The notes below the pieces were generated by a model, which worked only from the letters and a program-made list of their open reading frames with translations, ran no database searches and had not been told where the DNA came from. Position numbers and translations under genes: made by a program. This document shows, one piece after another, positions 1 through 28,844 of a DNA stretch of 28,844 nt (positions within the stretch are counted from its first letter, which is position 1; each line of letters begins with the position of its first letter). The DNA is from a virus, in IMG/VR virus record IMGVR_UViG_3300030118_001361, positions 1-28,844 of that record; one strand, given 5' to 3'.

Positions 1-99
1 TACTGATCCTAGTTCTACTAATGAAGATGAGCCTGTTATAGACACTTCACTAAATCATTATTTTTCAAATACAAATGTTGTTAAAAGTTGGACAAGTCC
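1..99. repeat. Terminal overlap, exact copy of 28746..28844 (circular closure or assembly overlap)
   Basis: Base-by-base comparison shows 1..99 = 28746..28844. The repeat lies inside an open reading frame. Confidence 0.95.
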
Positions 100-2971
100 T
101 GGATTAAGTTTAGTTGATGGTGGTAGCACAAATGATATTATGTACCCTGTAGTAGATTATGGTCATACTAATATGCCTTATAATAGTGCTATGTTTTATG
201 ATCCAACAAGTATAGAAAATGATTTAAGCTATTATGGAGCAGTTAGAACAGGAGATTTAAAACCTGCAATAAGGCTACAAAGATTGTTATTGTTAATTGC
301 TCAAAAGGCAGGATATACAATTAAAAGTACGTTTTTAGGAATAGATGGAACAACACAAAGTGATACAAGTTTGTTTAGTAGATTATTTATGACACTATCT
401 ACAGAAACAACTAGAACGCAAACTTTGTTCAATACTACATCAGGCTCAGAAGCACCAATGGTAGGGTTTAAAGCAGAATTAACTAATACTACTGGTACAG
501 AAATATATACTAATAATGATTATCCTGACACAAGCGATGCAACTTGGTTTGCATCGTGTATACAGCATTTAAACGCTTTTAATGAAGTTTACGATCCAAA
601 TAATATATTTAGTGTTACAACATATAATGGTCAAAGTGAATATGATGGCGATAGCATACAGACTCCAACAATAACATTTCCTAGTGATTTAGATGGAGAT
701 GACGTTGTTTTAAGTGTAGGTACTATAGAAGTAAAAGTAGATTTTTCAATTTTAATGCCTAATGCAACAAGTGATGGCACACAAATAATACAGGGTAGTA
801 TTTTGTATGGTTGGATAAAAAACGGAATATATAACACGTTTGATGATGTGATAGAAGATTTTAGCTATAGTGGAGCTACAACTTTTAATTTTAGTCATAC
901 ATTTGAATTGAATGTAGAACCTGGTGCAGTATATAATTTCTTTATTACTATGTTGGGTATGAGTGAGCCAATACAGATATATTATCCTGAGTATGATATA
1001 ACTACAAATAGTTCACAACAGTTTGATCCACCAAAACTATTTACACCTTCCGTAACATCTTTAACTATACAAACTTTGCAAAGTGAAGAAATGGCATTAA
1101 CTAATGGTTTTGAAAATGGTATTGTTTCTATGTTTCATAATATGCCTGATATATTGCAAGAGGATTTTGTAAAAGATTTAGTAAATAGATTTAATCTAGT
1201 AATTAAAACTGATGCAGATGATGAAAAAAAATTAATTATAGAGCCATATCAAGATTATGTAAATTTAGGTACTACTCAATATTGGACTGATAAAATAGAT
1301 TTAAAAAAAGAGCAAGTTATTACAACTACTAATGACATGCAGTCAAAAGAATATCTACTAAAAGATAATGAAGATGCGGACTTGTTAAACAATAGATATT
1401 TTCAAGCATATGAAACAGTATATGGAACATACAAAGAAGTAAAAGCTAATGAATTTGCTAAGGGTACTTTTAGTAATTTTAGTATTATGGCTCCTTTTAT
1501 TGCACAAGGTATTGCGGATTGGTCTAATGGTAATTTAAACGGTAATTTTACTAGTCAAGATGTAGCTGTAGCATATTTATTTGAAGCAGATGAGGGTTCT
1601 AGTAGAAGTGTAATAGAAAATCAACTACCTAAAATATATTATTATAGTGGTACTCCAATAACTATTACAGGTACGGATAGTATTTTTAATTTGCCTTATA
1701 AGTTTCACGTTTATAGTAATAACTATAATATGAATAACGATAAGCACCCGTCTGATGATAACGATGGTTCAGTAAATAAATTTCCACTTTGCACACAATA
1801 CAATTTAGATAGTATAGGATCAGGTGTTACTGCTAATACTAAAATATTTAATTGGACGTGGTATAATCCTTATTTTAACACAGGATTTACTTTTGACTAT
1901 TTTGGTGCTACTTATACAGACAACGGATATTACAATGAATATTGGGCGCAATACTTAAACGAATTACATTCTGACGAATCTAGAATAATGGAATGCCATG
2001 TAAATTTAACGCCACAGGATATTAAAGACTTTGCAGGCAGTGGATTTCAAAATACGTTTTTTATTAAAAATACCTTATGGCGAGTTTTAGAAATAAAAAA
2101 TTATTTAGTAGGTGGTAATAAATCAACAAAAGTTAAATTAATCAAAGTAATAGAAAAACTACCTAATGATTGCGGTGCAGTAAATGTTATAACAGGTTCA
2201 GGATTGATGACATGGACTGATAGTGCAACAGGTGCTAGTACAACAATAACTAATTCTTGTTGTGAAGAAGTTAATGATAATTGGACTTTTATACAAACCA
2301 ATGCAAATGGAACAGGAGATTGTTATGCTGCAAGTAACTCTAGTAATAGCGGTACTTCTTTTGCATCTTTACTACCATATAATCCACCTGTAGAACCACA
2401 AAACTATGGTGCATTGATTCCTAGTAATATGCCTACAATACAAAATTCTTATGCTACATCTATTGGTTATGGTAAGTCTATGCAGTTTTTTTGTGAATGT
2501 ACTACAACTGATAATTCAACTGCATTTCCTTTTACATTTAAAGGTATAACGTCAAGCACTGTGTATTTCCCTCAATTTGTTACTAGCTATGTTCACTTAA
2601 AATTAACAGGTACTGTTTTAAAGGGTGCAAATACTTATAGTGTAGGATTTTTTGAATATGAAATAGTTATAAAAAACATAACAGCAGGAAATGATTATGT
2701 AGGTACAAATGGCGGAAAGGTTTTAAGCAATACAAAAGATACTAGCTTTACACAGCCTACAGTAAACATTAACAATTTTAGAGGTGGTAAATGGACACCG
2801 ACAGTAACAGGTGGATCAGATGAGTTTGTTTTTTGGACTGCTGAATTTAACATAACAAGTAGCCCTAAAATATATTTAAAACAAGCTACAAAAAAGGTTG
2901 CATTATATCAAAACGCAGATCAAACAGATCAAATAGCGTTTCAAAATACAGACTATTTATTATGGAACTAG
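1..2971 (+). CDS. Large tail fibre / host-recognition virion protein, distal about 990 codons. It is the continuation of 28336..28844 across the circular junction; the full gene is 3381 nt, 1126 aa.
   Basis: The frame of ORF 140..2971 stays open back to base 2 (TDPSSTNEDEPVIDTSLNHYF...). It is the same frame as the ORF opening at 28336 once the 28,745-bp offset is applied. The protein is large, Asn/Thr/Ser/Gly-rich and has a Cys cluster (CCEEVNDNW...GDCY), which is typical of fibre or receptor-binding proteins. It sits in the tail module. Confidence 0.7.
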   Translation, partial: TDPSSTNEDEPVIDTSLNHYFSNTNVVKSWTSPGLSLVDGGSTNDIMYPVVDYGHTNMPYNSAMFYDPTSIENDLSYYGAVRTGDLKPAIRLQRLLLLIAQKAGYTIKSTFLGIDGTTQSDTSLFSRLFMTLSTETTRTQTLFNTTSGSEAPMVGFKAELTNTTGTEIYTNNDYPDTSDATWFASCIQHLNAFNEVYDPNNIFSVTTYNGQSEYDGDSIQTPTITFPSDLDGDDVVLSVGTIEVKVDFSILMPNATSDGTQIIQGSILYGWIKNGIYNTFDDVIEDFSYSGATTFNFSHTFELNVEPGAVYNFFITMLGMSEPIQIYYPEYDITTNSSQQFDPPKLFTPSVTSLTIQTLQSEEMALTNGFENGIVSMFHNMPDILQEDFVKDLVNRFNLVIKTDADDEKKLIIEPYQDYVNLGTTQYWTDKIDLKKEQVITTTNDMQSKEYLLKDNEDADLLNNRYFQAYETVYGTYKEVKANEFAKGTFSNFSIMAPFIAQGIADWSNGNLNGNFTSQDVAVAYLFEADEGSSRSVIENQLPKIYYYSGTPITITGTDSIFNLPYKFHVYSNNYNMNNDKHPSDDNDGSVNKFPLCTQYNLDSIGSGVTANTKIFNWTWYNPYFNTGFTFDYFGATYTDNGYYNEYWAQYLNELHSDESRIMECHVNLTPQDIKDFAGSGFQNTFFIKNTLWRVLEIKNYLVGGNKSTKVKLIKVIEKLPNDCGAVNVITGSGLMTWTDSATGASTTITNSCCEEVNDNWTFIQTNANGTGDCYAASNSSNSGTSFASLLPYNPPVEPQNYGALIPSNMPTIQNSYATSIGYGKSMQFFCECTTTDNSTAFPFTFKGITSSTVYFPQFVTSYVHLKLTGTVLKGANTYSVGFFEYEIVIKNITAGNDYVGTNGGKVLSNTKDTSFTQPTVNINNFRGGKWTPTVTGGSDEFVFWTAEFNITSSPKIYLKQATKKVALYQNADQTDQIAFQNTDYLLWN

Positions 2972-3141
2972 AAAAGTATATTAAATCAATAGGCAAAACT
3001 ATGCCAATGTTATTACAGATGTTATCTAATATAGATACTGACGATGATAAATATGCTTTTGCAACAGGTGCAGAGGAATATCCAACAACAATAAAAGAAA
3101 CATTAAAAAGAATAAAAGATATGCTATGGCAGAAAAAGTAA
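2962..3141 (+). CDS. Small hypothetical protein (59 aa, below the ORF-track cutoff) immediately upstream of the tape-measure-like gene
   Basis: ATG at 2962, TAA at 3139-3141; MELEKYIKSIGKTMPMLLQMLSNIDTDDDKYAFATGAEEYPTTIKETLKRIKDMLWQKK. It overlaps the upstream stop by 10 nt and the downstream start by 16 nt, the same coupled packing as its neighbours. Confidence 0.4.
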   Translation: MELEKYIKSIGKTMPMLLQMLSNIDTDDDKYAFATGAEEYPTTIKETLKRIKDMLWQKK

Positions 3142-4877
3142 CAATAGAGGTTGACGCAGAGGTAAAAAAAGCGTTAGATAATTTAGAGAAAATAAAACAA
3201 AAGATTGATGATATTTCTGATGATACTAAAGAGGTCGGAGATTCAGCAAAAAAGGCAGCAGAGGGAACAAAAACTTTAGCTACAGGTTTTAATGCCGTAG
3301 GCGTAGCTATGAAAGCTGCAAACTTTACTTTAGTTTCAAAAATGGTTAACAAATTATTTGAGGGTTTACAAAAAAACCAACAAATAGCAGATGCTGTTTC
3401 AACTGCATTTAATATTATTGGTGTAGTTACAGGTAAGGTTAGTGAAGTAATTACAACTGCTGTAAATAGGGCAGGAGCATTAACAGGTAATTTTGACGCT
3501 TTAGGTAGAATTATAACAAACTTAATTAAACTTGCTTTAAATCCTGTAAAACTTGTTTTTAATAGTTTAGCTTTGGTTATAAAAGAAGTACAATTATCTT
3601 GGGAGCAGTCGTGGTTAGGTAAAGGAGATGTAGCTAGAATACAAGAGTTGACACAACAAATAACAGGATATAAACAAGAAATAAAAGATGCAGCAGAAGA
3701 AACTTTAAAAGCAGGTAAAGGTATTGTTGTAGATTTTAGAGAAGGAATTGGAGAAGTTGTTAAATTAGGAGAAGTAGTAAGAACAGAATTTAACAATACG
3801 TTTAAAGACTTAACAGTAAAATCAGTATTAGATCAAGCAGAAGCAGTTACAAAAGCTACAACTAACATTGGTTTACTACAAGCTAAATTAAATGAAGTTA
3901 GGATAGAATTTGAAACACAAGCAGAACAACAAAGAGCAATAAGAGATGATATTAGCCAAAGTATAGATGACAGAATACAAGCAAATGCAGAACTATTAAG
4001 AATTTCACAAGAACAAGCAGATGCAGAAATAGAAGCTATAAAAGCACAGCAAAGTGCATTAAGGCAAAGAATGGCAGTAGAAGTTGATAATGCTGATTTA
4101 AAAGCACAAATAGCAGAGCTAGACAATGCTGCATTAGAAACAGAATTAAGAAGAACGCAGTTAGCAAAAGAAAGTAAAGAACAAGAAAACGCTTTAGATC
4201 AAGAAAGAATTGCAAACAAATTAGAATTAGATAGAATTACAGAGCAAGAATTAGAAAAACAAGAAATAGAACTTACTGCTGAAAGAGATAGATTAATAAG
4301 ATTAGCAGAAGTTTCTTATACTGTAGAAGAAGAAAAAAATGCTAAAATATTACAAATAAAAAATAAATTTGATAGGGATATACTAAAAGCAGAAGTAGCA
4401 ATGCAGTCAAAACAAGAGGCAATGAGGCAACAAGAACTGCAAAGAGAAAGAGCATTACAAGAAAATAAAATGGCTGTTATAAGTGGTGCTTTAAGTGGTA
4501 TTGGTGCATTGGTAGGTAAAGAAACACAAGCGGGTAAAATGTTAGCAGTAGCACAAGCAACCATAGATACATACGCAGGTGCAACAAAAGCGTTAGCACA
4601 GGGTGGTGTTCTAGGTTATGTTGGTGCAGCAGGTGTTATTGCAACAGGTATAGCTAATATTAAAACAATTACACAAACGCCTATACCTGATCAACCAGAC
4701 GGACCACCACCACCTGCTCCTGAACAAATAATGCAAAATGCACCTGAAGAATTGGCTTTGCCTACATTTGGTGCAATAGAAGCAGAAGCTCCACCAGTAC
4801 AAGCATACGTTGTGGAAAGTGATGTTAGTAACGCACAAGCAATAGCAGATGAATTAGCGTTACAAGCTACGTTGTAA
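3126..4877 (+). CDS. Tape-measure-like / internal virion protein (583 aa)
   Basis: Long A/E/Q/K-rich coiled-coil stretches are followed by a Gly/Ala-rich hydrophobic segment (GALSGIGALVGKETQAGKMLAVAQATIDTYAGATKALAQGGVLGYVGAAGVIATGIANI) and a Pro-rich tail (PDQPDGPPPPAPE). The antisense strand carries only low-complexity shadow ORFs. Confidence 0.55.
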   Translation: MAEKVTIEVDAEVKKALDNLEKIKQKIDDISDDTKEVGDSAKKAAEGTKTLATGFNAVGVAMKAANFTLVSKMVNKLFEGLQKNQQIADAVSTAFNIIGVVTGKVSEVITTAVNRAGALTGNFDALGRIITNLIKLALNPVKLVFNSLALVIKEVQLSWEQSWLGKGDVARIQELTQQITGYKQEIKDAAEETLKAGKGIVVDFREGIGEVVKLGEVVRTEFNNTFKDLTVKSVLDQAEAVTKATTNIGLLQAKLNEVRIEFETQAEQQRAIRDDISQSIDDRIQANAELLRISQEQADAEIEAIKAQQSALRQRMAVEVDNADLKAQIAELDNAALETELRRTQLAKESKEQENALDQERIANKLELDRITEQELEKQEIELTAERDRLIRLAEVSYTVEEEKNAKILQIKNKFDRDILKAEVAMQSKQEAMRQQELQRERALQENKMAVISGALSGIGALVGKETQAGKMLAVAQATIDTYAGATKALAQGGVLGYVGAAGVIATGIANIKTITQTPIPDQPDGPPPPAPEQIMQNAPEELALPTFGAIEAEAPPVQAYVVESDVSNAQAIADELALQATL

Positions 4878-4891
4878 ACAATTTTAAACAA

Positions 4892-4904
4892 TTTATATTT
4901 ATAA
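4892..4904 (+). promoter_or_regulatory. Copy of the conserved 13-mer TTTATATTTATAA, 2 nt upstream of the protease ATG
   Basis: The same exact 13-mer also occurs at 8705..8717 and 24998..25010, always just 5' of a structural-gene start. Confidence 0.35.
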
Positions 4905-4906
4905 GT

Positions 4907-5920
4907 ATGAGCAAAGAAAAAATTAAAAAAGTAGAATTAATTATAGATGAAGAAGCAGATAGATTTGGTGTAGAAGCTATCAGTCTAGTTGAATTTCCAG
5001 CGATTGAAGAAAACTTTATGTTTTTTAATAAAGATCAATTTTTAAGTTTAGCTAAATTAGATGAAGAACAAAAAACACTAGTTGGAGCAGTTCTAATACC
5101 TAATAAAGAAATACCTAGATACGATCAAGAATTAGACGAAAAGTACACAGTGTTTTTTACAGAAGATACTATAAAAAAAGCTCAGGAATTATTTATGTCA
5201 AGTCTAAGAAACAACAATGCTACCTATGAGCATAAAGTTCCTGTTAAGGGATTAAGCGTAGTTGAGAGCTGGATAAAGGAAGACGAAAAAAATGACAAGT
5301 CTAACTCTTATGGATTTAAAAAATTACCACTTGGTACTTGGTTTGTAAAAATGAAAGTAAATAATGATGAGATATGGAATAGTGTAAAAGAGGGCAAAGT
5401 AAGGGGATTTAGTATAGAGGGGTTTTTTACTGACAAAATAATTGAAGCGTCAAGACCTAAAGATATTATAGATTTAGCTGAAGAATGTACTGACTGTCCT
5501 GATGAGGTTACATTAGGAAAGATTAGAGATATTATACTAGAAAATGAATTGTCAGTAGTAGGTACATTAGATGGCGAACCTTTATTTGCTACTAAAGAAG
5601 AAGCTAAGATATATGCAGAAATGTTTAAAGGTTGTAAAGGTTTTCATACTCATAGAGTAAATGGTGTTGTAAGATATATGGCTTGTGAAACACACGCAGA
5701 TAGCACAAAGGTTGAATATACAGAAAATGAATTAGGAAAGAAACGTAAAAAATATAAGAAAAAATACAAGTATGTTGAATACGCAGACTTTGTAAACAAT
5801 CAGGCATTAGCTAAGTATTCTTGGGAACAATGTATAAGAGATATGGTAAAACAATACGGCAACAAAGAAACTGCTGCTAAAGTATGTTCTTCCATAAAAA
5901 ATAGGACTGTAAATAGGTAG
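4907..5920 (+). CDS. Prohead protease, XkdF-like N-terminal domain with a Cys/His-containing C-terminal extension
   Basis: The N-terminus (VELIIDEEADRFGVEAISLVEFPAIEENFMFF...LVGAVLIPNKEIPRYD...YTVFFTEDTIKKAQELFM...ATYEHK) looks like the PBSX XkdF-type phage protease family. The gene lies directly upstream of the scaffold and capsid genes. Confidence 0.65.
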   Translation: MSKEKIKKVELIIDEEADRFGVEAISLVEFPAIEENFMFFNKDQFLSLAKLDEEQKTLVGAVLIPNKEIPRYDQELDEKYTVFFTEDTIKKAQELFMSSLRNNNATYEHKVPVKGLSVVESWIKEDEKNDKSNSYGFKKLPLGTWFVKMKVNNDEIWNSVKEGKVRGFSIEGFFTDKIIEASRPKDIIDLAEECTDCPDEVTLGKIRDIILENELSVVGTLDGEPLFATKEEAKIYAEMFKGCKGFHTHRVNGVVRYMACETHADSTKVEYTENELGKKRKKYKKKYKYVEYADFVNNQALAKYSWEQCIRDMVKQYGNKETAAKVCSSIKNRTVNR

Positions 5921-5968
5921 TCCTGTGAACAATTATTTAAGTTTAATATTTATAAAAAAAGAATAACA

Positions 5969-6667
5969 ATGACTACAATAGAAAAAATCAAAAAACTCTT
6001 ATTATCAAAAGAGGAAAGCAAAGAAACTAAAATGTATGCTGAGATGATTTTAGATGATGGTAGAGTACTAGCAACAGAAGATGATCAGTTTATGATTGGT
6101 TCTGTTGTAATGGTTGTTGGAGATGACGGAGAAACGTCGCCTTTAACAGCAGGTACTTATACTATGTCTGATGGTGCTAAATTAACCATTGATGAAGATT
6201 CTAAAATTCTTGACATGGGAGAAGAAAAAGAAGCAGAAGAAGTTGAGAATGAAGAAGAAAAAGAGGAAATGCAAGAAGAAGAAGAAAAAGAAATGGAAGA
6301 AATAGATGAGGAAGAATTATCTAAAGCAATATTTGATCACACACCTGATCACGTTAGTAAAGACAAAGCTAAAGAAATGGCTAAAAAAGTAAAAGAAATG
6401 GCTTATGGTAACAAAGAAGAAATGTCAGAAGAAGTAGAGGAAGTTGAAGAAGATAAAGAAGAAGAAATGGTTGAGATGTCTAAAGATATGATTTCTTCAT
6501 TAGTAGAAGAAGTTGAGGAACTAAAATCTCAAATAGTTGAATTAGAAAAAACTCCAGGATCTGTGGGATTTACTCACAACCCTGAAGTATATAATAAATC
6601 TGAAAAAGTAGATTTATCAAAGATGACTGCTATGAAACGAGCAGCATATTACATTAATAACAAATAA
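5969..6667 (+). CDS. Scaffolding-like acidic protein
   Basis: It has an extremely Glu-rich, helical, low-complexity core (EEKEAEEVENEEEKEEMQEEEEKEMEEIDEEE...). It sits between the protease and the major capsid gene. Confidence 0.6.
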   Translation: MTTIEKIKKLLLSKEESKETKMYAEMILDDGRVLATEDDQFMIGSVVMVVGDDGETSPLTAGTYTMSDGAKLTIDEDSKILDMGEEKEAEEVENEEEKEEMQEEEEKEMEEIDEEELSKAIFDHTPDHVSKDKAKEMAKKVKEMAYGNKEEMSEEVEEVEEDKEEEMVEMSKDMISSLVEEVEELKSQIVELEKTPGSVGFTHNPEVYNKSEKVDLSKMTAMKRAAYYINNK

Positions 6668-6678
6668 ATATTTAAAAA

Positions 6679-7671
6679 ATGGCAAATAACAATTATAATT
6701 TATCAAAAGAGTATCAGTTTGACATAACTGTTACTGACAATACTTACGCAGGTAAGTTAGCTTTGCCTTATGTAACTGCTGCAGTTAAAAGTCCTGACAC
6801 AGTTGCTAAAGGTTATGTAAGAACAATAGATGGTTTAAATAGAAAAGCAGTAATTTCTAATTTAGGAATTAATGATCCTATTGTTGCTGCATCTTGTTCT
6901 TTTTCATCAGGTAATGACACATCATTAACTGAGCAAGTTTTAACACTTACTGACTTAAAAGTAAATGAAGAAATTTGTAGAGGTACTATTTTTCCTACTT
7001 GGATTGGAGAAAATATGGACAGAAACGGAAACCTGCCAGGAACGTTTGAAGATTTCTTATTATCTACTGTTGCTGGTAAAGCAGCAGCACAATTAGAAAA
7101 TGGAATTTGGGTAGCAGACGCTTCTTCAATATTTGGAGCTGGGTTTTTATCTAATGATGGAGTATTTGACCAATCAGGTCTTAACGCCTCAGCTTGTGCT
7201 GACTTTACACAATCTACTTTAAATTCAGGAGCAGCTACTACTAATGCTAATATAGATGACGCATTAGCAACAGTATTTAATGCTGTAGTTGGATCACACC
7301 CTGGATTAATTGATAAGCCAGGATTTGGATTCTATATGAACAACAAAATGTATGGATTCTATGGACAATTTTTAACTGCTTCTGGTTCTGGACAAGGTAT
7401 CAATATGAAAGGTTCAGATCAGAGTATTGATGGTTTAACATACTTAGGTTACCCAATTTACAGATGTCCTGGTATGCCAGATGACGCTATTGTTGCAACA
7501 TATAAAGAAAATTTGGTATTTGGAACTAACCTAGCTACTGATTGGACAGAAGCAAGAGTTATACCAACTTATCAGTATGATGGCTCAGACAATGTAAGAA
7601 TTGTTATGAACTTTGCAATAGGTGTACAAACTGGAGTTAAAAATGACGGAGTTGTTGGTTGTATATTCTAA
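6679..7671 (+). CDS. Major capsid protein
   Basis: A 330-aa protein in protease-scaffold-capsid order, followed by the strongest intrinsic terminator in the window. The composition is typical of capsid proteins. Confidence 0.75.
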   Translation: MANNNYNLSKEYQFDITVTDNTYAGKLALPYVTAAVKSPDTVAKGYVRTIDGLNRKAVISNLGINDPIVAASCSFSSGNDTSLTEQVLTLTDLKVNEEICRGTIFPTWIGENMDRNGNLPGTFEDFLLSTVAGKAAAQLENGIWVADASSIFGAGFLSNDGVFDQSGLNASACADFTQSTLNSGAATTNANIDDALATVFNAVVGSHPGLIDKPGFGFYMNNKMYGFYGQFLTASGSGQGINMKGSDQSIDGLTYLGYPIYRCPGMPDDAIVATYKENLVFGTNLATDWTEARVIPTYQYDGSDNVRIVMNFAIGVQTGVKNDGVVGCIF

Positions 7672-7685
7672 ATTGAATTAAATTA

Positions 7686-7713
7686 GGGGTGTGAAATACC
7701 ACCCCTTTTTTTT
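7686..7713 (+). terminator. Rho-independent terminator after the capsid gene
   Basis: GGGGTG (7686-7691), an 8-nt loop, CACCCC (7700-7705), then T8 (7706-7713). Confidence 0.8.
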
Positions 7714-7745
7714 AAAAGAGTATTAATAATATAAAATAAATAAAC

Positions 7746-8351
7746 ATGGCTTGTAATTTAACACGAGGTTTATTAGTTGACTGTAAAGATCAAATAGGTG
7801 GACTGAAAAAAATCTTCTTTACTCAGTCTTATTGTTCTGACATTAGAGCAAGTGCTACATTTAATGGTACTAATGCTTTACAAATGGACACGGCAGGTTT
7901 TACTAATTGGGATATTTACGGTGGTTCTACTGTAAATGTTTTTCAGTATGATTTAAGACCTAATCTTTCATCTATGACAGTAAATGTTAATAGTGATCCT
8001 GCAACAGGTACTACATTCTTTGAACAAACTCTTTCTATTACTCTACAAAAATTATCAGTTGCACAGACTAATGAACTTAAGCTGATTTCTTATAATAGAA
8101 GTCAAGTATTTGTCTTAGACAATAACGATAATGTATTTTTGCTAGGAATGGATAATGGTTGTGATGTTTCAGGTGGTACTGCGGTTAGTGGTGCTGCTAA
8201 AGGAGATATGACGGGTTTTACTTTAGAACTTAGAGCAGAAGAAAAAGATCCTTTAATTTGGCTTCCTGCAACTGCTGGTGGTGGAACTGCTAAATATCCA
8301 TTTGATGGATTAAGTGATGAAGCTGCTTTAAATATTGCAGTAGGAACATAA
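7746..8351 (+). CDS. Candidate major tail (tube) protein
   Basis: A 201-aa protein with the pattern C..D.IGGLKKIFF...VFVLDNNDNVFLLGMDNGCDVSGG...GDMTGFTLELRAEE, which recalls siphovirus major tail proteins. It is bracketed by two terminators, suggesting high expression. Confidence 0.4.
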   Translation: MACNLTRGLLVDCKDQIGGLKKIFFTQSYCSDIRASATFNGTNALQMDTAGFTNWDIYGGSTVNVFQYDLRPNLSSMTVNVNSDPATGTTFFEQTLSITLQKLSVAQTNELKLISYNRSQVFVLDNNDNVFLLGMDNGCDVSGGTAVSGAAKGDMTGFTLELRAEEKDPLIWLPATAGGGTAKYPFDGLSDEAALNIAVGT

Positions 8352-8374
8352 TTAATAAATCGTTACTCAAAAAG

Positions 8375-8400
8375 AAAGGGGCAATATAGCCCCTTTTTTT
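8375..8400. terminator. Bidirectional intrinsic terminator between convergent genes
   Basis: AAAGGGGC / loop AATATA / GCCCCTTT, followed by T7 on the + strand and a T-rich tract on the - strand. It lies between the + gene ending at 8351 and the - gene ending at 8402. Confidence 0.75.
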
Positions 8401-8401
8401 A

Positions 8402-8590
8402 TTACCAAGATTTAACTTCATTATAAACTTTGTCAAATTGACTTATCATATCTTTTGACAAATCTTCTTTATATTGTCCTTGCATAAAATTTTTATTTGT
8501 TTTATATACATTACCATTTAGCAACATTAGTATTTTATTATTATAGATAAAATAAGTTACATTGTTATTTTCATAGATTCCATTTTTCAT
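8402..8590 (-). CDS. Hypothetical 62-aa protein, an isolated reverse-strand moron inside the structural region
   Basis: ATG-initiated ORF ending right at the bidirectional terminator, with about 100 nt of very AT-rich DNA upstream of it (8591-8690). Confidence 0.5.
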   Translation of the reverse strand: MKNGIYENNNVTYFIYNNKILMLLNGNVYKTNKNFMQGQYKEDLSKDMISQFDKVYNEVKSW

Positions 8591-8704
8591 TACTTTTTTG
8601 TTTTAATTATTATACTACATAATATATAAAAAAAATTTAACATAAATACTATAATTATAAAATAATTTTAATAAAATATACAAGTTGTGAACAATATAAT
8701 GACT

Positions 8705-8717
8705 TTTATATTTATAA
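8705..8717 (+). promoter_or_regulatory. Copy of the conserved 13-mer TTTATATTTATAA, 11 nt upstream of the ATG at 8729
   Basis: Exact match to 4892..4904 and 24998..25010. Confidence 0.35.
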
Positions 8718-8728
8718 TAAACTATATT

Positions 8729-8944
8729 ATGGCTTGGAAAGTTAAAGACGAATACAAAGACCTAAAACCAATAAATATGAATTTGGCTTATGGTCAATTA
8801 TTACCGCACCAAATAAAAAATTTAAGCGATGAGGTAAAAGATAAATATTTTACAAACGAATCTAAATCTAAGAAGAAGGTAAAAACAAAAAAAGTAGAGA
8901 TAGAAGATGATTTAGACTTTATAGGTGGTAACAATGGGAACTAA
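8729..8944 (+). CDS. Hypothetical protein (71 aa from the ATG at 8729; the ORF track starts at a GTG at 8687)
   Basis: The in-frame ATG at 8729 (MAWKVKDEYKDLKPINMNLAYGQ...) follows the conserved 13-mer. The upstream GTG extension is a hydrophobic, AT-rich translation. Confidence 0.45.
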   Translation: MAWKVKDEYKDLKPINMNLAYGQLLPHQIKNLSDEVKDKYFTNESKSKKKVKTKKVEIEDDLDFIGGNNGN

Positions 8945-9077
8945 AACAGAAAACGTAGATATAAACAAAAATATGTACCAGGAACTTATTGAAAAACTAG
9001 CTACTGTTGAAGATTCAGAAGAACAAGCAAGACTAGTTAAAGAATATTATACTAAAATTTTTACAGTTAGAAGTTAA
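8934..9077 (+). CDS. Small hypothetical protein (47 aa)
   Basis: MGTKTENVDINKNMYQELIEKLATVEDSEEQARLVKEYYTKIFTVRS. Its TAA shares a base with the next ATG (TAATG at 9075-9079). Confidence 0.4.
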   Translation: MGTKTENVDINKNMYQELIEKLATVEDSEEQARLVKEYYTKIFTVRS

Positions 9078-9679
9078 TGGCTACATACAATTTAAATTAT
9101 TCTGAATCAATGAGTACACTACAATATGTGTACTTTTATGAAAACTTAGCAAGTGCAATAGATACAAGTACATTATCAGGTAAAAATTTACTGTTTTATA
9201 TAAGAGGTAGAGAAACTAATTTTATTAGAACCGTTGCTGCTTATCCAACAAATAGTGGTGACTATAATAGTCCTACTTTTTTAAACAATGACAGATATTG
9301 GACTTTAAGATTAACTACATTTTATCCTACTACTAGCAACATATCTAATTATGACACTACTAGCAATTTAGCTAAAAGGCAGGGTGGTGTAGTTATTCCT
9401 ATTGGTGATACTTATGATATTGAAGTATATTATACTTCTTCTAGTTATGTAAACATTTTAAATGTTGCTACTGCAACTAAAATACCTGGAATAAATATAG
9501 TTTTAAATGTTACAGTAGATGAAACTTTTGATTCTATAGAAACAGATAACCCTTTAAGTTACTATACAGAATATGCAAATAATGATTTAATAGCTCAAAG
9601 TGTAGGCACAAAAGGATATAGTAGTGATAACAATAGAGATAGTCAGTATGGAACTCAAAACTGGCAACCAACATACTAA
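9077..9679 (+). CDS. Hypothetical virion-module protein (200 aa)
   Basis: Clean ORF tightly packed just upstream of the portal gene. No recognisable motif. Confidence 0.5.
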   Translation: MATYNLNYSESMSTLQYVYFYENLASAIDTSTLSGKNLLFYIRGRETNFIRTVAAYPTNSGDYNSPTFLNNDRYWTLRLTTFYPTTSNISNYDTTSNLAKRQGGVVIPIGDTYDIEVYYTSSSYVNILNVATATKIPGINIVLNVTVDETFDSIETDNPLSYYTEYANNDLIAQSVGTKGYSSDNNRDSQYGTQNWQPTY

Positions 9680-9681
9680 TT

Positions 9682-11871
9682 ATGAAGAAAAAAGACAATA
9701 TATCAGTAATACATTTAGCAGAATATAATCTGCCTACAATTACAGAAACAAACAATAAAGACTGGATTCAATTTGGATCAGATAATTTGTACCCTCAATA
9801 CTTACTAGAACTATACAACGGTAGTAGTATTAACAATGCTATTATAAAAGGTGTTAGTAGTATGATTTATGGCGAGGGTTTAGACGCTACTGATAGAGAA
9901 GATGACGATAATAAAAAGGGTAATTGGTTAGCTTTAAACACTTTGTTACATAATTCGCCTAAAGATACGTTAAAATGTTTAGCGTTTGATTTAAAGCTAT
10001 TTGGAATGTGCTATGTTAATACTATATGGAACAGACCTAGAACAAAGATAGTAGAGGTTAGGCATATACCTGCACAATATATAAGAAGTGGTAAAGCTGA
10101 TGCTTATGGTAAAGTAAATGAGTATTATTATAGTGCCGATTGGGAAAACACTAGAAAACACAAACCAAGATACTATAAAGCATTTGACTTAAAAGATAGA
10201 ACAGATGCAAATCAAGTTTTATGTATAAAAGATTATAGTCCTGGATCTTACTACTATGCAACTCCTGACTATCAGGGTTCTACTAGCTACATACAATTAG
10301 ATATGGAGATTGCACAATTTCATTTGTCTAATATCAAATCAGGTATGTTTCCGTCTATGGCAATAAATATGTCAAACGGAATACCAACAAGAGAAGAAAG
10401 AAGAACTATAGAAAGACAAATAAACGCTAAGTTTGGTGGTTCAGGTAATGCGGGTAAAATACTATTGACGTTTAATGATGGTAAAGATACTGCTCCTGAG
10501 ATAGTACCTATTAATGCTAATGACAATTCTGATAGCTACCAATTTTTATCTACAGAAACAACTAGAAAGGTTTTAACAGGACACAGGGTTACAAGTCCTT
10601 TATTATTTGGAGTAAAAGGAGATGGTTCAGGCTTTGGTAATAATGCAGATGAACTTAGAGATAGTTACAGCCTATTTAACAATACAGTTATAAAGCCATT
10701 TCAAAACACACTTTTAGAGGGTTTAGAGCCAATATTACACGCAAACGGTATAGAACTTGATTTATACTTTAAAACGCTAAAACCTGCTGATTTCATTGAT
10801 ATTAGTAATGTAAATAAACTTGATGAAGATGAACAAGAAAAAGAGGGTATAGATACTGATAACAATGAACCAATAAAAAAAGAGTTTAAAGACTTAAAAG
10901 ATATAGATACTAAGCCTACAAAAGGTATGATAGAACAGGCTAAAATTGGTTTAGAAATGCGTAAGGAATATGGTAGAGGTGGAACTATGGTTGCAGTTGC
11001 AAGAGCGCGTAATATTGTAAACGGAGATAATTTAAGTTTAGAAACAATTAGCAGAATGAACAGTTTTTTTGCTAGACACGAAGTAGATAAAAAAGCAGAG
11101 GGCTTTAATCCTGGAGAAAAAGGTTATCCCTCAGCAGGAGCGATAGCATGGAAGTTGTGGGGCGGAGATGCAGGTCAAACTTGGGCAAAAAAAAAAGTAG
11201 AAGAAATTAAAAAAGTAAGAGAAGATTTAGACCTGCCTAAAAATGATGAACAAGCATATATAGAATACTTTACACAAAATGCAATAAAGCTAGATGATGA
11301 TTGGGAAGAATTAAGAGTAGATACAGTTGATACTAACGAAGAAGAAGAAGAAAACTTTTACAAGTTTGCAACTGATGTTCCTGGCGGAGATACCGCAGGA
11401 AACTTATTAAAAGAAGCTACTAAGATTGGATTGTTTAAATTGTATTACAGATATTCAGCAAATATTTCAGCTAATAGTAGAGATTTTTGCAGAATAATGG
11501 TAGCACTTAGAAAAGCTAGAAACGTATATACAAGAAAAGCTATTTTAAATGCAGGTAGTAGAGCGGTAAATCCTGGATTTGGAAAGAATGGAAGCAATAC
11601 ATATTCAGTTTGGAATTGGAAAGGTGGAGTATATTGTCATCATTTTTGGGAGCGGGTATGGTATTTTAGAAAAAGAGTACCTAAAGGCGAACAAATAACA
11701 ATAGACGGAAAAACATATAAAGGTGGTCAAGTGTTACCTGATACAACAATTAGAAATTATAAAAAAGTTACAAATGCTTTTGCGGAAAGAATGGGGGTTA
11801 ATATGCCTTTTAATGATACTAAGGCAACTACTGCTCCTATCAACACTCCAACAAGAGGTAAATACAGTTAA
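9682..11871 (+). CDS. Portal protein fused to a C-terminal SPP1 gp7 / Mu F-like head-morphogenesis domain (729 aa)
   Basis: The N-terminal about 380 aa are portal-like (YQGSTSYIQLDMEIAQFHLSNIKSGMFPS...INAKFGGSGNAGKILLTF). An acidic linker follows, then the module RGGTMVAVARARNIV...LWGGDAGQTWAKKK. The MuF-like end reads SRDFCRIMV...YSVWNWKGGVYCHHFWERVW. Confidence 0.7.
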   Translation: MKKKDNISVIHLAEYNLPTITETNNKDWIQFGSDNLYPQYLLELYNGSSINNAIIKGVSSMIYGEGLDATDREDDDNKKGNWLALNTLLHNSPKDTLKCLAFDLKLFGMCYVNTIWNRPRTKIVEVRHIPAQYIRSGKADAYGKVNEYYYSADWENTRKHKPRYYKAFDLKDRTDANQVLCIKDYSPGSYYYATPDYQGSTSYIQLDMEIAQFHLSNIKSGMFPSMAINMSNGIPTREERRTIERQINAKFGGSGNAGKILLTFNDGKDTAPEIVPINANDNSDSYQFLSTETTRKVLTGHRVTSPLLFGVKGDGSGFGNNADELRDSYSLFNNTVIKPFQNTLLEGLEPILHANGIELDLYFKTLKPADFIDISNVNKLDEDEQEKEGIDTDNNEPIKKEFKDLKDIDTKPTKGMIEQAKIGLEMRKEYGRGGTMVAVARARNIVNGDNLSLETISRMNSFFARHEVDKKAEGFNPGEKGYPSAGAIAWKLWGGDAGQTWAKKKVEEIKKVREDLDLPKNDEQAYIEYFTQNAIKLDDDWEELRVDTVDTNEEEEENFYKFATDVPGGDTAGNLLKEATKIGLFKLYYRYSANISANSRDFCRIMVALRKARNVYTRKAILNAGSRAVNPGFGKNGSNTYSVWNWKGGVYCHHFWERVWYFRKRVPKGEQITIDGKTYKGGQVLPDTTIRNYKKVTNAFAERMGVNMPFNDTKATTAPINTPTRGKYS

Positions 11872-11874
11872 AAT

Positions 11875-12447
11875 ATGGCAATACAACATACATTATTTAT
11901 AAGTACAGACAGATTAAAACGAGATAGTGCTTTAGGTGGATCAGTAGATGACAATTTACTACTACCATATATTCTTATGGCACAAGATAGATACATACTA
12001 CCAATACTTGGTACTGATTTAACAAATAAGCTGATTTCAGATATACAAGGTAGTAGTTTGACGGGTAATTACTTAACACTTTTACAGACTTATATACAAC
12101 CTGCATTAGTGCAGTTTGCTTTTGCTACTGTTTTGCCTTTTTTACGTTTACGAATGGTAAATAATAGTGTGGTAACAATGTCAAGCGAACAGGGTAGTAG
12201 TGTAAGTCACGAAGATTTGAAACCCCTTATAAATGCAAGTATGGATCAGGGAGAATTTTACAGAGAAAGACTAATTGACTATATACAAAACAATACATCT
12301 TTATTTCCTGAATATTCTACTAACACAGGTGCAGACTTAACACCTACTACGCAGAATTACTATGCAGGTTTAAATTTAGATACAGCACCTTTAAGTAACA
12401 AAGCTAAATCTTTTTTACAGGGAGCAGATATAACTATATGTTGTTAA
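11875..12447 (+). CDS. Head-tail connector / head completion-like protein
   Basis: Directly follows the portal gene. The pattern LLLPYILMAQDRYILPILGTDL...YIQPALVQFAFATVLPFL resembles gp6-type connector proteins. Confidence 0.4.
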   Translation: MAIQHTLFISTDRLKRDSALGGSVDDNLLLPYILMAQDRYILPILGTDLTNKLISDIQGSSLTGNYLTLLQTYIQPALVQFAFATVLPFLRLRMVNNSVVTMSSEQGSSVSHEDLKPLINASMDQGEFYRERLIDYIQNNTSLFPEYSTNTGADLTPTTQNYYAGLNLDTAPLSNKAKSFLQGADITICC

Positions 12448-12518
12448 TATGATTACTAAACAAAAAGTTAAAGAAAGACAAAAAAACATAACTAAATTAA
12501 AAACTTATTTAAAGAAAA

Positions 12519-13064
12519 ATGGCAGGACAAAGACTAACAGACAAAACGGCTCTAAATAACCATACAGGATCAGGAGATTTATATATGGTAGTGGACGTAT
12601 CAGATACAAGTTCTAGTACAAGCGGTACGTCAAAAAAAATAGATTCTAAATTTGTAATACAAACAGATAAAATTACAATATCAGCAGCAGAATTTGGTGC
12701 TATGGACAGTTCAGGTAGTGCAGGTAAATTTAAAACATTAGTATCGGCTCCAGGTAGTGGTTATGCAATAGTGCCTTTAAATCTAGTTGTTGTAGTAACA
12801 GGTGTAACAGGTCCTTCTGCTGTAATTGCAACATTATATGCGGGGTATCTCAATAATTCTACTACTCAATTTGTTTACGCAAAATCTAAATTTATGCAAA
12901 ATTTTTTATTTGCTAATACTTTAGTTATGGCTAAAGACGGAAACAAGTATAGTAACAATACTACAATTGATAATTTACCTTTTTATATGTATTCTAGTGG
13001 AAATTTTGGTGGTAATTTTGGTGCAGATGTATATATAACATATCAAATAATAAAATTAGCATAA
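12519..13064 (+). CDS. Hypothetical virion protein (181 aa)
   Basis: Clean ORF. The N-terminal motif LTDKTALNNHTGSGDLYMVVDVSDTSSSTSGTSKKI is seen by eye in structural proteins of flavobacterial phages (from memory, unverified). Confidence 0.45.
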   Translation: MAGQRLTDKTALNNHTGSGDLYMVVDVSDTSSSTSGTSKKIDSKFVIQTDKITISAAEFGAMDSSGSAGKFKTLVSAPGSGYAIVPLNLVVVVTGVTGPSAVIATLYAGYLNNSTTQFVYAKSKFMQNFLFANTLVMAKDGNKYSNNTTIDNLPFYMYSSGNFGGNFGADVYITYQIIKLA

Positions 13065-14095
13065 TGGAAACATCTAAATATATCTATGCTTTACTAATAA
13101 TGCTTGTATTTGGTGTAGCAACCTGTAAAGGACAATTTTTTAAATATGCAACTTTCTATACGTCTATGAACATAAATACAAGTATGGTAGAAGATCAAGA
13201 CTATAGAGCAATAAACAGAGGTTATGAAGAAATTACACAAATCAATCCTTATGACTATTCTTTCCAAATTGGGATTAGAAAGGTTGCAAGATACGACTTT
13301 GAACAGAAAAAACGGACTTGGTATACGGGTTCTGATGAGCAAAGCTATAGCGATAATACTACTATCTCTAATAATATTGGGTGGGAGTATTTATTTAATT
13401 ACGCTTTTATACGTCATCGTTCTGAAAAATTTACTAATCAAGATTTTTGGATTAGATATTTAGGTAATAAAACTGTTACAAAAGCACAAATAAAGAATGA
13501 TGAAGCTAGAGATTTACAATTTACATCATTTGATACTAGATATAGAATAAACAAAGGTAGGTGGGATTTTACATTTGGTCTAGTAGGTAGAGGTCATAGA
13601 GTTTATGGCTACAATCCTATTGCAGAAACTTGGGAGAAAGGACAACAAACATTTTTTGATTTAGCTAATGATTTTGGTTATTCAAGACAATTTGTAAATG
13701 GAGATTGGCACTGGTTTAAAAACGATGAATTATTAGCAACGTCAAACGATGAGTTTTTTAAGCATTATTTTGGTTCAGCAATAGCTCAGTATAACCAAAA
13801 CGAAATAGACGCATTAGGTAGCGTTTATGAGCTATCTACAGTGCTTGGAATATCTTACTATAAGTACAGTAAAGACTTTTGGTTGTTAAGTTGGGTAAAT
13901 GTACTGCCATATCACTACGGACTAAATGATTTTAGTTATGATTATGAACAAGCTCCTATTGATGTTGATTTAGGACTTGTTACAGGTTGGAAGATAACAA
14001 AGTCATTAGGGGTATTTATAGAGGGTACTTATTTAAGGTATTGGGAAAAGCCTATCTATGAATGTAAATTAGGGTTTAATTATTTAATATTTTAG
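13064..14095 (+). CDS. Secreted outer-membrane beta-barrel-like protein (343 aa)
   Basis: It starts with a signal peptide (METSKYIYALLIMLVFGVATC-KGQ) and has many alternating aromatic/polar strands. The C-terminus ...KLGFNYLIF ends in Phe, like a BAM beta-signal. TAATG couples it to the upstream gene. Confidence 0.55.
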   Translation: METSKYIYALLIMLVFGVATCKGQFFKYATFYTSMNINTSMVEDQDYRAINRGYEEITQINPYDYSFQIGIRKVARYDFEQKKRTWYTGSDEQSYSDNTTISNNIGWEYLFNYAFIRHRSEKFTNQDFWIRYLGNKTVTKAQIKNDEARDLQFTSFDTRYRINKGRWDFTFGLVGRGHRVYGYNPIAETWEKGQQTFFDLANDFGYSRQFVNGDWHWFKNDELLATSNDEFFKHYFGSAIAQYNQNEIDALGSVYELSTVLGISYYKYSKDFWLLSWVNVLPYHYGLNDFSYDYEQAPIDVDLGLVTGWKITKSLGVFIEGTYLRYWEKPIYECKLGFNYLIF

Positions 14096-14097
14096 TT

Positions 14098-14607
14098 ATG
14101 AAAAAATTGTTATTATTTTTTGTGTTTAGTTTTGGCTTTAGTCAATCAAATTGTGAATTATGTGTAGAGCAAAATGGTTTTTATTGCGGAGATGATGAAT
14201 CTAATTGGACACAATATTCTCCTAATGGTTGTGTACCTAATGGTTTAAATGATTTGTTTTATCTTAACGATGGTTGGTCAGATTGTCAAGATTCAAGCGA
14301 TGAGCAAGATGCAGTACCAACAACTTTAGCTGATTGTGATATATACAATATTGCAGATACTATATTTATAACTGATACTTTATATGTTGATGTTATAGAT
14401 ACTTTGTATATAAACACAATAGATACTATAAATGTAACTGAATATATAGATTGTATTACAGGTTTGCCATGTAATAATTCTGCTATTGTAGAAATATTAA
14501 ACAAATCTAAAAACGAAAATAAAATATATAATATTGATGGTAAAGAAATATATAGACGTAAAGGGTTATATATAGAGAATGGAAAAATTAATTTTAAAAC
14601 AAAATAA
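14098..14607 (+). CDS. Secreted Cys-rich protein with an LDL-receptor class A-like Ca-binding motif, DT-rich octad repeats and a short T9SS-CTD-like tail
   Basis: Signal peptide MKKLLLFFVFSFGFSQ, six Cys in the first 80 aa, and DGWSDCQDSSDE (14269-14304). Repeats run DTIFIT/DTLYVDVI/DTLYINTI/DTINVTEYI (14356-14451). The C-terminus is KIYNIDGKEIYRRKGLYIENGKINFKTK. Confidence 0.5.
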   Translation: MKKLLLFFVFSFGFSQSNCELCVEQNGFYCGDDESNWTQYSPNGCVPNGLNDLFYLNDGWSDCQDSSDEQDAVPTTLADCDIYNIADTIFITDTLYVDVIDTLYINTIDTINVTEYIDCITGLPCNNSAIVEILNKSKNENKIYNIDGKEIYRRKGLYIENGKINFKTK

Positions 14608-14609
14608 AT

Positions 14610-14792
14610 ATGAAAAACGTAATAAATAAAATGATAAACAGTAGAAAATTTTGGTATGGATTATCTATACTAATGCTTATAATGTTTTCAGAAGATTTAG
14701 GAATTAGTGCAACAAAAATGCAATCAATGTTAATTGTAGTAGTAGCTTTAATATTAGGTCAAAGCTATGCTGATAAATCTTGCAGTAAATGA
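14610..14792 (+). CDS. Small two-TM membrane protein (holin/antiholin-like)
   Basis: 60 aa with hydrophobic segments FWYGLSILMLIMF and MLIVVVALILG. ATGA couples it to the next gene. Confidence 0.45.
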   Translation: MKNVINKMINSRKFWYGLSILMLIMFSEDLGISATKMQSMLIVVVALILGQSYADKSCSK

Positions 14793-15058
14793 AGATAAAC
14801 GAAAAATCAGAGTTCACACTTGATTTAAAGACAATTATAATGGTAGTTGGCTTTGCTATATCACTATCTGCAACATATTTTACATTGAAAGCTGAGGTTG
14901 AATTAGCAAAAACACTACCTAAAAGTGAAATATCACGTTCAGAGATGGATTTAAAGATGGAGTTAATTAGTAAAACTGTTTTATCAAACGCAGAAAAACT
15001 AGGCAAAATGGAAAGTGCCGTTGAAAAAATAGAGGAACGGGTTTACGAACTAAAATGA
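14789..15058 (+). CDS. N-terminally membrane-anchored coiled-coil protein (i-spanin-like topology)
   Basis: A single TM (IIMVVGFAISLSATYF) is followed by a charged helical region (EVELAKTLPK...KLGKMESAVEKIEERVYELK). ATGA overlaps occur at both ends. Confidence 0.4.
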   Translation: MKINEKSEFTLDLKTIIMVVGFAISLSATYFTLKAEVELAKTLPKSEISRSEMDLKMELISKTVLSNAEKLGKMESAVEKIEERVYELK

Positions 15059-15432
15059 AATTTTTAAAATACATATTACTATTGTTGGTAGGACAGACCA
15101 TAGCACAAACTACTGTTACAACTGAAAGTGCTTTAAATAAGCACACAAAAATTAATGGGATAGTTGTAGTAGAGTTTTGGGCAAAGTGGAATGATAAAAA
15201 TGCTTGTAGTTTTTTAAAAGACTTGGAAGATTGCAATACTGTTAGAGCAGATATTGGAATTAGTACAACACTACAAGAAAAATACGATATAGAAGTCCTA
15301 CCAACTTTAGTTGTTATTAACAATGGTGTTGAAATAACACGTTTTACAGGTAACATTTTATTTCAGCTAAATGTTAAAAAACAAGAAGTACAAGCCAAAA
15401 TAGATAGCATAATAATAAGTAAATTTGAATAA
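15055..15432 (+). CDS. Secreted thioredoxin-fold protein lacking the CxxC active site
   Basis: Signal peptide MKFLKYILLLLVGQTIAQ. VVVEFWAKWNDKNA aligns by eye to thioredoxin VDFWAEWCGPCK, and a cis-Pro-like LPTLVVINNGVE is retained. NDKN replaces CGPC at 15178-15201. Confidence 0.55.
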   Translation: MKFLKYILLLLVGQTIAQTTVTTESALNKHTKINGIVVVEFWAKWNDKNACSFLKDLEDCNTVRADIGISTTLQEKYDIEVLPTLVVINNGVEITRFTGNILFQLNVKKQEVQAKIDSIIISKFE

Positions 15433-16046
15433 TGAAACTAACATTAGATTTAATAGAAAACGCAGTAAAAGATAAAGGTTATAATTGGTTTGATAAAGGA
15501 GATTACAATTTAAATATAGTTGGTGTTAGAAATAGCGAAACCAACAACGAGGTTACAAATAAATTTGATGATAAAATTACACTATCTTACAAAGTAGATG
15601 GTAAATGGGAATTTTATAGTTTTGACGCTACTACGGATCCAGGTAAATATTGGGTAGAAAATATAATGAAGGTAGAGGGTGTTGCTTGTTTAAAGCCTGG
15701 ACAATACAAATCATACAGAATAGATAAGCACAGAGGTATTTATGATTGCTTAGCACAGAGGGAAGGCGAAGTAGAAGTATATAGAGATAACAACAAAGAT
15801 GGTTGCTATGATTTAGACGATGACAATACACAAACAGGTTATTTTGGAATTAACATACATAGAGCAACTGCAAGAGAGGGTAAAAAATCAACACAAGTAG
15901 ATAAATGGTCAGCAGGTTGTCAAGTTATAGCAAGTAATGATGATTGGAACGATTTTATATTTGCTTGTTATAAAGCTAGAGAAATTTGGGGAAACAAGTT
16001 TACTTATACATTAATTAATAGTGACGATATATATGAAAATTCTTAA
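15432..16046 (+). CDS. Candidate endolysin / peptidoglycan-active enzyme (YkuD-like His...SxGC motif)
   Basis: NIVGVRN...TTDPG...GQYKSYRIDKH...GINIHRATAREGKKSTQVDKWSAGCQV resembles L,D-transpeptidase-fold catalytic His/Cys signatures. It lies directly upstream of, and overlaps, the holin gene. Confidence 0.45.
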   Translation: MKLTLDLIENAVKDKGYNWFDKGDYNLNIVGVRNSETNNEVTNKFDDKITLSYKVDGKWEFYSFDATTDPGKYWVENIMKVEGVACLKPGQYKSYRIDKHRGIYDCLAQREGEVEVYRDNNKDGCYDLDDDNTQTGYFGINIHRATAREGKKSTQVDKWSAGCQVIASNDDWNDFIFACYKAREIWGNKFTYTLINSDDIYENS

Positions 16047-16416
16047 AAAATTATTAGGTACAGATAAAGTTATTGATAGTGTAGGTGGTATTATAGATGA
16101 CCTTGTTACTACTAAAGAAGAAAAAATACAAGCTAAAACAAAGCTAAAAGAGATTATCAACTCTTATAAAATAGAGGTAGAAAAAAACATAACAGCACGT
16201 TGGGAAGCAGATGCTAATGGTAATGTACTAACACGTTCTGTTAGACCTTTAGTTTTAATATTTCTTATAGTTTGTACTATGTTACTTGTGTTTATAGATA
16301 GTGGTTCTATAGCATTTGAAGTAGCAGACAAATGGACGGATTTATTACAACTTACATTAATAACAGTAATAGGAGCATATTTTGGTGGACGTTCGGTTGA
16401 GAAACTAAAAAAATAA
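16033..16416 (+). CDS. Holin (3-TM, GTA-release holin-like). The likely start is the ATG at 16033; the ORF track used a GTG at 16021.
   Basis: A charged helical N-terminus is followed by RWEADANGNVLTRSVRPLVLIFLIVCTMLLVFI and LLQLTLITVIGAYFGG TM segments. It overlaps the lysin 3' end. Confidence 0.55.
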   Translation: MKILKKLLGTDKVIDSVGGIIDDLVTTKEEKIQAKTKLKEIINSYKIEVEKNITARWEADANGNVLTRSVRPLVLIFLIVCTMLLVFIDSGSIAFEVADKWTDLLQLTLITVIGAYFGGRSVEKLKK

Positions 16417-16476
16417 ATTATCAAAAAAGATTATAGACTTAGACTAACTAAAGCTGAACACGATCTTATAAAAGAA

Positions 16477-17151
16477 ATGCGTGTTTCTAATGGTGGTGTA
16501 GTAAATAATGTTCTTGTTATTGGAGATTTACACGAACCTTTTTGCTTAGATAAATACCTAGAATTTTGTGTATCTAAATATGAACAATTTGATTGCACAG
16601 AAGTTGTATTTATAGGAGATATAATAGACAATCATTATTCAAGTTATCACGAAACAAATGCAGACGGAATGGGTGGAGCAGATGAATTAGAACTGTCTAT
16701 AAAACGTATTGCTAGATGGTATAAAGAATTTCCTATAGCAACTGTAATAATTGGAAATCACGACAGAATGATTTTTAGGAAAGGGCAAACGTCAGCAATA
16801 CCTAGTAAATGGATAAAAAGCTATAAAGAGGTTTTAGAAGTGCCTAATTGGAACTTTGTTGAAAGATACGTTAAAGATGGTGTTCAATTTTTACACGGAG
16901 AAAGTGGAACAGCCAAAACAAAGTGCAAAAGTGATATGATGAATACAGTACAAGGTCATTTACATACTCAAGCATATTGCGAACACTTTGTCGGTCAAAA
17001 TTTTAGAGTTTTTGGAATGCAGGTAGGTTGTGGTATAGATCACGAAAGTTACGCAATGGCTTATGCTAAATACGGAAAGAAACCTGCTATAGGTTGTGGA
17101 GTTGTTTTAAACAATGGTAAGTTACCTATAAATCTACTAATGGAATTATAA
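16477..17151 (+). CDS. Calcineurin-like metallophosphoesterase
   Basis: All canonical motifs occur in order: GDLHEP (DxH), GDIIDN (GDxxDR-like), GNHD, LHGE, GHLH. Confidence 0.8.
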   Translation: MRVSNGGVVNNVLVIGDLHEPFCLDKYLEFCVSKYEQFDCTEVVFIGDIIDNHYSSYHETNADGMGGADELELSIKRIARWYKEFPIATVIIGNHDRMIFRKGQTSAIPSKWIKSYKEVLEVPNWNFVERYVKDGVQFLHGESGTAKTKCKSDMMNTVQGHLHTQAYCEHFVGQNFRVFGMQVGCGIDHESYAMAYAKYGKKPAIGCGVVLNNGKLPINLLMEL

Positions 17152-17415
17152 AACAATACCTTTTAAAACTTCACGTTCTCTTATAAAGTTTTCATAATCT
17201 AAAGCAGATTGAATTAGATAGTATCTTTTAAATTTCTTAACATCTCCGTACATATTTTTTTTGCTTATATAAAAAGATTCTATTCTATAATCATCATTTT
17301 TTAAATCTCTTATTACACCCTGTAAATCTAATATTATAAGTTTTTGCATACATTCTAAAGTAGTTATGCTAAAATTATCCTGGAAATATTTTATTAATTG
17401 TTCTTTTTGTGTCAT
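17146..17415 (-). CDS. Winged-helix DNA-binding protein (small phage HTH type), last gene of the reverse operon
   Basis: MTQKEQLIKYFQDNFSITTLECMQKLIILDLQGVIRDLKNDDYRIES... matches by eye the 'ITTLEA...I..L..RI.DLK..GY.I' winged-helix family. Its stop overlaps the convergent + gene by 6 nt. Confidence 0.6.
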   Translation of the reverse strand: MTQKEQLIKYFQDNFSITTLECMQKLIILDLQGVIRDLKNDDYRIESFYISKKNMYGDVKKFKRYYLIQSALDYENFIREREVLKGIVL

Positions 17416-17423
17416 TTTATTTA

Positions 17424-17570
17424 TTAAATTACATTATTAATTTCTTCTTTTAAATCTTCAAAATATTCTGTATCACTAATTAAATATATAAGATACTGTA
17501 TGTCTTTTTTTGGATTTTTTGATTTATTCAAAATAAAATCTATGTATTTATTTATTTGTTTTTCGTTCAT
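17424..17570 (-). CDS. Small hypothetical protein (48 aa, not in the ORF track)
   Basis: MNEKQINKYIDFILNKSKNPKKDIQYLIYLISDTEYFEDLKEEINNVI. It overlaps the 3' end of the upstream gene by 23 nt. Confidence 0.35.
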   Translation of the reverse strand: MNEKQINKYIDFILNKSKNPKKDIQYLIYLISDTEYFEDLKEEINNVI

Positions 17571-17769
17571 TACTTAATTCTATTATTATGTTATAAAAGT
17601 ATTTATAGTATTTGTCAAAATCTAACTGAGCCTCTTTAGTATATTTAAAACTTCTATATTCATCATAGTTGTTTATAGTATATTCTTTATTAAGATCAGT
17701 ATATTTTTTTTCTACTTTTTTGTGTGCTAAAGCTATTGCTAAAGTATCTGCATTTATATTTATGTTCAT
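17548..17769 (-). CDS. Hypothetical protein (73 aa)
   Basis: ATG ORF whose start overlaps the stop of the upstream 38-aa ORF (ATGA). Confidence 0.5.
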   Translation of the reverse strand: MNININADTLAIALAHKKVEKKYTDLNKEYTINNYDEYRSFKYTKEAQLDFDKYYKYFYNIIIELSNERKTNK

Positions 17770-17882
17770 TGTTCTAGTTTTATTGGTTCACAAATTTCTC
17801 CGCAATCAGAACATCTTTGACTATCTGAATTGCTAGGAGCATTACAACAATCTGAATATATATCTAATATTTGTTTTTCCAT
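17766..17882 (-). CDS. Small Cys-rich (zinc-ribbon-like) protein, 38 aa
   Basis: MEKQILDIYSDCCNAPSNSDSQRCSDCGEICEPIKLEQ, with CC...CxxCxxxC. ATGA couples it to the next gene. Confidence 0.4.
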   Translation of the reverse strand: MEKQILDIYSDCCNAPSNSDSQRCSDCGEICEPIKLEQ

Positions 17883-17884
17883 AA

Positions 17885-17965
17885 TTAAGATTTTAGTTTT
17901 CTGTTTTTAGAATATTCGCACAAATGACAAATAGCTAAAAATATTGTTATTATTATTATTTCCAT
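17885..17965 (-). CDS. Tiny hydrophobic peptide, 26 aa
   Basis: MEIIIITIFLAICHLCEYSKNRKLKS. Its ATG shares a base with the upstream TAA (TAATG). Confidence 0.25.
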   Translation of the reverse strand: MEIIIITIFLAICHLCEYSKNRKLKS

Positions 17966-18114
17966 TACTTTTTGTTTTTATATTCTACTTTAATTGGTTT
18001 TCTTTTAAAATATTCATTGTTAGATATTTTATCTATATTGTCAAGAATATTATTAATGTTCTTCTCCCATTCTGGGAAAGTTTGCTCTGTCATTATTTTG
18101 TTTTTTGTTTTCAT
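17965..18114 (-). CDS. Small hypothetical protein, first gene of the reverse operon (49 aa, or 42 aa if it starts at the second ATG, 18093)
   Basis: MKTKNKIMTEQTFPEWEKNINNILDNIDKISNNEYFKRKPIKVEYKNKK. It lies directly downstream of a TTTG-N16-TATATTTG motif on the - strand. Confidence 0.35.
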   Translation of the reverse strand: MKTKNKIMTEQTFPEWEKNINNILDNIDKISNNEYFKRKPIKVEYKNKK

Positions 18115-18118
18115 AATA

Positions 18119-18146
18119 CAAATATATATAAAATAAATTTAACAAA
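18119..18146 (-). promoter_or_regulatory. Bacteroidota-type promoter candidate for the reverse operon (TTTG-N16-TATATTTG on the - strand)
   Basis: CAAATATA at 18119-18126 and CAAA at 18143-18146 on the + strand are TATATTTG and TTTG on the - strand. This matches the TAnnTTTG -7 consensus, though the spacer is shorter than the one I recall as optimal. Confidence 0.4.
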
Positions 18147-18186
18147 ATAAATAAATACTTTATACTTTATTAACAATTTTTATGTT

Positions 18187-18214
18187 AATATCTTTTTATT
18201 TTTGTAAAGATATT
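18187..18214. promoter_or_regulatory. Perfect 9-bp inverted repeat AATATCTTT-N10-AAAGATATT, a candidate operator
   Basis: 18187-18195 is the reverse complement of 18206-18214. The repeat overlaps the -33 TTTG of the rightward promoter candidate. Confidence 0.45.
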
Positions 18215-18227
18215 TTAACTATATTTG
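18201..18227 (+). promoter_or_regulatory. Bacteroidota-type promoter candidate for the rightward early operon (TTTG-N15-TATATTTG)
   Basis: TTTG at 18201-18204 and TATATTTG at 18220-18227, 15 nt upstream of the ATG at 18243. Confidence 0.4.
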
Positions 18228-18242
18228 ATAAAATTATTTTAT

Positions 18243-18467
18243 ATGAGATTTACACAATTTAAAGCACAAGATGAAGTAAGAGAAACTTTGATCTTAGAGA
18301 TGATGAAAAATAAAGTAAGAAAAAATCACTTAGCAAAAGAACTAAATTTGTCATATCCGACAATGCTTTCTAAACTAGAGCAACCTTTTAGCTTTAAAGT
18401 AAGTGAACTTTTATTACTTTGTGAAATTGTCAAACTTGATATTAACGAATTATTAATTAAATACTAA
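18243..18467 (+). CDS. Cro/CI-like helix-turn-helix regulator (74 aa from the ATG at 18243; the ORF track used a TTG at 18225)
   Basis: RKNHLAKELNLSYPTMLSKLEQP is a classic HTH. It is the first gene after the divergent promoter region. Confidence 0.6.
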   Translation: MRFTQFKAQDEVRETLILEMMKNKVRKNHLAKELNLSYPTMLSKLEQPFSFKVSELLLLCEIVKLDINELLIKY

Positions 18468-18471
18468 AAAA

Positions 18472-18879
18472 ATGGAAACAAGAAAATCAACAATAACAGA
18501 ATTAAATTTACAGTCAGAAAAATTTAACGATATGTTTATATTTACTATATGTTTTGAAAATGGAGATATAGGAAAATTATACAAAAGAAAAGATAAAACT
18601 TATGAGCAAGTCGGAGATGAGGTAGAATATACTTTAAGTCCTAAAGGAACTGTTAAAATAGCTTTTAAAGGCGAAAGTAAATTTAATGATAATAATAACA
18701 AGCCAAGCTACTCTAATAATAACAATGATGCTAGAGAAGATATTAGGTTTAGCGTTGCTTTTAAAGGAGCAATAGAATTAGCTAGTGCAGGTAAAATAGG
18801 AATAGATGAAGTAGAAAAATTTACTGTTATGTATGACGATTTTTTAAAAGATAAGAAGTCAGTTGAGATGCCTTTTTAA
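18472..18879 (+). CDS. Hypothetical early protein with an Asn-rich linker and an SSB-like C-terminal tip (...SVEMPF)
   Basis: Clean ORF whose C-terminus ends in hydrophobic-Pro-Phe, like the bacterial SSB tail (DDDIPF). No OB-fold could be verified by eye. Confidence 0.35.
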   Translation: METRKSTITELNLQSEKFNDMFIFTICFENGDIGKLYKRKDKTYEQVGDEVEYTLSPKGTVKIAFKGESKFNDNNNKPSYSNNNNDAREDIRFSVAFKGAIELASAGKIGIDEVEKFTVMYDDFLKDKKSVEMPF

Positions 18880-18947
18880 CGAAGCATTGTTAATAACTAA
18901 CAATATATTTTAATAAAATGTAAATAATTTTTATATAATTTAGAACA

Positions 18948-19736
18948 ATGAAAAAATCAATACTAGCTACTACTCCTTTTTTAATTATCAATAAGTGTTT
19001 GCTTGTTAATTTAGGTGTAGATGCTAGTTTGGTTTTATCTGACCTAATACAAAAAGAACAATATTTTAAAGAAAGCTGTCAAAAATATGATGGCTTTTTT
19101 TTTAATGTAACTAATGATATATCCTGTAGCACTACTCTATCTTATTATCAAATTAAACAAGCAATCTCCGTCCTGGAGAAGTGGGGCATAATTAAAGTAG
19201 TGCTAAAGGGTGTACCTGCTAAAAAGCATTTTAAGATAGATCATTCACAGATATTAAATTTTTTAACATCTAGTATTGAAAAAACTGAAGAACTAGATTG
19301 TAAGAATTTTAATAACAAGATGTTAAATAATTCTAACTCTATTAATAATAATAAAGAAATAATAATTAAAAATAAGAAAGTATATACACGCAAAGAAAAG
19401 TTTATAAATGAGATTAAAGAATTAGAACCTAAAGAACATATAGAAGATTTTGTGGATTATTGGACGGAAGAAAATAATGCAGGTAAGCAAAGATTTGAAC
19501 TTGAACGCACTTGGTCAACATCGTTAAGGTACAAACGATGGTGTCGTAACCAAAAAAACTTTAGTAAAGGAAGTAGTGCAAATAATATGCCTGACTTTTT
19601 AGATAGTGCATATTTGAATAGAATTAAAGATGATCAAGCACAGATTAATAAATATTATAATTATCTATGTTCTTCCTGCGGATATGAAAAATACGAAACA
19701 GTTACAGGATATATAAAATACAGGAAGAAAAGATGA
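18948..19736 (+). CDS. Replication-initiator / replisome-organiser-like protein (N-terminal winged helix)
   Basis: The N-terminus (LLVNLGVDASLVLSDLIQKEQYF...FFFNVTNDISCSTTLSYYQIKQAISVLEKWGIIKV) resembles DnaD / phage replisome-organiser winged-helix domains. An Asn-rich linker follows, then the C-terminal motif DFVDYWTEENNAGKQRFELERTWSTSLRYKRWCRNQ. Confidence 0.45.
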   Translation: MKKSILATTPFLIINKCLLVNLGVDASLVLSDLIQKEQYFKESCQKYDGFFFNVTNDISCSTTLSYYQIKQAISVLEKWGIIKVVLKGVPAKKHFKIDHSQILNFLTSSIEKTEELDCKNFNNKMLNNSNSINNNKEIIIKNKKVYTRKEKFINEIKELEPKEHIEDFVDYWTEENNAGKQRFELERTWSTSLRYKRWCRNQKNFSKGSSANNMPDFLDSAYLNRIKDDQAQINKYYNYLCSSCGYEKYETVTGYIKYRKKR

Positions 19737-19876
19737 TGTTTATTACTTTAATTAGGAATGGTATAGTATTTGGTGTAAGACACTTTGCACCTGATGAAGT
19801 AAGAACGTACTGGGAAATACATATTTATTTAGCAATTTTTCAAATTAACATATTTATAATAAATGATAGAGATTAG
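19733..19876 (+). CDS. Small hypothetical protein (47 aa)
   Basis: MMFITLIRNGIVFGVRHFAPDEVRTYWEIHIYLAIFQINIFIINDRD. Its ATG overlaps the upstream TGA. Confidence 0.3.
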   Translation: MMFITLIRNGIVFGVRHFAPDEVRTYWEIHIYLAIFQINIFIINDRD

Positions 19877-19961
19877 CAATTTAGGTTTAGTAGCATTAAT
19901 ATTTGCAGTATTTACATTAGGGTTTTTTACTGCATTATACATACAAAGTCAAATAAAATGA
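19863..19961 (+). CDS. Small single-TM peptide (32 aa)
   Basis: MIEISNLGLVALIFAVFTLGFFTALYIQSQIK. ATGA couples it to the VRR-NUC gene, and ATATTTATAA lies 3 nt upstream of its ATG. Confidence 0.3.
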   Translation: MIEISNLGLVALIFAVFTLGFFTALYIQSQIK

Positions 19962-20302
19962 AAGAACAGGACTTACACAATAGTATAGTAGATTATTTAA
20001 ACTATTATCCTCATATACTTTGGACTTCTACTTTAGGCGGTGTTTATTTAGGTAAGGGTAACTATAAGCAAAAAGCATTAGTAAAAAAGCATTATAAAAA
20101 AGGTGTGCCTGATATACTAATATTTGAACCTAATTTAAAGCATAATGGTTTAATGGTTGAGCTGAAAGTTAAATACAATAAGCCTAGTAAAGATCAAAAA
20201 CTATGGTTAGCTAATTTAACTGCTAGAGGTTATAAAGCGGTTGTTTGTTATTCACTAGAAGAATTTATAGAAATATTTACTAATTATACTAAAACTTTAT
20301 AA
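19958..20302 (+). CDS. VRR-NUC domain nuclease (PD-(D/E)xK)
   Basis: GVPDILIF...GLMVELKV...SKDQKLWL matches the VRR-NUC signature (PD...E-x-K...Q..W). Confidence 0.7.
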   Translation: MKEQDLHNSIVDYLNYYPHILWTSTLGGVYLGKGNYKQKALVKKHYKKGVPDILIFEPNLKHNGLMVELKVKYNKPSKDQKLWLANLTARGYKAVVCYSLEEFIEIFTNYTKTL

Positions 20303-20952
20303 TGTTTAAAAAAAACAATCTTAAAATAATAAATGCAGATTGCATGGATATAATGAAAGGTTATGAAGATGATTATTTTGATTTAGCTATAATAGATCCA
20401 CCTTATGGTATTAATAAAAAAATAAAAATTGGTAGTGGTATGATGAAAAACTACACTAATAAAACAAAAAATATTAGTTGGGATAATTCTATACCTGATG
20501 AATCGTATTTTAAAGAACTTTTCAGAATAAGTAAAAATCAAATTATATGGGGTGGTAATTATATGATTAAGCACTTATATAATACAAGCTGTTTTTTAAT
20601 ATGGGACAAACAAAACGGAACAAATAATATGGCTGATGCAGAGATAGCCTGGACATCATTTGTTTCATCAATTAGAATATATAGAGGTCATATTTTTAAA
20701 GGAATAGGTTGCACAAAATATAAACCTATTCACCCTACTCAGAAACCAATTAAATTATATGATTGGATTTTAAAAAAATATGCAAAAAAAACAGATAAAA
20801 TATTAGATACTCATTTAGGAAGTGGCTCTAGTGCTATATCTAGTTTTTATTATGGTTGCAAAGAATTTGTAGGAATTGAAATAAATACAGAATATTACAA
20901 TAAAAGTATAAAAAGAATACAACAAGAAACAGTACAAATTAAATTATTATGA
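20302..20952 (+). CDS. DNA methyltransferase, beta-class N6A/N4C (DPPY first, then the AdoMet motif)
   Basis: INADCMDIM...LAIIDPPYGI (DPPY at 20395-20406) ...HPTQKPIKLYDWILKKY...ILDTHLGSGSSAIS. Confidence 0.85.
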   Translation: MFKKNNLKIINADCMDIMKGYEDDYFDLAIIDPPYGINKKIKIGSGMMKNYTNKTKNISWDNSIPDESYFKELFRISKNQIIWGGNYMIKHLYNTSCFLIWDKQNGTNNMADAEIAWTSFVSSIRIYRGHIFKGIGCTKYKPIHPTQKPIKLYDWILKKYAKKTDKILDTHLGSGSSAISSFYYGCKEFVGIEINTEYYNKSIKRIQQETVQIKLL

Positions 20953-21236
20953 GAAAGAAACACAGTCCACCAAAAAATATAAGAACAAAAGATGGTAGAG
21001 AAAACTTTAGATATTTTTTATTTGAAGTAGATAGAGGTATAACAAATGAAGTTTACATACATAAAGAAACACAAACTATATTTGATGAAGATGAATACAT
21101 ACTAAACAAGATTGATTTTATACAAGATCAATACAAACAAATGGTAGTAGTAGAAATTAGTCCTTTAGGAAAGTGGGAATACAACGCTTTAAAAAATACT
21201 GGTGTAAAATTATTTTCTGACTTGTGGATAAACTAA
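20949..21236 (+). CDS. Hypothetical protein (95 aa)
   Basis: Clean ORF with an ATGA overlap to the methyltransferase stop. Confidence 0.5.
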   Translation: MRKKHSPPKNIRTKDGRENFRYFLFEVDRGITNEVYIHKETQTIFDEDEYILNKIDFIQDQYKQMVVVEISPLGKWEYNALKNTGVKLFSDLWIN

Positions 21237-21745
21237 ATGAATATTTAGATAAAAGTTATCAGAATTTGCTAGATATAAGTAAAAGAATAACTAGCAATAG
21301 ACACCCTGATTATGAAGATTTGCTACACGAAACAATTATAGCTTTATATAATGCAGATGAAAATAAAATTAAAGATATAATAAAACAAAAAAAGCTAACA
21401 TTTTACATAGTTAGAATAATGTTAAATCAATATCAGAGTAGCACAAGTCCGTATTATAAAAAGTATAGAAAACAATATAATGAAAAACAATTAAAAGAAT
21501 TTTATATTTATACTAAAGCACCTTTAACAAAAGAGAAGATTAAACAGTTAGAGGAACAAGAAGATAGATTACAATGGATAGAAGAAAAATTAAAACATTT
21601 AAGTTGGTTTGATGTTGAGGTATTTAAGATATACTATAAAGAAAATTATAGTCTAAATACGATGAGTAAAGCAACAAAAATTAACAGAAGTACATTAGGA
21701 AAGTCAATTAGGTATATAAAGAATTATTTAAAAAGTTTAAAATGA
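21224..21745 (+). CDS. Sigma-70/ECF-like transcription factor candidate (GTG start)
   Basis: A region-2-like segment (DYEDLLHETIIALYNA...FYIVRIMLNQY) and a region-4-like HTH (YSLNTMSKATKINRSTLGKSIRYIKNYL). There is no in-frame ATG near the 5' end, so GTG at 21224 is the only conventional start. Confidence 0.45.
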   Translation: MDKLNEYLDKSYQNLLDISKRITSNRHPDYEDLLHETIIALYNADENKIKDIIKQKKLTFYIVRIMLNQYQSSTSPYYKKYRKQYNEKQLKEFYIYTKAPLTKEKIKQLEEQEDRLQWIEEKLKHLSWFDVEVFKIYYKENYSLNTMSKATKINRSTLGKSIRYIKNYLKSLK

Positions 21746-21861
21746 TAGAATTTGTAAAACACTTTTTAGGATTGTGTGGAGAGCCTCATTTAAACATATT
21801 TACAATAATGATGAGTACACCTATAATTAGTTACATAATATATAAATTTATAAAGTTATGA
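21742..21861 (+). CDS. Small hypothetical protein (39 aa)
   Basis: MIEFVKHFLGLCGEPHLNIFTIMMSTPIISYIIYKFIKL, with ATGA overlaps at both ends. Confidence 0.35.
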   Translation: MIEFVKHFLGLCGEPHLNIFTIMMSTPIISYIIYKFIKL

Positions 21862-22223
21862 CAAAATCAAAAGGAATCGGAGATGATATTGCAAAATTTA
21901 CTAAAGCAACTGGAATAGATAAATTAGCTAAAAAAGTATTAGGAGATGACTGTGGTTGTGAAGAACGCAGACAAAAACTAAATCAAATGTTTCCACACTT
22001 TAAGAACATTAGACAGTTTACAGAAGATGAGATAAAGATATATGATGAAGTAATGCCTGTAATAGAAAAAAGCCAAAGAATAACAAAAGATGAAAAAGTT
22101 ATTGTTAATGCTTTGTATAAAGGTGTATTTGGTAATAATCCAACCTGGAAATCTTGTAGTCCGTGTAACAAACAAATAATAGATAACCTGAAAAAGGTAT
22201 ATAAAAAGTCTTGTAAAGTATGA
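21858..22223 (+). CDS. Hypothetical protein with paired Cys motifs (CGC...CSPC)
   Basis: The clean ORF GIGDDIAKFTKATGIDKLAKKVLGDDCGCEERRQKLNQMFP resembles a conserved small marine-phage protein (from memory, unverified). Confidence 0.5.
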   Translation: MTKSKGIGDDIAKFTKATGIDKLAKKVLGDDCGCEERRQKLNQMFPHFKNIRQFTEDEIKIYDEVMPVIEKSQRITKDEKVIVNALYKGVFGNNPTWKSCSPCNKQIIDNLKKVYKKSCKV

Positions 22224-22738
22224 AAATAAATAGAATATGGTCAATGCCTAATAAATGGACTTTTAAAATTAAACCAATTAACGACTTAATAAATAAATAT
22301 GGTGGAGATTTTAAAAATTGGATTGATCCATTTGCAGGAATGAACTCTCCTGCTGAAATAACGAACGATTTAAACCCTAAAAGTTGTGCTAAATATAATA
22401 TGAAAGCGTTAGATTTTTCCAAAATGCTAAATGGAAAATATTCAGGCGTTTTATTTGATCCCCCATATTCAGGCAGACAGGTTAAAGAATGTTATAATGA
22501 CTTGGGAATTGATGTTTTAAGAGATGATACAAACGCTTTTTTTTATTGTAGCGTAAAAAGGGAATTAAGCAAAAAAATAAAATTAGGCGGATATGCTTTA
22601 AGTTTTGGATGGAATAGTAATGGTTTTGGCAAAAAGCATGGTTTTGAAATAATAGAAGTTTTGTTAGTCGCGCATGGTTCAGCACACAACGACACGATAT
22701 GCACAGTAGAAAAAAAAGTATATAAAGAAATCTTTTAA
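22220..22738 (+). CDS. Compact (172 aa) DNA methyltransferase-like protein, gamma-type motif order (DPFAG then DPPY)
   Basis: WIDPFAGMNSP (AdoMet motif I-like) is followed by VLFDPPYSGRQ (DPPY at 22457-22468). Confidence 0.6.
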   Translation: MKINRIWSMPNKWTFKIKPINDLINKYGGDFKNWIDPFAGMNSPAEITNDLNPKSCAKYNMKALDFSKMLNGKYSGVLFDPPYSGRQVKECYNDLGIDVLRDDTNAFFYCSVKRELSKKIKLGGYALSFGWNSNGFGKKHGFEIIEVLLVAHGSAHNDTICTVEKKVYKEIF

Positions 22739-22741
22739 GAT

Positions 22742-22993
22742 ATGAAAAAGCACGTTAAAATATATATGGATTATCACGATTACGTTTTAGATGATGTAAT
22801 TTTATGTTCTGCTTGTGGTGCAGTTGCAGTTGACATTCATCATATTTCAGGACGTGGAATTGGTGGATCAAAGAATAAAGACTTTATAGAAAACCTTATA
22901 GCTTTATGTAGAAGATGTCATATAAAAGCAGAAACAGATAAAAAATTTAACAATCAGCTAAAAGAATTAAATAAAAAAAAGCATAGCAAATGA
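22742..22993 (+). CDS. HNH endonuclease
   Basis: CSACG...DIHHISGRG...NLIALCRRCH, a Cys4-framed H-N-H motif. Confidence 0.7.
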   Translation: MKKHVKIYMDYHDYVLDDVILCSACGAVAVDIHHISGRGIGGSKNKDFIENLIALCRRCHIKAETDKKFNNQLKELNKKKHSK

Positions 22994-23469
22994 AAATAGA
23001 AAAAGTTAAAATAGCAGAATTAAACCCAGCAGAGTATAACCCTAGAAGAATGACTAATAAACAATATGAGGATTTAAAAAACTCATTAGAAAAGTTTGGT
23101 CTAGTTGACCCTATAATAATAAACTCAGATAATACAGTTGTTGGTGGTCATCAACGTTTACGAATAATTAGGGAATTAGGAGCGGAATATGTACCTACAG
23201 TAAGAGTTAATCTATCTAAAGAAGATGAGAAAGAATTGAACATAAGGCTAAACAAAAATACTGCTGAATGGGATATGGATATGCTATGTAACTTTGATAT
23301 AGATGACTTACTAGATTGGGGTTTTAAGCATATAGAATTAGGTTTTAACATAGACAAAATAGAAGAAGATAAGCCAACAACAGTAACAGTAAAAGAGAAA
23401 GACATAAAACTAGCTAATAAATTATATGAAGATTTAAAGGCAAAAGGATATAAAGTAACTATAAAATAA
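22990..23469 (+). CDS. ParB N-terminal (ParB/Srx) nuclease-like domain protein
   Basis: IAELNPAEYNPRRMTNKQYEDLKNSLEKFGLVDPIIIN...VVGGHQRLRIIRELG. Confidence 0.7.
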   Translation: MKIEKVKIAELNPAEYNPRRMTNKQYEDLKNSLEKFGLVDPIIINSDNTVVGGHQRLRIIRELGAEYVPTVRVNLSKEDEKELNIRLNKNTAEWDMDMLCNFDIDDLLDWGFKHIELGFNIDKIEEDKPTTVTVKEKDIKLANKLYEDLKAKGYKVTIK

Positions 23470-23479
23470 ATTTAATAAA

Positions 23480-23863
23480 ATGGGCAAAAAAGAACGTACA
23501 CTAAAAAAAGATACACTACTACAAGCATTAGAAAATAGCTTAGGTATAGTATCAACAGCTTGTAATAGAACAGGCATAAGTAGAAGTAGCTACTATAAAT
23601 GGTATAAAGAAGATGAGGAGTTTAGACAAAAGGTAGATGAAATTGATAATGTAAAGCTAGACTTTGTAGAATCAAAGCTATTTAAGAATATAGAAAACGA
23701 GAAAGAAAAAAGTATAATATTCTACTTACAACACAAAGGACACAAAAGGGGATATATACAAAGACAAAATATTAATCTAACATCTAATGAAGAAGATATA
23801 AAAAAGATTGAAATTGAAATCATTGAATCTAAAGGGAACAGTAGTTCTACAAAAGAATCTTAA
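23480..23863 (+). CDS. terS: Terminase small subunit-like HTH protein
   Basis: The N-terminal HTH (LGIVSTACNRTGISRSSYYKWYKEDEEFRQKV) lies immediately upstream of, and overlaps, the large terminase gene. Confidence 0.55.
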   Translation: MGKKERTLKKDTLLQALENSLGIVSTACNRTGISRSSYYKWYKEDEEFRQKVDEIDNVKLDFVESKLFKNIENEKEKSIIFYLQHKGHKRGYIQRQNINLTSNEEDIKKIEIEIIESKGNSSSTKES

Positions 23864-24983
23864 AGCTAGTACAAGAATTGTAGTTAATCAAGGGGGTACA
23901 AGATCAAGCAAGACATTTAGTTTAGCACAATTAATAATACTTAAAGCATTACAATCAAAGGGAAAGGTATATACTATTTGTCGTAAAACATTACCTGCCC
24001 TTAAATCTTCTGCGTATAGAGATTTTTTTAATATATTAGAATCACACAACTTATACAATCCTGACAATCATAATAAGTCAGAGCTTACATATAAGCTAAA
24101 CAGCAATACAATAGAGTTTATTTCTGTTGATCAACCTGCAAAGGTTCGTGGTCGTAAGAGGAATTATGTTTGGTTAAATGAAGCAAATGAATTTAGTTTT
24201 GAGGATTGGGTACAGTTAACACTAAGAACAACAGAAAGAATTTATTTAGACTTTAATCCCTCTGATCCTTACTCCTGGATTTACGACAATGTAATAAATA
24301 GAGATGATTGCACTTTTATTAAATCAACATATTTAGACAATCCTTTTTTGCCTGAAGAAACAATAAAGGAAATAGAAAGATTAAAAAAGCTAGACAGTAA
24401 CTATTGGACTATTTACGGATTAGGGGATATGGCACAACCTACAGAAACTATATTTAGACAATTTGAGATATGCAACAACATACCAACAGAAGCAACACAA
24501 ATAGCAATAGGTCTTGATTGGGGTTATTCTAATGATCCTACAGCAATAGCAGAAGTATATAAGCTAAATGACGATTTATACATTAATGAGTTGTTATACG
24601 CTAAAGGTTTAACAAATCAAGATATTGCAAATAAGCTGAGGGAATTAGGTATAACAAGACAAACAGAGATAATAGGAGATAGTGCAGAACCAAAGAGTAT
24701 AGAAGAAGTACACAGATTAGGATTTAACATAAAACCTGCAAAAAAAGGAGCAGACAGTATTAACATGGGTATTGATGTACTTAGAAGATACAAGATACAT
24801 ATTACTAAAAATAGTGTAAATGCTATAAATGAATTTAAGTATTATAAATGGCTTGTAGACAAGAATGGTCAAGTAATAAACAAACCTGCTACTAATCAAC
24901 TAGATCACTTGATTGATAGCATTAGGTACGTTGCACTAAACAAACTTACAACAAACTATAGTGGTAAGTATTATATATTATGA
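23808..24983 (+). CDS. terL: Terminase large subunit (PBSX/terminase_3-like), TTG start
   Basis: Walker A NQGGTRSSKT, Walker B-like YVWLNEANE, and RNase-H-like nuclease acidic residues (IGLDWGYSNDPTA, IGDSAEPKSI, DHLIDSIRY). The frame opens at 23802 with only TTG codons available as starts. Confidence 0.85.
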   Translation: MKLKSLNLKGTVVLQKNLKASTRIVVNQGGTRSSKTFSLAQLIILKALQSKGKVYTICRKTLPALKSSAYRDFFNILESHNLYNPDNHNKSELTYKLNSNTIEFISVDQPAKVRGRKRNYVWLNEANEFSFEDWVQLTLRTTERIYLDFNPSDPYSWIYDNVINRDDCTFIKSTYLDNPFLPEETIKEIERLKKLDSNYWTIYGLGDMAQPTETIFRQFEICNNIPTEATQIAIGLDWGYSNDPTAIAEVYKLNDDLYINELLYAKGLTNQDIANKLRELGITRQTEIIGDSAEPKSIEEVHRLGFNIKPAKKGADSINMGIDVLRRYKIHITKNSVNAINEFKYYKWLVDKNGQVINKPATNQLDHLIDSIRYVALNKLTTNYSGKYYIL

Positions 24984-24997
24984 ACAAAAACAACAAT

Positions 24998-25010
24998 TTT
25001 ATATTTATAA
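24998..25010 (+). promoter_or_regulatory. Copy of the conserved 13-mer TTTATATTTATAA, 3 nt upstream of the ATG at 25014
   Basis: Exact match to 4892..4904 and 8705..8717. Confidence 0.35.
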
Positions 25011-25013
25011 CAA

Positions 25014-25598
25014 ATGGCTAGAGAACAATTTGAAATTACAATACCTACAGAATGGAAAGATATTACAATATCAGAATTTCAAAGGTATTTGCAAATAGCA
25101 AAGAGTAAAAGAAAAACAAGAGAAGAAGAAATAATAGCTCTGTTTTGTAAGTTAGATAAAAAGACAATAAAAAAAATAAAACTAAAAGATAAAAACATTT
25201 TAGTTGATAAAATAAATACTTTTATTAATACTAAAAATGAAACTAAGTTACAAAAGAGGGTTACATTTAAGGGAAAGGATTATGGATTTGTGCCTAATCT
25301 TAGTAAGATAACAACAGGGGAGTTTGTAGACATTGAAGAATACGGCAGAGATATAAACGAAAATTTACATAAAGTAATGAGCGTTTTATATAGAGAGATA
25401 GATAAAGAGGTAAACGAATTTTATAGTGTAAAACCTTACGATCCTGATGAGTTAGAGATAGATAAGTTTAAAGACTTTCCAATGAGTACAACACTATCTG
25501 CGATAGATTTTTTTTTTCGTTTAGGCATAAACTTATTGGAAGATTTAAACAATTATTCGATGGAAGTGATGAGGAAGAACAAGGAAATAAAACCTTAG
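25014..25598 (+). CDS. Tail assembly chaperone-like protein (G-like product)
   Basis: Its size, acidity and pattern (ITISEFQRYLQI...VTFKGKDYGFVPNLSKITTGEFVDIEEYG...LHKVMSVLYREI...STTLSAIDFFFRLG) resemble phage tail assembly chaperones. It is followed by a start-less -1 frame extension. Confidence 0.5.
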   Translation: MAREQFEITIPTEWKDITISEFQRYLQIAKSKRKTREEEIIALFCKLDKKTIKKIKLKDKNILVDKINTFINTKNETKLQKRVTFKGKDYGFVPNLSKITTGEFVDIEEYGRDINENLHKVMSVLYREIDKEVNEFYSVKPYDPDELEIDKFKDFPMSTTLSAIDFFFRLGINLLEDLNNYSMEVMRKNKEIKP

Positions 25599-25762
25599 CA
25601 GGTAAATGGGGTTGGTATAACATAATATTTGGACTGAGTAATGATAATATACTTAACATTGAAAAAGTAGTAAAAACAGAGATAACATTGTTGCTAACTT
25701 ATTTAAGCTATCAACAAGACAAAAACAATATAGAAAGAAACAATTATAATCAACATAAATGA
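25472..25762 (+). CDS. -1 frame extension (GT-like frameshift product segment). It has no ATG or GTG, and the only TTG codons lie late in the frame, near 25690.
   Basis: The frame is -1 relative to 25014..25598 and stays open from 25472 to the TGA at 25760-25762. It encodes ...LFDGSDEEEQGNKTLAGKWGWYNIIFGLSNDNILNIEKVVKTEITLLLTYLSYQQDKNNIERNNYNQHK. Its TGA overlaps the next ATG (ATGA at 25759). It fills an otherwise 160-nt 'intergenic' gap. Confidence 0.5.
   Translation, partial: RLSNEYNTICDRFFFSFRHKLIGRFKQLFDGSDEEEQGNKTLAGKWGWYNIIFGLSNDNILNIEKVVKTEITLLLTYLSYQQDKNNIERNNYNQHK
25508..25517 (+). promoter_or_regulatory. T10 homopolymer, a candidate slippery site (U UUU UUU) for -1 frameshifting
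   Basis: GAT TTT TTT TTT CGT in the zero frame lies inside the two-frame overlap. Confidence 0.4.
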
Positions 25763-26271
25763 TAACATATAAAAACATAATAGACGATTTTAACACAATA
25801 GCAACTAATCATTTTTTGATTAACTCTTTCCATAGTGGAATGTTAGACGAGGTTGATTTAAACAAGCTAGATCAATCAGATTTTCCTATACTATATGTTG
25901 AGCCTGGAAACACTAACATAGACAAAGGTGTACTAACTTATACATTTACTGTATTTACAATGAATTTAATTAAAGAAGATTTATCTAATCGTGAAGAAGT
26001 ATGGTCTGAAATGTTACAAATAATGCAAGATATAATAGCTGAGTTTAGACAGAACCTATCAGTACAAACATCAGGTGGAGATAGTGGTAAAAAGTTTAGC
26101 TATGTACCTAATGAAGTTGTTTTAAATATGCCTATAAACGCAGAACCATTTACAGTTAGATTTGCTAATATGCTTACAGGTTGGAATGCTACTTTTACAA
26201 TGCAAGTTAATAATGCTAATTCTTTATGTAATGCTCCTATTGAACCTAGCGATGAAAACAGAGATTCATAA
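25759..26271 (+). CDS. Neck / tail-completion-like protein (170 aa)
   Basis: Its position between the chaperone and the HK97 gp10-like gene, plus its size and composition, are typical of head-tail joining proteins. No verified motif. Confidence 0.35.
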   Translation: MITYKNIIDDFNTIATNHFLINSFHSGMLDEVDLNKLDQSDFPILYVEPGNTNIDKGVLTYTFTVFTMNLIKEDLSNREEVWSEMLQIMQDIIAEFRQNLSVQTSGGDSGKKFSYVPNEVVLNMPINAEPFTVRFANMLTGWNATFTMQVNNANSLCNAPIEPSDENRDS

Positions 26272-26876
26272 TGAGTAAAGACTTTAAAACAACATCAATA
26301 GAAAAAGCTCTTACATCATTTGGTAGTAAGTTGATAGAAAAAGCTAGGTCTAATTTACATAAAGACGATAAAGCAGGGGGAACTCTATATAGTCAAATGA
26401 GTTATGATATAGAGAAAACAGAAACAGGCGTAAAGTTCAAAATGGATTTTGGTAAAGCCGAGAACTATTGGATGTTTGTAGATCAAGGAGTAAGAGGTAG
26501 AGGTGGGTATAAAGGTAGAGGTAATTTAAGGGGTGTAGGAAGTCCATTTAAATTTGGAACTAGATCAGGCAGACCTGGGGGTTTAAAAGAAGCAATTAGA
26601 GATTGGGTTTTTAAGAAAAAAATAAGAGGTAGAGCAAGAGCAGATTGGAAAGGATCAAAAGGTGGTCAATTTATAAAAAAAGAAAGTTTAATTTATCTTA
26701 TATCAAGAGCAATATATCAAAGAGGTCTTAAAAGGTCTAGGTTTATAACAAAGCCATATGATGATATGATAGATGATTTAATTACAAACATACAGTTAGC
26801 AGGTAAAGATGACGCAATAGAATATCAAGACGATTATTTAAAAGTACAAGACTTAAACATAAAAATTAGTTTATAA
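26271..26876 (+). CDS. HK97 gp10-like head-tail joining protein
   Basis: The pattern KARSNLHKDDKAGGTLYSQMSYDIE...AENYWMFVDQGVRG resembles the gp10 family (..tG.L..si...yA.yvE.G). A basic Gly/Arg-rich insertion follows. Confidence 0.4.
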   Translation: MSKDFKTTSIEKALTSFGSKLIEKARSNLHKDDKAGGTLYSQMSYDIEKTETGVKFKMDFGKAENYWMFVDQGVRGRGGYKGRGNLRGVGSPFKFGTRSGRPGGLKEAIRDWVFKKKIRGRARADWKGSKGGQFIKKESLIYLISRAIYQRGLKRSRFITKPYDDMIDDLITNIQLAGKDDAIEYQDDYLKVQDLNIKISL

Positions 26877-28336
26877 TGGCAACAACGATAACACAGAAAC
26901 CAAATTTATTAAGTGCAGTAAACACACCACTAATATACATATTGACAGAAAGTTCATCAACAGTATATAATGGTTTTAAATTTAGGTATGTTTTAAAAGT
27001 AGAAGTAGATGGTGTAGAGATACAAGTTTTAAAAATACATAAGAACCAACAAAACGTAGGTATATTTGATTTAAGTCATATACTAAAAGCTCATTGTGAA
27101 ACGCAATTAGTAAATCAAAATAGCACAAGTTATAGCATTCATACTTTAGGAATACAAGATGCAGGAAAGGTTTTTAGTCAAAACTCAGGACAATTAGCAA
27201 AAGTAACTGTTAAGGCATTTTATGAAGTTGCAACGTCAGCAACTGACGATCCTGCTTTATCATCACAACAAGCATCAGCAGACAGTTTTTTTATACCTGC
27301 AACAACGCCTTTTACTAAAACTGCAACAAATGTAGGTGGTTTAGATATTATAAATGTTGCAGATGCTTCATTTAACAACTTTCCTTTGACTTTTTTTATG
27401 AATAGCACTTCATCAGAAGATAGTTGTACTTTTTTTACTAATGCACCTACAGTACAATTTGTAAGAGGTTCTAGTACAAGTGCTGATAATTTAGATGAGC
27501 TTACTATATGTTTTAAGCAGGGCGATGCTTCTAATGGTATATTAAATCAAGGTAGTAAAATAGATAATATAGCTATACAGTATTTTAATAGTGCAGGTAC
27601 ATTAATTGCAGGAACAAGTGGAAGTGCAACAGTACACTTCTTTGATAATACAAATGCTAATGGTGGAGCTACTTCTACACAGTCAAACACAGTTGCAGAA
27701 TCAATATTATATTTTGGTTGCGGAACAAAAAATTTACAAACACAAACAGAAGATACTAATGCTAGACCTAGCAATTTTTCTGATTGGTCGTATTATAGAA
27801 TTTTTGGTTGTACCTCTAACGATATTGCTAATAGATGTACTAAATATTATAACTTTTATAGATATGGAAGTGGAGCAACAGTTGATGACAGGCATCAAAG
27901 CTGTACTAGATATGATAATATTAGATTAGCTTGGCGTAATAGATTAGGTGCTTGGGATTATATGAATTTTAGAGGTAGATCAAAAGAAAGTGTAAGTATA
28001 AAATCAGAAGAAATGTCAAGAGTTGTAGGTAATTGGGATTCAGCAACTAGCAATACTTTTAATTACAATAATTGGGATAGGGGCAGAGAAACTTTATTTA
28101 CAGAAGCACAAAGAAAATTAACTATTAACTCTGACTTTTTAAATGAAGATGAAGCATTATGGTTAGAGGAATTATTTACGTCAGTAAACGTGCAAATATT
28201 AGAAGATGGCGGTATAGTAAAGCCTGTTATAATTACAGATAAATTATATACTAAAAAAACAAGTGTAAACGATAAGATAAAAATACAATACACAATAAAA
28301 TTAGAGTACGCAAACAAAGTTAGAACAAATAGCTAA
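26876..28336 (+). CDS. Tail-tip / baseplate-like structural protein (486 aa)
   Basis: Large ORF directly upstream of the 1126-aa fibre-like gene and coupled to it by TAATG. No verified motif. Confidence 0.4.
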   Translation: MATTITQKPNLLSAVNTPLIYILTESSSTVYNGFKFRYVLKVEVDGVEIQVLKIHKNQQNVGIFDLSHILKAHCETQLVNQNSTSYSIHTLGIQDAGKVFSQNSGQLAKVTVKAFYEVATSATDDPALSSQQASADSFFIPATTPFTKTATNVGGLDIINVADASFNNFPLTFFMNSTSSEDSCTFFTNAPTVQFVRGSSTSADNLDELTICFKQGDASNGILNQGSKIDNIAIQYFNSAGTLIAGTSGSATVHFFDNTNANGGATSTQSNTVAESILYFGCGTKNLQTQTEDTNARPSNFSDWSYYRIFGCTSNDIANRCTKYYNFYRYGSGATVDDRHQSCTRYDNIRLAWRNRLGAWDYMNFRGRSKESVSIKSEEMSRVVGNWDSATSNTFNYNNWDRGRETLFTEAQRKLTINSDFLNEDEALWLEELFTSVNVQILEDGGIVKPVIITDKLYTKKTSVNDKIKIQYTIKLEYANKVRTNS

Positions 28337-28844
28337 TGAAAGTAAGATTAGTAGCATATAGAAAGCAAACAACGTCATCTAGTGAATTATCACAATTTGA
28401 ATTAGATTTACAAAAAGAGCCAAATGTAGTTGTTAATTATAATTGGTTAGATTTAAAAGATCCTAGCAGAAGAAAATCTAGTTTTAGTCAAACTGTTAAA
28501 CTGCCTTTTTCTAATGCTAACAACAAGTTTTTTGAAAATTACTTTGACGTTAATTTACAAAATCTAGTTTTTAATTCACAAAAAAAATTCAATGCAATAT
28601 TATACATAGACAGCATACCACAACTAAAAGGATTTATACAGTTAAAGTCTATAATGTTAAATGCCAGATTATACGAGGTAGCTTTGTTTGGACAAACAGC
28701 GGATTTTTTCACTGATATAAAAAGTAAAAAACTTAGAGATGTATTTACTGATCCTAGTTCTACTAATGAAGATGAGCCTGTTATAGACACTTCACTAAAT
28801 CATTATTTTTCAAATACAAATGTTGTTAAAAGTTGGACAAGTCC
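28336..28844 (+). CDS. 5' part of the 1126-codon tail fibre / host-recognition gene (continues into 1..2971)
   Basis: ATG at 28336 shares a base with the upstream TAA. MKVRLVAYRKQTTSSSELSQFELDLQKEPNVVVNYNWLDLKDPSRRKSSFSQTVKLPFSNANNKFF... stays open to the window end and is in frame with 2..2971 after the 28,745-bp offset. Confidence 0.75.
   Translation, partial: MKVRLVAYRKQTTSSSELSQFELDLQKEPNVVVNYNWLDLKDPSRRKSSFSQTVKLPFSNANNKFFENYFDVNLQNLVFNSQKKFNAILYIDSIPQLKGFIQLKSIMLNARLYEVALFGQTADFFTDIKSKKLRDVFTDPSSTNEDEPVIDTSLNHYFSNTNVVKSWTS
28746..28844. repeat. Terminal overlap, exact copy of 1..99
   Basis: Direct comparison of the two ends. Confidence 0.95.

Follow-up and report, generated by a model that had tools for sequence, protein, structure and literature searches.

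Several phage-encoded proteins of the outer membrane have been described. Lambda Lom and the PA-2 Lc porin are β-barrels, both encoded by moron or lysogenic-conversion genes and clearly related to cellular proteins (the Ail/Lom family and the general porins, respectively), and T5 Llp and Cor are exclusion lipoproteins; exclusion at the outer membrane, for which Llp, Cor and Lc all serve as examples, is an established phage strategy. Intermolecular disulfides have been reported as near-universal in spanins, Bacteroides and Croceibacter phages have been listed as spanin-less, and the thought that “an OMP could act as an o-spanin” has been raised without an example (Kongari et al. 2018, PMC6139136). 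Recognisable spanins are present in few cultured flavobacterial phages (PMC8776804). A non-spanin outer-membrane step in a spanin-less phage is represented by disruptin, gp28 of phage phiKT (bioRxiv 10.1101/515445).

Here we describe a conserved three-gene envelope module of phages of marine Bacteroidota, which consists of genes for a predicted outer-membrane β-barrel, a single-pass inner-membrane coiled-coil protein (TMCC) and a thioredoxin-fold protein that lacks the CxxC motif. The module was analysed in the virus record IMGVR_UViG_3300030118_001361 of IMG/VR, of which positions 1 to 28,844 (the whole stretch of 28,844 nucleotides, hereafter the window) make up a complete genome, which has a terminal repeat of 99 bp. 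The genes between positions 9682 and 16416 are tightly packed, being separated by overlaps or 2-nt gaps with the single exception of a 71-nt gap (12448-12518). A scan of the 13064-16416 block detected no terminator-like sites on the + strand, and promoter-like sites were at chance level in a scan whose promoter model is unsuited to Bacteroidota. The relevant features are as follows:

13064-14095, + strand: barrel gene, 343 aa, ATG start; unannotated family, predicted 12 strands and one large loop insertion
13064-13132, + strand: signal peptide, residues 1-23 of the barrel protein; predicted signal-peptidase-I cleavage between CKG and Q24 (Bacteroidota Q rule)
13283-13378, + strand: connection of strands 2 and 3, residues 74-105 (32 residues); constant length, motif GIRKIARFxYE...FYDG
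13598-13822, + strand: insertion between strands 7 and 8, residues 179-253; putatively extracellular
14063-14092, + strand: C-terminal β-signal-like motif ...CKLGFNYLIF with Phe as the last residue; GFNYLIF and close variants of it predominate in the family
14098-14607, + strand: Cys-rich secreted protein, 169 aa, cleavage between GFS and Q; clade-specific accessory partner
14610-14792, + strand: 60-aa protein with two hydrophobic segments, holin/antiholin-like; weak holin PHROG match
14789-15058, + strand: TMCC, single-pass inner-membrane coiled-coil protein, 89 aa; core module partner
15055-15432, + strand: thioredoxin-fold secreted protein, 125 aa, cleavage between TIA and Q; core module partner
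15432-16046, + strand: endolysin, 204 aa, without signal or anchor; phrog_3000 and phrog_33083
16021-16416, + strand: holin with three transmembrane segments; phrog_3427 (E 5.5e-26) and Pfam GTA_holin_3TM

The ATG of the barrel gene overlaps the TAA of an upstream 181-aa ORF, a putative virion gene without annotation, as TAATG. This is the translational coupling that the original prediction had noticed, and the exported or membrane proteins encoded from here on do form a run that ends in lysin and holin, as it had stated; its description of the barrel as “fused” into the operon has to be corrected, since the barrel gene is a separate, coupled gene. Homologues of the barrel number 298 in a set of 5.8 billion proteins, and the family comprises 331 representatives at 50% identity and 232 IMG/VR loci. 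Compared with ten relatives, the gene has a dN/dS of 0.05-0.26. The ORF is thus a real gene under purifying selection. The protein matched nothing in Pfam, PHROG, NCBIfam or PADLOC, and 22 divergent members of the family likewise had no match in Pfam or NCBIfam. When 50,697 phage records were searched with tblastn, neither the barrel nor the coiled-coil protein was found, and the thioredoxin-fold protein gave one marginal match; the module is missing from the closest cultured relative, Nonlabens phage P12024S, whose portal is 35% identical. A close-family scan of the GTDB genomes detected no cellular homologues of the barrel. A scan of the same genomes through the coiled-coil protein led to four MAG contigs, all of which carry the same phage triad and some of which sit in obviously misassigned bins. 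No description of the barrel family or of the three-gene module was found in the literature and databases searched.

The N-terminal signal peptide of the barrel protein, judged here from sequence features, shows the typical three regions (charged, hydrophobic and cleavage), in line with what had been predicted. A Gln occurs among the 12 residues that precede strand 1 in 219 of the 222 family members that could be anchored, and signal-peptidase-I cleavage between CKG and Q is compatible with all subclades; the Q rule has been described in phage proteins (PMC10367356). The lipobox-like VATC that had also been suggested was rejected as a lipoprotein signal, because its Cys occurs in a single subclade and follows a T (position -1), and because a canonical lipobox is present in 4 of the same 222 members.

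Two AlphaFold2 models were obtained (pLDDT 74.5, and pLDDT 83.6 with pTM 0.74), and both show 12 long strands, of which strands 3, 7, 8 and 11 correspond to the four amphipathic stretches singled out in the original prediction. Foldseek searches of the PDB with these models returned outer-membrane or mitochondrial barrels only, with NanC, FapF, autotransporter β-domains and COG4313 as the leading matches. Comparison with solved barrels gives low TM-scores (0.3-0.5); NanC, the best match, reaches 0.32 and 0.48 with an rmsd above 10 Å. The two faces of the strands differ in hydrophobicity by a mean of 2.28 over the 12 strands, versus 1.16 ± 0.27 in shuffles. The C-terminal motif of the family can be written as G[FI]NY[LI][IMVF]F; the terminal Phe that had been read as a β-signal in GFNYLIF is the last residue in 228 of 269 unique full-length members (85%), and an aromatic residue stands there in 88%. 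Altogether, the sequence features and the models support an exported protein with an outer-membrane β-barrel fold, predicted to have 12 strands.

Within this fold, residues 74-105 have the lowest confidence of the models, and would face the periplasm if that is where both termini lie. The 75-residue insertion at residues 179-253 is modelled as a pair of short helices, a small sheet and one long helix. Length varies chiefly here, with indels clustering after residues 193 and 210, and homologues have DxDxDG-like loops in this region. Generally, indels concentrate in three long loops that are putatively external (L1, L4 and L5) and the turns elsewhere are short. Conservation is even over the family, and the loop sequences show no hypervariability; the Cys counts are not conserved. 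Two functional motifs were considered and set aside. A peptidoglycan-binding, CW_7-like segment at residues ~184-223 was rejected as chance: the first profile matched the Cpl-7 lysozyme 5i8l with E 0.0018, the repeats were individually insignificant, and the match was lost with a broader profile of 91 sequences. An OMPLA-type catalytic triad, sought by eye, was unconvincing, S258 and H178 being well conserved without being invariant and no third residue standing out.

Of the two partner proteins, TMCC has a single transmembrane segment, from which a conserved EAKxLP hinge leads to ~55-60 periplasmic residues, which end in a heptad coiled coil with a hydrophobic spacing of 3-4-3-4-3 and 40% charged residues. 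In the homologues of two loci, L087 and L084, an MshEN domain (c-di-GMP-binding, NCBIfam NF053729) is fused to the N-terminus, with scores of 55.6 and 42.7 bits versus a cutoff of 38; these fusions are cytoplasmic, so the N-terminus of TMCC is placed in the cytoplasm. The thioredoxin-fold protein is recognised by Pfam Thioredoxin (PF00085, E 2.7e-6, 27.8 bits versus a cutoff of 23.5) and by a PDB profile (E 2e-12), in which NEKNQ is aligned to CGHC. The cis-Pro is conserved, and any CxxC is found in 1 of 134 family members. Since WCxxC is replaced by WNxxN, the protein is presumably redox-inactive.

The other neighbours are less constant. The gene for the 169-aa Cys-rich protein directly follows the barrel gene in 50 of the 51 loci of the close clade and is absent in divergent contexts; the sole family match of its product is a sub-threshold Ldl_recept_a, and its tail bears a weak resemblance to the tail of a different secreted family. 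The slot of the 60-aa protein is taken in relatives by an unrelated two-TM protein of ~75 aa, and that of the endolysin, in most relatives, by a Peptidase_M15_3 endolysin. The 3-TM holin is found in 50 of the 51 close-clade loci.

The module recurs well beyond this clade. Barrel homologues of 30-37% identity are still adjoined by the TMCC and thioredoxin-fold genes, in an altered gene order. Retrieval through TMCC, which is independent of the barrel, gave at least 567 IMG/VR loci on contigs of 6-110 kb. Among 80 loci, the barrel gene lies within 6 kb of the TMCC gene in 72, and six of the eight barrel-less loci are at contig or locus ends; the thioredoxin-fold gene accompanies or follows the TMCC gene in 77. 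All three genes are present in 145 loci. Nearly everywhere the module adjoins an endolysin and a 3-TM holin. The next commonest neighbours are the 3-TM holin (93 loci), the Peptidase_M15_3 endolysin (84) and the endolysin of the window type (20). The types of endolysin and small holin swap between loci and the triad stays. Membership of the barrel in a conserved module that tracks the endolysin and holin genes was not part of the original prediction. In 13 loci the barrel gene is 2-4 kb away from the TMCC and thioredoxin-fold pair, and in two (L152 and L155) the pair is still beside the endolysin and the 6 kb around it contain no recognised barrel gene, so the barrel may not be obligatory. Mirror-tree co-evolution proved not to be discriminating as support for the barrel: the distance matrices of TMCC and the thioredoxin-fold protein are tightly correlated (r = 0.88), and the correlation for the barrel is weak after linkage control (partial r = 0.11-0.29). 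Taken jointly, the barrel fold and the three-gene module are conclusions in which we have high confidence.

We then compared the lysis region with the known properties of spanins. Under relaxed rules, lipobox-like matches over the whole window comprise the barrel gene itself and two short opposite-strand ORFs, and the barrel gene is the only ORF of any plausibility among them. Because the genome is complete and holds no lipoprotein candidate, the window has no canonical spanin, and the lack of an Rz/Rz1 pair noted at the outset stands. A small outer-membrane lipoprotein with a lipobox Cys, as expected of an o-spanin, is likewise not a conserved element of the 159 related loci, six of which have a lipobox ORF. 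TMCC has the properties of an i-spanin, namely a type II inner-membrane topology, a periplasmic coiled coil and a place in the lysis cassette. The window TMCC has no Cys, as is the case for 130 of the 138 TMCC proteins, so spanin-type intermolecular disulfides are absent.

The gene neighbourhood suggests a role of the module in lysis. It is quite possible, although we would stop short of calling it probable, that the module spans the envelope and performs the outer-membrane step of lysis, with the barrel in place of the o-spanin lipoprotein. The barrel would leave the cytoplasm through Sec, lose its signal peptide to signal peptidase I just ahead of Q24 and presumably enter the outer membrane with the help of the BAM machinery of the host. 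The module would be transcribed late, from inside the lysis cassette, and the barrel, TMCC and the thioredoxin-fold protein may form a physical complex that links the inner and outer membranes, for which we propose the 32-residue periplasmic turn (residues 74-105) as the docking site and the thioredoxin-fold protein as the adaptor. Such a link would be restrained as long as the peptidoglycan is intact. After release of the endolysin by the holin and breakdown of the wall, the complex would destabilise the outer membrane or fuse both membranes, the net effect being that of a spanin in which the barrel substitutes for the o-spanin lipoprotein. The genomic context makes the barrel the best candidate yet for the opening of the outer membrane by these spanin-less phages. 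Among the three roles offered by the original prediction (outer-membrane disruption, superinfection exclusion or receptor masking, and a conduit), guilt by association favours the first. Several observations speak against a spanin-like role: besides the Cys-free TMCC proteins, the loci in which the barrel gene is distant or not found, the weak correlation for the barrel and the low TM-scores, the periplasmic part of TMCC, at ~59 residues, is short compared with those of typical i-spanins, and the c-di-GMP-binding domain on some TMCC homologues points to regulation rather than to a mechanical role. The broader proposal, that the triad is an unrecognised three-component class of spanin equivalents, held in the outer membrane by a barrel that BAM inserts rather than by a lipoprotein, prevailing in marine Bacteroidota phages and c-di-GMP-gated in some lineages, is put forward as a possible but doubtful one.

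The MshEN domains would suit an alternative in which the triad would pass a signal from the envelope or a second messenger on to the holin, in the manner of an antiholin or of lysis inhibition, without breakage of the outer membrane. The module is placed among holin-like genes, a second TMCC paralogue adjoins the endolysin in several loci, and a precedent is available in Lcc6 of Shewanella phage LambdaSo, an extra membrane protein needed at the holin step (bioRxiv 10.1101/2024.01.23.576932). Nevertheless, the fusion was seen only in L084 and L087, and L085, a locus with the same barrel gene, is cut off before that position. A regulator has no obvious need for an outer-membrane barrel and would leave the spanin-less genomes without any outer-membrane step; we consider this alternative unlikely. 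A role that takes the barrel itself as the effector is surface remodelling, in which it would mask or replace the host receptor and block superinfection or the adsorption of progeny to debris, with the partners aiding its assembly or anchoring. The length variation of L1, L4 and L5, including the DxDxDG-like loops, suits an exposed protein under diversifying pressure, and BFVD contains several phage proteins annotated as outer-membrane proteins or porins; the original statement that none of the proposed roles is a standard annotated phage function was too strong for exclusion and masking. Even conservation without hypervariable loop sequences is, however, at odds with such pressure. The barrel gene is located in the late operon, coupled to lysis genes, rather than in a region of early or lysogeny genes; the window proteins that were scanned did not include an integrase, no PADLOC match was obtained, and surface remodelling does not predict the tie to TMCC, endolysin and holin across unrelated phage backbones, all of which makes it rather unlikely.

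The Bacteroidota context brings in type IX secretion, for which the barrel could act as a PorP/SprF-, PorQ- or PorV-like anchor or shuttle for the Cys-rich secreted proteins of the phage. One of these is encoded in or beside the module in most of the 160 loci (the 169-aa family in 73, the ~181-aa family in 27 and the ~741-aa family in 31), members of the large family have a Por_Secre_tail (Pfam E 3.5e-14 to 4.5e-8, above cutoff), and the position of the 169-aa gene after the barrel gene is nearly fixed in the clade of the window. Yet no type IX sorting domain is detectable in the 169-aa protein of the window. Neither the window barrel nor the 22 divergent members matched a PorP/SprF or other type IX model of Pfam or NCBIfam at lenient E-values (the PorP/SprF models we take to be PF11751 and TIGR03519), and the sole type IX chain among the Foldseek matches ranks 49th. 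In addition, several loci (for example L088, L092, L083 and L086) have the triad with endolysin and holin and no Cys-rich secreted protein, the constant partners being TMCC and the thioredoxin-fold protein rather than the secreted ones. A type IX partner is thus quite unlikely. The best structural matches, NanC and the COG4313 channel, together with the phage proteins annotated as porins in BFVD, would fit a small 12-stranded solute channel of the NanC/KdgM or Tsx kind that raises nutrient uptake during infection. This auxiliary channel is highly improbable, considering that late expression, shortly before lysis, would allow scant time for any metabolic gain, that the TM-scores are low, that the only genome matches are the four MAG contigs with the phage triad and no cellular homologues were seen in the close-family GTDB scan, and that the linkage to lysis genes and to two non-transport partners is constant.

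The module is a concrete, abundant and well-delimited candidate for the outer-membrane breach by Bacteroidota phages, occurring in at least several hundred genomes of uncultured marine phages with a defined topology for each part. If the role in lysis is true, it would represent a third route to outer-membrane disruption beside the spanins and disruptin, one in which a redox-dead thioredoxin fold and a barrel have been recruited into membrane disruption, and the annotation of lysis cassettes would change for a major group of ocean viruses. If that role is wrong, the module would still be a new, widespread and unannotated phage-encoded envelope system.

Compared with the known systems, the barrel resembles NanC/KdgM, FapF, the autotransporter β-domains, COG4313 and OMPLA in fold class, approximate strand number, signal peptide and aromatic β-signal. 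It differs from the small 12-stranded barrels in its TM-scores of 0.3-0.5, the lack of a Pfam or NCBIfam match, the 75-residue insertion of helices and sheet, the long conserved periplasmic turn and an exclusively phage-encoded family; without a Pfam match and with a poor superposition, it was not assigned to KdgM/NanC. Unlike OMPLA and the autotransporters, it has no evident catalytic triad or passenger domain. With PorP/SprF, PorQ and PorV it shares the Bacteroidota context and a barrel of ~300-350 aa beside secreted proteins, a number of which end in type IX C-terminal sorting domains in related loci; there is, however, no sequence or convincing structural similarity to these proteins, and the secreted neighbours are accessory whereas the constant ones are lysis genes. 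Like lambda Lom, the PA-2 Lc porin and the outer-membrane proteins and porins of phages in BFVD, it is a phage barrel that probably takes the Sec and BAM pathways of the host. Unlike Lom and Lc, its family has no detectable cellular relatives, and its gene is located in the lysis cassette of apparently lytic phages together with two fixed partner genes. Disruptin differs from the module in being a small cationic peptide of the antimicrobial type rather than an integral barrel with envelope partners. As for the two-component spanins, of which lambda Rz/Rz1 is the example, the outer-membrane part of the module is a 343-aa β-barrel without a lipobox instead of a small lipoprotein, a periplasmic thioredoxin-fold protein is present as a third part, TMCC is short and Cys-free, which makes a spanin-type disulfide linkage impossible, and neither TMCC nor the rest of the module is similar in sequence to any spanin PHROG. 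On the other hand, the module occurs in genomes without another candidate for the outer-membrane step and, as in the Rz/Rz1 spanins, it is encoded in the lysis cassette beside holin and endolysin, contains a type II inner-membrane protein with a charged periplasmic coiled coil, and is predicted to have anchors in both the inner and the outer membrane.

The ORF under study is a real gene, located as in the original prediction, and the TAATG noted there joins its ATG start codon to the stop codon of a 181-aa ORF upstream. Its 298 homologues in a 5.8-billion-protein collection are all unnamed or listed as "hypothetical protein"; a full HMMER scan gave 331 family representatives at 50% identity, relatives are encoded in 232 IMG/VR loci, and dN/dS against ten relatives (64-98% identity) is 0.05-0.26. 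All genes from the portal gene at 9682 to the end of the holin at 16416 lie on the + strand, overlapping or spaced by 2 nt with the sole exception of a 71-nt gap (12448-12518), and no terminator-like sites were found on the + strand in 13064-16416.

9682-11871, + strand: portal, 729 aa
13064-14095, + strand: barrel, 343 aa
14098-14607, + strand: Cys-rich secreted protein, 169 aa
14789-15058, + strand: single-pass inner-membrane coiled-coil protein, 89 aa
15055-15432, + strand: secreted thioredoxin-fold protein
15432-16046, + strand: endolysin
ending at 16416, + strand: 3-TM holin

An exact 99-bp direct repeat at both ends of the window (1-99 and 28746-28844) indicates a complete phage genome of ~28.7 kb, which may be terminally redundant or represent a circular assembly. 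No integrase was found among the window proteins scanned. Three small minus-strand genes (17146-17769) face a Cro/C1-type HTH gene (18225-18467, + strand) across an AT-rich gap, and this divergent region (17146-18467) looks like an early-late switch region. Within portal residues ~407-526, a segment of ~90-120 residues has matches in unrelated phages: it is 49-68% identical to capsid- or portal-annotated regions of Roseobacter phages and Synechococcus phage S-CBS1, has a weaker match in PaBG (~41%) and also matches phrog_2859, and looks like a mobile inserted domain.

The host is probably a member of the Bacteroidota with a type IX secretion system, probably of the marine Flavobacteriia. This assignment draws on Q-rule signal peptides in three window proteins, Por_Secre_tail domains on Cys-rich proteins adjacent to the module in related loci, the closest cultured relative (Nonlabens phage P12024S, by portal and phosphoesterase similarity), one carrier contig binned with a Sphingobacteriales MAG, and the low G+C of 29.6%. 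Scans of cellular genomes with the barrel and the 89-aa protein found the module in no isolate genome. In GTDB, contigs binned with Woesearchaeota (L169, L171; L numbers denote related loci retrieved for comparison) and Maricaulis (L170) MAGs carry this Bacteroidota-phage lysis module, most likely through binning error.

The outer-membrane beta-barrel-like fold originally proposed is supported by structure prediction. AlphaFold2 models built on 66 sequences (mean pLDDT 74.5, pTM 0.70) and on 91 sequences including 30-37% identical members (mean pLDDT 83.6, pTM 0.74) have 12 long strands in common and a 75-residue insertion (179-253) that includes helices as well as a small sheet. In a Foldseek search of the PDB, only membrane barrels were retrieved, led by NanC, FapF, autotransporter beta-domains, the COG4313 channel, porins, OmpG and OMPLA, with TM-scores so low (0.3-0.5) that no particular barrel family is indicated. 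The strands are strongly amphipathic, with a mean hydrophobicity difference between faces of 2.28 versus 1.16 +/- 0.27 for shuffled sequences. The protein ends in G[FI]NY[LI]xF, and the terminal Phe, correctly read as a beta-signal, is kept in 85% of 269 unique members. Assuming that both termini are periplasmic, indels map to three long external loops (L1, L4 and L5), and the periplasmic turns have 2-4 residues except for one of 32 residues (74-105), whose length is conserved. The barrel had no match among Pfam, PHROG, NCBIfam and PADLOC models, nor did 22 divergent family members in Pfam and NCBIfam; a weak match to Cpl-7 lysozyme (CW_7 repeats) vanished with a broader profile and was discarded. 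Altogether, the gene very probably encodes an outer-membrane barrel and belongs to a conserved envelope module of three genes; the protein falls in the broad structural class of such barrels and in no described sequence family.

The predicted signal peptide was also confirmed, and the lipobox-like VATC is the one part of the original observation that was not. In 219/222 anchored family members, a Gln directly precedes the FFKY(S/A)T motif leading into strand 1, and the cleavage pattern small-x-small|Q recurs across the family (CKG|Q, AIA|Q, SFG|Q, AQA|Q). This is the Bacteroidota signal-peptidase-I "Q rule", previously noted in phage proteins (PMC10367356) and seen in two further putatively exported window proteins (GFS|Q at 14098, TIA|Q at 15055). 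The Cys of VATC is confined to one subclade, Thr occupies position -1, and only four of the 222 members have a canonical lipobox. The Q-rule pattern and the rarity of the lipobox argue that the barrel is not a lipoprotein, and that reading was dropped.

We surveyed 51 close-clade IMG/VR loci in which 3 kb or more of sequence follows the barrel gene. Gene order is fixed, with the portal, DUF6712 and 181-aa genes upstream.

Genes downstream of the barrel gene in the 51 close-clade loci, in gene order
169-aa Cys-rich secreted protein, directly after the barrel: 50/51
Small two-TM protein, 60-aa type of the window: 35/51
89-aa single-pass protein: 43/51
Thioredoxin-fold protein: 51/51
Endolysin, type of the window: 15/51
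3-TM holin: 50/51
Phosphoesterase, last of the series: 47/51

Where no 89-aa gene was detected (eight loci), a diverged copy of it is present (L056). Barrel homologues of only 30-37% identity lie on unrelated contigs and lack the 169-aa gene, which is specific to the window's clade, and they retain homologues of the 89-aa and thioredoxin-fold proteins, in the order barrel, coiled-coil, thioredoxin-fold (L083, L086, L087) or coiled-coil, thioredoxin-fold, barrel (L081). As sole query, the 89-aa protein identified 567 or more IMG/VR loci, on contigs ranging from 6 to 110 kb. Among the 80 kept for neighbour counts, the thioredoxin-fold gene directly follows in 77 and a barrel gene lies within 6 kb in 72; six of the eight others lie at contig or locus ends, so that the barrel is absent within 6 kb despite full flanks only in L152 and L155. 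All three genes occur together in 145 loci. The triad is thus a widespread, unannotated module, which raises its significance beyond that of a single barrel gene.

When all ORFs neighbouring the module were clustered into families, the most frequent after the triad were lysis genes: a 3-TM holin (phrog_3427, GTA_holin_3TM; 93 loci), a Peptidase_M15_3 endolysin (phrog_894; 84 loci) and the window-type endolysin (20 loci). The genes typically run barrel, coiled-coil, thioredoxin-fold, optionally a secreted Cys-rich protein and a second coiled-coil paralogue, then endolysin and holin, in line with the lysin and holin first noticed downstream. The window endolysin is of the phrog_3000/33083 type and lacks any Pfam domain; at the same position most relatives encode the Peptidase_M15_3 enzyme (for example, L056 12456-12959), and the small two-TM gene is exchanged between two unrelated families. 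Such swapping of endolysin and small-holin types around a constant triad is the mosaicism expected of a lysis cassette. Relaxed lipobox rules retrieved only the barrel's VATC and two short opposite-strand ORFs in the window genome. In 159 related loci, only six ORFs have a canonical lipobox, with no conserved family among them. Judged by these scans, which agree with the earlier failure to see an Rz/Rz1 pair, the genome is without a canonical spanin.

The 89-aa protein consists of one TM segment, a conserved EAKxLP hinge, a short alternating-hydrophobic stretch and a helix with hydrophobic positions spaced 3-4-3-4-3; 40% of its periplasmic part is charged. Homologues in L087 (1442-2056) and L084 (13271-13648) have an MshEN c-di-GMP-binding domain at the N-terminus (NCBIfam NF053729, 55.6 and 42.7 bits; cutoff 38). 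Since this domain is cytoplasmic, the topology is set as N-in, C-out, and a phage lysis-cassette protein may here sense c-di-GMP. A second paralogue directly upstream of the endolysin (L152 6686-7024, L089-L091, L093, L106) shares the N-terminus and TM segment and differs in its periplasmic domain. The thioredoxin-fold protein has a Q-rule signal peptide, and its fold is that of a classical thioredoxin by both Pfam and PDB profile (E 2e-12). WNxxN, with both Asn conserved, replaces WCxxC, and a CxxC of any kind occurs in only 1/134 family members; the fold is thus putatively redox-dead and very unlikely to be an oxidoreductase.

In the 169-aa secreted protein, a DGWSDCxDxSDE motif is similar to LDL-receptor class A at a sub-threshold Pfam E of 0.083; the protein also has consecutive (D/E)T(L/I)Y-like repeats, and its tail is weakly like that of another module-associated secreted family. 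Cys-rich secreted proteins of 660-1100 aa with repeated GC(T/M)D..A.NYN..AN.DDGSC units adjoin the module in L129 (1-2988), L135 (6629-8614), L146 (3647-6988), L160 (6812-10048) and L117 (2514-4901). The four scanned (L129, L135, L146, L160) end in Por_Secre_tail, a type IX C-terminal sorting domain (E 3.5e-14 to 4.5e-8), and the phages appear to carry genes for cargo of the host type IX secretion system.

We tentatively favour the triad as an envelope-spanning lysis component that carries out the outer-membrane step, a functional reading drawn entirely from genomic context. From the parts, topology signals, co-occurrence, lysis-cassette position and absence of lipoprotein spanins that we observe, we infer a complex in which the barrel would be the outer-membrane anchor, the coiled-coil protein the inner-membrane anchor (i-spanin-like in topology and composition) and the redox-dead thioredoxin fold a periplasmic adaptor; the 32-residue turn of the barrel could plausibly serve for docking. 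Action of the complex would follow removal of the peptidoglycan by the endolysin. Kongari et al. suggested that "an OMP could act as an o-spanin" and counted phages of Bacteroides and Croceibacter among the spanin-less ones (PMC6139136), and Bartlau et al. recognized spanins in only few cultured flavobacterial phages (PMC8776804).

The original interpretation is partly borne out: of the roles it offered, outer-membrane disruption leads, as a context-based reading. Several findings count against it. The periplasmic arm of the coiled-coil protein is short (~59 residues) and the protein has no cysteines, like 130/138 members of its family. The barrel gene lies 2-4 kb from its partners in 13 loci and was not found within 6 kb in two, and barrel-specific co-divergence is weak (partial r = 0.11-0.29, versus r = 0.88 between the coiled-coil and thioredoxin-fold proteins). 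The alternative that the barrel masks the cell surface or excludes superinfecting phages is unlikely. The c-di-GMP-binding fusions, present in two homologues, hint at regulation, and that the triad is a lysis-timing sensor is quite unlikely. Still less probable is a barrel serving as outer-membrane partner for phage-encoded type IX cargo, for which the Por_Secre_tail proteins beside the module are candidates, and a solute channel is highly improbable; the lysis-cassette setting speaks for the outer-membrane lysis step.

Neither the barrel family nor the triad is described in the databases used or the literature searched. The barrel differs from Lom and Lc porin in lacking cellular relatives, in its lysis-cassette location and in its two fixed partners, and it is not detectably related to PorP/SprF. 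The triad may work like a two-component spanin, yet it is not a member of that class: the defining o-spanin lipoprotein and the periplasmic cysteines, both looked for, are absent. We classify it as a spanin-like lysis module of the envelope whose anchor in the outer membrane is of another kind, and the find makes outer-membrane opening by Bacteroidota phages experimentally approachable. If its mechanism proves distinct from membrane fusion, the module would stand further from known systems.

What the first reader, a model, noticed from the sequence alone, without database searches (positions are those of the whole stretch)
14098..14607. Secreted Cys-rich protein with an LDL-receptor class A-like calcium cage, DT octad repeats and a T9SS-sorting-like tail
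After a clear signal peptide the protein has six cysteines and the string DGWSDCQDSSDE (14269-14304). That string matches the hallmark DGxxDCxDxSDE acidic Ca-binding cage of LDLa modules, which are overwhelmingly eukaryotic. It is followed by four roughly 8-residue repeats, DT(L/I)(Y/F/N)..., encoded by repeated GATACT-containing units (14356-14451). The C-terminus IYNIDGKEIYRRKGLYIENGKINFKTK loosely resembles the last strands of Bacteroidota type IX secretion C-terminal domains. A phage-encoded protein exported to the cell surface would be unusual. It also hints at the host phylum.
Basis: partly seen in the sequence, partly recalled or inferred. Interest (0 to 1): 0.65.

Follow-up and report, generated by a model that had tools for sequence, protein, structure and literature searches.

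The report
Phage copy of host surface-glycoprotein scaffold
A marine Bacteroidota phage encodes a small exported protein assembled from host-type parts (an LDL-receptor-like calcium-binding head, a stalk of O-glycosylation sites and a C-terminal anchor-like tail), almost always paired with a phage outer-membrane barrel beside the lysis genes; its function is unproven.

Summary
The ORF (14098-14607, 169 aa) is a real gene with at least 1256 relatives, all from marine viral-type contigs.

LDLa-like head: supported. Pfam is sub-threshold (13.6 vs 24.1 bits), but a profile of the phage-type module alone hits only LDLa repeats in the PDB. The disulfides are rewired: C4 is lost, an N-terminal Cys is gained and the last Cys is moved.

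"DT octads": these form a dense array of the Bacteroidota O-glycosylation sequon D-(S/T)-(A/I/L/V/M/T), at 9.4 per 100 aa against 1.4 in shuffles. The stalk ranges from 9 to about 250 aa.

Tail: it is a portable module of fixed length at the extreme C-terminus of cellular Bacteroidota secreted proteins (trypsin, LamG, LRR and SprB-repeat passengers). It fails every T9SS type A, B and C model and is predicted as one helix plus a small sheet. It shares only short motifs with CTDs.

Context: the gene follows a phage beta-barrel gene in 69 of 70 loci and lies in one tightly coupled block with an i-spanin-like gene, a Trx-fold gene, a swappable endolysin and a holin. The block has no lipoprotein.

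Best reading (confidence 0.4): a late-made, glycosylated envelope protein docked at the outer membrane. A lysis role is the main rival.

The parts
14098..14607 (+). Whole gene, 169 aa plus stop: signal peptide, LDLa-like head, sequon stalk, Cys-loop and C-terminal tail
14098..14142 (+). Signal peptide (residues 1-15). Predicted SPase I cleavage is before invariant Q16, following the Bacteroidetes Q-rule
   Evidence: Q16 invariant. The same Q at +1 is seen in the barrel and Trx-fold neighbours and in the cellular relatives. Q-rule: PMC5837995. Cleavage itself is inferred.
14143..14340 (+). N-terminal Cys-rich module (residues 16-81; Cys 19, 22, 30, 45, 63, 80): an LDLa-related domain with rewired disulfides and a 14-residue C2-C3 insert (GDDESNWTQYSPNG)
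14260..14304 (+). Calcium-cage motif YLNDGWSDCQDSSDE (residues 55-69). It aligns to LDLa W-x-C4-D-G-x-x-D-C5-x-D-x-S-D-E, with C4 replaced by N57
   Evidence: Pfam stretch 58-71 matches profile positions 23-36. The acidic residues are invariant. PDB profile hits.
14338..14436 (+). Stalk (residues 81-113) with four D-T-[I/L] units at residues 87, 93, 101 and 109 (nt 14356, 14374, 14398, 14422), each a Bacteroidota O-glycosylation sequon. Length-variable in relatives
   Evidence: sequon: PMC8550257, PMC12871550
14437..14472 (+). Conserved TEYIDCITGLPC Cys-loop (residues 114-125; C119 and C125), which marks the start of the portable C-terminal module
14473..14604 (+). C-terminal tail (residues 126-169). 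Predicted as helix 128-140 followed by strands 143-145, 156-160 and 163-167; the only confidently modelled part (block-mean pLDDT 81-88)
13064..14095 (+). Partner gene: phage-specific outer-membrane beta-barrel-like protein, 343 aa, with a signal peptide and a C-terminal ...NYLIF. Its stop codon is 2 nt before the target's start
14610..14792 (+). Small 60-aa protein with two hydrophobic, TM-like segments (read by eye). Present in most but not all lineages
14789..15058 (+). 89-aa protein read as an N-terminal TM segment plus a periplasmic helical region (i-spanin-like architecture; by eye, no TM or coiled-coil predictor was run). No Cys. phrog_20984
15055..15432 (+). Signal-peptide thioredoxin-fold protein without a CxxC motif
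15432..16046 (+). Endolysin (phrog_3000 / phrog_33083). Replaced by unrelated lysins in most relatives
16021..16416 (+). Holin (phrog_3427; sub-threshold GTA_holin_3TM hit)

Best explanation
The gene encodes a late-expressed, Sec-exported envelope protein that copies the layout of its host's surface proteins: head, stalk, C-terminal anchor. Shown here: (1) an SPase-I-type signal peptide with Gln at +1; (2) a head that is a rewired LDLa-related calcium-cage module; (3) a stalk that is a dense array of the Bacteroidota O-glycosylation sequon; (4) a C-terminal Cys-loop plus 44-residue tail that also ends cellular Bacteroidota secreted proteins with unrelated passengers; (5) near-obligate pairing with a phage outer-membrane beta-barrel gene directly upstream; (6) tight start/stop coupling with an i-spanin-like gene, a Trx-fold gene, an endolysin and a holin. 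Inferred: after export the head forms three disulfides and binds Ca2+, and the host machinery O-glycosylates the stalk threonines in the periplasm. The tail then directs the protein to the outer membrane or cell surface, where it docks on the co-encoded barrel. This follows the logic of T9SS type-B cargo and their adjacent PorP/SprF barrels. The proposed role is to remodel or mask the surface of the infected cell and its debris around the time of lysis, for example to exclude superinfecting phage or to stop progeny adsorbing to debris. It is unlikely to be an indispensable lysis subunit. Rough likelihoods: exported, disulfide-bonded, Ca-binding envelope protein about 0.85; glycosylated stalk about 0.7; outer-membrane or surface anchoring through the tail about 0.5; the surface-masking role itself about 0.3.
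For: Real, conserved gene. Q at +1 is invariant, also in the barrel and Trx-fold partners and the cellular relatives (PMC5837995). LDLa relatedness of the head. The head module and the tail occur separately in cellular secreted proteins: the head inside large proteins that carry true Por_Secre_tail and dockerin domains, the tail on proteins with trypsin, LamG, LRR, SprB-repeat, DUF285 or thyroglobulin passengers. The tail is 54-56 residues from TEY to the stop codon in about 145 of 154 proteins. A cellular example sits among lipB, lysS and rpiB in a marine Bacteroidetes single-cell genome; further cellular-type loci have a matching GC of about 30%. Sequon array: 303 in 3231 stalk residues against 44 +/- 6 in shuffles; 98.7% of D[ST] dipeptides are followed by a compatible residue; almost none outside the stalk. 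The sequon drives periplasmic glycosylation of non-cytoplasmic Bacteroidota proteins (PMC8550257, PMC12871550). Stalk length of 9 to about 250 aa behaves like a surface spacer. Barrel partner: aromatic C-terminus in 111 of 118 members, AF2 pLDDT 76.8 and pTM 0.66, Foldseek hits only to outer-membrane barrels. Pairing: barrel upstream in 79 of 80 loci, target downstream in 69 of 70. Cargo-barrel precedent: PMC9143113, PMC12618676. Accessory character: L234 lacks the target but keeps the rest of the block, and L114 has the target alone in a tail-gene region.
Against: No localisation, glycosylation or Ca-binding data exist. The tail fails the T9SS type A, B and C models and the barrel fails the PorP/SprF models, so the export route across the outer membrane is unknown. 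The tail-barrel contact is untested because no multimer prediction was available. The tight association with lysis genes across at least three phage lineages, despite endolysin replacement, would equally fit a lysis function. A surface-masking role does not explain why an inner-membrane coiled-coil protein and a Trx-fold protein travel with the pair. The L114 homologue has only one sequon, so glycosylation is not universal. AF2 confidence is low for the head and stalk.
Confidence: 0.4

Rival explanations
1. Lipoprotein-free trans-envelope lysis complex. The barrel (outer-membrane anchor), the target (periplasmic linker), the TM-coiled-coil protein (inner-membrane anchor) and the Trx-fold protein together replace a two-component spanin and disrupt the outer membrane after the holin and endolysin have acted.
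For: Genes from 12519 to 16416 have overlapping or near-abutting start and stop codons, ending in endolysin and holin. The four-gene set stays next to lysis genes in several lineages even though the endolysin is non-orthologously replaced (lysin204 in only 26 of 80 loci; an M15-type endolysin, phrog_894, in L077). The block contains an i-spanin-like gene but no lipobox ORF under strict or loose criteria. Kongari et al. found no spanins in 91 of 677 phages of Gram-negative hosts, and the T4 o-spanin family also has a variable linker followed by a conserved beta-alpha-beta region (PMC6139136).
Against: The same stalk and tail cap cellular proteins whose passengers look extracellular. Target length varies from 124 to 382 aa while the coiled-coil partner stays at 89-115 aa, with no compensating trend (rho +0.38). 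L234 keeps the barrel, small TM protein, coiled-coil protein, Trx-fold protein and holin but lacks the target, and L114 has the target with none of them. The target has no lipid anchor, and no contact with the coiled-coil protein has been shown.
Confidence: 0.25
2. One reading: a genuine T9SS cargo whose tail is a reduced type-A CTD. It would be recognised by the host SprA/PorV, translocated, and either released or attached to the surface after CTD cleavage.
For: The position and behaviour of the tail match a CTD. KIYNxxG[KQ]E[IV] and G[IL]YIExG resemble conserved CTD strands; hhalign aligns the first with the equivalent strand of true CTDs (P = 0.0025, 19 columns). The best PDB hits of the tail profile are the extreme C-termini of two CAZymes, at least one of them from Bacteroidales (E = 0.14 and 0.17; PMC8810776). 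A solved Por-secretion CTD is among the four hits of the cellular tail profile (E = 1.2). True CTDs themselves score only E = 0.2-1 with a small profile. The same cellular lineage uses a second, even shorter CTD-like tag.
Against: No hit to PF18962, TIGR04183, TIGR04131 or NF033708 at permissive thresholds, although the positive control P0141 hits TIGR04183 at 7.5e-11. hhalign probability is only 11.7%. The tail has 44-56 residues, against a 72-75-position type-A model. AF2 predicts a helix plus 3-4 strands. A true-CTD profile does not find 4kca or 7jvi. All sequence matches are statistically insignificant.
Confidence: 0.2
3. A soluble periplasmic factor, such as a Ca2+ buffer or competitor, or a sink for the host O-glycan or oligosaccharyltransferase, that perturbs envelope homeostasis without being anchored.
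For: An acidic Ca-cage head and an acidic stalk (14% Asp) carrying many sequons.
Against: This does not explain the strongly conserved, fixed-length C-terminal tail shared with cellular proteins, nor the near-obligate barrel partner. Stoichiometry makes bulk chelation implausible (inference).
Confidence: 0.07

Closest known systems
LDL-receptor class A (complement-type) repeat, Pfam PF00057
   Same: The C3-to-C5 half with the acidic cage (aromatic-x-x-D-G-x-x-D-C-x-D-x-S-D-E) aligns to profile positions 23-36. Profiles of the module hit only LDLa repeats in the PDB. Both have six cysteines.
   Different: C4 is replaced by Asn, an extra Cys sits three residues before C1, and the last Cys lies 16 residues after C5 instead of about 8. 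The C2-C3 loop is 14 residues (DESNWTxYSPNG) instead of about 5. The module is below the Pfam threshold. It occurs in bacterial and phage proteins, not metazoan ones.
T9SS C-terminal sorting domains (type A TIGR04183/PF18962; type B TIGR04131; type C NF033708), and type-B cargo paired with PorP/SprF barrels
   Same: A soluble, strand-containing module at the extreme C-terminus of Sec-exported Bacteroidota proteins with varied passengers. Short motif resemblance to conserved CTD strands. The gene is adjacent to a dedicated outer-membrane barrel gene, as for SprB-SprF and other type-B pairs (PMC9143113, PMC12618676).
   Different: No HMM match. About half the length of a type-A CTD. Predicted as a helix plus a small sheet, preceded by a Cys-loop and a sequon-rich stalk. 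The barrel does not match the PorP/SprF models. Dependence on the T9SS is untested.
Two-component spanins (lambda Rz/Rz1; T4 PseT.3/PseT.2)
   Same: Lies in the lysis block next to a type-II TM plus coiled-coil protein. Cys-containing. A variable linker followed by a conserved small alpha/beta region, as in the T4 o-spanin family (PMC6139136).
   Different: No lipobox or lipid anchor. Far larger and variable in length. The modules are shared with cellular secreted proteins. Absent from one otherwise intact cassette (L234).
Substrates of the Bacteroidota general O-glycosylation system
   Same: A non-cytoplasmic protein carrying the D-(S/T)-(A/I/L/V/M/T) sequon.
   Different: The sequons are packed into a repetitive stalk at about 9 per 100 aa, 2-20 per protein among those counted, which is more like a mucin-type linker than scattered sites. 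The protein is phage-encoded.
Phage-encoded envelope accessory proteins placed near late or lysis genes (lambda Bor and Lom, T5 Llp; from general knowledge, not tested here)
   Same: Small exported proteins made by a phage that sit in or on the host outer membrane and modify surface properties or block receptors.
   Different: No sequence relationship. Those are lipoproteins or 8-strand barrels. This is a head-stalk-anchor mosaic with its own barrel partner.

Membership tests
LDLa repeat (PF00057) | Scores above the Pfam gathering threshold | tested here: not met
   13.6 bits against 24.1, E = 0.083, 14 residues matched. 13 of 15 family members give only sub-threshold hits, best E = 0.011.
LDLa repeat (PF00057) | Acidic Ca2+ cage: D-x-x-x-D...D-E plus a preceding aromatic residue | tested here: met
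   Y55, D58, D62, D65, D68 and E69 are present; D58, D62, D65, D68 and E69 are invariant and Y55 is at least 90% conserved in the family.
LDLa repeat (PF00057) | Six Cys with canonical spacing (C3-x6-C4-x5-C5-x8-10-C6), pairing C1-C3, C2-C5, C4-C6 | tested here: not met
   C4 is Asn57, an extra Cys19 is present, and the last Cys is 16 residues after C5. In 53 modules the two patterns are mutually exclusive: 29 phage-type and 23 canonical. The actual pairing cannot be determined (AF2 pLDDT 50-65).
LDLa repeat (PF00057) | Profile-level homology to solved LDLa repeats | tested here: met
   The phage-subtype-only profile A6 hits only LDLa chains: LRP2 3.6e-25, VLDLR 2e-7, 2knx 1.2e-4. The mixed profile A5 does likewise.
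LDLa repeat (PF00057) | Binds Ca2+ | not testable with these tools
   Needs biochemistry or a confident structure.
T9SS type A CTD (TIGR04183 / PF18962) | HMM match | tested here: not met
   No hit for the target, 15 family members or 10 cellular tail-bearing proteins at E <= 0.1 to 10. The control P0141 hits at 7.5e-11.
T9SS type A CTD (TIGR04183 / PF18962) | Sits at the extreme C-terminus of Sec-signal proteins of Bacteroidota with diverse passengers | tested here: met
T9SS type A CTD (TIGR04183 / PF18962) | A seven-strand beta-sandwich (general knowledge) matching a 72-75-position model | tested here: not met
   The tail is 44 residues after the Cys-loop, or 54-56 from TEY. AF2 gives a helix plus 3-4 strands at block-mean pLDDT 81-88. 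Foldseek finds nothing.
T9SS type A CTD (TIGR04183 / PF18962) | Conserved CTD sequence motifs | tested here: inconclusive
   hhalign against 7 true CTDs: 11.7% probability, 19 columns over the YNLxGQxV strand. Weak PDB matches at E = 0.14 to 1.2.
T9SS type A CTD (TIGR04183 / PF18962) | T9SS-dependent export and CTD removal | not testable with these tools
   Requires genetics in a T9SS-proficient and a T9SS-deficient host.
T9SS type B (TIGR04131) and type C (NF033708) sorting domains | HMM match | tested here: not met
   No NCBIfam hit at E <= 10.
PorP/SprF barrel with cognate cargo | The barrel belongs to the PorP/SprF family (PF11751 / TIGR03519) | tested here: not met
   No Pfam or NCBIfam hit for the 343-aa protein. 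Foldseek gives only generic outer-membrane barrels, TM-score 0.2-0.35. No PDB sequence match.
PorP/SprF barrel with cognate cargo | Cargo gene genetically linked to the barrel gene | tested here: met
   79 of 80 and 69 of 70 loci, with gaps mostly of 5-6 nt.
o-spanin | Lipoprotein signal with a lipobox Cys | tested here: not met
   Cys19 is preceded by S-N; its distance from the hydrophobic region varies between relatives; it is the module's extra N-terminal Cys, also found at internal positions in cellular proteins; Q16 is invariant.
o-spanin | Encoded with an i-spanin in the lysis cassette | tested here: inconclusive
   An i-spanin-like TM-coiled-coil gene lies 180 nt downstream in the same block, but L234 lacks the target and L114 lacks the cassette.
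Bacteroidota O-glycoprotein | D-(S/T)-(A/I/L/V/M/T) sequon in a non-cytoplasmic protein | tested here: met
   Four sequons in the window protein; about 7-fold enrichment over shuffles across the family.
Bacteroidota O-glycoprotein | Glycan actually attached | not testable with these tools
   Needs glycoproteomics or a gel shift.

The most novel reading that the evidence does not exclude
The four co-inherited genes (outer-membrane barrel, LDLa-stalk-tail protein, TM-coiled-coil protein, Trx-fold protein) form a lipoprotein-free trans-envelope machine that marine Bacteroidota phages use in place of spanins to breach the outer membrane. In this reading the tail is a previously unrecognised Bacteroidota outer-membrane targeting signal that the phage has captured from its host.
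Probability: 0.2. Interest if true: 0.8.

Novelty: new variant of a known kind. Interest (0 to 1): 0.55.

Why it matters
Four points would matter if the reading holds:

1. It defines an unannotated and very abundant marine phage gene family (more than 1200 proteins) and shows it is a mosaic of two host extracytoplasmic modules. That gives a concrete host-phylum marker for roughly 30-kb uncultured phages.
2. It exposes a C-terminal module (sequon stalk, Cys-loop, 44-residue tail) used by an uncultured marine Bacteroidota lineage and missed by all current sorting-domain models. This is a candidate new anchoring or secretion signal.
3. It documents a disulfide-rewired LDLa-type calcium module in bacteria and phages.
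4. It points to a conserved four-gene envelope module next to the lysis genes of phages that lack recognisable spanins. That makes the open question of how Bacteroidota phages breach the outer membrane experimentally approachable.

Tried and rejected
- **GenBank phages.** No DNA match for the region, and no tblastn match for the target or the barrel.
- **Family libraries.** PHROGs and NCBIfam gave nothing for the target.
- **Foldseek on the target model.** Nothing, because the model is poor outside the tail.
- **Tail versus true CTDs.** hhalign was not significant.
- **True CTD profile versus PDB.** It did not pick up 4kca or 7jvi, so I could not call those C-termini type-A CTDs.
- **Lipoprotein or o-spanin reading of the target or any nearby ORF.** Rejected after strict and loose lipobox scans.
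- **DNA tandem repeat as the origin of the DT units.** TRF found none.
- **PorP/SprF or PorV identity for the barrel.** Rejected by HMMs, Foldseek and PDB sequence search.
- **Periplasmic-ruler test.** No inverse correlation between target length and coiled-coil length.
- **Third large protein search, with the 58-aa tail profile.** It returned only proteins of 103 aa or less, so it gave no census of passengers.
- **Literature on the single-cell genome AG-343-M05.** No paper found.
- **Thioredoxin neighbour as a dedicated oxidase for the eight cysteines.** Rejected: it has no CxxC, and relatives have only one Cys or none in the motif region.
Full report
**1. Observation**

- The N-terminus MKKLLLFFVFSFGFS is followed by Q16, which is invariant in 15 diverse relatives.
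- DGWSDCQDSSDE occupies residues 58-69 (nt 14269-14304).
- Four GATACT hexamers lie at 14356, 14374, 14398 and 14422. The whole window holds 24, so about 0.05 would be expected in 72 bp. They encode DTI87, DTL93, DTL101 and DTI109.
- Corrections: there are eight cysteines, not six, with six of them in the N-terminal module. The repeat spacings are 6, 8 and 8 residues. TRF sees no tandem repeat at the DNA level.
- The gene is real. It has 1256 homologues at E <= 0.01 in marine metagenomes and 80 IMG/VR loci, mostly on contigs of about 30 kb. It has no match in GenBank phages, PHROGs or NCBIfam.

**2. Anatomy from the family alignment**

The alignment resolves five parts:
1. a signal peptide;
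2. a module of about 62 residues with six invariant cysteines and invariant N57, D58, W60, D62, C63, D65, D68 and E69;
3. a length-variable block of D/E-T(Y)-hydrophobic units;
4. a conserved TEYxDCxTGLPC Cys-loop;
5. a conserved 44-residue tail.

An exhaustive profile search of 1.84 billion cluster representatives gave 144 hits. It showed that the N-terminal module and the C-terminal block (parts 3-5) occur independently of each other in other proteins.

**3. The head is LDLa-related but rewired**

- Pfam gives only a sub-threshold partial hit: E = 0.083, 13.6 bits against a cut-off of 24.1, covering residues 58-71 and profile positions 23-36. 13 of 15 family members behave the same way.
- The module recurs inside large cellular secreted proteins. 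Many of those copies read YICDGWDDCVDASDEADC, which is the canonical LDLa C4-x5-C5-x8-C6 spacing. These copies reach about 22-30 bits on Pfam LDLa, and the proteins also carry true Por_Secre_tail and dockerin domains.
- Across 53 modules, two cysteine patterns are mutually exclusive. In 29 modules, including the phage's, there is an extra Cys three residues before C1, no C4, and a last Cys 12-19 residues after C5. In 23 modules C4 is present, there is no extra Cys, and the last Cys is mostly 8 residues after C5. This looks like a swapped third disulfide; C19-C80 in the phage protein is inferred, not shown.
- A profile of both subtypes hits only LDLa-repeat chains in the PDB. So does a profile built from the C4-less subtype alone: LRP2 3.6e-25, VLDLR 2e-7 and the single-repeat chain 2knx 1.2e-4. 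The match always covers the C3-to-C5/6 calcium-cage half.
- The N-terminal half differs from LDLa. It has a 14-residue C2-C3 loop, DESNWTxYSPNG.
- AlphaFold did not model the head confidently (pLDDT 50-65), so neither fold nor disulfide pairing could be checked.
- Conclusion: an LDLa-derived calcium-cage module, common in marine bacterial exoproteins, but not a canonical LDLa repeat.

**4. The "DT octads" are an O-glycosylation sequon array**

- In 89 non-redundant stalks, I, T, D, V and Y make up 73% of residues and Gly and Pro are almost absent. Spacings between D/E-T(Y) units are even 448 times and odd 19 times.
- D[ST][AILVMT] occurs 303 times in 3231 stalk residues, or 9.4 per 100 aa. Composition-preserving shuffles give 44 +/- 6, with a maximum of 61 in 500.
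- 98.7% of D[ST] dipeptides are followed by a sequon-compatible residue. Outside the stalk the density is about 0.01 per 100 aa, and in the other window ORFs it is 0.34 per 100 aa.
- This tripeptide is the sequon of the Bacteroidota general O-glycosylation system. That system modifies non-cytoplasmic proteins in the periplasm, and engineered sequons become glycosylated (PMC8550257; PMC12871550).
- Sequon counts are 4 in the window protein, 6 in L077, 20 in the 381-aa L082 homologue and 12 in the cellular LRR protein of L081.
- Caveat: the L114 homologue has one sequon and uses E-Y-[IV] units instead, so the repeat also has a structural rationale.
- Stalk length ranges from 9 to about 250 residues.

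**5. The tail is a portable C-terminal module of cellular Bacteroidota proteins**

- Proteins ending in the Cys-loop and tail carry signal peptides of the form MKKLLLLIIPFLSFGQ. Their passengers are unrelated: trypsin, Laminin_G_3, thyroglobulin-1, SprB repeats, DUF285 and LRR.
- The distance from TEY to the stop codon is 54-56 residues in about 145 of 154 proteins.
- Among 185,579 species-representative genomes, only one carries the tail: the single-cell genome "uncultured Bacteroidetes bacterium AG-343-M05". There it ends an LRR protein encoded between lipB, lysS, rpiB and an M28 peptidase gene.
- A metagenome scan gave about ten further cellular-type loci with GC of 29-34%; the window's GC is 29.6%.

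Is the tail a T9SS CTD?
- Against: no hit to the type A, B or C models at permissive thresholds, with a working positive control. hhalign against seven true CTDs gives 11.7% probability over 19 columns. AF2 predicts, at block-mean pLDDT 81-88, one helix (128-140) and three or four short strands, not a seven-strand sandwich.
- For: the tail behaves like a CTD. The YNLxGQxV strand aligns with true CTDs. The two best PDB hits of the tail profile (E = 0.14 and 0.17) are the extreme C-termini of two CAZymes, a rumen-metagenome arabinanase (4kca) and CapGH173 from a Bacteroidales MAG (7jvi), sharing IY[DN]LxG[RQ]xV..G[IL]YIxNGK (PMC8810776). A solved Por-secretion CTD appears among the four hits of the cellular tail profile at E = 1.2. 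True CTDs themselves often score only E = 0.2-1 with a small profile. The same cellular lineage also uses a shorter tag of about 33 residues...VDILGR...GFQLHIYNDGSVDKKYLIK.
- Verdict: a sorting- or anchor-like module, possibly a reduced CTD derivative. Membership is not demonstrated.

**6. Host**

- Q at +1 after the signal peptide is seen in the target, the barrel, the Trx-fold protein and the cellular relatives. This matches the Bacteroidetes Q-rule (PMC5837995), which has already been noted for signal-peptide genes of P. gingivalis phages (PMC10367356).
- The best cultured relative by portal is Nonlabens phage P12024S/L at 34.5% identity.
- With the sequon array and the cellular homologues, a marine Bacteroidota host is well supported. 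It is probably a low-GC uncultured lineage near AG-343-M05.

**7. Context**

- The block from 12519 to 16416 has overlapping or near-abutting start and stop codons. Its order is: unknown 181-aa protein; 343-aa barrel-like protein; target; 60-aa protein with two TM-like segments; 89-aa TM-coiled-coil protein; signal-peptide Trx-fold protein without CxxC; endolysin; holin.
- Across 80 viral loci the order barrel, target, (tm60), TM-coiled-coil, Trx, [lysin], holin is essentially universal. The window-type lysin is present in only 26 of 80 loci, and at least in L077 an M15-type endolysin (phrog_894) takes its place.
- The four-gene core also occurs on 60-kb contigs with different structural genes. 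It occurs in a further lineage with a 3175-aa gene, where a DUF5675 protein of unknown function (phrog_1501) lies upstream.
- The barrel family has 298 relatives, all about 340 aa. It ends in an aromatic residue in 111 of 118 members, folds at pLDDT 76.8 and pTM 0.66 into long antiparallel strands with a helical insert, and matches only outer-membrane barrels such as NanC, OmpG, porins, autotransporter translocators and FapF, at low TM-scores. It matches no PorP/SprF or other family model.
- From the barrel's side, 69 of 70 loci have the target directly downstream.
- Two exceptions are informative. L234 has the barrel, a small TM protein, the coiled-coil protein, the Trx-fold protein and a holin, but no target. 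L114 has the target alone between a 162-aa tail-tube-like ORF and a 777-aa tape-measure-like ORF (both read by eye) in another phage lineage.
- No lipobox ORF exists in 12400-16700 under strict or loose criteria. The only loose hit is the target's Cys19, which is the module's extra N-terminal Cys.
- Target length (124-382 aa) does not trade off against coiled-coil length (89-115 aa); rho is +0.38.

**8. Interpretation**

*What is shown.* The gene encodes an exported mosaic of two host-type extracytoplasmic modules joined by a sequon-rich stalk. It is almost always paired with a phage outer-membrane barrel and is co-operonic with lysis genes.

*Best-supported mechanism (confidence about 0.4).*
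1. Sec export and SPase I cleavage before Q16.
2. Disulfide formation and Ca2+ loading of the head.
3. Periplasmic O-glycosylation of the stalk.
4. Tail-mediated delivery to the outer membrane or cell surface, and docking on the co-encoded barrel. This follows the logic established for T9SS type-B cargo and their adjacent PorP/SprF barrels (PMC9143113, PMC12618676).
5. The result would be a host-like glycoprotein that remodels or masks the surface of the infected cell and its debris at about the time of lysis.

Its head-stalk-anchor layout, the extracellular-type passengers of its cellular relatives, the spacer-like variation in stalk length and its occasional absence or solitary occurrence all fit an accessory surface protein.

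*Main rival (about 0.25).* The barrel, target, coiled-coil protein and Trx-fold protein form a lipoprotein-free spanin substitute. This reading is favoured by the persistent linkage to lysis genes, the lack of any o-spanin and the presence of an i-spanin-like gene. Kongari et al. found no spanins in 91 of 677 phages (PMC6139136). It is weakened by L234, L114, the length data and the cellular homologues.

*Other rivals.* A plain T9SS type-A cargo reading (about 0.2) and a soluble periplasmic factor (about 0.07) remain possible.

**9. Novelty and limits**

- No Pfam, PHROG or NCBIfam family covers the protein, the tail or the barrel.
- The LDLa-like variant, the sequon-stalk-plus-tail module and the four-gene envelope block appear undescribed in the literature I could search.
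- Each element resembles a known kind, so I rate the finding a new variant of a known kind.
- Nothing about localisation, glycosylation, Ca binding or partner contacts is experimentally or structurally established here.
- Only two structure predictions were available and none was a multimer.
- The last large protein search returned only short fragments.

Noticed in passing
window 13064-14095: A phage-specific family of about 340-aa outer-membrane beta-barrel-like proteins (298 relatives). It has a signal peptide with Q at +1 and a C-terminal NYLIF, matches no Pfam, PHROG or NCBIfam family, and shows a helical insert at residues 185-251 in the AF2 model. A phage-encoded barrel of this size next to lysis genes is unusual in itself.
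   Followed up: partly
window 10900-11260 (portal residues ~407-526): A segment of about 100-120 residues inside the portal ORF (matching phrog_2859) is 49-68% identical to segments of Roseobacter CRP phages and Synechococcus phage S-CBS1, where the matches overlap features annotated as major capsid or portal protein. The rest of the portal is only about 34% identical to its best relative. This looks like a shared or mobile insert domain.
   Followed up: no
window 15055-15432: A signal-peptide thioredoxin-fold protein that lacks the CxxC motif (WAKWNDKNAC). Relatives have one Cys or none in this region. It is conserved with the barrel, target and coiled-coil genes in every lineage examined. 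Its function is unknown.
   Followed up: partly
window 15432-16046 and the equivalent position in L025-L080: Non-orthologous replacement of the endolysin at a fixed position in an otherwise conserved block. The window type (phrog_3000 / phrog_33083) occurs in 26 of 80 loci. L077 has an M15-type endolysin (phrog_894). In L082 a DUF5675 protein (phrog_1501, unknown function) lies upstream of the barrel.
   Followed up: partly
window 14610-14792: A 60-aa protein with two hydrophobic, TM-like segments between the target and the coiled-coil gene. It is present in 62 of 80 loci and could be a second holin or an antiholin.
   Followed up: no
L087 3-530, L089 2-463; proteins P0154 and P0138: The same low-GC cellular lineage uses a second, very short C-terminal tag of about 33 aa (...VDILGR...GFQLHIYNDGSVDKKYLIK). 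It also escapes the Por_Secre_tail models and looks like a minimal CTD ending.
   Followed up: partly
proteins P0141, P0144, P0206, P0218, P0220, P0222: Large marine bacterial proteins that combine LDLa-type modules, dockerin type I, a SYGDGWNGN-containing repeat and a bona fide T9SS type-A CTD. LDLa-type calcium modules are evidently common in these exoproteins.
   Followed up: partly
proteins P0148, P0157, P0158, P0171, P0180 (cellular tail-bearing proteins): A recurrent Cys motif of about 22 residues, C(T/M)(D/N)xxACNYNPxAxxDDGSCxY, is repeated upstream of the stalk in many host-lineage proteins. I did not identify it with any family.
   Followed up: no
L234 4517-4720; L114 1226-1837: Natural variants: one phage keeps the whole block but lacks the target gene, and another carries the target alone in an apparent tail-gene region. 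These would serve as natural knockout and solo cases for functional inference.
   Followed up: yes

Follow-up and report, generated by a model that had tools for sequence, protein, structure and literature searches.

The six small minus-strand ORFs that lie between the lysis module and the Cro and O-like replication genes of an uncultured marine phage are supported as real genes, forming a single, co-directional and tightly coupled unit that faces a Cro-type gene. This unit is a slot-structured cassette in which unrelated genes are swapped one by one among near-identical genomes. We put the chances at about even that it is a modular early accessory operon, in which small effector genes are followed by a winged-helix DNA-binding gene and transcribed leftwards. 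Its layout is that expected of host-takeover or anti-defence genes, a putative function suggested by the architecture. The window, by which we mean the whole 28,844-nt stretch of DNA analysed (IMG/VR record IMGVR_UViG_3300030118_001361), comes from an apparently non-integrating, uncultured phage, probably of marine Flavobacteriia, with a genome of ~28.8 kb, the size being derived from two copies 28.77 kb apart within one contig. Features of the locus are listed in Table 1.

Table 1. Features of the six-gene cassette and its control region (positions in the window).
Feature	Position	Strand	Description
Gene 1	17965..18114	-	49 aa, basic (pI 9.6), family F6; promoter-proximal slot A
Gene 2	17885..17965	-	26 aa, family F2; near-core
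Gene 3	17766..17882	-	38 aa, acidic (net -5), family F3; slot C
Gene 4	17548..17769	-	73 aa, family F1, Tyr-rich; core gene
Gene 5	17424..17570	-	48 aa, acidic, family F25; rare insert directly before winged-helix gene
Gene 6	17146..17415	-	89 aa, winged-helix DNA-binding protein (Pfam HTH_39); last in unit
Divergent control region	18115..18242		128 bp between gene 1 and Cro-type gene
Candidate cassette -7 box	18119..18126	-	TATATTTG (TAnnTTTG), Bacteroidota-type, 4 nt from gene 1 ATG
Palindrome O1	18168..18190		TATTAACA-N7-TGTTAATA; candidate operator for dimeric DNA-binding protein
Palindrome O2	18187..18214		AATATCTTT-N10-AAAGATATT; candidate, operator-like
Best candidate cro -7 box	18197-18204	+	TATTTTTG; conserved, bracketed by O2
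Cro/CI-type HTH gene	18243..18467	+	74 aa; first gene of the rightward replication-to-lysis direction

The chain of six ATG-initiated ORFs tiles positions 17146-18114 of the minus strand (49, 26, 38, 73, 48 and 89 aa). From gene 1 to gene 6 the junctions are TAATG (1-nt overlap), a 2-nt gap, ATGA (4-nt overlap), a 23-nt overlap and an 8-nt gap, and both lengths and overlaps are exactly as described in the initial annotation. The block is the sole minus-strand gene block in the window, the remaining genes all being on the plus strand, and its G+C content is the lowest in the window (23% versus ~30%). This base composition, together with the very short length of the ORFs and the failure of gene callers to find the 26-aa ORF, could be taken to favour chance ORFs within AT-rich non-coding DNA, an explanation that we regard as refuted. 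At 969 nt the chain is the longest on the minus strand, the runner-up reaching 478 nt, and in 2000 dinucleotide shuffles of the region the longest chain obtained was 285 nt, so that 900 nt was never reached. All six ORFs were found again, intact, in related marine phage contigs. Five of them (genes 1-4 and 6) stay open in 5-13 related loci each and are under purifying selection, with pooled dN/dS values for genes 1, 2, 3, 4 and 6 of 0.12, 0.50, 0.09, 0.125 and 0.117, respectively. The small genes had been proposed to be fast-evolving, which these values contradict; the sequences themselves are constrained (dN/dS 0.09-0.50) and the variation consists of whole-gene replacement.

In 36 related cassettes, the interval that separates an invariant promoter block from the winged-helix gene ranged from 628 to 1502 nt in length and contained 26 unrelated small-protein families, with no relationship between families detected by hhalign. 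The cassettes are built from three near-universal genes, two slots filled by mutually exclusive alternatives, and 19 rare families inserted at fixed points. All four combinations of the slot alternatives (F4 or F6 and F3 or F5) occur, and every cassette terminates in the same winged-helix gene wherever the contig extends far enough. Between the window and one relative (L004), the Cro and 135-aa proteins are 100% identical and the cassette DNA is 95.6% identical, but two whole-gene indels separate them, and the assembly VTLG01 alone contains four different cassettes. The exchange breakpoints fall inside the first codons of genes. Whole-gene gain, loss and replacement between near-identical flanks places the locus among hypervariable accessory (moron-like or hyperplastic) regions. 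The strong differences between otherwise near-identical phages agree with the earlier proposal that gene content upstream of the winged-helix gene is variable. The description of the locus as variable small genes plus a conserved DNA binder is supported, with the 73-aa and 26-aa genes being core and not variable. The near-universality of the latter two families (F1 and F2) is equally compatible with a housekeeping phage function and with an accessory role. Acidic (for example F3, F5 and F10) or membrane character is common among the cassette proteins.

The initial annotation could name nothing that the small proteins resemble, and neither can we: searches of Pfam, PHROGs, NCBIfam and PDB sequences detected no homologue of known function for any of them, no Acr, Aca or anti-defence match, and no Acr homology for any of the six products, and Foldseek searches of the PDB gave no Acr or Aca match for the winged-helix and 73-aa proteins. 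Slot A is occupied by the family of gene 1 in 15/36 cassettes and by F4, an unrelated 61-aa coiled-coil-like family, in 21/36, the two being mutually exclusive. Gene 1 itself gave no database match; a weak PHROG match to a Phd-like antitoxin (E 0.04) was insignificant and was dropped. Gene 2 encodes a candidate small membrane peptide, whose N-terminal ~16 residues form a hydrophobic stretch (Kyte-Doolittle 15-residue maximum 2.45) and whose tail is basic. It is retained as a 25-26-aa ORF in all 13 first-round loci, and its family is present in 30/36 cassettes. A role as a toxin-antitoxin or lysis-accessory peptide, for which hydrophobicity was the sole support, was not adopted. Gene 3, a candidate metal-binding mini-protein, carries the pattern CC-x10-CxxC-x3-C, with all five cysteines invariant across 12 distinct sequences. 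Slot C is filled by its family in 22/36 cassettes and in 15/36 by F5, an acidic 69-aa family for which hhalign found no relationship to F3.

The family of gene 4 is present in 34/36 cassettes. Its 53 homologues among 5.8 billion proteins are each at least 69% identical, and the family is confined to this phage clade. The AlphaFold model (pLDDT 80) has two helices, a predicted helical hairpin, for which Foldseek found no significant match in the PDB; a match to an AcrIIA1 chain (E 6.9) was rejected as noise. Gene 5 is missing from the IMG/VR relatives and from all 36 cassettes. A counterpart, a 49-aa ORF with 92% identity, occupies the same place in a sister lineage (L075-L078), again with a 23-nt overlap; the codon differences there are three synonymous and four non-synonymous, so that the coding evidence is the weakest among the six genes. 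Homology links the first codons of gene 5 to the beginning of the winged-helix gene of other relatives, the junction reading ATGAAC[G/C]AAAAACAA...AAATAC.

The 89-aa product of gene 6 had been called a winged-helix DNA binder, and both sequence profile and predicted structure bear this out. The protein is a member of the HTH_39 family (PF14090) by Pfam's own threshold (E 1.3e-6, 28.6 bits against a gathering threshold of 21.3), its residues 2-67 aligning to profile positions 1-67 of 70. The AlphaFold model (pLDDT 93.7) has the topology H-E-H-H-E-E-H with a long beta-hairpin wing, the same winged-helix fold as predicted for the family, and its Foldseek neighbours are winged-helix domains. The best PDB matches (TFIIE-alpha WH, Stf76, MarR-type proteins and RTP) all had E values above 1e-3, and no Aca structure was among the 50 matches listed, a comparison confined to Aca families with solved structures. 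No PDB sequence match was found. Structure prediction, suggested in the initial annotation for each peptide, covered the 89-aa and 73-aa proteins and yielded a winged-helix fold for the former and no known fold for the latter. An extra C-terminal helix (residues 71-83) is missing in the 65-72-aa HTH_39 homologues. The stop codon of gene 6 shares 6 nt with the stop of a convergent metallophosphoesterase gene.

The winged-helix gene is present in all relatives except L075-L078, where a 120-aa basic ORFan takes its place; this protein has no Pfam, PHROG or PDB match, and its homologues are clade-internal only. The initial annotation had suggested guilt-by-association searches for the winged-helix gene next to variable small ORFs. 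The distant HTH_39 homologues examined (L014-L019 and L066) are embedded in co-directional early arrays beside ERF, SSB or O genes and not at operon ends beside variable small genes; the next gene encodes ERF or SSB in L014-L018 and in L066. In Mannheimia phages the HTH_39 gene is placed between cII and O (PMC4553209). Gene 6 differs from these in being operon-terminal and on the opposite strand.

In the divergent control region, 78 of 128 positions are invariant among 27 distinct sequences and the mean pairwise difference is 0.119, versus 0.31-0.52 for synonymous sites in the genes on either side. All 35 cassettes in which a 21-nt block (18183-18203) is paired with the winged-helix gene have this block in identical form, save for one substitution in L061. 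TAnnTTTG is the -7 consensus of Bacteroidota promoters. As such sequences are common in AT-rich DNA (54 matches in the window), the evidence for the candidate cassette -7 box is its conservation (pairwise difference 0.036). Its distance from the gene 1 ATG would imply a leaderless or very short-leader mRNA; in relatives with F4 first, the leader would be ~22 nt. The rigid -33/-7 pattern TTTG-N19-TAnnTTTG had no match in the window, and a sigma-70 promoter scan, whose consensus does not fit Bacteroidota, performed at chance level (17 found versus 15.3 expected).

The arms of O1 (18168-18175 and 18183-18190) differ by 0.005 per site among relatives and its spacer by 0.416, which is the neutral rate; frozen arms around a neutrally drifting spacer are the pattern expected of an operator. 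Apart from O1, the window contains no copy of TTAACA-N7-TGTTAA free of mismatches; with this one exact copy and near-matches at chance level, the motif was rejected as a global regulon signal. For O2 the pairwise difference is 0.04 in the arms and 0.043 in the spacer. Both palindromes lie 42-96 nt upstream of the -7 box proposed for the cassette and overlap the best promoter candidate for the opposing cro gene, an arrangement that does not suggest simple Aca-style autorepression. An alternative cro box, TATATTTG at 18220-18227, is not conserved (0.184).

The Cro-type protein matched Pfam HTH_26 slightly under the cut-off (E 0.001, 19.7 bits, cut-off 22 bits) and the PHROG family phrog_4583, 'transcriptional repressor', with an E value of 2e-6; conservation among relatives begins at ATG 18243, not at TTG 18225. 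In the lineage with the replaced winged helix (L075-L078), two of the 78 invariant control positions differ, both within palindrome arms, a covariation of operator and terminal gene that involves a single lineage with two substitutions and has a probability of ~0.13 by chance. Phages of the L001 type have a Cro protein only 39% identical, yet retain the winged helix and the canonical block. These patterns give a weak hint that the terminal protein may read the operators; the recognition helix is similar between the two Cro types, so that Cro alone could bind both palindromes.

A conserved hairpin and U-run terminator lies directly after the winged-helix gene in 21 of 27 distinct relatives (for example L006 6290-6362, -26.9 kcal/mol, z -5.4, two compensatory pairs). 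No intrinsic terminator was found at 16900-18600 of the window, which has lost this element. Rfam gave nothing credible in the same interval or in the terminator region of the relatives, and no tRNAs were found. The window ORFs that were scanned against PHROGs included no integrase, and no partition system was recognised, a ParB-like match being to a 159-aa nuclease-type domain. A search of 185,579 species genomes found no prophage copy, the one distant match being in a Bacilli MAG. The window matches a contig from run ERR599358 at 100% identity. No close DNA relative was found among GenBank phages; the nearest cultured phage, Nonlabens phage P12024S (portal 34.5% identity), is without the cassette.

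In the modular accessory operon that we favour, transcription would start at the Bacteroidota-type promoter close to the first ATG and the cistrons would be translationally coupled via their overlaps. The products of genes 1-5 (basic 49-mer, membrane peptide, acidic five-Cys metal binder, helical hairpin and acidic 48-mer) are predicted from context to be effectors that act on host targets soon after infection, with takeover, counter-defence or superinfection exclusion as candidate roles, and the turnover of the variable slots may reflect host differences. The winged helix, probably as a dimer, and/or the Cro-type protein would bind O1 and O2. Given that both palindromes lie over the candidate cro promoter, with the centre of O1 near position -62 relative to the cassette promoter, their occupancy would mainly set the balance of rightward and leftward transcription, not simply shut off the cassette.

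The six-gene unit has the same architectural logic as acr-aca and anti-defence loci, and in this respect its earlier description as acr-aca-like stands: short, unrelated, interchangeable genes precede, within a single operon, a conserved small HTH-type gene, the upstream control region contains conserved inverted repeats, and related elements carry different small genes with the same regulator (26 families, 36 cassettes), gene content differing even among close relatives. What does not stand is an Acr or Aca identity. Were this truly an acr-aca operon, at least one small protein would inhibit host CRISPR-Cas and the winged helix would represent a new, self-repressing Aca family; several products are acidic (F3, F5 and F10), and Aca proteins are known to recognise inverted repeats and are able to control neighbouring operons (PMC13551039, PMC6765145). 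We consider this very improbable, given the lack of Acr or Aca similarity in Pfam, PHROGs, NCBIfam or PDB sequences, or by fold for the two modelled products, and the location of distant HTH_39 homologues next to genes for ERF, SSB or O. The Aca families listed in PMC13551039, Aca1-12 (HTH) and Aca14 (RHH), do not include HTH_39; the repeats overlap the candidate opposing promoter and not the operon's own putative core promoter; the cassette would have no 5' UTR able to hold an Aca-type RNA motif; and two of its small genes are core. A quite unlikely alternative is an immunity or switch module in which the winged helix acts as a CI-like repressor of the rightward promoter and is made together with exclusion genes, as rexAB is made with lambda cI, in support of a non-integrated carrier or pseudolysogenic state. 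The palindromes extend over the candidate -7 and -33 zone of the cro promoter that is best conserved, the position of O1 relative to the leftward promoter is activator-like, two different palindromes lie beside two different DNA-binding genes, and the block occupies the site between lysis and early genes where temperate siphoviruses have their lysogeny module. Unlike in a lambdoid CI/Cro switch, however, the putative repressor gene is last of six, its product has no oligomerisation or cleavage domain, and neither an integrase nor a partition system was recognised in the window, nor an integrated copy in 185,579 species genomes; moreover, one lineage has exchanged the winged helix for the unrelated 120-aa protein with the control region almost unchanged.

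It is also unlikely, in our estimate, that these are ordinary early genes with no regulatory link, Cro alone reading the operators and the HTH_39 protein being a replication or recombination accessory. The positions of HTH_39 genes in unrelated phages, directly upstream of ERF or SSB or between cII and O (PMC4553209), are consistent with such a role, we found no described function for any HTH_39 member, and the two Cro types resemble each other around the recognition helix, which could account for the operators being unchanged. In this clade, however, the winged-helix gene is apart from the replication genes and on the other strand, and the only lineage without it has substitutions in the otherwise frozen palindrome arms.

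Lambdoid PL-type operons and the hyperplastic early regions of T4-, T5- and T7-like phages contain small, non-essential, mosaic, host-directed genes. The cassette resembles these in its direction of transcription, which leads away from the replication genes and starts at a promoter placed back-to-back with the one on the cro side, and in its exchange at gene boundaries. It differs in its much smaller size (0.6-1.5 kb), in having neither an N-type antiterminator nor recombination genes, and in its terminal winged-helix gene and Bacteroidota-type promoter elements, in a phage with no recognisable lysogeny genes. In archaeal viruses, anti-defence genes have been found via a shared early regulatory sequence (PMC11065993). 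That system likewise has a highly conserved regulatory sequence before variable small genes, with regulator candidates associated; the present locus belongs to a bacterial virus, occurs once per genome, has an O1 motif unique in the window and is known from sequence alone.

To our knowledge, very few counter-defence or takeover proteins are known for Bacteroidota. If the small genes act on the host, the locus would be a compact, naturally barcoded candidate library, and HTH_39, a widespread phage domain, would gain a first testable function and a defined DNA target. Even if they prove to be ordinary early genes, the locus remains a record of how wild phage populations exchange modules gene by gene at start-codon boundaries. 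As the cargo spans 0.6-1.5 kb between the invariant promoter block and the conserved winged-helix gene, it should be amplifiable or minable from ocean metagenomes. It is a tentative possibility that the cassette is an exchange hotspot for counter-defence or takeover genes under a two-protein divergent switch, with HTH_39 as an unrecognised class of Aca-like or CI-like regulator. In that case, the cassettes of this abundant, uncultured lineage would hold at least 27 unstudied small-protein families, including the putative five-Cys metal-binding 38-mer and several predicted membrane peptides.

The reverse-strand cassette is real and richer than the initial annotation described. In an abundant uncultured marine phage lineage, small genes arranged in slots form an operon that is rapidly reshuffled while its control region, with two palindromes, hardly varies. 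Reading the reverse strand gave the six ATG-initiated ORFs that had been claimed (49, 26, 38, 73, 48 and 89 aa), with exactly the junctions reported, namely TAATG, a 2-nt gap, ATGA, a 23-nt overlap and an 8-nt gap. The cassette is the sole reverse-strand gene block in the window, the remainder being coded on the forward strand, and has its lowest G+C content (23% versus about 30%). It is also the longest reverse-strand ORF chain (969 nt; the runner-up is 478 nt), and 2000 dinucleotide shuffles of the region yielded no chain of 900 nt or more (maximum 285 nt). The 89-aa protein is encoded in 12 IMG/VR loci and 55 metagenome loci, and wherever a locus reaches both sides, the cassette is flanked by a divergent Cro-type gene and a convergent phosphoesterase gene.

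Positions of features in the window and, where named, in related loci (own numbering)
Feature	Position	Strand	Detail
Isolated ORF	8402-8590	-	62 aa
Portal	9682-11871		729 aa
Gene upstream of endolysin	15055-15432		125 aa
Metallophosphoesterase	16477-17151	+	
Cassette	17146-18114	-	six genes
First-slot gene start	18106-18114	-	
Control region	18115-18242		128 bp
O1 palindrome	18168-18190		TATTAACA-N7-TGTTAATA
Conserved block	18183-18203		21 nt
O2 palindrome	18187-18214		AATATCTTT-N10-AAAGATATT
Candidate cro -7 box, best conserved	18197-18204		TATTTTTG, between O2 arms
Cro-type gene start	18243	+	ATG, 74 aa; mechanical ORF 18225-18467
DNA methyltransferases and ParB-like domain	20302-20952, 22220-22738, 22990-23469		
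HNH endonuclease	22742-22993		
Hairpin, L006	6290-6362		
Membrane-peptide ORF (25 aa), L007	4787-4906		extendable to 39 aa
Membrane-peptide ORF (25 aa), L008	3939-4058		extendable to 39 aa
Variant cassette, L075	2248-3539		
First-slot gene starts	L003 904, L004 2586, L032 847, L051 2096		

Conservation of the small ORFs as ORFs, on which the initial annotation had staked its reading, was borne out in that none of the five genes compared is frame-disrupted in relatives. Pooled Nei-Gojobori dN/dS values across related loci were 0.12 (49-aa gene), 0.50 (26-aa), 0.09 (38-aa), 0.125 (73-aa) and 0.117 (89-aa), with synonymous differences of 0.31-0.52. The five cysteines of the 38-aa protein are unchanged across 12 distinct sequences, and all copies of the 26-aa peptide keep a hydrophobic N-terminal half and a basic tail. 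Coding evidence is weakest for the 48-aa ORF, which has no relative among the IMG/VR and metagenome cassette loci. Searching 1.84 billion representatives in full with HMMER recovered a 49-aa protein of 92% identity (3 synonymous versus 4 non-synonymous differences), located at the equivalent position in a sister lineage (L075-L078) with the 23-nt overlap retained. In some relatives (L007, L008 and L048) an ATG within the preceding gene would lengthen the 25-aa membrane-peptide ORF at its upstream end to 39 aa (MVCSTGFNYKK...), and its start is ambiguous there.

Gene content was compared across 36 cassettes, all with the promoter block and the cassette 3' end and 35 reaching the winged-helix gene. 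BLAST clustering gave 26 mutually unrelated families, with no relation found by hhalign among the eleven commonest, and the distance from promoter to winged-helix gene ranged from 628 to 1502 nt. The 73-aa and 26-aa families are near-universal (34/36 and 30/36), and the winged-helix gene closes 35 cassettes, every one whose contig extends so far. Slot A holds either the 49-aa family or an unrelated coiled-coil-like family (F4, 61 aa) and slot C either the Cys-rich 38-aa family or an unrelated 69-aa family (F5), both strongly acidic; all four combinations were seen. The 19 rare families are inserted on the promoter side, beside the membrane-peptide slot or directly before the winged-helix gene, the last being the site of the window's 48-aa gene (F25).

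Cassette turnover is fast relative to the backbone. The Cro and 135-aa proteins of the window and one relative (L004) are 100% identical and the shared cassette DNA is 95.6% identical, yet the two cassettes differ by two whole-gene indels; a single assembly (VTLG01) contains four different cassettes. Exchange breakpoints fall within the first codons of genes. In L002/L005-type relatives, the winged-helix gene opens with sequence homologous to the beginning of the 48-aa gene and the 73-aa gene tail that overlaps it, indicating that the variation reflects module exchange. The description of the small genes as fast-evolving thus holds for gene content but not for sequence, which does not drift rapidly. 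Unrelated first-slot genes nearly all start MKT or MKK (ATGAAAAC/ATGAAAAA), and the slot preceding the winged-helix gene has genes that start MN(E/K)K or MTQ; these shared starts could reflect either a constraint for leaderless-mRNA translation or recombination joints. In L075-L078 the order is different (F5-like, F4, F9, the 73-aa family, F25) and the winged-helix gene is replaced by a 120-aa basic ORFan with no database match beyond the clade.

The 89-aa protein was confirmed as a winged helix by Pfam (HTH_39, above the family threshold). Its confident model (pLDDT 93.7) has the winged-helix fold, with a long beta-hairpin and one additional helix at the C-terminus. The structures nearest to it are generic winged-helix domains (TFIIE-alpha, Stf76 of pSSVx, MarR-type regulators and RTP; E-values all exceed 1e-3), and in the viral library it neighbours unnamed 'HTH domain' proteins of uncultured phages. 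As first suspected, the small proteins resemble nothing known, with no match in Pfam, PHROGs, NCBIfam or PDB sequences, and the same searches gave none for ten alternative cassette proteins. The 73-aa protein is modelled as a helical hairpin, for which no fold match was found, and its homologues all lie within this phage clade. Every protein family of the cassette is previously unstudied.

The control region separates the first cassette ATG from the cro ATG, which we place at 18243, not at the TTG at 18225, as conservation in relatives begins there. The clade has two Cro types (the window type and that of L001/L020/L029/L075), only 39% identical, under essentially one control region. In 27 distinct sequences 78 of its 128 positions are invariant; with a mean pairwise difference of 0.119, the region is under much stronger conservation than synonymous sites. 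The 21-nt block is identical in all but one (L061, a single substitution) of the 35 cassettes carrying both it and the winged-helix gene. The arms of O1, whose motif has no other exact copy in the window, hardly differ between relatives (0.005), whereas its spacer diverges as fast as neutral sequence (0.416); this pattern is typical of a site recognised by a dimeric DNA-binding protein and makes O1 a candidate operator. The Bacteroidota -7 consensus is TAnnTTTG. A conserved TATATTTG that fits it lies 4 nt from the first cassette ATG, so that the cassette mRNA is predicted to be leaderless or to have a very short leader. O1 covers the -33 zone of the candidate cro -7 box, and its centre lies some 62 nt upstream of the cassette start. 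Because such motifs are common in the AT-rich window (54 matches), both promoters are putative.

At the other end, 21 of 27 distinct relatives carry a conserved hairpin and U-run directly behind the stop codon of the winged-helix gene, marking this gene as the last of the leftward transcription unit. In L006 the hairpin folds at -26.9 kcal/mol (z = -5.4); an alignment of eight sequences has compensatory substitutions at two of its base pairs, and no Rfam family matched. The hairpin is absent from the window and five relatives (L001, L004, L020, L025 and L029), and no terminator was found 3' of the window's winged-helix gene. Some 95 nt have been lost here in the window's subgroup, leaving the convergent winged-helix and phosphoesterase genes with a 6-nt overlap at their stops. 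Leftward transcription would in that case continue into the lysis genes on their antisense strand, as would late rightward transcription into the cassette.

The cassette belongs to a known kind of locus, the hypervariable accessory regions of phages that are accompanied by a gene for a DNA-binding protein. With roughly even confidence we regard it as an early accessory operon, whose products would act in host takeover, counter-defence or exclusion and whose expression the winged helix and/or the Cro-type protein would balance against the rightward operon. That the winged helix has no regulatory link to the cassette is unlikely. L075-L078, the only lineage in which it is replaced, differ at only two of the 78 invariant control-region positions, both in palindrome arms (18183 and 18191); phages with a 39% identical Cro but the same winged helix retain the canonical block. 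This covariation, which would tie the terminal gene to the operators, comes from a single lineage and has a probability of about 13% by chance, and is a lead, not a result. We consider a CI-like immunity module somewhat less likely still.

The initial annotation had favoured an anti-CRISPR (acr-aca) layout, and variable small genes do precede a conserved DNA-binding gene, as that architecture predicts. However, searches of Pfam, PHROGs, NCBIfam and PDB sequences found no Acr or Aca homologue among the cassette products, and HTH_39 is not among the Aca families named in the literature consulted, Aca1-12 (HTH) and Aca14 (RHH) (PMC13551039, PMC6765145). Moreover, the palindromes overlap the opposing candidate promoter, not the operon's own putative core promoter, and more distant HTH_39 genes are not operon-terminal anchors. 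The suggested guilt-by-association search placed them within early regions transcribed in one direction, with ERF or SSB directly following, and in Mannheimia phages an HTH_39 gene lies between cII and O (PMC4553209). A true acr-aca locus is very improbable.

PHROG and Pfam scans of the window gave a gene order of tail and tape-measure-like genes, protease, capsid-like gene and portal, then endolysin, holin, metallophosphoesterase and the cassette, followed by the Cro/CI-type HTH gene (forward strand), a 135-aa gene, an O-like replication initiator, resolvase, DNA methyltransferases, HNH, a ParB-like domain, TerS and TerL; no integrase was recognised. Two copies of the locus (L038/L039) lie 28,767 nt apart on a 67.5-kb metagenome contig (VTLG01007481.1), implying a genome unit of about 28.8 kb and hence that the window is about one complete genome, probably circularly permuted. 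Several relatives are contigs of 28.3-29.9 kb. Across the part that was compared, a Tara Oceans contig matches the window at 100% identity. The nearest cultured phage, Nonlabens (Flavobacteriaceae) phage P12024S, shares only 34.5% portal identity and has no cassette, and the phosphoesterase gene alone shows DNA similarity to phages of Cellulophaga, Nonlabens and Tenacibaculum. No integrated copy was found in 185,579 prokaryotic species (one genome per species). Marine Flavobacteriia are thus a putative host only, and the phage is putatively virulent or at least does not integrate.

The rightward operon has genes for two or more DNA methyltransferases, an HNH endonuclease and a ParB-like domain of nuclease type, the last also matched by methyltransferase PHROGs. 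By methylating its own DNA the phage may thus already counter restriction without any contribution from the cassette. A segment that annotations of Roseobacter phages (CRP-406, CRP-811 and CRP-82x) place at the capsid/portal boundary shares 67-68% identity with portal residues 411-502 (92 residues), whereas the remaining portal is only 34% identical to its best match, the Nonlabens phage; the stretch looks like a mobile inserted domain common to phages of different host phyla. The 125-aa gene has no PHROG match, and faint thioredoxin-family Pfam matches were recorded for an identical protein (L079) and homologues in L075-L077. A second isolated reverse-strand ORF (62 aa) occupies a 336-nt gap among forward-strand structural genes and has an 83% identical relative on one IMG/VR contig (L086); P12024S likewise has lone reverse-strand small genes amid its structural genes.
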